Program-made: the position numbers and the translations under genes | Assembly: GCF_963921235.1 (NCBI RefSeq) | Contig: NC_086097.1 | Coordinates: forward strand, 149,112,001 to 149,176,000 | DNA: 64,000 nucleotides | Reading direction: 5' to 3' | Source of the DNA: Mobula hypostoma | Taxonomy: Eukaryota | The notes under the pieces: model-generated | The model's input: the letters and a program-made list of their open reading frames with translations, nothing else | Told to the model about the DNA's origin: nothing | Databases searched by the model: none | Shown: positions 1-64,000 of the stretch, in pieces | Layout of the letters: every line of letters starts with the position of its first letter | How positions within the stretch are numbered: the first letter of the stretch is position 1

Positions 1-619
1 GGTATGGTCATTAAATATTATTTCTTTGTGATGTAAATGAATAACAAGATGTATATATTTCCCTCAAACTAATAAGAAATAAACAAGTATTTGGACATTT
101 GGTAAATAAAATGCAGGGAATGTATTAACAGGAAAACATAAAATAGTTTACCTCAACACAAAGTAATTGAGACCAAACTTACTAAAATGTTATTTATTTA
201 CACAGCTCATCTCAGTAATGCATAAATCAACTAGCAAATTGATCTTATTTTAAAATGCACCTAAATAACAAATTTTACATCATACAGTATAAGACATGGA
301 TACTAAAGCCGATTCAGAGTTTTGAATTTCCTGTTCTATCATTAACATTGCACCAATAACAGCATGTCCTTAATCTCTCTTATACTTTTATATTCTTTAA
401 TTTACTCAATAATCCCCTGTTAAACTTTCCACAGGAAATTGTCTAATAATTAATTGCTTAACTAGTCTTTTATCTCCAGTGCATAACAATAGTTGCTGAA
501 CAATAGTTCAGTGTCTCTGTCTGGTGAATTGATGATGGAAATTTTAAATTGCAATTCTCTTTTTACTATTTGTGATGTTCTTACTTTCATTACGTTGAAC
601 ACTTTTGCTCCTATATAAC

Positions 620-1740
620 CACGTAGTAGTTAGCATAACACTTTTCAGCACCAGCAATTGGGGCTCAATTCCCACGGCTGTTTGTTTATAAGGAGTTTGC
701 ACGCTCTCCCTGTGACCTGCATGGGTTTCCTCTGGGTATTCCTCTTCCTCTCACATTCTAAAGACAAACTGGTTATTAAGTTGTGGGCGTGCTATGTTAA
801 CGCCATAAACGTAGTGACACGAGGTCTACCTGCAACACATCCGCAGACAGTGTTAGTTGTTGACGCAAATGACACGTATAAAACCTTAAGACATAGGAGC
901 AGAATTAGGCCATTTGGTCCGTCAAGTCTGCTCCATTTTTTCCTCTCAGCCCCAATCTCCTGCCTTCTCCCCGTATCCCTTCATGCCCTGACCAATCAAG
1001 AATCTATCAACCTCTGCCTTAAGTATACATAAAGACTTTTCCTTCACAGCTGCCATAAAATCCCACAGATTCACCACTCTCTGGCTAAAGAAAGAACCTC
1101 CTCCTCATCATCATCATTCTAAAACGATGCCTCTCTATTCTGAGGCTGTTACCTTTGGTCATAGACTCTCCCACCATAGGAAATACTCTTTCCACATCCA
1201 CTCTATCAAGGCCTTTCACCATTCAATAGGTTTCAATGAGGTCACGCTTCATTCTTCTGAATCCAGACCTAGAGCCATCGAACACTTTTCATATGACAAA
1301 CCGTTCAATCCTGAAATCATTTTCGTGAACCTCTGTCGAACCCTCTCCAGTTTTAGCACATCCTTTCTAAGACAAGGGGCCCAAAGCTGCTCACAATACT
1401 CCAAGTGAGGCTTCATCTATGCTTTATAAAGTCTCAACATTACTTCCTTGCTTTTATATTCTAGTCCTCTTGAAATGAATGCTAATACTGCATTTGCCTT
1501 CCTCACCACAGACTCAATCTGCAAATTAACCATTAGGGAATCCTGCACAAGGACTCCCAAGTCCCTTTGTGCCTCATATTTTTGTATTTTCTCTCCATTT
1601 AGAAAATTGTCAACCCTTTTCATTTCTGCTATCAAAGTACATGACCATATACTTCCCAACACTGTATTCCACTGTATATCGCTGTACACCCAATGTTTCG
1701 ATGTATATGTGACAAATAAAGCTGGTCCTATCTTATCTTT
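620..1740 (+). mobile_element. tRNA-derived V-SINE-like element with its tail interrupted by a CR1 insertion
   Basis: Head and V-domain (ggagtttgcacgctctccctgtgacctgcatgggtttcctctggg) at ~620-880; tail resumes at ~1665 (ccactgtat...gtgacaaataaagct). Confidence 0.65.
885..1665 (-). mobile_element. CR1 LINE 3' fragment
   Basis: Minus ORF RDLGVLVQDSLMVNLQIESVVRKANAVLAFISRGLEYKSKEVMLRLYKA, typical of the CR1 ORF2 C-terminus, plus a CR1 3' UTR. Confidence 0.9.
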
Positions 1741-2979
1741 CTGTACCTAATTCTGCTCCAATTCACTCTGTTTTCTCTATTTGTTTTTCAGACATTAGTT
1801 AAGCAAATAGAGGGTTTGGTTTTACGTTTCATTTAGATACACAATAGCCTACTGCCTTTCAATCTGCATTTATTTGCTTCCATATCTAATTAGTTGGAGT
1901 GATAGTTTGATATAATGTCAGCAAGATAAGCACAAGCAACTGTGCCAAAGGATATTCCAGTTCAGGGGGGATTTGGTCCACACCACAGGAGAGAGAACAG
2001 GAGAATGGACCTAGGTTTATGAGTGATCACGCAATAGCACCATCTGAAGTAGTAGTAAGGAGAAACTATATTACGTACATGGCATAGAGGGAGGGAGGGT
2101 AAGTGCCAGGGTATGACCAAGGGTCTGCATAAAGGTCTCTTTTGACCGTACAATATATGATTCACAGTCTGTATGAATTCCAAATGTTGTAATGGTTCAA
2201 TTGCTCCCCTCAATATTTGCTTTACTTGTTTCTTTTTCCAAATCTATTGTCATATCTTTTTAGTTTTACAAATAATTTGCATTATTTGAAATAGCTTCTC
2301 TGTTCTGTTCTCTGTCCTAATACAGAATATCGCAATCTTGGAAACAGTACAGCTCTGACAAATCAAATTGATGTTCAATCTGTGACTAATGAATCAATAT
2401 CTGAAGCTATTTACTCTTTATTTCTTTCAAAGGTTCTCCAGGGGATAGATGGAATGATAATTTGAGATTTCCACAAATTCTAGAATCAGGAAAGTGATTC
2501 AATATAGCAGATAGAAACTGTGCTGGCAATTTAAATTTAAATATTGTACATGGGATTTGGGATATGTTGCATGCCCAGGGAGTCAGTGGATGCAGCCAAG
2601 AGTAGCTAAATTTAATACGAATTAGGAGGTGCTTAAATTATGTGAGCGGGAAAGAATATATTTTGGGAATATTGATTCCATCTTAATTAATTCACTTTAC
2701 AATTGTTTTATGGAATTTTTTTACTGGTTTACTGGATAACAGTAGATTAGGCAACAGCACATCATATCATATGTAAAGTTATTTCTGGGCGTTGATTAGA
2801 TTTTCTGCATAAATATTAATAGGTTTGTGGAATCAAAGAATGATACGACAGTTTTCAGCTGTCCTGACCGTATGGGTTAATCCTAGTTCTTAGACTTTCC
2901 CTCTATGACTGTATTTTTTCCCCTTCACGTGTGTTTCAACATCTCTTTGAATTGATATTGTTTAGTCTGCTTCCATCAC

Positions 2980-3860
2980 CTGTCAGTTTGCAGATGACAT
3001 CAAGGTTGGTGGTGTTGTGGATAATGTAGAAGGTTGCCATAGGTTATATAATGGGACACTGACAGGGTGCAGAGCCACACTAAGTAGTGGCAGAGAGAGT
3101 TCAACCCGGAGAAGTGTGAAGTGATTCACTTTGGAAGATCGAACCTGAAGGAAGAATACAGGGTTAATGGTAAGATTCTTAGCTGTGTGGAAGAACATAA
3201 CGATCTTGGAGTTCAAATCTGCCGATCCTTAAAGTTGCTGCGCAAGTTGATAGGGTTGCTAAGAAGGCGTATGATATGTTGGCCCTCATTTCAGGGGATT
3301 GAGTTCAAAAGGCGTAATGCAGCAGCACTATAAAACTCTGGTTAGACTATACATTGAATATTGCATCCAGTTCTGGTCGCCTCATTAAAGGAAGGATGTG
3401 GAAGCTTTAGAGAGGGTGCAGAGAAGACGTACTAGGATGGAACCTGGATTAAAGAGCATGTCTTATGGAGAAAGATTGAGCAAGCCTTTGGAGCAAAGAA
3501 GGATGAGAGGTGACTTGAAAGAGGTATGTAAGATGAGAAGAAACATAGATTGAGAGGACAGCCAGAGACTTTTCCCCAGAGGTGAAATGGCTAATAAGGG
3601 GGAGGGGACATAATTTAAGATGATTTGAGGAAAATATAGGTGGGGTGTCATAGGTAAGTTTTTTACACAGGAAGTGGTGGGCGCATGGGATGTGCTGCCA
3701 GGATTGGTAAATACACTGGGGATATTTAATAAACTCACAGGGATGACAGAAAGATGGAGAGCTATGTAAGAGATAAGGGTTAGATTAATATTAAAGTAGG
3801 CACAACATTGTGGGCTGAAGGGCTTGTACTATGCTGTTATGTTTGATATTCTATGTTATA
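2980..3860 (+). mobile_element. CR1 LINE 3' fragment (degraded)
   Basis: Starts at FADD (tttgcagatgac); MIHFGRSN...YRVNGKIL; ends in a tgttctatgtt-like tail. Confidence 0.88.
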
Positions 3861-4049
3861 CTCAGGTATTATGTTCAAGATCACAACAATTTTCAGAAAA
3901 AAGGAATGATTCTTAATGTCTATCAGTCTCTCCCTCATCCCACATTTTCTCTTAGTCTTGGATGGTCCTTCGGGATTGAGGCTAACTTGTTTCCACTCTG
4001 GTTCTATGGGATCTGAGGTGATTGATGCAGCCGTACAGAGATACAACGT

Positions 4050-4510
4050 GAGAATGGGAATTGGCTCTTCAGTCCTTTGAGCCTGCTCCACAACTTGATA
4101 TGATCATGGCTCATCTATTTATAATCTTACCATTCCTGTTTAAATGAGGCAATTTTTGATTCATTTACCCACCAGAAATCTACCTCTTGCTTAGAAGTAT
4201 TCAAACACTCTATTTTCCTCAGGAGGAATGGAATTCCATAGACTCACCACCCTCTGATTTAAACAGACAACGTTTTATGTTCAGCAGTAGCCCCTAGTTA
4301 TGGATTTTATCTCAGGTGAATCATCATTTCCACGTTGTCCATGTGAAGGCAGCTCTGGGTTGTATTTGTTTAGCTTGAAACCCCCTTTCACAGTCTATAC
4401 AAACCTTGCCTGCCTGACTTTCCCTGACAAATCAAATCTCACATTCAAGGATTAGGTCTAGTAAACCTTCTCCAAACTGCTTCCAACCTATTTATACCCT
4501 TGCTTAAATC
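4050..4510 (-). mobile_element. Old CR1 3' fragment
   Basis: Degraded similarity to the other CR1 3' ends in the window (ttccatagactcaccaccctctg, ctagtaaaccttctc). Confidence 0.55.
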
Positions 4511-4514
4511 ATTT

Positions 4515-4690
4515 CGCCAGCTGGTGCTGTGGTGGTATCTAGACTGGACTTCAAGGCGAGCGGTCCGGGGTTTGAATCTGGCTGGCTCCTTGCATGCTTC
4601 CCATCTGTGCTGAGTAGAGTGTCGTGCAAACAGACACAAGTGCTAAAGAATCAGCAAGGCTGCCACCCGATGTTCCACAATCGTATTATA
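4515..4690 (+). mobile_element. tRNA-derived SINE
   Basis: A-box and B-box-like head (ggtggtatctagactggacttc...ggtttgaatc). Confidence 0.5.
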
Positions 4691-5639
4691 TACAGTATCA
4701 CAGATGTAGTGTCATCTATGTTTATGCCCTTTATAATAATGCATGATCTATTTTTGGATTTGATTTTCCTCACAATAATATTATGTTAGCTTTCCTGATT
4801 GTTTGTTGTACCTACATCCAAGCCTTTTGTGGGCAGCCAGGTCTCTCTGCAATCTTGCACCACTTCCTTGTTATTTTCTTGACCAAGTGGATAATTCCAC
4901 ATTATATTCCATCTGAAGATCTTTACCCACTCTCTCAACCTATCTCTGTCCTCTCCTATCTATTGCTTCTTCCCACCTTACTTCTGTTTCTGCTTCCGGC
5001 AAGTTTAGTAACCATACCTTAAGTGCCTTCACTATGCCCAACGCATTTAAATAATGTAGGCTCTACAACACTTGTAGTAGGAGATTTCTGAATAGATAGG
5101 TGGATGGAAATTCTGCAAGGCAGTTGGCATAGTTGAAGATCCCGGCCAACCCAGACATTTTTTCTTCTCACCTCTGTCACTGGGCAGAAGATACAAAACC
5201 CTGATTGCTTCTGTCCCACTATGATTGGACTCTTGAATGGACCTCTTGCACGAAGAGTTGGAGTCTTGACCTCACAGTCTACCTTGTTGCGATCTTGCAT
5301 TTTATTGTTTGCCTGCACGGCAGTTTCTCTGTAGCTCTTACACTTCTTTCTGCATTGTCATTGCTTTGCCTTGTTCTTCCTCATGCCACTATGTAATGAT
5401 TTTGATCTGTATAAACAATATGCAGATCGAGCTTTTCACTGTATCTTGGTACTGTGACATTAATAAACTGATGCTAACACCATCTTCCTTGGCAGGACAA
5501 GGACTCTATTGAGGAGTAACATTCCCTTCTCCCACCTTGGAAATCACACGGTGTCAGAGTGTTTTATCCTTTCCCACTCAAGCGTCAAAGCAGCACTCTG
5601 ATTCGCACTGGCATATGGTCTGTGGATTTTACAAGAATG

Positions 5640-6030
5640 TAGAAATTAGAATCCGAATCAGGTTTATTATCACTGGCATACAGTATGTCGTGAAATGTGT
5701 TGTTTTGCAGCAGCAGTACGAACCAATACATAATTTAAAAACCTATAAATTACAATAGGAAATATATATATATAATTAAATAAATAGTGCAAAAAGAGAG
5801 TAAAAGAAATAGTGAGGTAGTGTACATGAGTTCATTGTCCTTTCAGAAACCTGATGGTACAGGGAGTGTGTGTCTTTAGGCTCCTGTACCTCCTCCTTAT
5901 AGGAAGCAATGAGAAGAGAGTGATGGGGTCCTTAATGACGGATGCTGCCTTTTAGAGGCACTGCCTTTTAAAGATGTTCATGATGATGGGGAAGCTCATG
6001 CCAATGATGGAGCTGGCTGAGGCTGAGTAC
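5640..6030 (-). mobile_element. Rex1/Babar-type LINE 3' fragment
   Basis: Similar to 24772-25200, with a (gattct)n-type tail and the ORF2 C-terminus. Confidence 0.75.
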
Positions 6031-7166
6031 TCTGTGGTTTCATCAGATCATAAAACATAGGAGCAGAATTAGGCCATTTAGCCCATCGAGTCTGCTCCAC
6101 CATTCCTTCATGGCTGATCCCCGCTCTAACTCACCCCATACACCTGCCTTCTCACCATGCTCTTTGAAGCCTTGACCATTCTGGAGACTATCAACTTCAT
6201 CCCTGGTATAATTTTAGTAAATCTCTACTGTACCCTGTGAGGCCTTGAGAATCATCTCAATATGTAATGTTCAGAATTCCATTCTATTATTTTAAGAATA
6301 AATAAATATTCATAAAGATTTAGCATCTCTTTCTCGTTTTTAAACTCTCAAAGCCAATGGTCCTATCTGGTTTTAAAAAGCCTTTGTAACTTGTCTTATT
6401 TTCACTGATTTGATTGCAGATGCCTTGGGTTTCTCCTTTTCGTCGTCTCCTTTAAGCTGATTTGTTAATATAATATTATTTTTCCTCACACTTCCTACGA
6501 TGTGTATCAATTCACAGCTGTGTTCATCACATTTTATCTGCAATGTGTCTGCCCATATTACCATCTGTCAATATCTTCATGCAGCCTGTGTCTAGCCTCC
6601 TCCTTGTTTGTTGCCTTATCGAGGTACGTTCATCCTTCCTGGACTTTGAAATTACAGCCATCCTTGGTTATATACAAAGTAGTCATCAAACTATTGGCTA
6701 GGAATACTGCTGTACAAGAAACTTAAGTTAACTGTTTGAGTCGAAGAACCCGTTACTGCCAATATTAACTGTTTCTCTTTCCACAGATGCTGCCTGAGCA
6801 TTTCCAGCAGTTTTTGTTTTTTTTATTTCAGATTTCCAGCACCTGCAGACTTTTGATTTTCAACACCATTGCACAACACTTTGTAGTGTGAAGCCCAGCC
6901 TTCATCCGCTCTCTGCTCCCTGCCGCCATTAGCCACTGTAATGTAGTCTTGCAAACAGAATCCCTTTAACTGCAAAAGCTTTAATTTTGTTCGCAAATTC
7001 AGCATGTGCTCCTTATCTCGGCCTGAAACATCAGCTGTGCTCTTTTCCATAGATGCTGCCTGGCCTGCTGAGTTCCTCCAGCATTTTGTGTGAGTGCTCC
7101 TTGTCTGATGCCTTTCAAAAACCCAATCATACAAAGGACTTGCCAAAGAGCTTCCCAATGGGGCAG

Positions 7167-7393
7167 TGTTATGTTTTGTAATTCCAAAATGAATTGAAAG
7201 GAAAACACTGGGAGCATGGTGATAAACGTGTCTACTTTGTTCTTACTTTACTGAGGCAGTGGCATAATGACAAATGCCATTCACATACTTTTACATATAA
7301 CTGCAGTAAGTTATGTAAACAACAAGGAATGCTTAATTAAGCAATGTATTTACAATATTACTCAAATATTACTGAAATATTACTGTAAATACA
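7167..7393 (-). repeat. 3' LTR of the Gypsy element
   Basis: Direct repeat of 11280-11506, clearly diverged; adjacent polypurine tract at ~7394-7408 on the minus strand. Confidence 0.88.
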
Positions 7394-10300
7394 CTTTTCC
7401 CTGCTTACCTATAAACTCCGGCTCACTATAGAATTCATCTCAACTCAAGTATGTAATGTAATGGTTTCTAGTCAACTAGTACACAGTATACTGTTATAAA
7501 CAACTACGATATGGAAGATTTCTTACTCTTGTGGGCTAACGTCTTTCCTGATTAGGGTGGTCACTGCTTGTGAAGTGAGACTTGTGGTTGTGAAACAGTC
7601 TCAGGTATTGGGTTGAGTGCTGGTTGTCGGAGTTGACTCCAGGACTGCAGGAAGTGGCTCTGACAGATTGGGGCACCTTTCTTCCTTAAAAATTGGCTCT
7701 GCTTTCCTCGCCCGATTGTTGTGTTGTCTCCAAATGACATTAGGGTCCATCTCCACTTCAGAGCAGAGTGGTCCAGTTCTGTCCTTAATCTTTCCAAGTA
7801 TCCACTTTTGATCATCTCCGTAGTCCCTTGCCAAGACTGATTGTCCAGGAGTGAAACATCAAACCTCCTTATAGGACCAGCCGTCCGTTTGTCCTGCGTA
7901 CTCCTTCTGAGATTGGGCTTGAGGAGACCCAAGCGGGAGTGCAAGGGACGAACGAGGAAAAACATTGCTGGTGAGTTGCTTGGTGTGGAGTATGCTGCAT
8001 TGTGATATGCAAGGAGGAAATTGGCGAGCTTCTGATTCAGTGTCAGTGTAGTGTGCTCTGCTGACATTGTTTGTAGTGCATTCTTTAGACTCTGGACAAA
8101 CCTTTCCACCAAGCCATTTGTAGCTGGGTGGTATGGTACAGGTGCAATCTATCTAATGTCATTGATTTTCAGGAATGACTGAAACTGTGGTTCATGGTGA
8201 CTGTCTAAGTGTTCTGGAACACCAGTCCTTGAGAAGAGGCTTCTCAACATATCAACAATGTGCAATGCTGCAGTGGATGCTATTGGGAACACTTCTGGCC
8301 ACTTTGTAGCTCTATCCACTACCACCAAGAAATTTGTGCCCATGAATGGTTCAGCAAAATCTACATGAAACCTCTGCCAAGGCAGTGCAGGTCATTCCTA
8401 GGGAAGGAGTGGCACTGCTCTTGGCATCTTCTGGATGTGTTGTCATCCCTGAACAGTGCATGGCAAGCTGCTTGATCTGCTGATCTATCCCAGGCCACCG
8501 GACAGTTGTGAGCCAATACTCTCATTTTGACCACACCAAGGTGACCAGCATGTTGCTTCTCTAACACTTTAGCTCTCAGCTTGGATGGTGCAACAACTCT
8601 CAACCCCCATATAAGGCAACCCCCGTCGAAGGCTGGTAGAACTGGGGGAACTGGAATTTCTGCTGCACGTTCCAGCCATTTTGGGTGGCCATGTAGAACT
8701 GAGACAGTGTGAGGTCTTTTATGGATTCCCTTTGGATCATCTCTGCCCTAAGAGGGAGACATTCAATTTGCATTAGTGAGAGTATATCAACAGGGGTCTA
8801 CTTTTTTGCAAATTTTTCAGGTACTTCCTTTTCCAAGGGTAAATGAAACAATCTATCAGCATTTCCATGATTAGTTGTCCTCTTGAATTTGATCTTGTAA
8901 TCGTGACCTTTAAGAAACAGAGCCCACCTCTGTATTCATGCTACTGCTGTTAGTGGAACACTTTTCTGTTGATTAAGATGGACGCCCGTGGTTGATGATC
9001 AGTAATGAGGGTAAACTCTCTTCCATACAGGTACTGGTTGAAATGTTTTACACCCCAAACCAGACTCAAGACCTCTCTGTCAATCTGTGTGTAATTTTTC
9101 TCTGCAGCAGTAAGAGAACATGATGCAAAGGCTACGGGGCATTCACTTCCATCACTCATACCATGTGACATGACTGCACATACACCATAAAGCAAATCTT
9201 CACAGGCAAGCTCACTGGATTATGTGGATTATACTGTGTGAATACAGTGTCTGACGTCACTATTTCCGTTGTCTTTTGGAAAGCCACCTCATACAGCTTT
9301 GTCCATTGCTATTTCTTCCTGATCTATAGTAATGAGTTCAAGGGATGGAGCACAGTAGCCAGGTTTGGCAGGAACTATCTTGGAGATTTTGGAGATGTCC
9401 CTTGTCATCCTCACCGGTAACAGTGATGTCAGCTAGGTAACACTGAATGCCTGGGTAGCTGTGTAGCACCTGGCCCATGGCTTTCTGCCAGAAAATTTCT
9501 CCAAAAATAAGCCTATTTTAGCGATAAATCCCTTTGTGAGTGTTTATGGTGAGAAACACTTTGGACTGTTTGTCCGTCTCCATCTATAGATAGGCCTCAG
9601 CTAAGTCCACTTTGCTGAAGTGTTTCCCTCCAGAAAGGTTTGCAGAGATATCCTCTAGCCTGGGCAGAAGTTATTGATCTACTTTCAGTACTGGGTTGAT
9701 GGTGACCTTCAAATCACCACAATCCTGTCAGACTCGTTCTTTGTTGCTACTGGGAATGCTGGTGTTGTTCATTGGCTCCACTCAACCTTGGAAAGAATTC
9801 CTTCAGCCTCTAGCCGATCTAACTCATTGGCTACTTTATCACGGATGATATAAAGAGCCAGATGGGCTTTGTAAAACTTGTGTGTGGTATTTTCATTTAA
9901 TACTATTTTCTCCTTGATATATTTGAGTCTTCCAATGTCTTCCATGGACGCTGCTGTTGTATCATTCTGTAACTTTCTTATTTCGCTTTCAGTTGACTTG
10001 ATTGCAGGGGATGTGGCATGCAAATGGTAGATGGATTACCAATCAAGTTGTTGCCTCAGCCAGTCACATCCCCACAATGCTGGCCCTCCTGCTTTTAGCA
10101 CATACAAGTTCAATGTGGCTTGTTGTTTGTTGTATTTCACTGCTGTGAATGAGATAACGTTTTTCCAGGATAGGTTCTTCTTCATTGGATACCTGCAGGC
10201 TTCAGTTCAGTATCCTTGAAATGCTGTTCAAACTATTTTTGTGGAATGACTGCAACACCCAAATCAGTGTCCAATTCCATTTTAATTAATTTGCCATTCA

Positions 10301-11279
10301 CTTCTGGTGTAAGGCATATTGCTTGTCTGTTGTTAGTTTTCACATTGTAAATCTTAAGGCTATTCAGTTCTGTGTCATTCTCATCATTATCAGATTTTTC
10401 ATCAACAGCATGCAGATTAGTGCTGTATTTGAAACTGCCATTTGACGTTTTAGCTTTTTCGCTTCCTGGTGTAGTCCATTTATTTTTGTCTGCCCAACAT
10501 GCTTTTGTGTGTGTCCTGCTTTGTTGCATTTTCTACAAGTTTTGCCTTTAAACCTGCATTGGTCTGGTATATGTGAGACCCTGCCACAATGGTAACGCAA
10601 TTTATTTGGCCGGGCAGGTTTCTGTTTAAATGTTGCAAATTTGTTCACGCTTACTTTCACTCCTGACTGCAGCTCAATTGTGTCTCTGGCTGCTGTTTCC
10701 ATTGATATAGAGACTTAAGTTGCTCTTTTAAATATGAGTTGTGCTTCAGTTAGGAGCCGCTTTTGACCGTTTGTGGTAAGATTCCACAAACTAACCAATT
10801 TTTCAGTGCATCATTAAGACCATCACTGCACCAACAATCTATTAAATTCAGCCAGGTATGCTAAAATAGACTCCCCTTCCTTTTGATTCCGCTTATGAAA
10901 CCTAAAGTGTTCTGCAATTAACAATAGTTTCACTTCTAAATGCTCCTACAGTACTTTCACAATATTAGCAAAGGTCATTTTGGCTGTTTTTGCTCACTGT
11001 ACATCACCCCAGTTATCTTTTGTGTCATTGAACGGGTCTGTCTTTCCGATGTAGCCAGCTGTTCTCACTGTATACGAACCCATGAATTTTGTCCATTTTC
11101 TGCCTTTTTTTAAACTTGATCATTGCTGTCCGTTTGCTGAAGGAAAGAAAATGTGCTGCGCTTTTTAAAAAAAAAACTTTAACACCTCACTGCGCTTTTT
11201 TTTCAGTCTCAAATGTTTTCCTGTGCTTCAACAGGTAGGTAGTGGTCTTGTGTCCATCTTACGACTGCCTCATCACCAC

Positions 11280-11506
11280 TGTTGTGTTTTGTAACTTCAA
11301 AACTAATCAAAAGAAAAACACAGGGAACCAATGGATAAACGTGTGTACTTAATTTTTACTTTATGATACAGTGGTGTAATAACATATGCCATTCACGTAC
11401 TTTCACATATAACCTGTAATGAATTATGTAATCAACAAAGAATGCTTCATCAAACAATATATTTACAATATTACTCAAATATTACTGAAATACTAGTTAC
11501 ATAACA
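11280..11506 (-). repeat. 5' LTR of the Gypsy element
   Basis: Direct repeat of 7167-7393, followed on the minus strand by the PBS at 11268-11278. Confidence 0.88.
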
Positions 11507-11720
11507 GGCAGCACAGTGGCTTAGTGGTTAGTGCAATGATATTTCAGCCCCAGTGGTCCAGGTTTAATTTGCTTTGCTGTCTGTTAGGAGTCTGTACATC
11601 CTCCCTGTGACCATTGATCTTCCCAGTTAGTAGATCAATTGTTCACATGTGTGTATATGGGTAGTGCAAGCTCATTGGTCCAGAAGGATCAGTTAATGTT
11701 CTGTATCTCTAAATAAAAGT
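11507..11720 (+). mobile_element. V-SINE-like tRNA-derived SINE (target of the Gypsy insertion)
   Basis: ggcagcacagtggcttagtggttag head; ggagtctgtacatcctccctgtgacc V-domain. Confidence 0.75.
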
Positions 11721-11899
11721 TTAACTATCACGGCTCCACCAATTTTATTTTTTGAGGAACTGATGTGAGGAGATTCCTTAGTGGTAAATGGAATATACTT
11801 CAATTTCTGACAAAATATTTCAGCCATCTTAAGCTCTAAGATCTCTTATGATAGCTAAATCCTATACGAAGGAAGATGTTAAACCCTCTGTGAGCTGCA

Positions 11900-12370
11900 C
11901 CTTGACGTTCAAGACCAGTTCATCCAGTATACTGTTGCTCATTAACTTTCATTGACCAATGCCTCACTCTTTTAAAAAAATTGCACTCTCTTATTGGAGT
12001 CCCTTTATAACCCTGCTCCTCCCTAACCCTAACTCTGTAATCTCATCCAGTCCTACAATACTCCCAGTACTTTGGATGCCTATGACACTGGCCCCTTGTG
12101 CATTCCATACTTCCTCTGTTTACCACTGATATCTGTGCCTTCAACTGTCTAGCCTCTAAACTCTGGAATTTCCTGCTCCAACCTACGCATCTCCACAAGC
12201 TTGCTTTTTTTTAAGATGCTCTTTAAAACCACTTCTTTGACCAAGCTTTTGGTTGCCGGTCCTCATACCATTTTCTTTGGCTTAATGCCACCTTTTAGCT
12301 GTTTACACTCCTGATAATTACACTGGGACATCACAGTACATTGAAATGCAGTAATGTCTTTTAAATAAAA
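11900..12370 (+). mobile_element. Old L2-type LINE 3' end
   Basis: Typical L2 terminal motifs (gccttcaactgtctagcctctaaactctggaattt; aaaaccacttctttgaccaagcttttgg). Confidence 0.6.
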
Positions 12371-14099
12371 TGTTCCAATCAATGAATTTATGACAAAACT
12401 GCTAGTAACCTTCTCAGAATGTTTTTTTTCTTAATGTGTGGGAAGTGTGAAAATACACAAAGCCGTCTGGAACTGGCTCTGGGCCTCCAAATTTAAATTC
12501 AGTTGTTAAAAATCTGAAAATAAAAATATGGTGTCAGTAGAAGTGTTCACAAAGCAGGAGGATTGGTGTAAAAACCCATGTGGTTCATACACACCCTGTG
12601 TGGAAAAAGGTCTGCTGTCCTTAGCCTACTTTGCTATGAAGCCAATGCTGCACAATCTTTCTTTCCCAAGAAGCTTATCCCTCGATCGTAACATTAGGTG
12701 TGTTATGGTGGAAATGAGCACCAGTTGTTGCCATGTAGTACTGGATTAATTTTTAGGCTGTTGACTCCTTACTGAAATCTCAGCCATTTTATTATATTTC
12801 GGTAACCAAAGTTGGGCAATAAGTTCCACCAGGCTGGGAATCCTCTTTCTCAAAGCTATTTAAGAATCACCTGCAATAATAGCAGAACATGTTAGAAACA
12901 CTCGGCAGGTCAGGAAGGGTGCTTGAAAAGAGAAGCACGGTTGAAGTTTCAGGACAATGGCTCTCTGTCAGAACTGGTTAAAAAAAATAAAATAAGATAA
13001 TTTTAAGTTGCAGAGAGGGTGGCAGGTCTACCGATAGGAATATCTGAAGGCTTGTGCAATAATTAAATGCTTTTCACCTGGTCTTACTCTGCATCAGATA
13101 TCCTATTTCTTTTTCCCTAAATACTGCCCAACTTGTCGAGTGTTTCCAGCATTCCTCTTTTAACTTCTAATTCCAGCATCTACAGTTTTTTTTTAATTTA
13201 TAAAATTGTTACCATTAATGTAATATATTGAATGAATGCCACCTATTGAAGATCATCTCAGATGAAGAATGGATGTTAGGACTTACATTTGTGATGTAGT
13301 TGAGGGAACTTAAATTTCAAACTTCAAGGTAAATTTATTATCAAAGTATACTATCCTGAGATTCATTTTATTGCAGGCATTTACAAGGAAAAAAAGAAAA
13401 TCACAAGAATTTGATGAAAAACAAAACCTGAATAGACAAAAGACTGATAAACACCGATGAATTAAGATGACAGACTGCTAATGACAAACGATACTGAGAT
13501 CTATTGTGACTGCAGATGTTATCCTCTGATGTTTAGTGCCTTCTATTCAAATCCAGTACTATTTTCCTTTAATAATTAAAACCTCAAAATGTTTAAATAT
13601 ATAAAATGTTAAAAAGTGGAAATACTCAAAGGATTAGGCAGCAAGTGTGGAGAAAGAAAAAAATTTATATAGGTGACCTTGTGTTATATCAGTTCAGGTA
13701 ATGGAAATTTGCCCTGATGAAATTTATAATTCTCGACCAAAATATTTGATACAAAATAAAAATATGAAATTCATATGAAAAAATGTAAATTAAAGAAAAC
13801 AAAATTTTGATTTCATTTTTGTCAATTCACATTTCTTGCTGCATGCACAGACAACAGGGCTTTGCATTATGGAAAATAGTGACACAGATTATTTTCTAGG
13901 AATACAGACTCCCTGTAATACAAGGGTCACCTTTATTCCAGACTGGTGATCTTTCATCTGAAAAGGCATAAGACTGGATACTGGAAATCTAAAATGAGAA
14001 ACGAGCTATTTCTGTAAAAGATCATTAATGTCTTCACAGATACTGCCTGAGTGTCTTCAGAGTAGCTTCAGCAATTTTTATTTTTATTTCTGATTTCTA

Positions 14100-14370
14100 A
14101 CATTTGCAACCTGGATAACTTTACTCACCCCAACACTGAACTGAACTGATTCCACACTCCTACTCATGTTCTCAGTATTATTTATTTATTGTATTTGCAC
14201 CCTTTGTCTTTTGCACATTGATTGTCAATCTTTCTTTGTGTCTAGTTTTTCACTGATTCTGTTGTGTTTCTTTTTCTACTGTGAATGCCTGCAAGGAAAT
14301 GAATCTCAGGGTAGTATATGGTGACATACTGTATGTACTTTGGTAATGAAATAACTTCGAACTTTGAACT
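14100..14370 (+). mobile_element. Rex1/Babar-type 3' UTR fragment
   Basis: gaatctcagggtagtatatggtgacat...ctttgaactttg tail shared with 45720-46440. Confidence 0.65.
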
Positions 14371-14428
14371 TTTTGCTTTTAAATTTTATAAAAGGCATTA
14401 TGATGTTAATGAATTTCTTTATCTTCAG

Positions 14429-14522
14429 CATTCAATGAAGATGACACCAATATGTGGATAACTGGTTTGAACTGGCTGGTGCAGGACACTCAGAAGTCCC
14501 CCACACCTCTCCAGGTAGAAAG
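14429..14522 (+). CDS. PLCG1: PLC-gamma exon (~exon 3, end of nPH domain), 94 bp
   Basis: ttcag|CATTC...GAAAG|gtaatg; encodes [32 protein letters not shown]. Confidence 0.93.
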
Positions 14523-17500
14523 GTAATGTATGATTTTCCTGTTTTTACCTCCAAGGTTTCCAACATTGCTGCAAATTTCAAACTGATAGGTTGAAATCTG
14601 TCCAAAAGGTGTTGTAATCCTCAGTACCTTTTGCTACATCTGTTGCTGCAATGTGACATACTGATGTAAAAAACCATGAAGTCAACAAACTCTTGACTTC
14701 TGAGCCCCTACTTGAGCTTTCTTCCCTCTTCGATTCCCCCTGACCCCATTCTGCATTTTCACCATCTCCACCACCATCCTTCCAGCTGCACCCCCACAAT
14801 TTCAAGTGATCAATCCTCAGCAGATGCCTAAGCTTCATACCCTTGTGTCCACATGTTATTGAATTCTGGGCCTAACATGGTGTCTAAGTTTTCTTCTACC
14901 ACTTTGGTCACCGCACTCATATCTGTGGAAAGGAGTTTTCATCTCAGACTGATGGCTCTGTCTTCCGACTTCTGTCTCCTGATCCACCTGCATCCTACTG
15001 TTGCCATGCACCCTTGCTCTTTTCTTTTTTTTACTCTCTCTTCATTGTAATTTAGTAACCTGACATTGGCTATCTTGACTTCTCTACTCCAACCTACTCC
15101 TTTTGAACATACAGTACTTCCTGTAGATCAAGGCAGTGCTGATAGAGGCTGGCCAGCCCAACACAATCTTGCAGCGGCCAACCTTAAGCTCTCAGACACA
15201 TTCTTGTACCTCCCTGTGACCCATTATCCCACTAGACAACGTATCCCAGGCTCTCACAGATCTTATTTCATCAGGACATCTTACGTCCTCAGCTTCCAAT
15301 CTGGTAGTGCCTCAATCCCACACTGCCACTTCTGCCCTCCTCGCAAAGGTCCACAGACAAAATTATCTCCGTACACCTATTGTTTCAGCCTGATCTTGTT
15401 GTACCAAACTTACAATAGTTCTTCCTTAACTTGATTGCCCCCAGTGTGGTCCCTTGCCGTTTATATCCATGATGCCTCTGATCCTCTTCGCCATTCGTCA
15501 TTTCTAACTGGCTCATCTTCATCATGGATGTTCAATGCCTTTACACCTCCACCCACATCAGTAGGGTGTGAGAGCAATCTGTTCCTTCCTCAAACAGAGG
15601 GAGTTCCTTCTTACTCACCTGATTAGCATTCAACAGCTTCTCCTTCAATTTCTCTCACTAAATTCAAATTAAATATGGGAACCCTCACAGCCTTGGCTGC
15701 TCCCTGTCTTTTATTGGATACATGGTATTGTCCACGTGCTAGGCTCATTTGGGACTACTCCCCAGACTCTTCTTCCCATACATTGACAACATCAGAGCAA
15801 TATCCTGCACCCACTGAAAAACTCTTTCACTGCTTCTGCCATTTTCTTCCCTGACACTTCCCTGGTCCATCTCCGACTCTGCCCTTGACAGATCTCTCTG
15901 TCTCTGTCTCAGGAGTTAGACTAGATATTATCATCCAAGTCTAGACTCCCACAGCTAATTGTATTTCTTACCATTCTGCCTCCTGTAAGGACACTGTTCC
16001 TTTTTCCCACTTTCTTTTTCTCTGACACATTTGTTCCAATGATGAAGCCTCCCACTATGGGCCTGTGAAATATTCTTCTTCTTCCTAAAATGCGACTTGC
16101 TCTCTGCTATTGTAAATGGAGGTCCAAACCACATTTCCTCTATTTCTTGCACATCTGCTCTTAACTGTCTCTCCCCCAGGATAGAACAAGGATATAATTC
16201 CTCACATACTCATTTTCCACTCCACCAGCCTTCGCATCCTTCGTGGTTTACGCCAGATGTAGCATAATCCCACCATCAGTCACATCCTCGCCTCTCTATA
16301 CCTTTCTAACTTGCACTGGGACCACTCACTTGGTGATTCCCTGGTCCTTCTTGTATCCCCACCCACCATTCCCCCTCCCACAGCATCATTCTATGCATTG
16401 GAGGGAGATGCAACACCTGCTGTTTCACTGCCTCCCTCCTCACTATCTAGGGACCCAAATAATCATTCCAGATGAACCAGTGATTCACCTACATGTTTTA
16501 CAATTGAGATTTTCCAGTCTAGTTCACTGCATTCAGTGCTCTCAATGTAGCCTCCTCTGCATTGGGGAAACCAAAGATCAGGTGACCACTTTGCAGCGTG
16601 ACCCTAAACTTCCATTTCCCTGCCATTTTAATTCGCCATCAAACTCTCAGTGTAGTCACTTGTTATAATGCAGTCCAATATAAGCTCAAGGTTTAACATC
16701 TCACCTCTGTCTCAGCATTTTGCAGATTGCAGTACTCAATGATGAATTCTCCAATTTCAGATAACTTGCTTGACCATCTCTTCAATGCATCATTTTACCT
16801 TGTCACTGATGGTCTCTTTGTTCCACCCATCACCCTCCTGTAACTTAGTCCAGCCTGCCTTCTTTCTTCCTCTGTTTTGAAGAAGTGTCTTCGACCTGAA
16901 GCATTAACTGTTTCTCTATCCATAGATGCTGCTTGACTGAGTTATAGCAGCATTTTTGTTTTTGTTTCAATCTGATGGGACCTTTTGGAGACAAAACACT
17001 CTCAGTGTAGATGTCATGTACCAGTTGAGGGATGGCCACCCCCCCACTCTCAAAATAGGGAAGACAGGGAATGTTGTTAGAGTGAAATCTGGAAGAAATT
17101 GGGCAGCACAGTAGTGAGGTTACTAGAGCTGCTGCTTGACAATGCCAAAGACCAGGATTCAACCCTGACATTGGGTGCTGCTTGTGTGGAATTTTCTCAT
17201 TCTCCTTCTGACCGTGTAAAGTTTGGAATCCTCTTTGGGATGTCGGGGGAAAATCTCCTTACACAGGAGATTTCCTCCCACATCCTAAAGAGGAGTAGGT
17301 GGACAGGTTAATTGGCCACAGTAGAATTGTCTGGACTGTTAGGCCAATGGTACATCTTGTGGGGAGTGGTTGGAACATGGGGAGAACAGAATTGTGATTT
17401 ATATAGGATTAGTATACAGTAAATGAGTGGTTGATGATTAGTGCATATTCAGCACAGAAACAGTCTAAAATACCTGCCTTTTTTTGGTCCATATCCCTCT

Positions 17501-20500
17501 GAGTCTTTCTTACACCTGCCCAAATCTTATTTTAAATGTTACAACTGTAGCTGCCTCTACCACCTGGTCTGGCAACTTATTCCATATACTCAGCACTGTA
17601 AGTGGGGAATAAAACTTGCCCCTTAAATCTTCCTCCTCTCACATCAAACCTATTCCCTCTAGTTTTGGATTCCCCTATCCAGGGAGGAAGACTGTGGCTA
17701 TCTACCAGACTGTTGCTCTTCATAATCTTACAGATCTCTGTACAGTCACCTTTCAGGCTGCTTTGATCCAGTGAAAATAAGTTGCAGTCTATCTGGTCTC
17801 CCAGTTATAATTCAAGCTGTCCATTCTAGGTGACATCATGGTGAATTTTCTCTGCACCCTCTTCCTATCCTTCCTGTAGTGTAGTGACCAGGACTGCACA
17901 CAGTTTGTTGTCCATCTCTATGAGTGCACGCTCTATTTAACCGTGAGTTTGGCAACCCACTGATTGTTGGAAGCTCTACCTCAAAAATTACTGAAATCTG
18001 ATCAGAGCTTGTCAACCACCAAGGAGGGTATTTGGAGAGGCATATGATCAGACCTGAATGTACATAACCATTAATTAATTTGTTTTGGTGGCTTTAGCTA
18101 GATAAACAAAAAGACAACATTACTCTATACCTGTTCCTCTGAGAGTGAATATAGAACAGCACAGGAACAGGCCCTTTGGATCACACTATCTCTGCCAACC
18201 ATGATGCCAGTTTAAATTAAATCCATCTTCCTGCACATAGCCTACAACCCTCCGTCCCCTGCCCAATCATATACTTATCTAACTGCCTCTTAAACATTGC
18301 TGTCACTGGTCTGCGTTCTGTTTGCAGGTGGCTCAGGAAGCAGTTCAACATGATGGACAGAAACAAAGAAAACAGGTGAGTGTCCTTGACTGGCCATCAC
18401 TTCACAAGGTTTTATAGAAGTGCAGTGGATTTTCAGGATTCTTTCCTTTCCTTTCCTGCTGTCCCTCATCGTCTCTATTCCCATCCATCTGTGTCATTTT
18501 GATATAGCGCATAATGTTCTGTAACTTCCCATGCTCCCCCATCCCTACATCCTGCCAAAGTTGCCAACTCCACAGGGAATTTGGTTCCACAGGAGCCGGC
18601 TGATCCTCTATAATCACTCATTCTGTGTTTGTGAACTCAGGGTGATTGTTTTTTGATGAAAAGGGACTAACAAGTTTACTAACATTGAGATATGTCATGA
18701 TATTTGTTGTTTTGTGGCTACGGTATAGTGTGAGACATAAAACTACTGTAAGTTACAATAAATACATAAACAAATAGTGCAGAAGAGCAATAGTGAAGTG
18801 GAGGTTAGGGGTTCATGGACCGTTTGGAAATCTGATAGTGAAGGGGAAGAAACTGTGCTTAAAACTTTGAGTGTGGGTCTTCAGGCCCCTGAACCTCCTT
18901 CCTGATGATAATAATGAGAACATAGAACATCGAACATAGGAATCTACAGTGCGTTACAGGCCCTTTGGCCCACAATGTTGTGCCGACCATGTAACCTGCT
19001 CTAGAGAATTTCCCCGCTGCATAGCCCTCTGTTTTTCTAAGCTCCATGTACCTATCTAAGAGTCTCTTAAAAGGTCCTGTTGCATCCATCTCTACCACCA
19101 TCACTGGCGGTGCATTCCACACACCCACCACTCTCTGTGTGAAAAACTTAACTCTGACATCCCCCTTGAGCTGACTTCCAAGCACCTTAAAACAATGCCC
19201 CATCATTTTAGCCATTTCAGCCCTGGGAGGAAGCCTCTGGCTATCCACACGATCAATGCCCCTCATCGTCTTACATACCTCTATCAGGTTACCTTGCATC
19301 CTCCGTCGCGCCAAGGAAAAAAAGGCCAAGTTCACTCAACCTATTCTCATAAGGCATGCACTTCAATCCAGGCAACATCCTTGTAAATCTCCTCTGCACT
19401 CCCTCTATAGTATCCACATAGAGAAGGCCTGTCCCGGATAGGAAGGGTCCTTAATGCTGGATGCTGCCTTCTCGAGGCACCACCTGATAGCAGAGGGGAA
19501 GAACTTGTTCCTAAGTTATTGAGTGTCATCACTGTCTGGTATGTACCTCCTTCCCCATGGTGGGAATGAGAAGAAGGCATTTCCCAGATAGTAACAACCC
19601 CTAATGCTGGAGGCCACCCTCTCAAGGTACCGGCTTTTGAAGGAGATGAAGAGGGCTGTGCCTGTGACGGATTTGGCAGAGTCAGCAATCCTCTGCAGCT
19701 TCTTTCAATCTTGCGCATTGGAGCTCTGATAAGAGACGGTGATGCACCCTGTCAGAATGCTCCCCACTATACAGTCAACACAGGTAATTGGAGCTTTTTT
19801 CCAATCAAGTAGCCTGATGGGAGATTAATAACTTGTTATCCTTTCCTTATATGTCAGGGTGAAAAGATGGGTCTGAATTCTCCATTTTCCTCTACCAGTT
19901 TCTGTGAAACATGCTAAAGAGGTTTGGGAGGATGCAATGGAGCTGAGGCTCAAGTGATATCATAGGCATCATCTTTAAATGTAGATCAGTGGATCATGAT
20001 CGGGATTCCCTATCATGGTTGACTCCACACTGACACAGGCATGCTGGGGCTAATTGTAATGTGCCCCACCACCCCGTCGATCAGCTAACGTGGCGTTGAA
20101 CTGGTACCTGCTGATCTCCAGGGTTAGTATCCTGGGTCAAAATTTGTGTACTGCCTAAGTGATCAGGAATATTTTTGTAAGTAACTTTTCAATATAAATA
20201 ATGCTGTAGTTCTTTCCTTTACCTGTGTGGCAAGGACATTTGTCTCCATTTGGCATCTTTACACTGTTGTATAAATTAAATTGGGATAATTCAGTTTTTT
20301 CCATTGCAAGAAGTGAGCGGTGGTTTTTAATCACTTACATGCAGCATTTCTGCCAATGCCATAAATGCTCTGAGGGAAACGGATATCTCCTTTTAATGTT
20401 TCACCAGATGTCAAAATCAATACAGGCTGGAGACATTGTCCTCCTGTAGATGGAGAGGACTGGAGCCTTGGGTGTAGGTTTACACCTGAATACTGGGATG

Positions 20501-23500
20501 ATTTAGGATGTTGCTATCTCAGCTGACTGACAAAGTAGAGGCTGTGGTTCAATCCCACTGTCCTCGATCAGGAAGGAGTCTCAGAAATGGTGTCTGGTTA
20601 CCCGCCTCAGTCTTCTGAAGGGCCTTAATGGAGCTTTCAGTAGCATCGAAGGTCAGAGTAGGAATTCTAGTAGACCCCCTGAGACTTCTCAGTGTTGAAT
20701 ATACGCTCTAAACACCGTTAGTTATGAAGTAGCTTCCTATCAGTGAGCTGTACGTGTCAGCAGAAATTTCAGCTTGTTCCATGCTGCAGTGGTAACTGAG
20801 ATAATTAGCTCAGCCTGTAGTTATTTCTTCTAATGAGATATGGTAAATCAGGATGTTATCCTCTGATCGCTGGCCCAGATTTATGGTTGTTGTAAAGCTG
20901 GGGAATGAAACAGTGTTAGCTGTAAGTTTCGTTGTGAAACTAACTGAAACTACCTGTGCCTAGTTTAATGTGGAAATTCCACAGTTACTCTCATATGAGC
21001 GCTTCACTGCAGGCAGGGCATTTTGCAGCCTCCTCAAGGGAAACCACCATCAACCTCATGTGAATTTTTGGCATTTACACAATTGTTCTGCTTTTAAGTA
21101 GTCTGAACATCTTACTTAAGGGTCCAAAAGAGTCTGTCATGGCATAATGGTTCATTATCACAGCTATGCAAACAGTCTTAAGAAGCCAATCGTGTGAGTG
21201 TGTGCAATGTTTTACTCAAATGAATATTTCAAAATCTAAGGGGTTTAAAACATATCTTCAAAATGGTTATAGTATTTCAGCTTCTATTTTTAATCAACTA
21301 CATCCCAATTATTAACACTGTATAACTTTTAAAAAGGCTGTTAAGTACTGTGTGGTTTGCTTCCTCGTTTGTATCTGATAAATCTTTAATGTGATTGGCT
21401 ACTCAATCAGCTTGATGACATCATAGTTGCTGAGCTAGTTGCTGGCAGCAGCAGAGTTTTCAAAAAGGAGAACAGCTTGCCACAGGGATTGCTAGATTCA
21501 ATTTAGTAGTATCTCCGTGTCCTAAGTTGTAGCCTTTCAAGATAGTTTCTTTTTGTAAATTGCACCATCTCCTAAAGGTTCCCACCTTTTTTCATTAGAC
21601 TCCTATGATAATTCTTTGACTTTATTACTCTACCATGCAAAAGCTTCTTTGCAGCATTACACCTGATTGCCAGGAAAAGAGTGATCAATTAACAGCCTCT
21701 CCGTTACTGAAGAAAAATGCTGCATTTTCTAAATTAATAATTTATGAAAATGTAAAATTAATAAAGTATGCTCAGCTTTCAACGATGACATTTAGGATAC
21801 CATGGAAAATTTTGCCTTGCCTCAGTAAATTGTAGAAGGATTCTGAAGCTGCTTTTTCGTTGGTTTTGTAGAGTATTTGTGGATCTTTATACAGTATATG
21901 TCTATCACACATAGCATCCTGCTGCAGGCATCATGCTCAGGATGCCATGCTGCTTAACTTACACCTGACCATCACACTCTAGCCACCATACACTAGACTT
22001 CACACTTCACTGCAGAACCAGAAATAATCAGAAGAAACTGAGACTCAGTCTGTCTTCTTAGGCAATGGAGCCATGACACTCCTTGAGGTCTCACTGATGT
22101 CCTGTGTATATTTTCTCCTCCTCAACCAACACTAAGAAACAGATTAATTATCTATCAATCCTATTTGACTTTCCTATTTACCAACCTTTCTGTTTGCTTG
22201 ACTGAGTCTTTCTTTACTTATGTATTTATTTTGCTACTTTTTTTTCTATCAATCTGTCAATCTATTTAAATTTGTTTTCCGTTCTTCCTTATATTTCATA
22301 TATATTATGTTTTTATTCCTATATCTGGCTTCAATTTCTGCTACCAGTAGTGTTTAATCTGTCAGGAGATGATGCCCTTGCAATATTAAAGTCATACAGA
22401 CTGTAGCAACCAACTGGGGACTTGGTCAAAAATGCAATGTATGGTGTTGTGTCATTTAATGAGGAATGATTAAAGCAATAAAGTTCCAGTTCTGTAATAT
22501 ATTAAATTCTTAGGATTTCCCAAAGCATTTCTCCATCAATAAATTGCATTAGGAAATGCAGATGTGTTGTTATGTAGGGTAAAATGGGAGCCAACTTTTG
22601 CAATGCTGTCAAACATAACCAACAGTACAGCAAATATGCTGGAGCTGGTTAAGGAGAAAGCTATTTCAGTTGTCTGGAATATTAACATAGTTTTAAAATA
22701 AATATTTTTAAAATTTGTGTTTGCAATGTGCGTTATCACTGGATGTGCCAGCATTTATTGCGCTTTATTGATTTCCCTTAACAAGATGAATAATACCTGT
22801 CAGCCTTCATAACCCACTTCAGGATGCAGTTACGATCTTCTGGTTGTTACTAAATTAATTCAATTTAGATTCCTCAGTTGCCATTGTGAGAATTGCACTT
22901 ATGCCTCTGGATATCCGGTATTTTGATTCTTTAATTACACAACCTAACTACAATGCTACCATACATTACTGCATCAAAGGGTCCGTCCAAATTACATGAT
23001 CAAGTCTTAAATTAAAGTTCAAAGTAAATTTATTATGAAAGCACATACAGTATATATCACCATATACAACCCTGAGATTTGTATTCTTGTGGGCATATTC
23101 AATGAATGTTAGAGAGTCTTTGAATGGGATTGGAGAATGCAGTCTTGCTATTGGACAATTGAGATAGGAAAATGCTGGGAATATAGTCATGGGTATCTGT
23201 AGAGAAAGAAGCTGCCTCAGGTCCACGATTATCAGACCTGACATTTCCAGTTCTGATGAAGATAAATACGTTGAAGATAAGACTGTAAGATAAGTTCTTT
23301 ACAAGCCTTGGATCAATCCCTCACCACACAAAATGGGAGTAACACCACTCATCCCTCTGAACTCACGTTGACCTCAACCCCTGTTGAGGCCCAGGGGCTA
23401 TTTCCCTATTCTCAGTCCTGAACCCCTAAGATTCAATCACACTGTTGAGACTCTGTTGTCCACAAGCCCTGCCAGTTACCTGATCACTACTGCCACCCAA

Positions 23501-26500
23501 CACAATCACCCCACTGCCACTTTTCTGTTCGCCACCCTCTCCCTGGCCTTCCTTTCCTGACCAGTTACCTAAAATATGCAGCAAAGTATCCATGATTCGC
23601 TTACTCAACAGCATACTTTTGCTTTGACCATCTGTTTGAGTAACTGTAAGTTCTTGGCCAGGATAACTGGATCTTGGTCAAATAGTAGAGCGGCAGGGAG
23701 ATGGAAAGTACGATAACAGTTTGGAAAAGAAGTGTAGAGATGCGATTGTGGCCGTATATCATCACAACACATCAAGACAGGTTCCCACTCTAGCCCAACA
23801 AAGATCTTTGTCTCATGCTATGGAATGGCAAATGAGACCTTTCTAAATGTCTGCGCTGATGTTTGTTCATATATTATCATTGGGATGTACGCAGGGAAAA
23901 GTTTTATTTGAAGACTGCTGAACAGGCAGTTATTCCTGTAGAAAGTGGCCGTAATTGGAAAGAAACCCTTCAACACTGAATCTTGATCTGAAAATATCAT
24001 CAGATTCTCTAGAAATTGGCAATAAAGTGAATAGAGAAGAGAAATGAGAGGATTAATTGGTTTGTATGTGTGGCTGTAAAAAATGAAACATAAAGAATCA
24101 ATTTAACATAGTGTGAAGTGAATACAGAGGCTTATATGCCCACAGCAGATTCCACAGTTTTTCCTTGCCTTGCTGTTTTAAATCCTTCTGTTAAAGATTC
24201 CAATTTATTTCAGTGCTGAAGCACCTAAATGAGAAAATAGGTCAATGTTCTCGATGTCAGAGGCAGCTTAGAGCTGGCTGGTGAGAAAAAAGCAGTGCCA
24301 AGGTTGAAAGGTTGTAGCTCAGTGGGCGTCACTAAGAGGAGGGTCATGAGGGAAGTCCAGACTAATCGCAAAAGTATACAGGGAGACCAGGGAGAAAGAC
24401 AGCCATTTGAAGTTGCTGTGCAGCTTTCAAATTTCTAACCGTTTTCTCAACTGAAGAAAATAGCTCTACTTCAGGCTGATCAACATTCAGTTTTATCTCC
24501 CTACATCTGCTCAAATATATATAAAAGGAATAGCAAGGGTTCCATTCTTTAGCCCTAGGGGAACAGACTGACAATTAACTCTATAGAATCATTAAAGAAT
24601 GGAGACATTTGTCTCCTGAAGTCTATGCTGCTTCCCAATATATAAATGTATTCTGTTCCATTTCTCTACTTTATAACCAAAGCCCTGTAATTTTTTTTTG
24701 TTTTTCAGTCACCTCTCCAATGTACTTTTGAAATCCTTGATTGAATCTGTGTATAGGAATGACTTCTTTATCAGGATCAGAATCAGGTTTATTATCACTG
24801 GCATGTGACATGAAATTTGTTAACTTAGTAGCAGCAGTTCAATGCAATACATAATCTAGCAGAGAGAGAAAAAAAAATAAATTAAATAAAACATAATAAA
24901 TAAACAGATAAATCAATTACATATATTGAATAGATTATTTTAAAAAATGTGCAAAAACAGAAATATTGTATATTAAAAGCTTCAAAGTCCATTTAGGAAT
25001 CGGATGGCAGAGGGGAAGAAGCTGTTCCTGAATTGCTGAGTGTGTGCCTTCAGGCTTCTGTATCTCCTACCTGATGGTAACAGTGAGAAAAGGGCATGCC
25101 CTGGGTGCTGGAAGTCTTTAATAATGGACAGTGCCTTTCTGAGACACCGCTCCCTAAAGATGTCCTGGATACCTTGTAGGCTAGTACCCAAGATGGAGCT
25201 AACTAGATTTACAACCTTCTGCAGCTTCTTTCAGTCCTGTGCAGTAGCCCCTCCATACCAGAAAGTGATGCAGCCTGTCAGAATGCTCTCCATGGTGCAA
25301 CTATAGAAGTTTTTGAGCGTTTTTGTTGACATACCAAATCGCTTCAAATTCCTAATGAAATATAGCCACTGTCTTGCCTTCTTTATGACTACATCAATAT
25401 GCTGGGACCAGGTTAGATCCTCAGTGATCATGACACCCAGGAACTTGAAGCTGCTCACTCTCTCTACTTCTGATCCCTCTATGAGGATTGGTATGTGTTC
25501 CTTCGTCTTACCCTTCCTGAAGTCTACAATCAGCTCTTTTGTCTTACTGACGCTGAGTGCCAGGTTGTTGCTGTGGCATCACTCCACTAATTGGCATATC
25601 TCGCTCCTGTATGCCCTCTCATCACCACCTGAGATTCTACCAACAATGGTTGTAATTGTCAGCAAATTTGTAGATGGTGTTTGAGCTATGCCTAGCCACA
25701 CAGTCATGTGTATACAGGGAGTAGAGCAGTGGACTAAGCATACACCCCTGAGGTGTGCCAGTGTTGATCGTCACCGAAGAGGATATGTTACCACCAATCC
25801 GCACAGACTGTGGTCTTCCAGTTAGGAAGTCGAAGATCCAGATACAGAGGGAGGTACAGAGGCCCAGGTTCTGTAACTTCTCAAATAGGATTGTGGGAAT
25901 GATGGTATTAAATGCTGAGTTATAGTGGATGAACAGCATCCTGACTTAGGTGTTTGTGTTGTCTAGGTGGTCTAAAGCATGTGAAGAGCCATGGAGATTG
26001 CATCTGCTGTTGACCTATCATGAAGATAGGCAAATTGCAATGGGTCCAGGTCCTTGCTGAGGCAGGAGTTCAGTCTAGTCATAACCAACCTCTCAAAGCA
26101 TTTCATCACTGTTGATGTGAGTGTTACTGGGCGATAGTCGTTAAGGCAGCCCACATTATTCTTCTTTGGCACTGGTATAATTGTTGCCTTTTTAAAGCAA
26201 GTGAGAACTTCTGCCCATAGCAGTGAGGGGTTGAAAATGTCCTTGAGTATTCCTGCTAATTGGCTGGCACAGGTTTTCAGAGCCTTACCAGGTACTCCAT
26301 CGGGACCTTCCGCCTTGCAAGGGTTCACTCTCTTTAAAGACAGTCTAACATCGGCCTCTGAGACAGAGATCACAAGGTCATCAGGTGTAGCAGGGACCTT
26401 CACAGCTGTAGATGTGTTCTTCCTTTCAAAGCGTGCATAGAAGGCGTTGAGTTCATCTGGTAGTGAAGCATCGCTGCCATTCATACTATTGGGTTTCGCT

Positions 26501-29500
26501 TTGTAGGAAGTAATGTCTTGCAGTCCCTGCCAGAGTTGCTATGCATCTGATATCGCCTCCAACCTCATTCAAAATTGTCCTTTCGCCCTTGAAATAGCCC
26601 TCTGCAAATCAAGCCTGGTTTTCTGGTACAGGCCAGGATTGCCAGACTTGAATGCCACAGATCTTGCCTTCAACAGATGACGTATCTCCTGGTTCATCCA
26701 CAGCTTTTTGTTTGGGAAAGTACAGTAAGTCTTTGTAGGCACACACTCATCCACACAGGGTTTAATGAAGTCAGTAACAATTGCAGCATACTCATCCAGA
26801 TTCAAAGATGAATCCCTGAATACAGTCCAGTCCACCGATTCAAAGCAGTCCTGTAGGTGCTCCTGTGCTTCCCTTGTCCATACCTTCTTGGTCTTCACTG
26901 CTGGTGCTGCAGTCTTCAGTCTCTGCCTATACTCAGTGAGTAGAAGTACAACTAGGTGATCAGACTTCCCGAAATGAGGACATTCTTGATGGTGAATAGC
27001 ATGGTAGCCATTCTTGATGGTGGTGTAACAATGGTCCAATGTGGTGTTTCCTCTGGTTTTGCAAGTAATCTGTTGATGGTAATTGCTTAGTGATTTTTTT
27101 CAGACTGGCCTTGTTAAAATCTCCCAAAACGATGGTGAAAGCATTAGGGTGCGCTGTTTCATGCATGTTGATCCTATTGTTCAGATCATCTAAAGCCTGC
27201 TTGACATTGGCCTGAGGTGGAATGTAAACTCCTACTAGAATAACCCCAGAGAACTCCAGTGGTAAGTAAAAAGGACAACACTGTACTGCTAGATATTCCA
27301 GGTCTGGTGAGCAGAATTGGGACAGCACTGATATATTCATGCACCAAGAAGAGTTGATCATGAGGCATACTCCTTCACCTCTGCTTTTGAGAAACTCTAT
27401 CGATCTATCCTGACAGTGTATAGTAAACCCGTCAATCTGAATCACTGCATCTGGTACGGAAGGGGTTAACCAGGATTCCATGAAAAAAAGGACACACAGG
27501 GTCCTAATGTCCCTCTGATGTAGCACCCACGCTCTGAGATCATCGATTTTATTCAGCAGAGACTGCACGTTCGCCAGCAAGATCGTCGATATAGGGAGTT
27601 TAAAACCCTGTTTCCTTAAACACACTTGCAATCCTGATCTCCACCCACGATTTCTGCGAGGTTTTCTCCATGGACCCTTCCGACCACAGACTGTGTTGTT
27701 TCTGTCGGTTTTAAGCAGCGATAGTTCGTTTAAACACATTAAGATACCTTTGTTGACTGTACTGACCTTGGAAGCAGTTGTGCTTTTTAGCTGTAACAGA
27801 CTGAAATGAAAATTATCAGTACTCTGTAACAGTATGAGTATTATTAGTACTCTGCATAAAAAAATAATTTTACCCACATTCTCCTGAATCCCTGGGCCTT
27901 AATTTTAAATCTGTTCCTACTAGTGCTTAAACCAGTGGCAAATGCAAGTAACTTTTCTACTTAAACTTTCTGAACACATCCTGATCTTGCAGACCCTTAC
28001 CAATTTTCCTTTTAACCTTATTACAGAAAACCTTTCTTGCTGGAACCTTTCCTGTAACTTCCTTCAGCATCCTTGCTAGGATCTTGCAGTTGTTCAAACA
28101 TTAGTTAGATCACAATTAGTGCTGTGTGCAGTTGTTCTGATCATATTACAGGAAGGGTGTGTTAACGGTAGAGAGAGAGAGTACAGAAAAGATTCACTAG
28201 GACATTGAATGGATCTAGTTTTAAGGAGGGATTGGATAGGCTGGGTTTATTCTCACTGGAAGGTGACCTCATAGGGGTTTATAAGATCGTGAGTGGCGCA
28301 GATAGGATCTTTTTCCCAGGCAGGAGAGTCTAGAATTAGAGGGCACACTTTTAATGTGAGAGAGGTTTAAATGGGATTGGAGGGGTAATTTTTTCCAAGT
28401 GGGTGGTGATTAATGTGGAACAGGCTGTCAGAGGAGGTGGCAGAGGCAGATACTGTAATTAGAGGGAGATTAGCTTCATTTTTCACATGTACATTTGAAA
28501 CAAACAGTGAAATATGTGTGAACAACCAACACAGTCCAAGATGTGCTGTGGCAGCCTGCATGTGTTTCCATGCTTCCGGCACCAATATAGTATGCCCACA
28601 GCTTACTGACCCTAAATGATACGTCTTTGGATTGTGGGAGGAAAGTGGAGTTTAAGAGGCATTTTGACAGGAACTTGGATAAGAAAGATGTAGGTTTACC
28701 AGCCTAATGTGGGTAATTAAGATTGATACAGATGTATATAGGCATGGATGAGGGACACCAAAATGGCACATTTTTCTGTGTATGCTTCCATAATTTTCAA
28801 ATCTTTCCTAAACTGTAGTGTCCATTATTGGATGTAGGTGGCCAAACCAGAGTTTCATAAAGATTTGACTTAATTTACTTTTATACTCCTCACCTCAGTT
28901 CATGAAGCCCAGTTCTCAACATGTTACTTTGAAAGATTTATGCACACCCACATTGATGTCCCTCGCCATGCACACACTTTAGAGCTCGACAATTAAGACA
29001 CTGTATTATCTCCCCACATTTTCTTCTGTCAAAATGTTTAATTTACACATCAGAATTGCATTTCATCTGTCACTTATTTGCCCATTCTGCAAGCCTACCT
29101 ATACCTTTTCAAATGTTATGCCACGTGTCCATATACAAATCATATATAAAAATAATTGATCCCAGCATCGATCCCTGGAGAGTACCATTGTGAACCACTA
29201 TCCAGTTAGAAAAACAACAAATTAATATGATTCTGCTTATTATCCCAGGAAATTTAAAATCTGTGACTGATGGTTAGCCTTTATCTATTTTATTCCTGTT
29301 CTAGGAAAATCTCTGTCCTTTATGCCCGTTCTCCGCCCGAAGCATGAACTGTACATTTCCCTTTATAGATGCTGACTGAACTGCTGAGGACCTCCAGCAT
29401 TGTGTGTGTCTACTCAACATTTAGTATCTTCAGAATCTCGTGTCTCTTATCCATTAATTAACCTGAGTTATATTCTGTAGCCTACTGCATGATTTTCCAA

Positions 29501-32500
29501 AGCCCTAATTTCTGTTTTCTGATTATGCCTGGACTGAAGTACTCTGTCAGAAGCTTTTAGATATCCTTAGACAAATCTACTGCATTACCTTTCTTGATTG
29601 TGTTAGAAATCAATTTGCATAAAGCAGGCACCACAAATACATTTTGAATAAATCATCAAATATATCTTTTATTTATTAGATATTTGATAGGTACTGGTCA
29701 AACCACAGGAAAAGCTCCTTTCTCTTGTTTAAATTGCGCTCCAGGAACACCTACAATAACTTGAGAGGACAGGCAAAGCCTTTTGGTTTATCATCTCACA
29801 CGAAAGACAACATCCCCAACAGCATAGCAGTTAGTCAACATTATATTGAGGTGTTGGTTTATCACACAACACTGCAAGTCCTGAGACTCATCTGACACAG
29901 GAGAGTTGAAGATAGTTTGTGAGCGAGGAGGAAGAACAGACAACAAAATAGAGAAGGGGAAGAAAAAGCCGTGATGGGGATAGGGCGATTGGGAATGGAT
30001 AAGTTGACAAATTTCATGACACAGGCCGGTGATAATAAATTTGATTCTGTGAGAGAATATCTTAGTGTTTTTTGGTTTATTATTGTCACATGTACCGAAA
30101 TACATTGGAAATTCAGGTTTTACAAGCCATCCTTACAGATCATTACAAACTATAATTATATTGAGATATTAGAAGGAAAAAGCAATAACAGAATGCAGAT
30201 TATGTTATGTTTAGCATTACAGAGAAGGTTCATTGGAGGTAAATATTAAGGTGCAGTGGAATTGGGTAAAAGGGAAGATGTCGAGGGTGGGTGGGGTCTT
30301 TGATCGTGCTAGCTGCTTTTCTAAGGTAGCAAGAAGTGGAGACAGAGTCCATGTTTCATTAATATTCCCAAAGTAATTCATACCGACATGCATTTTTCTA
30401 ACAACATGGGAGGCCCTACATCCTTTCAATCCCATGCCAGCTTTCAGAGAATTTCTATCGTTACCTTTCCCCAATTATTCTCTCTCATTTGCCTCTGAAT
30501 TTCCTCCCCCCCACCCCCAACTCTCCCACTACCCACACTCATCGGGGCCAATTCATCTTTGCTAATTATCTTCCCAGCACATCTTTGGTAAGTGGGAGGA
30601 AACACACAGAGTCAAGGGTTGAATGTTCAACTTTCATATCACACGCTAAGGTCAGGATCAAACCCGGAACTGCGTGACCATTGTGTTGCCTCAGGACCTT
30701 CTTTTCCATTCTCCATCTCTAATTTTTTTTCCCTCTATTCCAAGCATAGGTAGGTATAAGATTACAAAACAATTGGGAGTGCGAAAGAGTACTGGCGTAT
30801 TTGGATATAACATGCAAACAGGCAGGGAAATCTCTATTAAAACTGGTGGGCAATCGTGTGAGTGAAACAGGAACAAGTGAATAGTTAGCATTTGATTTTA
30901 ATGGAAATAGAAAGAATTGGAATTATCACAGATTATCTTGAAAAGCACGTGGTTGTGTTTTTGCTTAAAATTGGGATTAGGAAACACTTCATAATTGAAT
31001 CAGAGTTAGATTCCAAGCATTAGAGCTGCGGAGTTACAGAAAACAGGAAATACGCTTGGAGTTATCAGCATAGTGCAGGCATGTAGGAGATCAAGCCAAA
31101 AGGGCAGGGGATTGAATTTTTTTAACATTAGATTCTTATTAAACATGCGAGGTCTGATTGCAATCATTACTGTAAAAAAAATGAGCTGTATTTGAATTCC
31201 TTTCTCAGGGGTGGTTTGCATACAGGGATGTTCACTTCTCAGGGATGAATACTGCAGGCACTGCTTCTTTAAGGTCAGCCTTCTGTCATCTGTCCGACTT
31301 ATGGAAACTCTGTCAAAGTGCTGCTCAGCTCACTGGGGCCGTGTTCCGACAAGTTACACAAGACATACAGATGGTTGGGGGGGGGGTGCGGGCGGTGTGG
31401 GGAGTGGAGGGAAATGGAATTACTGCTGCTGCCCTCTGCTGACCAACTGTGTTCATAACAAGGAGTGAAAATCCCTCTGAGAAAAAACACAGCAGTAGAA
31501 ATAGACCCAGACCTGGAATTTTCTGGAAGCATACAGAAACAATGGTAAATATCAATATCGGGCTCCAATAATTAACAAATTCAGAAGTCAGTGGTGAGAT
31601 TTACCTAGTGTAATGCCACTTTATGTTGTAGAGAGGCAGTAGGTCCCATCTATAATGCCTCAAAAAATTTTTGACTGCCAGTAAAGCCCTGGTCCCAAGC
31701 TGCCTTTCAAAGCTGATGAATATGGACAGAAGTAGGTAACCTAGTCTTATGAACTTGCTGCACCATGTAATATGCTCATGGCTGATCTTGTAACCATTGC
31801 CCCTACACCTCATAACATTTCATGCCTTTGCTTTCCAGGGAGCTACCCACCTCTGCTTTAGATATGTTCAAAGAGTCTGCCTCCACCACAATCATAACCC
31901 CCGAGGGGGAAAAAAACTTTATTTTTTTAAACACATAGCTGATTGTTGGTTATTCCATGAGAGGAAACATTCTCTTTGCCAACCCCTATCAATGGCCCTC
32001 AGGATCAAACATGCAGTTTCTAATTAATCAGTTTATTATTGTCATATGTACTAAGGTAGGGTGAAAAACATTGATTGGTATACCATTCATAAGATAATTT
32101 CATTGCATCAATACATTGAAGTTGTACAAATTAAAGTAATACTGAATATGGGATGACATTTATAGAGAAAATCAGCAAATGCAGGCAGACGGTAAGGTGC
32201 TATAATGGGGTAGAATGTGAGGTCAAGATCCATCTTATTGTACAAGAGGTTTGCTCAGTAATCTTATAACAATAGGTCAGAATGCTGTAACATATTGTAA
32301 TCAATTCACATCTCTGCTAAACCCCAGAATATATATGCCTAGCTCATCCAACTTTTCTTCATAAAGCAGCCTGCCTGTTCCAGGTATCGGATAAACTTGT
32401 CTGAACTGCTTCCTGCTTATTTGCATCCTTCCTTAAATTAGGAGACCAAAACTGTACACTTCAGATCTTACTTTACCAATACCATATGTATCTGAAGCAT

Positions 32501-35500
32501 AACTCCCTACTTTTGGATTTTATTCCAAACATCAATATTCTGTATGCTTTCCTGATTAATGTACTATTTTGCCTGGCTAGCATTTTGCATATCATGTCAG
32601 TAGAACACCTTTCTGCATCTCAGAGCTCTGAAAACTCCCATAATTTATCTTTCCTATCAAAACTGGTAATCAGTAGTTGGTTTATTATTGTCACATGAGC
32701 TGAGACACAGTGAAAAAGGATTTTTATATTCCATCCATATAGATCATTCCAAATATAAGTACATTGAGGTAGTACAGAAGGAAAAAGTAATTACAAATTG
32801 CAAAATATAGTTTTATAGTTAGAGAAAGTGGAGAGCAAGTATACAAATAAGGTGCAGGGCCACGGCGAGGTAGATTTAAGAGATCAAGAGTTCATCTTAA
32901 CATGCAAAAGGTTTGTTGAGACCTTAAGACTGGTGTTGCATCTTTTCAGACATTTGTATCAAAAGAGAAAGGTTCTTAGTAATTGTGATAAAAGGATTTA
33001 AATGCATCAATGTGAAAACCGTTTTGTACAGAACCTAGGATGCAATAACTGACAGAGTGTGAAGGAAGGTGTAACCACCACCTTCAAACAAAAAACTGGA
33101 GTAGTATTTGAAAGTAAATTGTAGGACTATGGGAAAATGTGAGGAATTGGACCTGCTGGCAGTATTGTAATGTGAAAGACAGCAAAATTTTGATTGCGAC
33201 ATTTAGGAGAAGGTTCAATAAGTACATGGATGGGAGGCGTATGGAGGGCTGTAGTCTAGGTGCAGGTCGGTGGGTTTAAGCAGATTAATAGTTTGGCATT
33301 GACTACACGAGCCGAAGAGTTTGTTTCTGTGCTGCAATGCTCTATGACTCTGTAACCTATAAAAACTCTACAATTGATTGAGAGCAATGATGTTATACAT
33401 TATACTTTATTAAATCTTTGGGATTTGAGCAGTTATTACTAGTGTGGTAATGGGTCATGTGTTAAACAACTTAATTAAAGCTAGTTGCTATGGTGATTTG
33501 TTGGGCAGCAGAAAGTTGTTTGATTATGTGTATAAAAGATTTCCGGTGATGGAGAGAACCTCACTTTTAGGTTGGTATTGTAAGTGGTGTCAATTGCCTT
33601 AAACCAGAGAAGATACTCTTATACTCACTGTTGCTAGGAGCCCCTAACAGCAGAAGAAATGAAAGAACACTGTTTTACTCAAGAGCTGTTTGTTTCTTGG
33701 GTTAATTGAGTGAATTTCCCTGTTGAACCCTGGTCACATATGGTGTCAAGGGTTTATTAAAGAGATTTGCTATTGCCAGGGGTCTGCACCAGCAGAAGGC
33801 CTTTGAGAGTTGAGTTTACTTTTAATGGGACAATCTGCTTTTTTTTTGCTTGATAGTAATTGCTTAATAAAACAATTTTCTTGAACATATTGCAGCCCTG
33901 TTTAATAAACCAGCATCTTTAAACAATGGCTTTGCTCTTGAAAAGACTCAACATGAAGATGAAAGGTTATTCTGTATATGGCTAGCAGTGCCATTTTGAG
34001 CATTTATGCAGCGTCCCCAACTATTCAATATATCCACGAATGACTGATGACAGAATAATGTTACAAAAATAATTATTAGATGAAATACTTAGGAAATATT
34101 GTGACAGGTGAATGTGAGATCATTCCTTTTAAGGAATAAAATCTGGAAAAAGAGGGGTTCCAAAGAGTTATAAAATATTCATAAACATTCATCACGAAAA
34201 TGTAGTAGTTAGGTACAGAACTAACCCATGAATATACAAACGCCATTTCCAGAAAAGTTGGGATATTTTCCAAAATGCAATAAAAACAAAAATCTGTGAT
34301 ATGTTAATTCACATGAACCTTTATTTAACTGACAAAAGTACAAAGAAAAGATTTTCAATAGTTTTACTGACCAACTTAATGGTATTTTGTAAATATACAC
34401 AAATTTAGAATTTGATGGCTGCAACACACTCAACAGAAGTTGGGACAGGTTTAAAATAAGTTTGAAAAGTGCACAAAATATTCAAGTAACACCGGTTTGG
34501 AAGACTCCACATTAAGCAGGCTAATTGGTAGCAGGTGAGGTATCATGACTGGGTATAAAAGTAGTGTCCATCAAAGGCTCAGTCTTTGCAAGCAAGGATG
34601 GGTCATGGCTCACCCCTTTGTGCCAAAATTCATGAGAGAATTGCTAGTTAGTTCAAAAGGAACATTTCTCAACGCAAGATTGCAGAGAGTTTAGGTCTTT
34701 CAACATCTACAGTACATAATATTGTGAAAAGATTCAGAGAATTCAGAGACATCTCAGTGCGTAAAGGGCAAGGTCAGAAACCACTGTTGAATGCGCGTGA
34801 TCTTCGAGCCCTCAGGCGGCACTGCCTAAGAAACCGTCATGCTACTGTGACAATTATAGCCACCTGGGCTTGGGAGTACTTTGGAAAACCATTGTCACTC
34901 AACACAGTCCGTCGCTGCATCCAGAAATGCAACTTGAAACTGTATTACGCAAGGAGGAAGCCATACATCAACTCTATGCAGAAACGCCGGCGAGTTCTCT
35001 CGGCCCGAGCTCATCTCAGATGGACTGAAAGACTGTGGAACCGTGTGCTGTGGTCAGGTGAGTCCACATTTCAGCTAGTTTTCGGAAAAAACGGGCGTCA
35101 AGTTCTCCGTGCCAAAGATGAAAACAACCATCCAGATTGTTATCAGCGAAAGGTGCAGAAGCCAGCATCTGTGATGGTATGGGGTGCATCAGTGCCCACG
35201 GCATGGGTGAATTACATGTATGTGAAGGTACCATTGACTCTGAGGCATATATTAGGATTTTAGAGAGACGTATGTTGCCATCAAGGCGACCTCTCTTCCC
35301 GGGACGTCCGTGCTTATTTCAGCAGGACAATGCCAGACCACATTCTGCACGGGCTACAGCAGCGTGGCTTTGTAGACACAGAGTGCGTGTGCTTGACTGG
35401 TCTGCTGCCAGTCCAGATCTATCTCCTATTGAAAATGTATGGCGCTTCATGAAGAGGAGAATCAGACAACGGAGACCACGGACTGTTGAGCAGCTGAAGT

Positions 35501-38500
35501 CTTATATCAAGCAAGAATGGACAAAATTTCCAATTGCAAATCTACTACAATTAGTATCCTCAATTCCAAAACGATTAAAAAGTGTTATTAAAAGGAAAGG
35601 TGATGTAACACAATGGTAAACATGCCTCTGTCCCAACTTTTGTTGAGTGTATTGCAGCCATCAAATTCTAAATTTTCTTATGTTTATAAAATACAATTAA
35701 GTTGGTCAGTAAAACTATTGAAAATCTTTTCTTTGTACTTTTGTCAGTTAAATAAAGGTTCACGTGAATTAACATATCACAGATTTTTGTTTTTATTGCA
35801 TTTTGGAAAATATCCCAACTTTTCTGGAAATGGGGTTTGTACTTTGAAATTTGGACCAGGAGTAGGTCAACACATAGCTCAAGCCTATTCCCATCAACTT
35901 TCTGATATGATCATGGCTGATCCGCCTTTATTTATAATGAGCTGGCCTCCATCACCCCCAGGAGCAGAGAATTCCAGTTATTCATTATCCTCTGAAAGCA
36001 GAAATTTCCAAACACCTCAGTATTAAATGAACAGCCCTTTATCTTGTAGCTAAGCTCTCTAACTAGTGAAAACATCTCAGTTTTTACCCTTCCAAGCCCC
36101 CTGAGAATTCTGTTTGTTTGATTATGTTCTCCCCTTATTCTTCTGAACTCCAGGGAATACAGACCCAAACTGTTCAGCATCAGTTGATGAAACAACACTC
36201 TATCCCTACAATTAGCCTGATAAATCTCCCCAGGACTGTTTTCATTTCTACTGCAGTACCGTTGGTACATTATCTCTGCAAAGTCCTGCAGCTTCATTAG
36301 ATGGATAAATGAACAAGTGTCATCATTCTCTCCCAGGCTAGGGTTCTGACCACTGAGGCTCTGACTACACTCATTTGCCGACTAGCCATGTAATTCATGT
36401 GTCTGGCACTTCCTACTGTTTTCTCAAAGGCTCTTAGAAAAGATGCAACATCTGCTCTCACTGCTGGATTGTGAGTGCTCAAAACAGGGAAAGGGGCATC
36501 TAGAATGGAATTGAGAACCTCAAGTTCATTGGGAGAGAGCACAAGAAAGTCCAAGGTAAATGGTAGAAGGAGCCCCCCCCATCTCACAAAGTACCCATGC
36601 ACCCATTCCATCACCAATATCCTGTCCCTTCTTTGCATCCCATGCTGACTTCACAGAACTATAGTGGAATCAAGTTTCTGAGGGTCTGCCCAAGAAGATT
36701 TATGCATTGATTTTAGTAGGCCATGCTATTAGGTTTTCTTTCTTAGATTCATTATCTTTTTCACATCTTTAAGAACACTTTTAAGGAATCTGAAACTGTT
36801 AGCTAAGGAATTGAAAAGCTGACATAACGGGTATAAATGATGGTTTGATAATTTTACCGTCACTTTCACATACAATGAGGAGTTATTGGGGGAAGTTGGC
36901 AATATTTACATGCTTTTATTGACACTGGATTGTTTGTGCCAGTTTCTCTGTATTATTGATTGGCAGGACATTTTTGACTTCAATACCAATCAGCAAGACT
37001 GGCATAGGATCTGACATTAATTGATTTTGATATTGCAGTATACACTGATACAAATTAGCTCATTTCCTCTTAGAAGTGAACTCAGTAATTCCCAAGATGA
37101 CATCATTAGGATTTGTGGTGTGCCATCTCTCCTCTTTTCCCTGATAATTTATCTATGACCCCAATACAATGAACACCTTCCAGTGACTCCATAAGAAATT
37201 TTGATCGATATATGGTGGTTGAAAAGCTATGGAACAATTCTCAATTCATTCAGCATCTTACATTTTAACCAGGAGCAGGAAGATAGAGGTTAAGTTCCAA
37301 GATGAGGTTTTTTTCTCTGTATTGGATACCAATTTTATAAATAGGGGTGTGATCTCAGAATAAGAGGTAAATCACTAGAACTGAGATTGGGAGAAATTTC
37401 TTTACAGTGGGCTGAAAGTATTTGGAATTCTCCATAGGAAAGGCTGTGGGTACTCAGTTCCTCCATACATTCAAGGCTGAGATTAATAGCTTTTGAGACA
37501 TTGAGGAAATACAGTAATACTGAGATGGGCAATAAAGTATTGAAGCATGAGCAATGATCTTATTGAATGATTGAGCTTGTTCAAGGGCCCACATTAGAGT
37601 GATATTCATTCAGTCCTACCTCTGCCATTTAGAAATCTTCTCCTGGAACTTTCTTTTAACGACACTGAAGTCAGTCATGGTTTTCTCTAGGAAGAGGTAC
37701 AGTCGACATTTCGGGCCAAGCTCAGCCTGAAACGTCGACTGTACCTCTTCCTAGAGCTGCTGCCTGGCCTGCTGCGTTTACCAGCGACTTTGATGTGTGT
37801 TGCTTGAATTTCCATCATCTGCAGAATTCCTCGTGTTTACAGGTTTTCTCTTTCTGTTTTTACTGCTTGTTGCCTCAACCTCACGTATTCTCAATTCTCC
37901 TGTTTCCCCATTGTATCCTTGAGCCATTTACTCATGCTTGCCATAGCCCTTTCCCTTCTTCCCTCTCTGCTTTCTCTTAGTTCTCCTAACCATGCTCATT
38001 CCTTCCTCAGGCTTCAACTCATTCCAACTCTCTGCCTTTCATTTATTTATCTCTTCTATTTTATCATGTTCTTTCTGCTGTTTTTCACTAAATTTTACTA
38101 ATTTTCATTCATTCCTTCACTCTTGTCTGATACAGTTGTGCTCTATAATCTATTTGATGCTTTCCTTTGAACAGTATCACTGTGAAGGATCTAAAGACCA
38201 TGCTTCCTCAAGTCAACTATAGAGTCCCAAATATGCGGTTCCTGAGAGACAAGTTGTTGGTAAGTAAAAATAGTTCAACCACTGCTCTTGAATTTGTTCC
38301 ATTTATCAGAAACAGTGCCTCTTAATGTAATCCAATAAATATGCTCTATATTTTGGACATTCATTATGCTTACTGACAGAACCGCTTTACGACAGATGCC
38401 ATAGTATCTGTCATGCACCTGGCCCTGACACACCTAGAAAACAAGGACACATATTAAAATGCTGAATGCACAGTAGTGGTCACAATATTGGAAACAGAAT

Positions 38501-41500
38501 ATTTTTATTATCGTCATGAAAAAATTGCAAGTAAACCTGACTCTTTGACGTCAATTTGGTGCAGCTATACTGAACTTTTGAAATCAGGAAGCTCCCAATC
38601 AAGTTTCAAAAACTCATATTTCCCTTACCTCAGGAAAAAAACCCTCTACTGAGAAATTGATTCATTTCTAAACATAAGAACATTCATAGAACGTATTAGG
38701 CCATTCAAACCACTGAGCCTGCTGGAGAGTTCTTTAACACCGTAAGATATAGGAGCAGAATTAAGCCATTTGGCCCATTCGGTCTGCTCCGCCATTTCAT
38801 CATGGCTGATCCAGTTTCCCTCTCAGCCCCAATCCCCTGCCGTCTCCCCTTATTCTCTAATGCCTGACCAATCAACAATCAATCAACCTCTGCCTTAAGT
38901 ATGCATAAAGACTTGGCCTCCATAGCTGCCACAGAATTCCACAGATTCACCACTCTCTGGCTAAAGAAATTCCTCCTCATCTCTGTTCTAAAAGGATGCC
39001 TCTCTAGTCTGAGGCAGTGTTCTCTGGTCACAGACTCTCCCACCACATTTAACATCCTTTCCACATCCACTGTATCAAGGCCTTTCACCATTCAATAGGT
39101 TTCAATGAGGTCACCCCTCATTCTTCTGAATTCGAGTGAATACAGGCCCAGAGCCATCATACGCTCTTCATATGACAAGCCATTCAATCCTGGACTCATT
39201 TTTGTGATCAAGATCGCGGCTAATCCAACCTTTAGCCTCAACACTTTCTTGACTGGCTCTACAAACCGGTGAATCCCGTCAAATTTATCTGCATGAATCT
39301 GATTATATTTAATGATTTAGCATTCATAGCTTCTGGGGAATTCAAAAAGAATTCTAAAGACTTATAATCCTCTGAGAGAAGGGATTCATTTCATTATTCT
39401 GACACTGCACCTACTGATTCAAGACCTCCGTTCTCACCAGACGAGGGTTCCCCAAAATACCTACCCTTTCTCTCATCCTCAGAATCCCACATATTTCAAT
39501 GAGCTCGTTACCAACGGGGCTCCAATAGAATTGAATTTAATAGCGTAACTCTCCAGTGGCATGGACACCCATCCTCATGAAGTGCTTTGAACAGCTGATA
39601 ATGGCACATATCCAAAACTCCATTCCTGCCACACTGGACACTCACCACCATGCCTCTTGCCATGCACCTGGCCCTGACACACCCAGAAAACAAGGACATT
39701 TATATCAGAATGCTGTTTCTGGATTTCAGTTTGGCATGCAACACTATTACCCCACAGACCCTGGTGAACAAATTCCTATTTCTTGGTCTAAATGCACCAT
39801 TGTGCACCGGTTGTTGGACTTCCTAACGAACAGACCTCAGATAGTCAGGATGCATAACCGTTCCTCCCTCCCCATCAGGCTTATCATGGGGTGCCCCCTA
39901 GAGCTGTGTGACGAGCACATTGCTGTGCACTCTGCTCACATATGACTACACAGCTGAACACTCAAGCAATCATATCATATTGTCAAGTTCTCCGAAGGCA
40001 CGGCAGTGGTGGGGCTCATCACCAACAACAATGATGAGGTGGCTTACAGAGAGGAGATAGATAGATAGATAAACATACTTTATTGATCCTGAGGGAAATT
40101 GGGTTTCGTTACAGTTGCACCAACCAAGAATAAATATAGCAATATAAAACCATAAATAATTAAATAATAATATGTAAATTATGCCAGATGGAAATAAGTC
40201 CAGGACCAGCCTATTGGCTCAGGGTGTCTGAACCTCCAAGGGAGGAGTTATAAAGTTTGATGGCCACAGGCAGGAATGACTTCCTATGACGCTCAGTGTT
40301 GTATCTCGGTGGAATGAGTCTCTGGCTGAATGTACTCCAGTGCCCACCCAGTACATTATGTAATGGATGGGAGACATTGTCCAAGATGGCATGCAACTTA
40401 GACCGCATCCTCTTTTCAGACACCGCCGTCAGAGAGTCCAGTTCCATTCCCACATCATCACTGGCCTTACGAATGAGTTTGTTGATTCTGTTAGTGTCTG
40501 CTACCCTCAGCCTGCTGCCCCAGCACACAACAGAAGAGCTCGAGGCTTGGTGCCAGTCAAATAACATCTTCCTTAATGTCAACAAGACAAAGAAGATGGT
40601 TATCAACTTCAGGAGAACTCGCACCACTCACAGCCCCTTCCACATCGGCGGCACTGCAAGCAGTTTCAAACTCCTGGAATTGCAAATCACACACAACCTC
40701 CCATGGTCCCAAAAACACATCCTACACAGTCAAGAAAGCTCATCAAGGCTTCTACTTGCTGAGGAGGTTGAAGAGAGCTGGACTTTGCACATTCATACTC
40801 ACATCGTTCTACAGATGCACAATAAAGAGCATCCTAACAAACTGCCCCACTGCTTGGTATGGAAATTGCCCTGCGGCGGACAGAAAGGCTCTGCAGTGGA
40901 TAGTCAAAACTGTCCAACGCATCACCAGCGCCAGGCCACCCATCATCGAGGACATACAGTATATACAGAAAGGAGCAGGAAAAGGGCAAGTGACATCTTG
41001 AAGGATCCCACCCACCCTACTCATGGACTGTTTGTCCCTCTCCCATCAAAGAGGAGGCTCTGTAACATCCATGCCAGGAGCAGACTCAATAACAATTACT
41101 TTCCCCAAGCAGAAAGGCTGATTAACACCTCCACCCACTAACCCACTACTACATTATTATTTCCTGTCAGTTACCTAATGTGCAGCTTAGCGTCAATTTA
41201 CGGACATACAATCATTCTATTTCTACACACATAAGACAACTTAAGTGTTTATATTGATTGTGTTTTAAGTTATTATTGGGTTCTTTGTCGTTTGTGTTTT
41301 CTGTGCTACATCACATCTGAAGTAACAATTATTTTGTTCTCCTTTATACTTGTGTACTGGATATGACAAACAATCTTGAATCTTGATATAACCCAACCCG
41401 ATAATAATGGCAATTTCGGTTTGGTTCTGAGCACGTGTATGCTGCATGTCTGTGCCTTCAAAATCCTGGACCACGAATAGACAACCTGGTAAATGAGGGA

Positions 41501-44500
41501 TATTTCCCAGTCCACTGAACAGTTTGTAACAAAATTACACAAACAAAATGCTGGAGGAACCAGCAGGTCAGGCAGCGTCTATGGAGAGGAATAAGGAGTC
41601 AACATCCCAATGAAGGGTCTTAAACCAAAACTTCGACTCGTTATTCCTCTCCATAGATGATGTCTGATCTGCTGTTCCTCCAGCACTTGTGTGTCTTACT
41701 CTGGATTTCCTGCATCTGCAGAATCTCATGTGTTCATGATTTCATACCAAGAAGAACTGAATTTTGGGGGTATCAGTGAGACTTTATAACTTTTATTCTG
41801 CTTACTTAGATTTGCAAAGGATCACATTGCACTATTTAAAGAACAGGGGGTAGTTTTCCTTAAAACAACATTGTTTTCTGAGTCAAACTGACTCTACACT
41901 GATTAAGTGTCCATTCATTAAATATTTTCATGAGAGTTATTGCATGCAAATTGTTTGATGCAACACTTCCCATATTTCAGATGTAGTTCTTTGTCCATGA
42001 AATGTTTTGGGATATCTTGAGGATATGATAAGCTATTAACATAAACAAAGGTCTTTTATTTTTTCTTTACACCATTCTGTCGTCATGCCAGTTTGCCATT
42101 GGATAGTGGTTGCCAAGATATTATGCATTACTACAGTTCCCTTGTGGCAGAAGGAACCATGTAAATCTCCCAGTACTAACATTCTATTGTAATCTCTGAT
42201 AATTGCCATTGTTTTAGCTTCCTTACCAATAATGCACATGAAACCCATGATGCCTGTACCATTTCTCCTCACTGCTGCACGCTCTTCTTATGGGAGAGAG
42301 TGCAAACTCCATGGCCGGTCGTTCAACCTTCTCTTCCCAAGTTAAGGCAATGACACAAAAACACTTCTCAAATCCAAGGAATCCATTTTATAGATTTTGC
42401 CATGTAGGAAATAAAAGTTGGGCATAGAATGGGCATAACTGCTACTGAGTGCTGACAAAACATTAAACCTTAGCAGCAATGTAAAGTAAATTCTATACTT
42501 CCACAATGCAATGTTGAGGAAATCGGGTTGCATTGTGTCTCTTCTGATGGCACCAGGTTTTGAGATGTGTTCTTTGTGTCATTGCTTTAACATAACTTGA
42601 GAAGAGAAAGTTGAAAGAACAGACACTGATTTTAATAGAGCTAAGTTCACACTCTCTCCTACAGTATCTCTAGTTTGTTTTTAACTGCAGAGAAGAAAGC
42701 AAGAACAAGAGTGGGGCCATTCAGACTTTTAAGTGTGCTTTGCCATTCAGTATCATTATTACTGATTAACTATATCATTAATCCTCTCTTATTCTTTCCC
42801 TTGATGCCTTCTGTAGAAATTTACTCAGGTTCTTCTTAAAAATATTCAGTAACTTGTTCTCTACAGCTTCAACAGTGATGAATTCCATGGATTCATCACC
42901 GTTTTAGGGAAGGGTTTTATCCGGATGTCAGCCCTAGATCCTTTGCCCCAAGACAATCACTTATTGTTCCGAACTCTGCAGTCAGGGTAAACATCTTTTT
43001 CATATCCATTCTGTCTAAATCTATCAGAATTTTGTAAGTTTCATTCTTTTAAACTCTACTGAATGCAAACTTTCCTCTAGTCAAGTTAATCTCTCTTCAT
43101 ACAGTTGTCCTTCCTCTTGGGAATCTTCACTGTACTGCTTTCTTAGGTGAGAGGACTGAAGCTACACACAGTGTGGTCTCGTTATCAGTTGGTAAAGCCT
43201 AGTGAACTCTTGGTGGAGTGTGGCAGTCTCATCCTCTGGTGAAGGTATCTTATCTGAGTTCATGAAAGGTGGCTTGGCTTTGGGATGTGGTGGGAGTAAC
43301 AAAATTATAGATCGGGGTACAAATCGGGTGAATTCATTCTGGATTTTTTCCCATCAGGTTGGGTGAGACTAGAACTAGGAGGCCATAATTTTAGAGTGAA
43401 TATTGAAAGGTCCAAGGGGAATCTGAGGAGAAATGTCTTCATTCAGAGGCTGGTGCAAAGGTGTAACAAGCTGCCCACGTAAATGGTAGATGTGGGGTCA
43501 ATGATAACATTTACTGTAAGAGTAGCTTGGGTGGGTACATGGATGAGAGAGATTTGGAGGGATATCGTCGGGTGCAGGTAGATAGGACTAGGCAGATCAG
43601 CTGAAGGGCCAGTATCTGTGCTATAGTCCTGTGATCTGATAACAGATTGGAGATGGTACGCAGTGCACACACTGTGCTCTGATGATGGAGGGAGTGGATG
43701 GGGTACCAGTCAAGTGGGCTGCTTTATCCTGAACGTTGTGACTGGCGTCTGGGTAAGATTTAATGTCTATGAATTCCAGATTGAGGTGGATGGCAACAAA
43801 GTCACTCTAAGGTCGTTGGTTGGATCTTTCATCTCATTCGTCAATAAAGTATCTTTGCTGAAGCCAAATTGCTAACTATTTCCAGTATGAGATAGTGAAA
43901 CATAAATAACTTTTTTTAACTTCTAAAAAGCAAGCTGAAGGGCTTGTTCTGTAGGGAACTGAAGGTTATTGTGACATATGCAAACAGCTCAAATTCTCTG
44001 GCTCACCGTGAATCCAGTACATTTGAAACTCTGGGAATATCGTGTGCAAAGCATAATTGCATGAGAATCAATAATATGGATTGTAATGATACAGTGATAC
44101 CCTGAAGCACTTGCTGCATAAAATCTGGGATCAGTAATTTTTAAAAAGATTTTATCTTTAGATTTAATAAAATGAGAGGATCCATGAAGAGGCATTTTGT
44201 ACTTGGCCTGCAGGCAAAGATCAAATTGGATGAGCTAAATTATTTGCAGCTCTTTCCAATAATCTTTAAACACAATGGTGCCTCTGCTGGTGAGTATCAG
44301 ACAGGCTGCAGATTCATAGTACTTGTGCTTTGTTCATCTTCCTGACAGGAACTGGACACCAGGATGGATATAAACTATGCGCACTTTGTTCAATTCTACA
44401 GAAACCTGATGTTTGATGCACAAAAATCAGTGAGTAGTTACTTGAAAAGTTGGATCAACTGCAAAATCAATGTATTGATCATTGAATATGAAATTAACTA

Positions 44501-46213
44501 AACTGCATGCATTTTCTTTTTTATAAAATAATTACATAACTAGTTTACTACAATACATATTCACCCTATTGTTTTCTATCATTATATGCAGTGCTTTGCT
44601 ACCCTCTACAATAAACAATCCAATATTCCTTGATCTGTTGACAATCTTTATTTTCTTTTATATTGTATACAAAGCAATTTCCCTACTATACATTTTGCTC
44701 CTATTACCTATGGTAAATCTTAGGCCCATTGTTTTCTATAACTTGTGAAGTGATTTGCAATGTTAAATATGGCTATTTAATTTGGTGGCCATTAATGCAC
44801 CATTGAAACAGTCTATTTCATATTAAGGTTTATTTGTCTATTTTAATTTTTAGACAATTATATAGTTTAGCTTTTTCTTTCCTGGCTTGTTGTGTGTGAG
44901 TAATTCTTACTGTATTAGCCAACTTGGTGATATTCCAACTGCAGGATGCCAAAAATCATTATGAACTGGTATTTGATAGTGACCAATGCCAGAGGGGATA
45001 AGAACACACAAGAGCAATTAGCAGCAAGTGCTGTTAGCATCACTTGACTCTCTCATCTGAAATTCTGTGCCTCCAATTTCCACTGACGTTGAGTAACCTA
45101 ACCTGCAGTCCATAAGGAAACACCAGAAGAAGCTCAGAATGATGTCATCTTTTGTTTTTGCATGGCTACTGATGTGTGGGATCACTTTCCACTTCTGCAA
45201 GCCCAGAATTCTGCCCTGTTGAAGGTTGAAGTAGGTTAATCAACCCTCCCCAACTGCTAACTTCTTCAGAATGCCGACTTGACAATGTTACCTACTAGCT
45301 GCATGTACAGTAAATGAAATTGGGCCTTAAGGAGAAATTAATGAATTAACTAAATAGGGAGATAGGTGACAAATTAATTTCTATGAAGCTGAAATTACCC
45401 ATTTGGACCCGAAGAAGATATATCTGGGTTCTTCTTAGATGATGAAATCCATAAGAATGGGGTCCAAAAGAAACTTAGGTTCCAAACCAGATGGATTATT
45501 AAGATACCTTGGGCAATTAAACAAAATGATCACAAACATCAATGAAAGCTGGAGGACTAGGACACAAGGATATAAAACTAATGTTGCCACTGTGCAAGGC
45601 TATAGTTAGTTATACAAGTATTTCTAGATACTGCAAAAAGGATATATTTGTTTTGGAAGCAATGCAGCACAGCATGTTTATTGATTGTTGAGATAGTTCA
45701 TATATTCAAACCTTGGCTTGATTACATCACTTCCTGTAAATTTTCTTTGTGAAGATTTGGCAAGATATCTGAAACTTTGACAAACTTCTATAGATGTGTT
45801 GTTGAGCATATATTAACTGGTTGCCTCGCAGCCCGGTATGGAAACACCAATGTCCGTGTATGGAAAATCCTACAAAAATGTAGTGGATGCGTGTCGGTCC
45901 ATCACGGGTAAAGCCCTCCCCATCACTGAGCACATCTATTCAGAGTGTTGTTGCAGGAAAGCAGTATCCATCATCGAGGACTCCCCCCACCCAGGTCATG
46001 CCCCCTACTTGACGCTGCCGTCAGAAAGAAGGTACAGGAGCCTCAGAACCCAGACCACCAGGTTCGGAAACAGTTTTTACCCCTAAACCATCAGGCTCTT
46101 GAACCAGTCGAGATAACTTCGCTCAACTTAACTCAGCCCATCACTAAACTGTTCCCACAACCTATGGACTCACTTTGAAGGACGCTTTATCTCATGTTCT
46201 TGATACTTATTGC

Positions 46214-46246
<33 letters not shown>

Positions 46247-49200
46247 GTTTTCTGTCATTTTTGTATTTGCACAATTTGTTGTCTTTTGCATATTGGATTT
46301 GTCTCTTTTGTTGAGTGCGGTCTTTCATTGATTCAATCATGTTTGTTGGATTTACTGTGTATGTCCACAGGAAAACGAATCTCTGTGTTGTATTTAGTAT
46401 CATATATGTAATTTAATAATAAGTTCGCTTTGAACTTTGCAAGTTTATCTACTTGTAGGTGGCTCCAGAAAAGGGGGTAATATATAATGTCAAAGACAAG
46501 TCTATTTGCAATGAGGTTATGAAACCATTTGCCAGACAGACATTTCTGCAAAAAAATGTCAACTGTTATTTCAAAACTAAGGCTGAATAATTCTTGTTAA
46601 ACAGAGTTAATGAAGAAACAGGAAAAATGTTGGAGATATGGAATTAAGTCACAAAGCAGGCATTTTATTGAATAGTGGAAGAAGTCCAAGAGACTGAATA
46701 GCCCATTTCTATCCCAGAGTTCCTTAAAATGGCTTGACTTCACAGCTGCAGTAAACAATTGTTAGCAGATACATTCTGATCCCCACTGAATTCTTATGGT
46801 GTCAGTAAGTTGTGGCTAGTTTTCTGAATAAAGTTGACTGCAACTTCAGTGACAAGATCCTGGCTGTGGCTGGGGGCTCAGGGATGTAAATCTGCTACTT
46901 GGTAGCGGAGGTGGACTTGGGGGGAGGGTGGTTGGTGAAGGGCACAATGAGAACAAATCTCAAACATGATAGTGCCAAGAAAGGACTCATTAGCTTGGCT
47001 GACTTTCAAAGCTATCAAAATGCTAAATGTTTAGCAAATAAAATAGAAAATGCTGGAAATACTCAGCAAGTCATGCAGCATCTGGGGAGAGGGAAGCTGA
47101 ATTTAAATAATTGACCTTTCAGAAATCTCTGAATTTTAGAAAGATATTTTAATTATTATTTTTCAATAAACATAAATGCTTTCAAAGCACTTGAAAATTG
47201 AATATTTTTTGGAGAACATTTAAATTTTAATTGCTTTAAAAGTAAAATAAAATATTTACATAAATTGAAACCACCAAAACACATTAACTAAAAGTTACCT
47301 TCGCCCTTTGTAGCTATTCCTCTTAGATCCTACCTTGGTCTGATTGGTTACGCAAGCTCCCAGCATAAAGTGGTGAAGTATTGTCACAACTTTGTATTCA
47401 AGTGGTGCAGCACATGTGAGAACATACTGGTGAATTGCTGCCAAAATTTGAGATTTTTGAGTTTGTACATATCTTTATTCATCACCCCTGGTTATCTTGT
47501 TTGCACAAATCCATAGAGTTATATCAATTGAATTCTCCCAGAAGTTCAATAGTTAATAAATCATGGTTTGATTACATCACACTTATTTCTAAATATCTGT
47601 TATTTTGTTTTTTGTGTACAGGTAATTGAGCAGCTGGAGCTGTCTTTTCCTCTAAGGTAAGGAAACATTCATTCGTTTATCCTGAATTTTTTTTAATTTT
47701 CACTTTCTACTTCTACTCCATGTAAAAATAAATTTATTTTAAAAAATGACAAACTAATTCTCATTTTCTTAAGCCTAGAATGAAATTAGATGTGATCAGT
47801 CATCCTCGTGTTTTATTATGATTTTTTCTGCTAATACATTTTTTGGCATAGATCACTTAGAAAAATTGTAACTGTTGAATCATTGATACAGTATATATAG
47901 AGCACAGGGCAACATAAAATCAAGGCTGACATTGCCATGTGAAAATAATTAGTGCTGTATCTTAAAAGTTAAAGTGAAATTCCTTCCAATTTCTCAGATT
48001 ATTGTAGAAGAGCTCATGGGACACTCTGAAGAGTAAGGATTTCCTGATCAAAAATCTTGTAATCAAAAATTATCCTGTACTAAAAAGTGAATGAGTCAAT
48101 TTATTTGATCAGTATTCTGCTGTTGTTTCTGGGAACAACAAAAGTTGCTATGTTTCCTTTCTAAAATCATAACTAAAAAATATGAGCAAACTTGCCACAA
48201 TACCTTCAATAAGGAGGTATACTTTGTTAACTGCCCCTCTCTCTGTAGATGCTGCCTGATCTGCTTAGTTTTTCCAACATTTTCTGTATTTTGTCAAATA
48301 GTGCTATTCATAATGTAAATTTCTGTGCTCATATTTGGCCTTTTTATTGCACACAGGAATATGGAGAGGCCTGAACTCTGCCAGATAACATTGTTTGATT
48401 TCCAGAAGTTTTTGCAATATGATCAAAAGGTAAGCAAACTGAAAATGGATTATTCTTACTTTGTTGTTTGCGTTATTCTTACTTTATAGTGATTAATGCC
48501 TGGAATATACTGCTGGAATTTGTAGAAGAGGCTGATACGATAGGAACATTAAAGGGACTCTTAGATAGACTCTTAGATGTAGGAGAAATGGAAGGTTATG
48601 TGCTGTGTAGGGGATAAGGGTTAGGTTGATTATGGAGTAGGTTTATATTGATTGGCATAACACCTTGAGCTGAAGGACCTGTATTGTGCACACTGTTCTA
48701 TGTTCTATGCTCTGATGCACCTCAGAATACTTTATTGTCTGTAAAGGTTCTAAGGTTGTGAAAGGGACTATTAAAGAAAACACAAGTCTTTGAAGTATCT
48801 TGGCCATTACAGCAGGTTTGACAGTGATTCCAGCAATCCAACTTAGCATGGATCTCTGCCATTTTATCATTTTGGAATCATAATTGTTTAGAGAACCATT
48901 GGTACACTGGGGAGATTTATATACTAAATGGCACTATTTTCTGTAGCTCTACATATTGGGCCCTGCAATACAATGATTGATTGAGGGCAATTATTTTATT
49001 TTTAAGGTTCGTAATACCAAAACCTAGTTTTTAGGGGTGCATCTAGAGTGGGTTTTGGGCTAGTTAAAACCGAGGGGATACTCTTCACATTTTACACAGT
49101 AACAGTAACAACTTTCTTCGATACAATGGTAGGCGGTTTAGAAGCCTGAAGTCCAACACCAGCAGTGGAAGGAAAACTACTCTTCCCTTTATTCATTCGG

Positions 49201-52200
49201 GGTTTGAACCAACTTGCACAACCCTAATTAGTACTTCAGTATAACAACATTATGACCGTTTTGACTATTTTGCACTATGGTGGACTTCTATAAAAATTCT
49301 TATGATGATCTTTCTTGTTAAAATTGTGTGTAGTTTATGTTTAATTTATACTTTTCTATTGACCGTTGCGCCACTGAGTAGGCTTTTCATTGCACTGTGC
49401 ATACATACACTTGTGCGTATGACTATCAACTTGACTGACTTTGACAACCCCAGTTAATACTTCTTTGATAGTCCTATTAAGGTAATAAAATTCCTCAGTG
49501 GGAGAGTAGACAATAGTTAACATCACATCAGAGATGACATTTTGGACAGGTGGCCAATGAGTTCAGTTGAGGAGGAGAGGAAAATATGTTGAGGGAGTGA
49601 ATTCCCTCAAGTCAAAGCACCCAATAGCAGGTGACATTTACTAATTGATGACTTATTATTGGCTTTGCTTGGTCAATTTTTCTCTCTAGGAATCAAATAA
49701 AGCAGTGATTGGAAAACAAAAGTTTGAGCTATTGAAATGAAAGTATTTAGAATTGAATGAACAGACGTATGGAGTTTTGGAATTCTAATGTCTGATGGTA
49801 AATGGGAAAAAATTAATATAGTTTGAAGGTATTAAAAGTGAATATTAAAAAAAATGTTAGCAGCATGTGCAGGATAAATTTTAATTTCAAATTATAATCT
49901 TTACAATTGGAAGGTACCTAATTTGTTCAAATGCATTGATTTAATACATTTACATGGATTACATTAATTTAATTGCATTTTTATTTATAGATCTGGAATG
50001 AGACTTCATTAATTATGTGCTCTTGTTTCCTAGGAAAGTTGGGCAAATGACACTAACAAAGTTCGAGAATGCATCTTTAATTATTTTAAAGACCCCTTAC
50101 GGGAGACTTCAGACCCTGTTTTACAACTTGATGAGGTAGATATAAATTTGTATTATTATCTCAGCTTTCGGTAAATGTCAAACTGTGTACATTCTTCTTT
50201 ATAAGATAATTGCAAATAGCTCATCTTTAGCAAAGGCATACTTGGAATTAAAATTTTCTTTTATTGAGGGAATGGGATGGGAAAACTGGCAGTTTTTCTC
50301 AATTCCTAACTGGTTAGAGGATTCATGGGAAACAGCTCTCATCTACTGGGAGTCAGTAGGATAAGGAAAACACCACTTAAGCTTTGAGAGTTAAGCTTTC
50401 AATGCTTGGAACACTTGATGAATGCTCGATTACACAATGTCTCTTTATGCAAGAATTAAAGGAGCAAATTTTCATCAAAAAATCACAACAATAGACATTG
50501 TTTTATGCCAAAAGTGCACACTTCTTGCATCTGACATTTCCTTTCACCTCCGAGGACCACTCATTTTAATTAAAATGTTTTCAGTATGAAGTACTCCATT
50601 TGATGTCATCTGAACAAGAAGGTGTATATGCTTTGTGCTTCTAGACTAACTGAAGAAACATGCTGTCTTCTTAATTATGGCATTCATAACAAGAGATGCA
50701 GAACTCGCCACAGAAATTTAAGTGATTCCTCTATGTGTTCCTGTAGCTTGAGCAATATTATGAACTGAGTTTCATGAGCTAAAATTTATTGCACTGACTC
50801 AGGGATGTATTCAACCCAATTCTGTAGATTGCACAAGATCAGAAGGATTTGCTTTTCTTCATCCTTTCAGTCTGAGTTATAAATTGGAGTTATATGAATG
50901 GCAGTGAAATAATGTGCTAAATCATTGGCATGTGAGCTAATGCATCTGAAAGTCTGAAGCTGCTGTATCGTTATATCATTTAAAGTTTGTTCAAGTTTAA
51001 GTATCATTCAATTATACATGAATACCCATGAATACAACCAAAATAAACAATGTTACTGCAGGACCAAAGTGCAAAACACAGTACCAACAGCCATACACAG
51101 CACAAGGCACATATAGTACATATAAAACAGCGGGCATATGTAAGATAGTGAGAATGTATAAGATTCCTGTAAAATATAGTCAGGCAAAAAAAATAGTTCA
51201 AGTCCCTGAGTCCATGAATGTTGCAGCAGTCTGCTTGTTTTCTGCCATGTGAACGCTGGGAGAGAGCTCTGACTCTAGCATGGACTCTGTGCCACACCAC
51301 CTCCGGCACTCCAGTGGAGCACCCAACTCTGATGCCTCTGCCTGGGCAGCTCCAAACAGGCGACACCATGGCTTGAGGGCTAGTTCTTGCTGTGGCCAAG
51401 GCCATGCAGTTCCCCTGCCATCCGCTCCCTCGTTTGCTAATAAAGCAATGAATTGGACTTGCAACGTTTCACACCAATAAAGTCTTGCAGTCTCAAGGTG
51501 AGTGACTAAGATGATCACTCACTGTTGGACTACACTCTTCATTTGCGCACCGACACCTCTTCGTCGCAGTTGCAACGAGCAACTCTCTGATGGTGTAGAC
51601 CCGCAGTACTTTAAGTCCTTAGTGTCCAGCAGGGTTTTGCAATCACAAAAATAAGTTTAAAAAAGACAGGAACACCTTTGGTTGACCCCGTAGAAGCCGC
51701 TGCATCTGAGCGGGCAAACATCTTACCAAAAGTAAATAAGGTAACCAATTCATATTAATCAATAATTACCTGAGAGACTATCCCCATGTATCTATTCGTA
51801 TATCGACAACCTCCAGACAAGTTTCCTGAACACTCATTCAAAATATTTCCAGTTAAGCACTTCAGGGAATCCTGAACATACACAATCCTGTTGTAGAAGA
51901 TGACAACATGGTATTTAAATAAGAATTTTTCTGCTGATTCCAATTTATTTGGTTCTGTGTACTTACAGGTGATAGGTTTGCAAGTAAACACTGTTGGTTT
52001 GAAGGCTGGGTATACATCAGTTCACATTAGGAATTAAAAATACAAACGTGGGGAGGTTCCTGTATTAAATAACAATAGTGAGAATTGTTTTCTATGTGGC
52101 TTGAGATTTTAGCAAAAACAACAATAATTTAGAGATTCTAATAGAATAATCTAAAAAGGCCACTACAATTCATGATTTAAAGTTAATTTTGGTATTGAGC

Positions 52201-55200
52201 AATTTTAATTTACAGTCAAGGGCTATTCGACATTCACAGTTAATTATGCTACAATTTCTGCACCTTATTCTAAAAAATTGCTAGCACTTTAACCATTTTT
52301 TGTAAAGATTTTGACTGCTAAATGGTAGAACTTATTCCCGTAGCCTCATGAAAGCATGCCATTTCTTTCTAAAATATGAGTGGACCAGTCAATGTTGAAT
52401 GTTTTAATATCAGCATCACACTTATATTTGCAGAAAATTGATATCAATTAGTCTGATACTGAATAAAATGATTAGAGACTAGAAACAAAATATCCAGGTC
52501 CAACATTTCCCTCCCAGCTACCGTACAAATTTCCAACCTATGTCTATTGTCTCCCTTAAACAGAAGGCTACTTAATAATTTGTTTTAAAATGTCAGTGGA
52601 AGGAGACTGTTGCTCTGTTATTAAGTGCTATTAATATTTTGATATTTAGTTTATCTTGTTATTTTAATATGTAATAAAACATCAGACCTTGACTCTTATG
52701 TCACCGTATCTTAATCCCAAATGGTATGTATTTTTTCAAGTTATTCTGTAACTAAGTTGTGAAATTGCTGGGTTTTCTTTGTGGATAGTGTATGTTTCCC
52801 CTGCATCTGTCCGTTGAAGCCTGGCCCTGTCAGGAGCTTGGGCCACACATCGTAATGTAGCGTCTCAGAGCAGGTTCTCTCTTGTGAGCTCTATGATATG
52901 CATCATCATATAACATAGTTTAGAGTTGGATAACTGAGGTATTGTTGAATCAAATCATATTTCAAGTGATATTCCATCTAAGAAATGTCCAATTCCTCGG
53001 TACAAATTCAACAAACAATTGCAGTCCTGAGTCATAAGTGCTGACCAACAAAGCACTGTAGATGCTGGGCGTTTAAAATAAAAATGGAAAATTGCTGAAA
53101 ATTCACAGCAGTTCAGCCGGCAACTGTGTAGAGAGTAACAGAGGTAACATTGGCTCTTCATCAGTAATGTCATTGAGAGCTCTCCTAAAGGCTCAATGAC
53201 CTGAGAAGTTACACACTCAAAATGCTGGAGGAACTCAGCAGGCCAGGCAGCACCTGTGGAAAAGAGTACAGTCAACGTCACAGGCCGAGACTCTTCTGCA
53301 AGACTGGAGAAAAAAGATGAGGAATCAGAGTAAACAGGTGGGGGAAGGGGAGGGAGAAACACAAGGTGATGGGCGAAATGGGGAGGGGGGGAAGGGTGAA
53401 TTAAAGAGTTGGGAAGTTGATTGGTGAAAGGGATAAAGGGCTGGAGAAGGGAGAATCTAATAGGAGAGGACAAAGGGCCATGGAAGAAAGAAAAAGGAGC
53501 ACCAGAGAGAGGCAAATGGGAATGGGGAATAGAGGAAGGGAGGGGGGCATTACCAGAAGTTTGAGAAATTGATGTTCATGCCATCAGGTTGGAGGCTACC
53601 CAGACAGAATATAAAGTGTTGTTCCTCCAGCCTGAGTGTGGCCTCATCGCGACAGTAGAGGAGGCCATGGATGGACATGTTGGAATGGGAATGGGAAGTG
53701 GAATTAAAATGGATGGCTACTGGGAGATCCTCCTTTTTCTGGTGGACGGAGTCTAGGTGCTCAGTGACACAGTCTCCCAATCTATGTCAGGTCTACAAGA
53801 GGCTACACCAGGAGCACTGGATATAATAGATGACCCCAACAGGGATGAATGGACAAGGGAGTCACTAAGGGAGCGATCCCTGCGCAAAGCAGAAGGTGGG
53901 GGAAAGGGAAAGATGTGTTCGCTCCCTACCTGATTCCCTTGTCCTTGTCCCTTGTCCTGGCACCTATCTTTGCAAGCGAAACAAATGCCACACCTGCCCC
54001 TACACCTCCTCTCTCACTACTATTTAGGGCCCCAAACAGTTCTTCCAGGTGAGGCGACACTTCACCTGTGAGTCTGTTGGTGTCATCTACTGTATCTGGT
54101 GCTCCCGGTGTAGCCTCTTGTATATCGGTGAGGCCCGATGTAGGTTAGAAGACCGCTTTGCCGAGTACCTGCACTCCATCGCCAGAGAAAGAGGAATCTC
54201 CCAGTAGCCACCCATTTTAATTCCACTTCCCATTCCCATTCCCATTCCGATATATGTCCATCCATGCCCTTCACTACGGTCGTGATGAGGAGCAACACCT
54301 TATGTTCCGTCTGGGTAGCCTCCAACTTGATGACATGAACATCGACTTTTGGAACTTCCGGTAAAGCCCCCCTCCCTTCTCTCTTCCCTATTCCTATTTC
54401 CCTCTCTCACTCTATCCCTTGCCTGCCCATCACCTCCCTCTGGTGCTCCTCCCCCCATTTTCTTTCTTCCATGGCCTTCTGTCCTCTCCTATTAGATTCC
54501 CCCTTCTCCAGCCCTGTATCTCTTTCATGAATCAACTTCCCAACTCTCCACCCCTTTCCCACTTCTAGTTTTCCCTATCACCTTGTGTTTCTCCCTCCCC
54601 TCCCCACACCCTTTTACTCTGACTCCTCATCTTTTTTCTCCAGTCCTGCTGAAAAGTCTCGGCCCCAAATGTCTACCGTACTCTTTTCCATAGATGCTGC
54701 CTTGCCTATTGAGTTCCTCCAGCATTTTGTATATGTTACTTGGATTTCCAGCATCTGCAGATTTTCTCTTGTTTGTGACCTGAAAAGTTAATTATTTCTC
54801 TGTCCATAGAAACAGCCAGAACATCAATTTTTCTTGCCTCCTGTGGTAAAATCAAGCAGTTTCACACCATTTCCTCATCTAACTCATTCTATCTCGGGAA
54901 TTCACGCCTCTAGTGTTATCTAAGTCCTTCAGTCTGCCCCTCCCTCCTGTAATACAGAAGTTTTGAATTGCCCTCTTCCATCTCTAACCATTGTGGTCTT
55001 GCACAGGGGACCTGACTTTTTTACTAGTGAAAAAAGAATAAGCTTTTAAGATGGGTAAAGTCTGAAAATTGCTATTCTTCCTATATAGAATGATGGTATA
55101 TTTTTCTTTTGTCTTTTAGTTCTTGGCATATCTGTTCTCTAAAGAGAACATGATCTTGGACTCTAGGTTTGAACGTGTGGCTCCTGAGGAAATGAACCAC

Positions 55201-58200
55201 CCTCTTTCTAACTACTGGATCTCCTCCTCGCACAACACGTTAAGTAACGCTCTATATTTTTAAAATACCATTGATGAAATCTGAAGTTTCCCACCTGTTC
55301 TTCAGCTTGAAGTGTGATGTGATGTCAGATTTGACAAACCAGCATCTGGGAGCCAAATCCTGAGATTATAAATTGGGTGCAGAAAAGCAATTTAATCAGA
55401 GAAGAGGAAGTAAACACAAGGTGTGCTCATAAATTCACGGTACAGTCTGGCCCAGTTCAGACTGAATTTTCCTTTCTCCGAGTACTAAGTCAGCCCATAA
55501 GAACAACCATTCACAAAAGATCTGGAGAATTTACTATTTGCCTTTACTATTCAATATTCATTTAGTTGAGACATGGGGGTGGGTGGAAGTTTGGGAGGTG
55601 AGGTTATCCTGAGGTTCCTGCCAGGATCATTCTTGACACAGCTTTGTAAGAGCCTGTGCAAGTTGGTCCATCTGATTTCCATTCATTTTAGGTTGGAAGG
55701 TCCCAATGGGTTCATGGTCAAAACTAATGTGTCAGTGTGTGGAATCAGAGGTATGGATCTCGTCAGTGAACAAGCAGGAATTTGAGAAACTGTTTGGTGA
55801 TGTGGATTGGTTTTATTGGTGCCTATGAAACTTAATATCGGAAACTACTGGTGGGAGTGCGGATAGTGGAAGAAAAGGAACAAACAATCATGGACCTTTA
55901 TAAATTTTAGAGCATTGAATATAAGAAAGAAAGAAAAGCTGAATTGATCCAACACATTTCATTACCTTGTGACATCCCTCTACTCTAATGGAGGGAGGTT
56001 TAATTGTCACTCGCCTCACACCAGGTGTTTAGGCAGATGTGATGTTTGGGGTTTAAAGCAAAATTAAAAAGAAATTGCAATCTAAAATCTGCCACACTCC
56101 TCCTCTTTACTGTGATTTCTTAGTTAGCCACCAATACCTCCAAAATCAAATTCTTGGATGTGCTTTATACAATAAAGGAGCATGCCTTCATTACCTCAGA
56201 GTAAGTTACTACAAAACGTTAGACAGTCATCATAGTCAGAGTCATACTTTATTGAAGGAGGATAAGAGGAGAGATGATAGAGGTATACAAGATAATAAGA
56301 AGAATAGATAGAGTGGATAGCCAGCGCCTCTTCCCCAGGGCACCACTGCTCAATACAAGAGGACATGGCTTTAAGGTAAGGGGTGGGAAGTTCAAGGGGG
56401 ATATTAGAGGAAGGTTTTTTTACTCAGAGAGTGGTTGGTGTGTGGAATGCACTGCCTGAGTCAGTGGTGGAGGCAGATACACTAGTGAAGTTTAAGAGAC
56501 TACTAGACAGGTATATGGAGGAATCTAAGGTGGGGGCTTATATGGGAGGCAGGGTTTGAGGGTCGGCACAACATAGTGGGCCGAAGGGCCTGTACTGTGC
56601 TGTACTATTCTATGTTCTATGTTCAATCATTCCCTAATCTCTTCTACCTCTGTATCATTTTCATCCTCTTCCTCTATTTCCTGATAACCAAATGGTTCAT
56701 GCTTGTTTTCTCCAGCAGCTTGGAGAGTTATGCCCTAAGGAAATGATAAAGATATTCAATGCTAAATTCTTTTAATGTCTTACAATACCTGGAATTCCAA
56801 GGGCCACTTTGCATCTGCACGCTTGCACTCCTGCCTGTAATCATTTCAGTTAAGGGTAACATTGAAAGAATGGCTGAATTGCTCTTCATCTCTTCCAGGT
56901 ATTTGACCGGAGACCAGTTTTCCAGTGAGTCGTCATTAGAAGCCTATGCCCGATGTTTGAGGATGGGATGCCGCTGTATAGAACGTAAACCTTCTCTCCT
57001 TTATCAATGTAGCTTTTAGATTTTCATCTTCCTTTGATGCTGACTCCAATGATGATGTGTTTCCCCTAAACTTCAGCTTGAACGGTGAATTTCTATGACA
57101 GTCAGTAAGACTAGGACCAAGCTTGTTAGTGATCATTAGCTTAGCCTTTCTCCTCTCACCTATGCTATGAGGTATTCAGAAGTACAAAAGCTGGCGGATT
57201 TTCCACCACTTACCTTAGAGTGATGACAAATGCAAATGAAATATATGTTCTCTCTTGAGTTACTCAGCAATAAGTGACCTTGAAACATTGTTCTTACTTT
57301 ATCTTCGCTTTTAACATGTTTTCTGTATAAATATTGTGGCAGGAAGTAAACAAGGCTTTGGTATCATACCATTTGTGGAAAATAAGATCTGGCTCAGGGT
57401 ACTTATAATTTTTTTAATTAAAGAGTGTCCATTATTTCTGCATGGTGATGAAAGAAGGTTAACAAAAGGGATGAATCTTTCAACATGTTTACTGGTCAAT
57501 GCTGACTTATGACTAGAAATTATGCACTTTATTTGTAATAGTGAAAGAAAGCTATGAATTGGTGATAGAAAAAGTGACAAGAAAACAAGGTCCCAATTAA
57601 ATTGCATTTTATTATATTTCAAACATATCATCAGTCATTAATTTATATGTAGGTGCCTTTTTAACACTCTCTGCTTCTTCATGACATCTCCAATTTACTG
57701 CGATTTGGATTCAGTTTTACCAGAAGATAAAATGCACCCTCTTGTGGAGGTTCTGAAAAGTTCACTCACTAAGACTGAAGGTCTTTAAAATAAATCTGTG
57801 CTGTTACTAACTGATTATCTGCTTTGCAGTGGACTGCTGGGACGGCCCAGATGACCTGCCAATTATTTATCATGGGCACACACTTACCTCCAAAATCAAA
57901 TTCTTGGATGTGCTTTATACAATAAAGGAGCATGCCTTCATTACCTCAGAGTAAGTTACTACAACACATTAGACAGTGATCATAGTCATAGTCATACTTT
58001 ATTGATCCTGGGGGAAATTGGTTTTCGTTACAGTTGCACCATAAATAATAAATAGTAATAAAACCATAAATAATTAAATAGTAATATGTAAATTATGCCA
58101 GGAAATAAGTCCAGGACCAGCCTATTTGCTCAGGGTGTCTGACCCTCCAAGGGAGGAGTTGTAAAGTTTGATGGCCACAGGCAGGAATGACTTCTTTTGA

Positions 58201-60754
58201 CGCTCAGTGTTGCATCTCGTTGGAATGAGTTTCTGGCTGAAAGTACTCCAGTGCCCAACCAGTACATTATGTAGTGGATGGGAGACATTGTCCAAGATGG
58301 CATGCAACTTGGACAGCATCCTCTTTTCAGACACCACCATCAGAGAGTCTAGTTCCATCCCCACAACATCACTGGCCTTACGAATGAGTTTGTTGATTCT
58401 GTTGGTGTCTGCTACCCTCAGCCTGCTGCCCCAGCACACAACAGCAAACATGATAGCACTGGCCACCACAGACTCGTAGAACATCCTCAGCATCGTCCAG
58501 CAGATGTTAAAGGACCTCAGTCTCCTCAGGAAATAGAGACGGCTCTGACCCTTCTTGTAGACAGCCTCAGTGTTCTTTGACCAGTCCAGTTTATTGTCAA
58601 TTCGTATCCCTAGGTATTAGTAATCCTCCACCATGTCCATACTGACCCCCTGGATGGAAACAGGGGTCACCGGTACCTTAGCTCTCCTCAGGTCTACCAC
58701 CAGCTCCTTAGTCTTTTTCACATGAAGCTGCAGATAATTCTGCTCACACCATGTGACGAAGTTTCCTACCGTAGCCCTGTACTCAGCCTCATCTCCCTTG
58801 CTGATGCATCCAACTATGGTTGAGTCATCAGATTCTGCCATAGTTGGATTCTGCCAATCTTTATAAGATTGCAAACAAGTAGTTCAAGTATTCAGTTTCT
58901 CTAAGTAATTCTTTATAAATTGCATCATGATCTTCAATTTCCTTTGAACCAAAATATCCATGCTTGTTCTATCCTTCCCAAATTGTCCTGTCTCCACTTC
59001 CCTTTTCTAATAGAAACATAGAAAACCTACAGCACAATACAGGCCCTTCGGCCCACAAAGTTGTGCCGAACATGTCCCTACCTTAGAAATTACTAGGCTT
59101 ACCCATAGCCCTCTATTTTTCTAAGCTCCATGTACCTATCCAAAAGTCTGTTAAAAGACCCTATCATATCCGCCTCCACCACCATTGCCGGCAGCCCGTT
59201 CCACACACTCACCACTCTCTGCGTAAGAAACTTACCTCTGACATCTCCTCTGTACCTGCTCCCCAGCACCTTAAACCTGTGACCTCTTGTGGCAACCATT
59301 TCAGCCCTGGGAAAAAGCCTCTGACTATTCACACGATCAATGTGTTTCATCATCATATACACCTCTATCAGATCACCTCTCATCCTCCGTCGCTCCAAAG
59401 AGAAAAGGTCGAGTTCGCTCAAATTGTTTTCATAAGGCATGCTCCCCAATCCAGGCAACATCTTTGTAAATCTCCTCTGCACCCTTTCTATGGCTTCCAT
59501 ACCCTTCCTGTAGTGAGGCGACCAGACTCGGACCCCAAGATCCTTTAGACTTCAGACACTTTACCCATTATTCCCATTTTATCTTTGTTCAATCTTTTCA
59601 CAGTCCTATTCACACATCCTGTTCATCTTAGGGTTCTCAATCCTCCAAACTTGGGCCTCTCTTTTCCTCATCTCAATACCATTTACAGGTAGTATTATTT
59701 GTAAATGTGAGATCAGTTTTCACAAATCTGATAGCTATACTCATTTTTTTCCTTCTCTGCTGTTAACCTTAACTCTTAAATCCCCAATCACTTTTCTATC
59801 AAGTTAAAAATGATTCCCACTGATTTTTTTTTATCTTACACCTGTTTCATCACCCTGGATTATTTTATATTTCCATGTCTATTCCATGGACTGGAATACT
59901 CGAAGTAAACCCTCAGTTTCCTCTCTCACCTCACTGAAGGTCATCATCTTTGATTTGCATTGGGATATCACTTCAGATATTGCTCAGTGTTTGGGTTTCA
60001 GAAGCAATTTTAATTTCCAGAATGTCTGTGGTCTGGCATAGTTGGACAACCTATCTCAAGGATAAAAACAAAGGGCCGATGCAAGTTTCATTCCCAATTG
60101 AAAGCAGTGAGACCTTTCATCAGGTGGTAAGCTAAGATTATTTATTTGCTCAACCTAAAAAAAAGCTCAAAATTAATGAGATCCATTTCATTAATATAAT
60201 TTTCATTTATATGGTGTATTTCACATCCTCATGTCTATCCAAGTTCCAAGTCAGTCAAGTCAAAGTAAAGATTCTTATGTCAACACACAGACAAAAACTG
60301 TTGCTAGTTGTACAACTAGTTACATGTGGAAAGGGCAATGAATAATCAGTTAATCTATATTTGGTTGAGTGATAACTCAATGCCAGGTTACTGGCAGAAC
60401 ACTATTCTTTTGCAGCTTCAACACATCTGGTCCTCTAGAGTAGGAATCTTTCAATAGTCAAGTGTTTGCAAACAAGTGTTTTTTTAATAATACCTTTTTT
60501 GGTAATTAATTTTTATTTTCTGAAATGAGAATGATGAATCCAATCTGAACCAAAACTATATTAGTTGCCACGTGTATAATTCCAGGTATCCCATAATCCT
60601 CTCTATCGAAGACCATTGCAGTGTTGTGCAGCAGCGAAATATGGCATCTTACTTCAAGAAGGTTTTTGGAGACATGTTGTTGACCAAACCTGTGGACATC
60701 AATGCAGATGAACTTCCATCACCCAATCAGCTGAAGAAGAAAATCCTGATAAAG
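14429..60754 (+). CDS. PLCG1: Phospholipase C gamma (PLCG1 or PLCG1-like paralogue), partial multi-exon CDS of 11 exons; gene extends beyond both window ends
   Basis: Manually spliced exons 14429-14522, 18328-18375, 38175-38259, 44349-44429, 47622-47656, 48357-48429, 50034-50135, 55120-55238, 56899-56984, 57830-57950 and 60586-60754 are all AG/GT bounded with compatible phases. Translation: [76 protein letters not shown]...[61 protein letters not shown]...[20 protein letters not shown]...[14 protein letters not shown]. Both catalytic histidines (SSHNT, IYHGH) are present. Confidence 0.95.
14690..16970 (+). mobile_element. Penelope-like retroelement (degraded RT and GIY-YIG endonuclease)
   Basis: RT remnant atggatgttcaatgcctttacacctcc (MDV.SLYTS); GIY-YIG remnant [15 protein letters not shown]...HFNSPS; ends in the catagatgctgc terminal repeat. 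Confidence 0.75.
17100..17420 (+). mobile_element. V-SINE-like element
   Basis: gggcagcacagtagtgaggtt...ccaggattcaaccctgac head; V-domain. Confidence 0.7.
17450..17910 (-). mobile_element. CR1 3' fragment (degraded)
   Basis: Similar to the other minus-strand CR1 ends. Confidence 0.7.
18328..18375 (+). CDS. PLCG1: PLC-gamma exon (~exon 4), 48 bp
   Basis: ttgcag|GTGG...AACAG|gtgagt; encodes [15 protein letters not shown]. Confidence 0.93.
18690..19770 (-). mobile_element. Rex1/Babar fragment with a nested CR1 3' end (~18915-19415, minus)
   Basis: CR1 [34 protein letters not shown]... is flanked on both sides by Rex1-like ORF2 sequence. Confidence 0.8.
21392..21449. promoter_or_regulatory. 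Candidate RFX / CRE / CCAAT composite element
   Basis: TGATTGG, TGACATCA and GTTGCT motifs clustered in non-repetitive intron sequence. Confidence 0.35.
24772..27880 (-). mobile_element. Near full-length Rex1/Babar LINE (APE endonuclease plus RT), disrupted by stops and frameshifts
   Basis: Minus ORFs: [22 protein letters not shown] (APE); [53 protein letters not shown] (RT); 3' tail (gattct)n. Confidence 0.93.
28080..28790 (+). mobile_element. CR1 3' fragment with a nested SINE (~28465-28650, minus)
   Basis: CR1 C-terminal sequence interrupted by SINE tail sequence (atttttcacatgtacatttgaaac...tctttggattgtgggagg). Confidence 0.7.
29690..29905 (-). mobile_element. Deu-domain SINE (SacSINE-like) fragment
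   Basis: gagaggacaggcaaagccttttggtttatcatctcacacgaaagacaacatcccc resembles the reverse Deu-SINE core; related relics at ~22010-22190, ~41780-42030 and ~47980-48220. Confidence 0.5.
30480..30690 (-). mobile_element. V-SINE-like element
   Basis: Reverse V-SINE motifs (cacatctttggtaagtgggagg...ggtcaggatcaaacccgg...attgtgttgcc). Confidence 0.6.
33484..33585 (+). promoter_or_regulatory. Candidate intronic core promoter (RFX X-box, TATA, Inr)
   Basis: GTTGCTATGGTGAT at 33484-33497, TATAAAAG at 33531-33538, TCACTTT at 33561-33567, GTAAGT at 33580-33585. Confidence 0.3.
34237..35839 (+). mobile_element. Complete Tc1/mariner DNA transposon (DD34E, IR/DR type), 1603 bp
   Basis: TA duplications at 34235-34236 and 35840-35841; 212-bp TIRs at 34237-34448 and 35628-35839 with internal AAGTTGGGA direct repeats; transposase between them. 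Confidence 0.96.
34598..35619 (+). pseudogene. Tc1 transposase (~340 aa), inactivated
   Basis: ATG at 34598, in-frame TAG at 34649-34651, first catalytic D changed to G (WSGES, 35057-35059), -1 frameshift in the VWGC G-run (~35182); QQDNA...SPDLSPIEN gives D34E spacing. Confidence 0.93.
35850..36270 (-). mobile_element. CR1 3' fragment (degraded)
   Basis: Minus translation [17 protein letters not shown]...ILRGL. Confidence 0.75.
37685..37840. repeat. Palindromic Penelope terminal-repeat relic
   Basis: ctctaggaagaggtacagtcgacatttcgggccaag / ctcagcctgaaacgtcgactgtacctcttcctagag inverted arms, followed by the element 3' end. Confidence 0.8.
38175..38259 (+). CDS. PLCG1: PLC-gamma exon (~exon 5, EF hand), 85 bp
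   Basis: aacag|TATC...TTG|gtaagt; encodes [28 protein letters not shown]. Confidence 0.94.
38735..39210 (-). mobile_element. CR1 3' fragment, same family as 885-1665
   Basis: [23 protein letters not shown]; strong nucleotide similarity to 890-1330. Confidence 0.88.
39530..41385 (+). mobile_element. Rex1/Babar LINE, 5'-truncated, with a nested antisense Rex1-type fragment
   Basis: [47 protein letters not shown]; tail tcttgaatcttga. Confidence 0.88.
40057..40533 (-). mobile_element. Young Rex1/Babar 3' fragment inserted in the LINE above
   Basis: [24 protein letters not shown]...[15 protein letters not shown]; nearly identical to 58000-58445. Confidence 0.9.
41540..41740. repeat. Inverted pair of Penelope terminal repeats
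   Basis: atgctggaggaac...tctatggagaggaataa and ttattcctctccatagatg...gttcctccagcac form inverted arms. Confidence 0.75.
43300..43640 (+). mobile_element. CR1 3' end (degraded)
   Basis: gagactagaactaggaggccat...gctgaagggccagtatctgtgctata. Confidence 0.65.
44349..44429 (+). CDS. PLCG1: PLC-gamma exon (~exon 6), 81 bp
   Basis: gacag|GAA...TCA|gtgagt; encodes [27 protein letters not shown]. Confidence 0.92.
45720..46440 (+). mobile_element. Rex1/Babar 3' fragment containing a (TTA)n tract
   Basis: [35 protein letters not shown]; 3' UTR and tail. Confidence 0.85.
47622..47656 (+). CDS. PLCG1: PLC-gamma exon (~exon 7), 35 bp
   Basis: T-rich tract then tacag|GTA...CTAAG|gtaagg; encodes [12 protein letters not shown]; needed to restore phase between the flanking exons. 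Confidence 0.88.
48357..48429 (+). CDS. PLCG1: PLC-gamma exon (~exon 8), 73 bp
   Basis: cacag|GAAT...AAG|gtaagc; encodes [24 protein letters not shown]. Confidence 0.93.
48510..48710 (+). mobile_element. CR1 3' end
   Basis: gctgaaggacctgtattgtgc...gttctatgttctatg tail. Confidence 0.75.
50034..50135 (+). CDS. PLCG1: PLC-gamma exon (~exon 9), 102 bp
   Basis: cctag|GAA...GAG|gtagat; encodes [34 protein letters not shown]. Confidence 0.93.
50980..51725 (-). mobile_element. Probable non-autonomous Rex1-related retroelement
   Basis: GC-richer non-coding body, aagatg-type 5' start, and a LINE-like 3' tail with short (ttgaac/ttaaac) repeats. Confidence 0.5.
53205..54780. mobile_element. Head-to-head pair of 5'-truncated Penelope-like elements (minus ~53205-53918, plus ~53919-54780)
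   Basis: GIY-YIG C-terminal peptide ([16 protein letters not shown]...[18 protein letters not shown]) on both strands; terminal repeats at both outer ends. Confidence 0.85.
55120..55238 (+). CDS. PLCG1: PLC-gamma exon (~exon 10, start of X box), 119 bp
   Basis: tttag|TTC...CAACAC|gttaagt; encodes [40 protein letters not shown]. Confidence 0.94.
56135..56255 (+). repeat. 121-bp direct duplication of 57885-58005 (3' half of exon 12, donor and start of intron)
   Basis: Offset is exactly 1750 bp; the 66 exonic nt are identical; 4 mismatches in the intronic part. Confidence 0.97.
56256..56624 (+). mobile_element. Young 5'-truncated CR1 3' end fused to the duplicated exon piece
   Basis: [26 protein letters not shown]...TRGHGFKV; (tatgttc)n tail. 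Confidence 0.9.
56899..56984 (+). CDS. PLCG1: PLC-gamma exon (~exon 11, X box), 86 bp
   Basis: tccag|GTAT...GAAC|gtaaac; encodes [28 protein letters not shown]. Confidence 0.95.
57830..57950 (+). CDS. PLCG1: PLC-gamma exon (~exon 12, X box), 121 bp
   Basis: TACTAAC branch point at 57805-57811, ttgcag|TGGAC...TCAGA|gtaagt; encodes [41 protein letters not shown]. Confidence 0.95.
57980..58832 (-). mobile_element. Young Rex1/Babar 3' fragment 30 bp downstream of exon 12
   Basis: [18 protein letters not shown]...[33 protein letters not shown]; tail (gactat)n. Confidence 0.92.
59005..59525 (-). mobile_element. Young CR1 3' end
   Basis: Open [20 protein letters not shown]...[14 protein letters not shown]. 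Confidence 0.92.
60586..60754 (+). CDS. PLCG1: PLC-gamma exon (~exon 13, end of X box), 169 bp
   Basis: tccag|GTAT...AAAG|gtagat; encodes [56 protein letters not shown]. Confidence 0.95.
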
Positions 60755-60889
60755 GTAGATGAAATAATTGCATGGTGGCAGAAATACTATGTGACTTAAT
60801 CTGTCTGTAATGTTGAATTTGAGTTACATTACCTTCTTTAACAGGCCTGCTGTTAATATTGAGACTTACTGTATTGTGTCAGCCTTAAA

Positions 60890-63165
60890 CATCGAAGACT
60901 TCAGCACAAGAACAGGTCCTTCAGTCCATAATGAAGTGCTGAACTAAATAAATCAGTAATCAAATTCCCAACTAAACTAAGCCCTTCTGCCTACACAATG
61001 TGCATACCCTTCCATTTCCTGCAGATTCATGTGTCTAAGAGACTCTTGGAAGTCTCTATCATATTTGCCTCTACTACCGCCCCAGACAGTCCATTGCAGG
61101 CACCCACAACTCTCTGTGTAAAAAAAAAACTTGCCCCTCACATCTCCTTTGAAGTTTCCCCACTCACCTTATATGCATGCCTTCTGGTATTAGATATTTC
61201 AACCCCAGGAAAAAGATACAGGAATCCTTGTCTATTTATGCCAATTATAATCTTATAAACATATATCAGATTTCCACTCAGCCTCTGTCGTTACAGAGAA
61301 AACAACCCAAAGTTGCCCATCCTCTCTTTATAGCACATGCCATTTAATCATAGTGAACCTCTCCTGCACCCTCCCAAAACCTTGACTTCCTATAAGGGGG
61401 CAACCAGAACTGAATGCTGTACTCCGAACGCAGTTTACCAGAATTGCATAAAACTGCAGCATAGCTTCCCGACCCTTGAACTCAATTCTTTGTATAACAA
61501 AGGCAAGCATGCCATACCGAGTACCTTCTTCACCACCCTATCGATCTGTGTAGACGCCCTCTGCATGTCAGCACTGTTAAGGATCTTGCCATTAACAGTG
61601 TACTGTTCCTTTACATTTTATCTCCCAAAGTGCAACACTTAACATTTGTCAGGGTTAAGCACCGGCCATTTCTCCACCCAAATCCATAATTTGCTATATT
61701 CTTTGCAAGTCTTCTATGCTATCCACAATACAAATATTTTTGTATTGTTTGGAAATTTACTAATCCACCCACTTACATTTTCATCCAGGTAATTTTTATA
61801 TTCACAAACAGCCAAGGTCCCAGTGTACCTGTGGAACACCACTAATCACAAACCTCCAGGCAGAATAAGTTCCATTGACCACTACCCTCTGTTTTCTGTG
61901 GGCAAGCTGATTCTGAATTCAAATGGCTAATTCGCCATGGATCCCATGCAACTTAATTTTCTGAGTGAGCCTGCCAGGAAAGACCTTGTTAAACGCTTTA
62001 CTGAAATCCATGTAGACAACATCCTCAGTTCTACCTTCATCAATCACTTTTGTCACTTCCTTGAAAAACTCAATCAAGTTTGTTGGACAGAACTTGCCCT
62101 GCACAAAGCCATAGCCATGTTAACTGTCCCTAATTAGGCCGTGGCTTTCCAAATGGCCATAAATCCCATCCCCAATAATCCTCTTCAATAACTTCCCTAC
62201 CACTGTTGTAAGACCACTGATGTATAATTTCCAAAAATATCCCTATTTCCCTGATTGAATAATGAAATAACATTAGCCACTTGCCATTCCTCTGGGACCT
62301 CGCCTGTGGATAGAGGACACACAAGATGTTGGTCAAGGCCCCAGCCTCAGTAATCTCATCTCTTGCCCCTCTCAATAACATTGGGTATATTTCCTCAGAC
62401 TCTGGGGACTTATCCAGCTTAATATGGTGTAAGAGACCTAAAATTACTTTCTTCTTTATCTCAAAATGGCTATGAAATTAGCACTTTCCACACTGATCTC
62501 CCTAACCTCCACACTCTCCTTGGTAAATACTGATGCAAAGTACTTATTTAGGACCTCATCCATATCCTCCACCTCCGCCTCCAAAGCATCCTTGCTTTAT
62601 CCTTGAGTGATCCTACCCACTCCGACTCCCTAGTATGTATAGAATGCCTTGAAATTCTCCTTATCCAACTTACCAAGGACTTTTCCTGCCCCCTCCTGGC
62701 TCTACTGATTGCCCTCTTGAGCTCTTTTCTGGCTTCTTTATAATTCTAAAGGCCATTGTTTGATCTTAGCTTTCTAAACCTTACATTTGTTTACTCCTTT
62801 TTGACTAAATTCACCACCTCTTTCGATATCCAAGATTCCTTACCTCACCATTCTTGTCCTTCCTTTTTGTTGTATCCTCCACATTCCAGAATGGACTTGC
62901 TCAAAGATAGCTATTCTAATTAACTACCTTTAGTTCCTACCTCGTACGTTCACAATTTGCTTTGCTCCAATTTATTTCTGTCATGCAAGGTCCATACTTA
63001 TTCGTCTTTATAGCTATTTTAAATCTTAAGGATTTGTGATCACTGTTACCTAATTTTTCTCCCACTGAAGGGTGAGTCACCTGGCCAGGCTCAATACCCA
63101 ACACCATGTCCAATATGGCCCATTCTCCCTTAGTACTATCTGCATATGCATATTGATTTAAGAAG
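60890..63165 (-). mobile_element. Long degraded CR1 ORF2 fragment
   Basis: TNLIEFFKEVTKVIDEGRTEDVVYMDFSKAFNKV; LAFVIQRIEFKGREAMLQ. Confidence 0.88.
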
Positions 63166-63173
63166 CCCTTTTT

Positions 63174-64000
63174 AATTTTTTACCTCTAATTGATCAGGTT
63201 AAACTTTTGTTTACTAAATGGTCACCAATCTCTTTGTCTTTGATTGGTCGGATTAATGCTATTAAGATGATCATTTTGCCCAAATTTTTATATGTATTTC
63301 AATTGGTTCCAATTTTTATCCCAAAATCTTTTTCCGATAACATAGACTCAGAAATTTCCTCATATATATGGCAGACCAGAAATCCTAGGTTCGGTAAAAG
63401 GTATTTACAGAAACCTAAAAAGGAGGGGGGGCTTGCCCTCCCGAATTTCAGATTCTATTATTGGGCAATTAATATTCGATATTTAAAATTTTGGTTACGA
63501 GATTTGGATGTATCTTTAAATCCACATTGGGTAAATCTTGAATGTAATTCATTACAAGGGTTTTCCTTGGGTTCGGTTTTAAGAACTTCGCTTCCTTTTA
63601 CTTCTTCCAAATTGTATAAACAAATGAATAATCCAATAGTTAAGCATACTTTACGTATATGGTTTCAATTTCGAAGATTTTTTGGGTTTAATCAATTTAT
63701 TTTAGCAAGTCCTATTATATCTAATTTCCTTTTTCAACCTTCCACTATGGATCAAGCTCACTCTGATTGGAAAACCAAAGGTATAATACGTTTTCGTGAT
63801 TTATTTCTGGATAATTGTTTCATGTCTTTTGATCAACTTTCTAATAAATACAACTTACCCAGATCTCACTTTTTTAGATATCTACAGATTAGAAACTTTT
63901 TAATTATTGTTTCTCCTAATTTTCCACACCCATATCCAATGGACACTTTGGAAAACATTTTAGATTTAAATCTCTCTCAGAAAAGTGTTGTAGCAATTAT
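63174..64000 (+). mobile_element. L1-clade LINE ORF2 fragment, 5'-truncated, open to the window end
   Basis: Stop-free frame KWSPISLSLIGRINAIKMIILPKFLYVFQ...KEGGLALPNFRFYYWA...HFFRYLQIRNF; absent from the ORF track, probably because it has no stop in the window. Confidence 0.92.

Follow-up and report, generated by a model that had tools for sequence, protein, structure and literature searches.

A piece of a coding exon, together with its splice donor, sits at the 5′ end of a CR1-type retroelement in an upstream intron of the same gene. The locus raises two questions, namely how the piece came to be joined to the element, and whether it can act as a poison exon. It lies in the window, by which we mean the whole stretch of 64,000 nucleotides of Mobula hypostoma DNA analyzed here. 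The features are listed in Table 1.

Table 1. Features of the composite insertion, its host gene and related loci (window positions unless a contig is named).
Feature	Position	Strand	Remarks
PLCG1-like exon 10	55120..55238	+	119 nt, donor CAC/GTTAAG
Pre-insertion intron flank, pyrimidine tract, cryptic acceptor AGs 56122-56123 and 56126-56127	56101..56127	+	flank aligns in organisms C and D
Possible 77-nt pseudo-exon (73 nt from 56128)	56124..56200	+	predicted premature stop in both forms
Left target-site duplication CAAT	56132..56135	+	T common with the copied piece
Locally templated copy	56135..56255	+	66 nt exon 12 end, 29 nt intron 12, 26 nt antisense LINE tail
CR1-type LINE, 5′-truncated	56254..56624	+	371 nt, TTCTATG-type tail, 98% to nearest copies
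Right target-site duplication CAAT	56624..56627	+	C common with the CR1 tail
PLCG1-like exon 11	56899..56984	+	86 nt
PLCG1-like exon 12	57830..57950	+	121 nt, PI-PLC X domain
Source of copied piece	57885..58005	+	
Antisense Rex1-like LINE, 5′-truncated	57980..58832	-	95-97% to other copies, (TCATAG)n tail on + strand
Other PLC-gamma-like loci	G000:C2:177304072-177304191; C55:52334199-52334318		
L092	3845-3939 and 5490-6010 (G000:C1:202326473-202336472)		second CR1 insertion with local copy

The composite insertion and its host gene

The host gene is a PLCG1-like (phospholipase C-gamma) paralogue, and the insertion lies inside intron 10. Mapping a ray protein onto 464 kb resolved exons 1-15 cleanly and agrees with the earlier numbering of exons 10-12. 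The exon 12 product is nearer to PLC-gamma-1 than to gamma-2 among solved structures (66 vs 52 bits), and the best full-length relatives of the host protein are annotated as gamma-1-like in sharks and rays. Two other close PLC-gamma-like loci occur in the genome (83% and 75% to the exon 12 peptide), and the window gene is likely one of three PLC-gamma paralogues, the gamma-1-like one.

A sequence-only reading of the window had claimed a 121-bp duplication, and the duplication is real. Positions 56135-56255 are an ungapped 121-nt copy of 57885-58005 with 96.7% identity, the four mismatches falling at 56215, 56218, 56228 and 56239. The end of exon 12 (56135-56200 in the copy) and the AGA/GTAAGT donor, which belongs to the intron 12 part, are both identical to the source, as had also been stated. 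The other 55 nt had been called intronic, which is correct for 29 nt; the remaining 26 nt (57980-58005 in the source, 56230-56255 in the copy) are the 3′ tail of an antisense LINE that was overlooked. This element at 57980-58832, which we take to be Rex1-like, is 853 nt long, contains stops and is high-copy, with at least 39 other copies at 95-97% identity, 11 of which were aligned, and a domain match to PF09004. Because its tail sits inside the copy, the copy is younger than the insertion of the antisense LINE. Rays are among the groups reported, in the accessible text of one study, to be richest in Rex1 elements (PMC13343379). In a genome search the duplicated part matched at just these two places (at least two, with 40 of the 475 candidates scored). 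A processed retrocopy of the host mRNA was rejected, as the copy runs unspliced over the exon-intron border and carries no poly(A).

The element at 56254-56624, presumably of the CR1 family, is 97-98% identical to at least 39 sister copies among the matches listed. These sister copies reach further in the 5′ direction, and the 3′ tail repeats are present in the window element. The direct join of the copy to a 5′-truncated element, proposed earlier, holds: the CR1 match begins at 56254 and overlaps the copy by GA (56254-56255), a 2-nt microhomology. GA is found at the junction position in all eight sister copies compared, and TGA in two of the eight. The short CAAT repeat, suspected before of being a target duplication, brackets the whole composite and fits the points at which the outgroup contigs leave and rejoin the stretch. 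Target duplications of at least 5 nt were found at 33 of 139 copies of the family, compared with 14.5 expected from mismatched pairs, and the family agrees with the peak of 3-5 bp given for the L2 and CR1 clades in the accessible part of an earlier report (PMC4245944).

The insertion in other organisms

Four organisms, A to D, were compared as DNA contigs over the stretch; such contigs drop variants. Organism A, from the same sample as the possible source of the window, has contigs covering 55000-56164 and 56600-57884 with no differences, and organism B, a sister species, has contigs covering 55000-56164 and 56591-57884 with both outer junctions as in A. Only these two outer junctions were seen. 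The copy-to-CR1 junction did not appear among the contig rows listed for A and B, nor did the letters of the copy at 56215 and 56218, where the contigs are of source type at about double depth. Over the shared piece, contig depth was 19.4 in A, compared with 7.7 and 11.2, and 16.8 in B, compared with 8.5 and 7.9. The absence of the middle junction and of the copy's private letters would suit an assembly artefact, but the outer junctions recur in the independently built contigs of A and B and the depth over the shared part is about doubled in both, and we regard an artefact as hardly credible.

In organism C, the contig departs from the stretch at 56131. Organism D has one contig of 908 nt, of which 741 letters lie on 56624-57328, while the other 167 fit the left flank at about 55963-56129 by depth arithmetic, leaving no room for the insert. 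An empty site, which the sequence-only reading had suggested seeking in relatives, is therefore found in C and D, as read from contig pieces and depth. Because both outer junctions are present in A and B and the site is empty in C and D, a joint arrival of the copy and the CR1 element is most likely. Past 57884, the exon 12 contigs of C and D continue for 392 and 367 letters, respectively, and since the match of C ends at the start of the antisense tail, the antisense LINE is likely absent from C and D as well. Divergence over the listed pieces is 1.3% between A and B, 4.3% between A and C, and 5.8% between A and D. The order of events would be the split from C and D, the antisense LINE, the CR1 element with its copy, and then the split of A and B. 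Individuals A and B both look homozygous for the insertion, because no empty allele broke their contigs.

A survey of CR1 5′ ends

The survey took in 139 sister copies of CR1, from 158 listed places, at their 5′ ends; these are the nearest neighbors of four queries and not a random sample. One of them, L092, shares the build of the window insertion, with local, non-exonic sequence at its 5′ end. The L092 piece is 95 nt long, matches at 92% and comes from unique sequence about 1.7 kb off on the same strand, and the insertion shows microhomology with CR1, some 11 bases that lack a template, and a target duplication of 7 nt. Unlike the window copy, the piece was taken from the opposite side of the insertion, and no exon was recognized in it. 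Clear local captures number one in the 139 copies (95% interval 0.02-3.9%), a count that by itself is not separable from background. Around random anchors, a locus-unique duplicate was found at 10 of 556, nine in tandem arrays or near-tandem duplications and one dispersed; L092 was called on its target duplication and microhomology. The survey suggests that local captures at CR1 5′ ends are uncommon but recurrent. The contig depth of the CR1 family, a rough guide, is about 100,000 times single-copy depth, and by back-of-envelope arithmetic hundreds of captures, a few of them with a donor, would be expected per genome.

Ten survey rows in nine of the 139 loci were set aside. Among the rejected candidates, CR1 itself is inverted or folded back in L094 and L072, L125 is an internal CR1 piece, L149, a less clear case, looks like an inverted piece of a tandem array nearby, and L110, L158, L176 and L178 are dispersed repeats present in 4-24 other loci. 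The inversion in L094, at oriented position 3545, is a 208-nt inverted copy of the element's own sequence at the 5′ junction; in the accessible part of one source, 5′ inversions are reported almost exclusively for L1 in cell assays (PMC4245944). At L085 (G000:C66:974832-984831), the CR1 copy lies inside a tandem array of ~25-nt units, which takes up most of the 10 kb.

Origin of the copied piece

Templating from the neighboring locus during CR1 integration had been proposed for the copy, and the evidence supports it: the CAAT duplication encloses both parts, the GA microhomology lies at their junction, both parts are present in A and B and neither in C and D, and L092 is built alike. We lean towards a composite that was copied from local DNA as the 5′ end of the element was joined, with a half-exon that is probably spliced out like other decoys. 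The antisense Rex1-like LINE, whose tail is seen inside the copy, would already have been in intron 12. Target-primed reverse transcription would have started at CAAT and stopped after 371 nt, in line with known CR1 biology. The free 3′ end may then have invaded the locus at exon 12, about 1.3 kb downstream, and copied 121 nt. The copied strand may have annealed to the CR1 cDNA through the observed GA, closing the insertion with the CAAT duplication and giving the composite now found in A and B. The copied donor and the pre-existing cryptic acceptor would form a 73/77-nt pseudo-exon that nearly every transcript skips, and any transcripts that included it would be removed by nonsense-mediated decay (NMD), with no regulatory role.

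What counts against a DNA template is that a sense, unspliced copy suits nascent pre-mRNA equally well. In the same event, the CR1 reverse transcriptase could have switched at GA to nascent, unspliced PLCG1-like pre-mRNA and copied 121 nt from it. The copy continues the CR1 cDNA in the same direction, and RNA-to-RNA template switching is reported for L1 in the accessible part of one study (PMC11702581). We nevertheless judge an RNA template unlikely: DNA templating yields an identical product and is, in the available text of another study, the reported source of LINE 5′ extra nucleotides (PMC4760211), and the L092 piece came from the other side of its insertion.

The two parts could also have arrived in independent events: a DNA break repaired with a templated insertion, and a CR1 element that later landed at the edge of this insertion. 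The CAAT duplication is short, sharing one base with the copy and another with the CR1 tail, and the non-exonic divergence of 4/55 exceeds the ~2% distance of the CR1 element to its sisters. This divergence, however, fits the age bracket, with P = 0.21 at its older limit, and the placement of GA exactly at the junction, the duplication that encloses both parts, their joint absence in C and D and the same pattern at L092 make two events improbable.

A 3′ transduction is to our minds a far-fetched origin. In this reading, RNA of the antisense Rex1-like LINE that ran on into exon 12 would have been copied by reverse transcription where the CR1 insertion made its second nick. The copy does end in the Rex1-like tail and spans exactly the 3′ flank of that LINE, but its end at 56135 bears neither poly(A) nor a tail, a promoter is unlikely in a 5′-truncated, stop-containing source element of 853 nt, and the L092 piece lacks any such element. 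Other dispersed copies of the LINE flank were looked for, and none was present among the 40 scored places.

Mismatches between copy and source

The four mismatches all lie outside the 66 exonic nucleotides, as the sequence-only reading had noted, and it had taken this as a hint of gene conversion or constraint. The observation stands and the hint does not. Under a uniform null, the probability that all four miss the exonic bases is 0.04, which increases to about 0.1 under a null that lets the source exon be constrained, and the probability of zero exonic changes given the age bracket is 0.17-0.58. At 56218 the source changed, as organisms B, C and D carry the G of the copy. At 56239 the copy changed, with T in all ten displayed LINE sisters, and at 56215 it likely changed too, B and C having a C at this position that D does not show. 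Gene conversion or constraint on the exonic part was rejected, as the pattern is not significant (P 0.1-0.6) and at least one of the four changes arose in the source.

Splicing potential of the copy

The two AGs upstream of the copy end at 56123 and 56127, giving the 77- and 73-nt forms that had been described, and the reading-frame effects stated for both forms agree with the sequence. The 77-nt form runs into an immediate TAG at 56125-56127, and the 73-nt form shifts the frame and reaches a TGA at 56926-56928 in exon 11, which is 56 nt ahead of the exon 11/12 junction with many more junctions after it. Inclusion is thus predicted to introduce a premature stop of the kind that triggers NMD. 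Reading of the copy in frame was rejected, as neither acceptor restores the frame of exon 12.

The strength of these sites was gauged with a crude splice score, trained on the host gene's own 14 acceptors and 15 donors from exons 1-15. The acceptor at 56124 outscores 6 of the 14 acceptors in use, along with 98% of the decoy AGs (3374 in all), and that at 56128 outscores 2 of the 14. The copied donor, called strong before, outscores 4 of the 15 real donors and is middling by the standard of its own gene. Across the 54,431 nt of introns 3-14, 53 other acceptor/donor pairs are at least as strong, about one per kb. Pseudoexons are said to outnumber real exons tenfold in the accessible part of one report (PMC1935003). 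What counts against silence is that the copy, unlike ordinary decoys, holds sequence from a genuine exon and a donor that is known to function. For this reason inclusion at a low level is plausible, and we consider detectable inclusion of the pseudo-exon possible but rather doubtful.

In short reads, the junctions 55238>56124 and 55238>56128 are the only ones specific to the pseudo-exon. The junction 56200>56899 equals an exon 12-to-11 back-splice and is ambiguous in reads that have fewer than 67 nt to its left, since the two donors are preceded by the same 66 nt. The copy is therefore a practical trap, mimicking such a back-splice in RNA data.

A role of the copy as an NMD switch, which the sequence-only reading had put forward, is possible, and the copy is probably without function. 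That the pseudo-exon is measurably included and is now a regulated poison exon, tuning PLCG1-like expression through NMD, we hold to be highly improbable. Premature stops arise in both forms upstream of many junctions, the acceptor score falls inside the real range, A shows no change in the exonic part or the donor, the first 30 nt or more agree with the exon of B itself, and the composite has been kept in two species. Set against this, zero exonic changes are expected by chance at the probabilities given above, the element postdates the ~4% split from organism C, decoy pairs of the same or greater strength occur at the density already noted, and keeping coding letters would serve no need. Poison exons are defined, in the available text of one source, as conserved and alternatively spliced (PMC8819188). 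Here the sequence is present in two of the four organisms and absent beyond ~4% divergence, and it is not conserved in that sense. Equally far from likely is a broader scheme, in which elasmobranch CR1 insertion would routinely copy host pieces of ~100 nt, pieces bearing a working donor and its exonic enhancers would serve as one-step NMD cassettes, and this one would have been co-opted as a young, regulated poison exon in two sister species. If inclusion were true, the insertion would represent a one-step route to new poison exons, with the donor supplied by the host gene and not by the element.

Relation to known systems

The primary paper cited for LINE 5′ extra nucleotides templated from flanking DNA is Kajikawa 2012 (Gene 505:345). 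The window insertion shows the features of a flank-templated LINE, that is, truncation, extra sequence matching nearby DNA, microhomology with a target duplication, and joint absence at the empty site. Its origin, as far as these features tell, is a known by-product of LINE insertion. Extra 5′ nucleotides derived from the flank are reported for zebrafish L2-clade LINEs in the accessible parts of three sources (PMC4245944, PMC2666801, PMC4760211), and locally templated DNA is reported at L1 insertions in part of a fourth (PMC11702581).

The closest likeness is to ZfL2-2 and ZfL2-1, where a 5′-truncated LINE of the CR1 group carries sequence derived from its neighborhood at the joint of target and element, with 1-2 nt of microhomology and a target duplication of 3-5 nt, as described in the available text (PMC4245944, PMC4760211). 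Those cases, as described there, involve several extra nucleotides in cultured cells, whereas the piece in the window measures 121 nt, comes from a site ~1.3 kb off, is a germ-line feature fixed in two species and takes in an exon end with its donor. L1 insertions in human cell clones likewise combine a retroelement and a local genomic copy in one insertion; the window differs in being a CR1 insertion in the germ line of a fish, with capture of a splice site on the window side, as far as the accessible text on L1 allows the comparison. Templated sequence insertion polymorphisms also place a templated copy at a new site, and one class bears LINE hallmarks, but in the part of the source available the templates are distant, and the window copy is local and fused to the 5′ end of the element (PMC5110952). 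Pseudoexons and poison exons share with the window an intronic segment that lies between usable splice sites and, if spliced in, would bring a premature stop. They differ, going by the accessible parts of two sources, in that the donor and exonic sequence here were copied from a real exon and did not arise from a point mutation or an element, and in that poison exons are defined by conservation and inclusion, whereas the window pseudo-exon is a prediction from sequence (PMC1935003, PMC8819188). A literature search, with subscription journals and supplements outside its scope, found no paper that treats the window locus or describes a donor captured at the 5′ end of a CR1 element. The window composite is a clean germ-line case, and a dated one, of a CR1 5′ end that captured local sequence.

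Other features of the region

Three further observations concern annotation and repeats around the insertion. At 56130-56201, the copy draws a 24-residue tblastn match out of exon order and is a likely source of annotation error. The CR1 element at 56254-56624 (+) forms an inverted pair with a CR1-type copy at 59010-59391 (-), flanking exons 11-12; the pair matches at 69% over 385 nt, and at 93% over 42 nt at the 3′ ends. Exons 11 and 12 total 207 nt, a multiple of three, and the pair could favor back-splicing or joint skipping of both exons. In intron 9, inverted copies of a dispersed repeat lie at 53206-53842 and 54074-54741, 231 nt apart, with 74% identity over 693 nt with gaps and segments of up to 92%. 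They end 380 nt before exon 10 and could form a long hairpin in the pre-mRNA.
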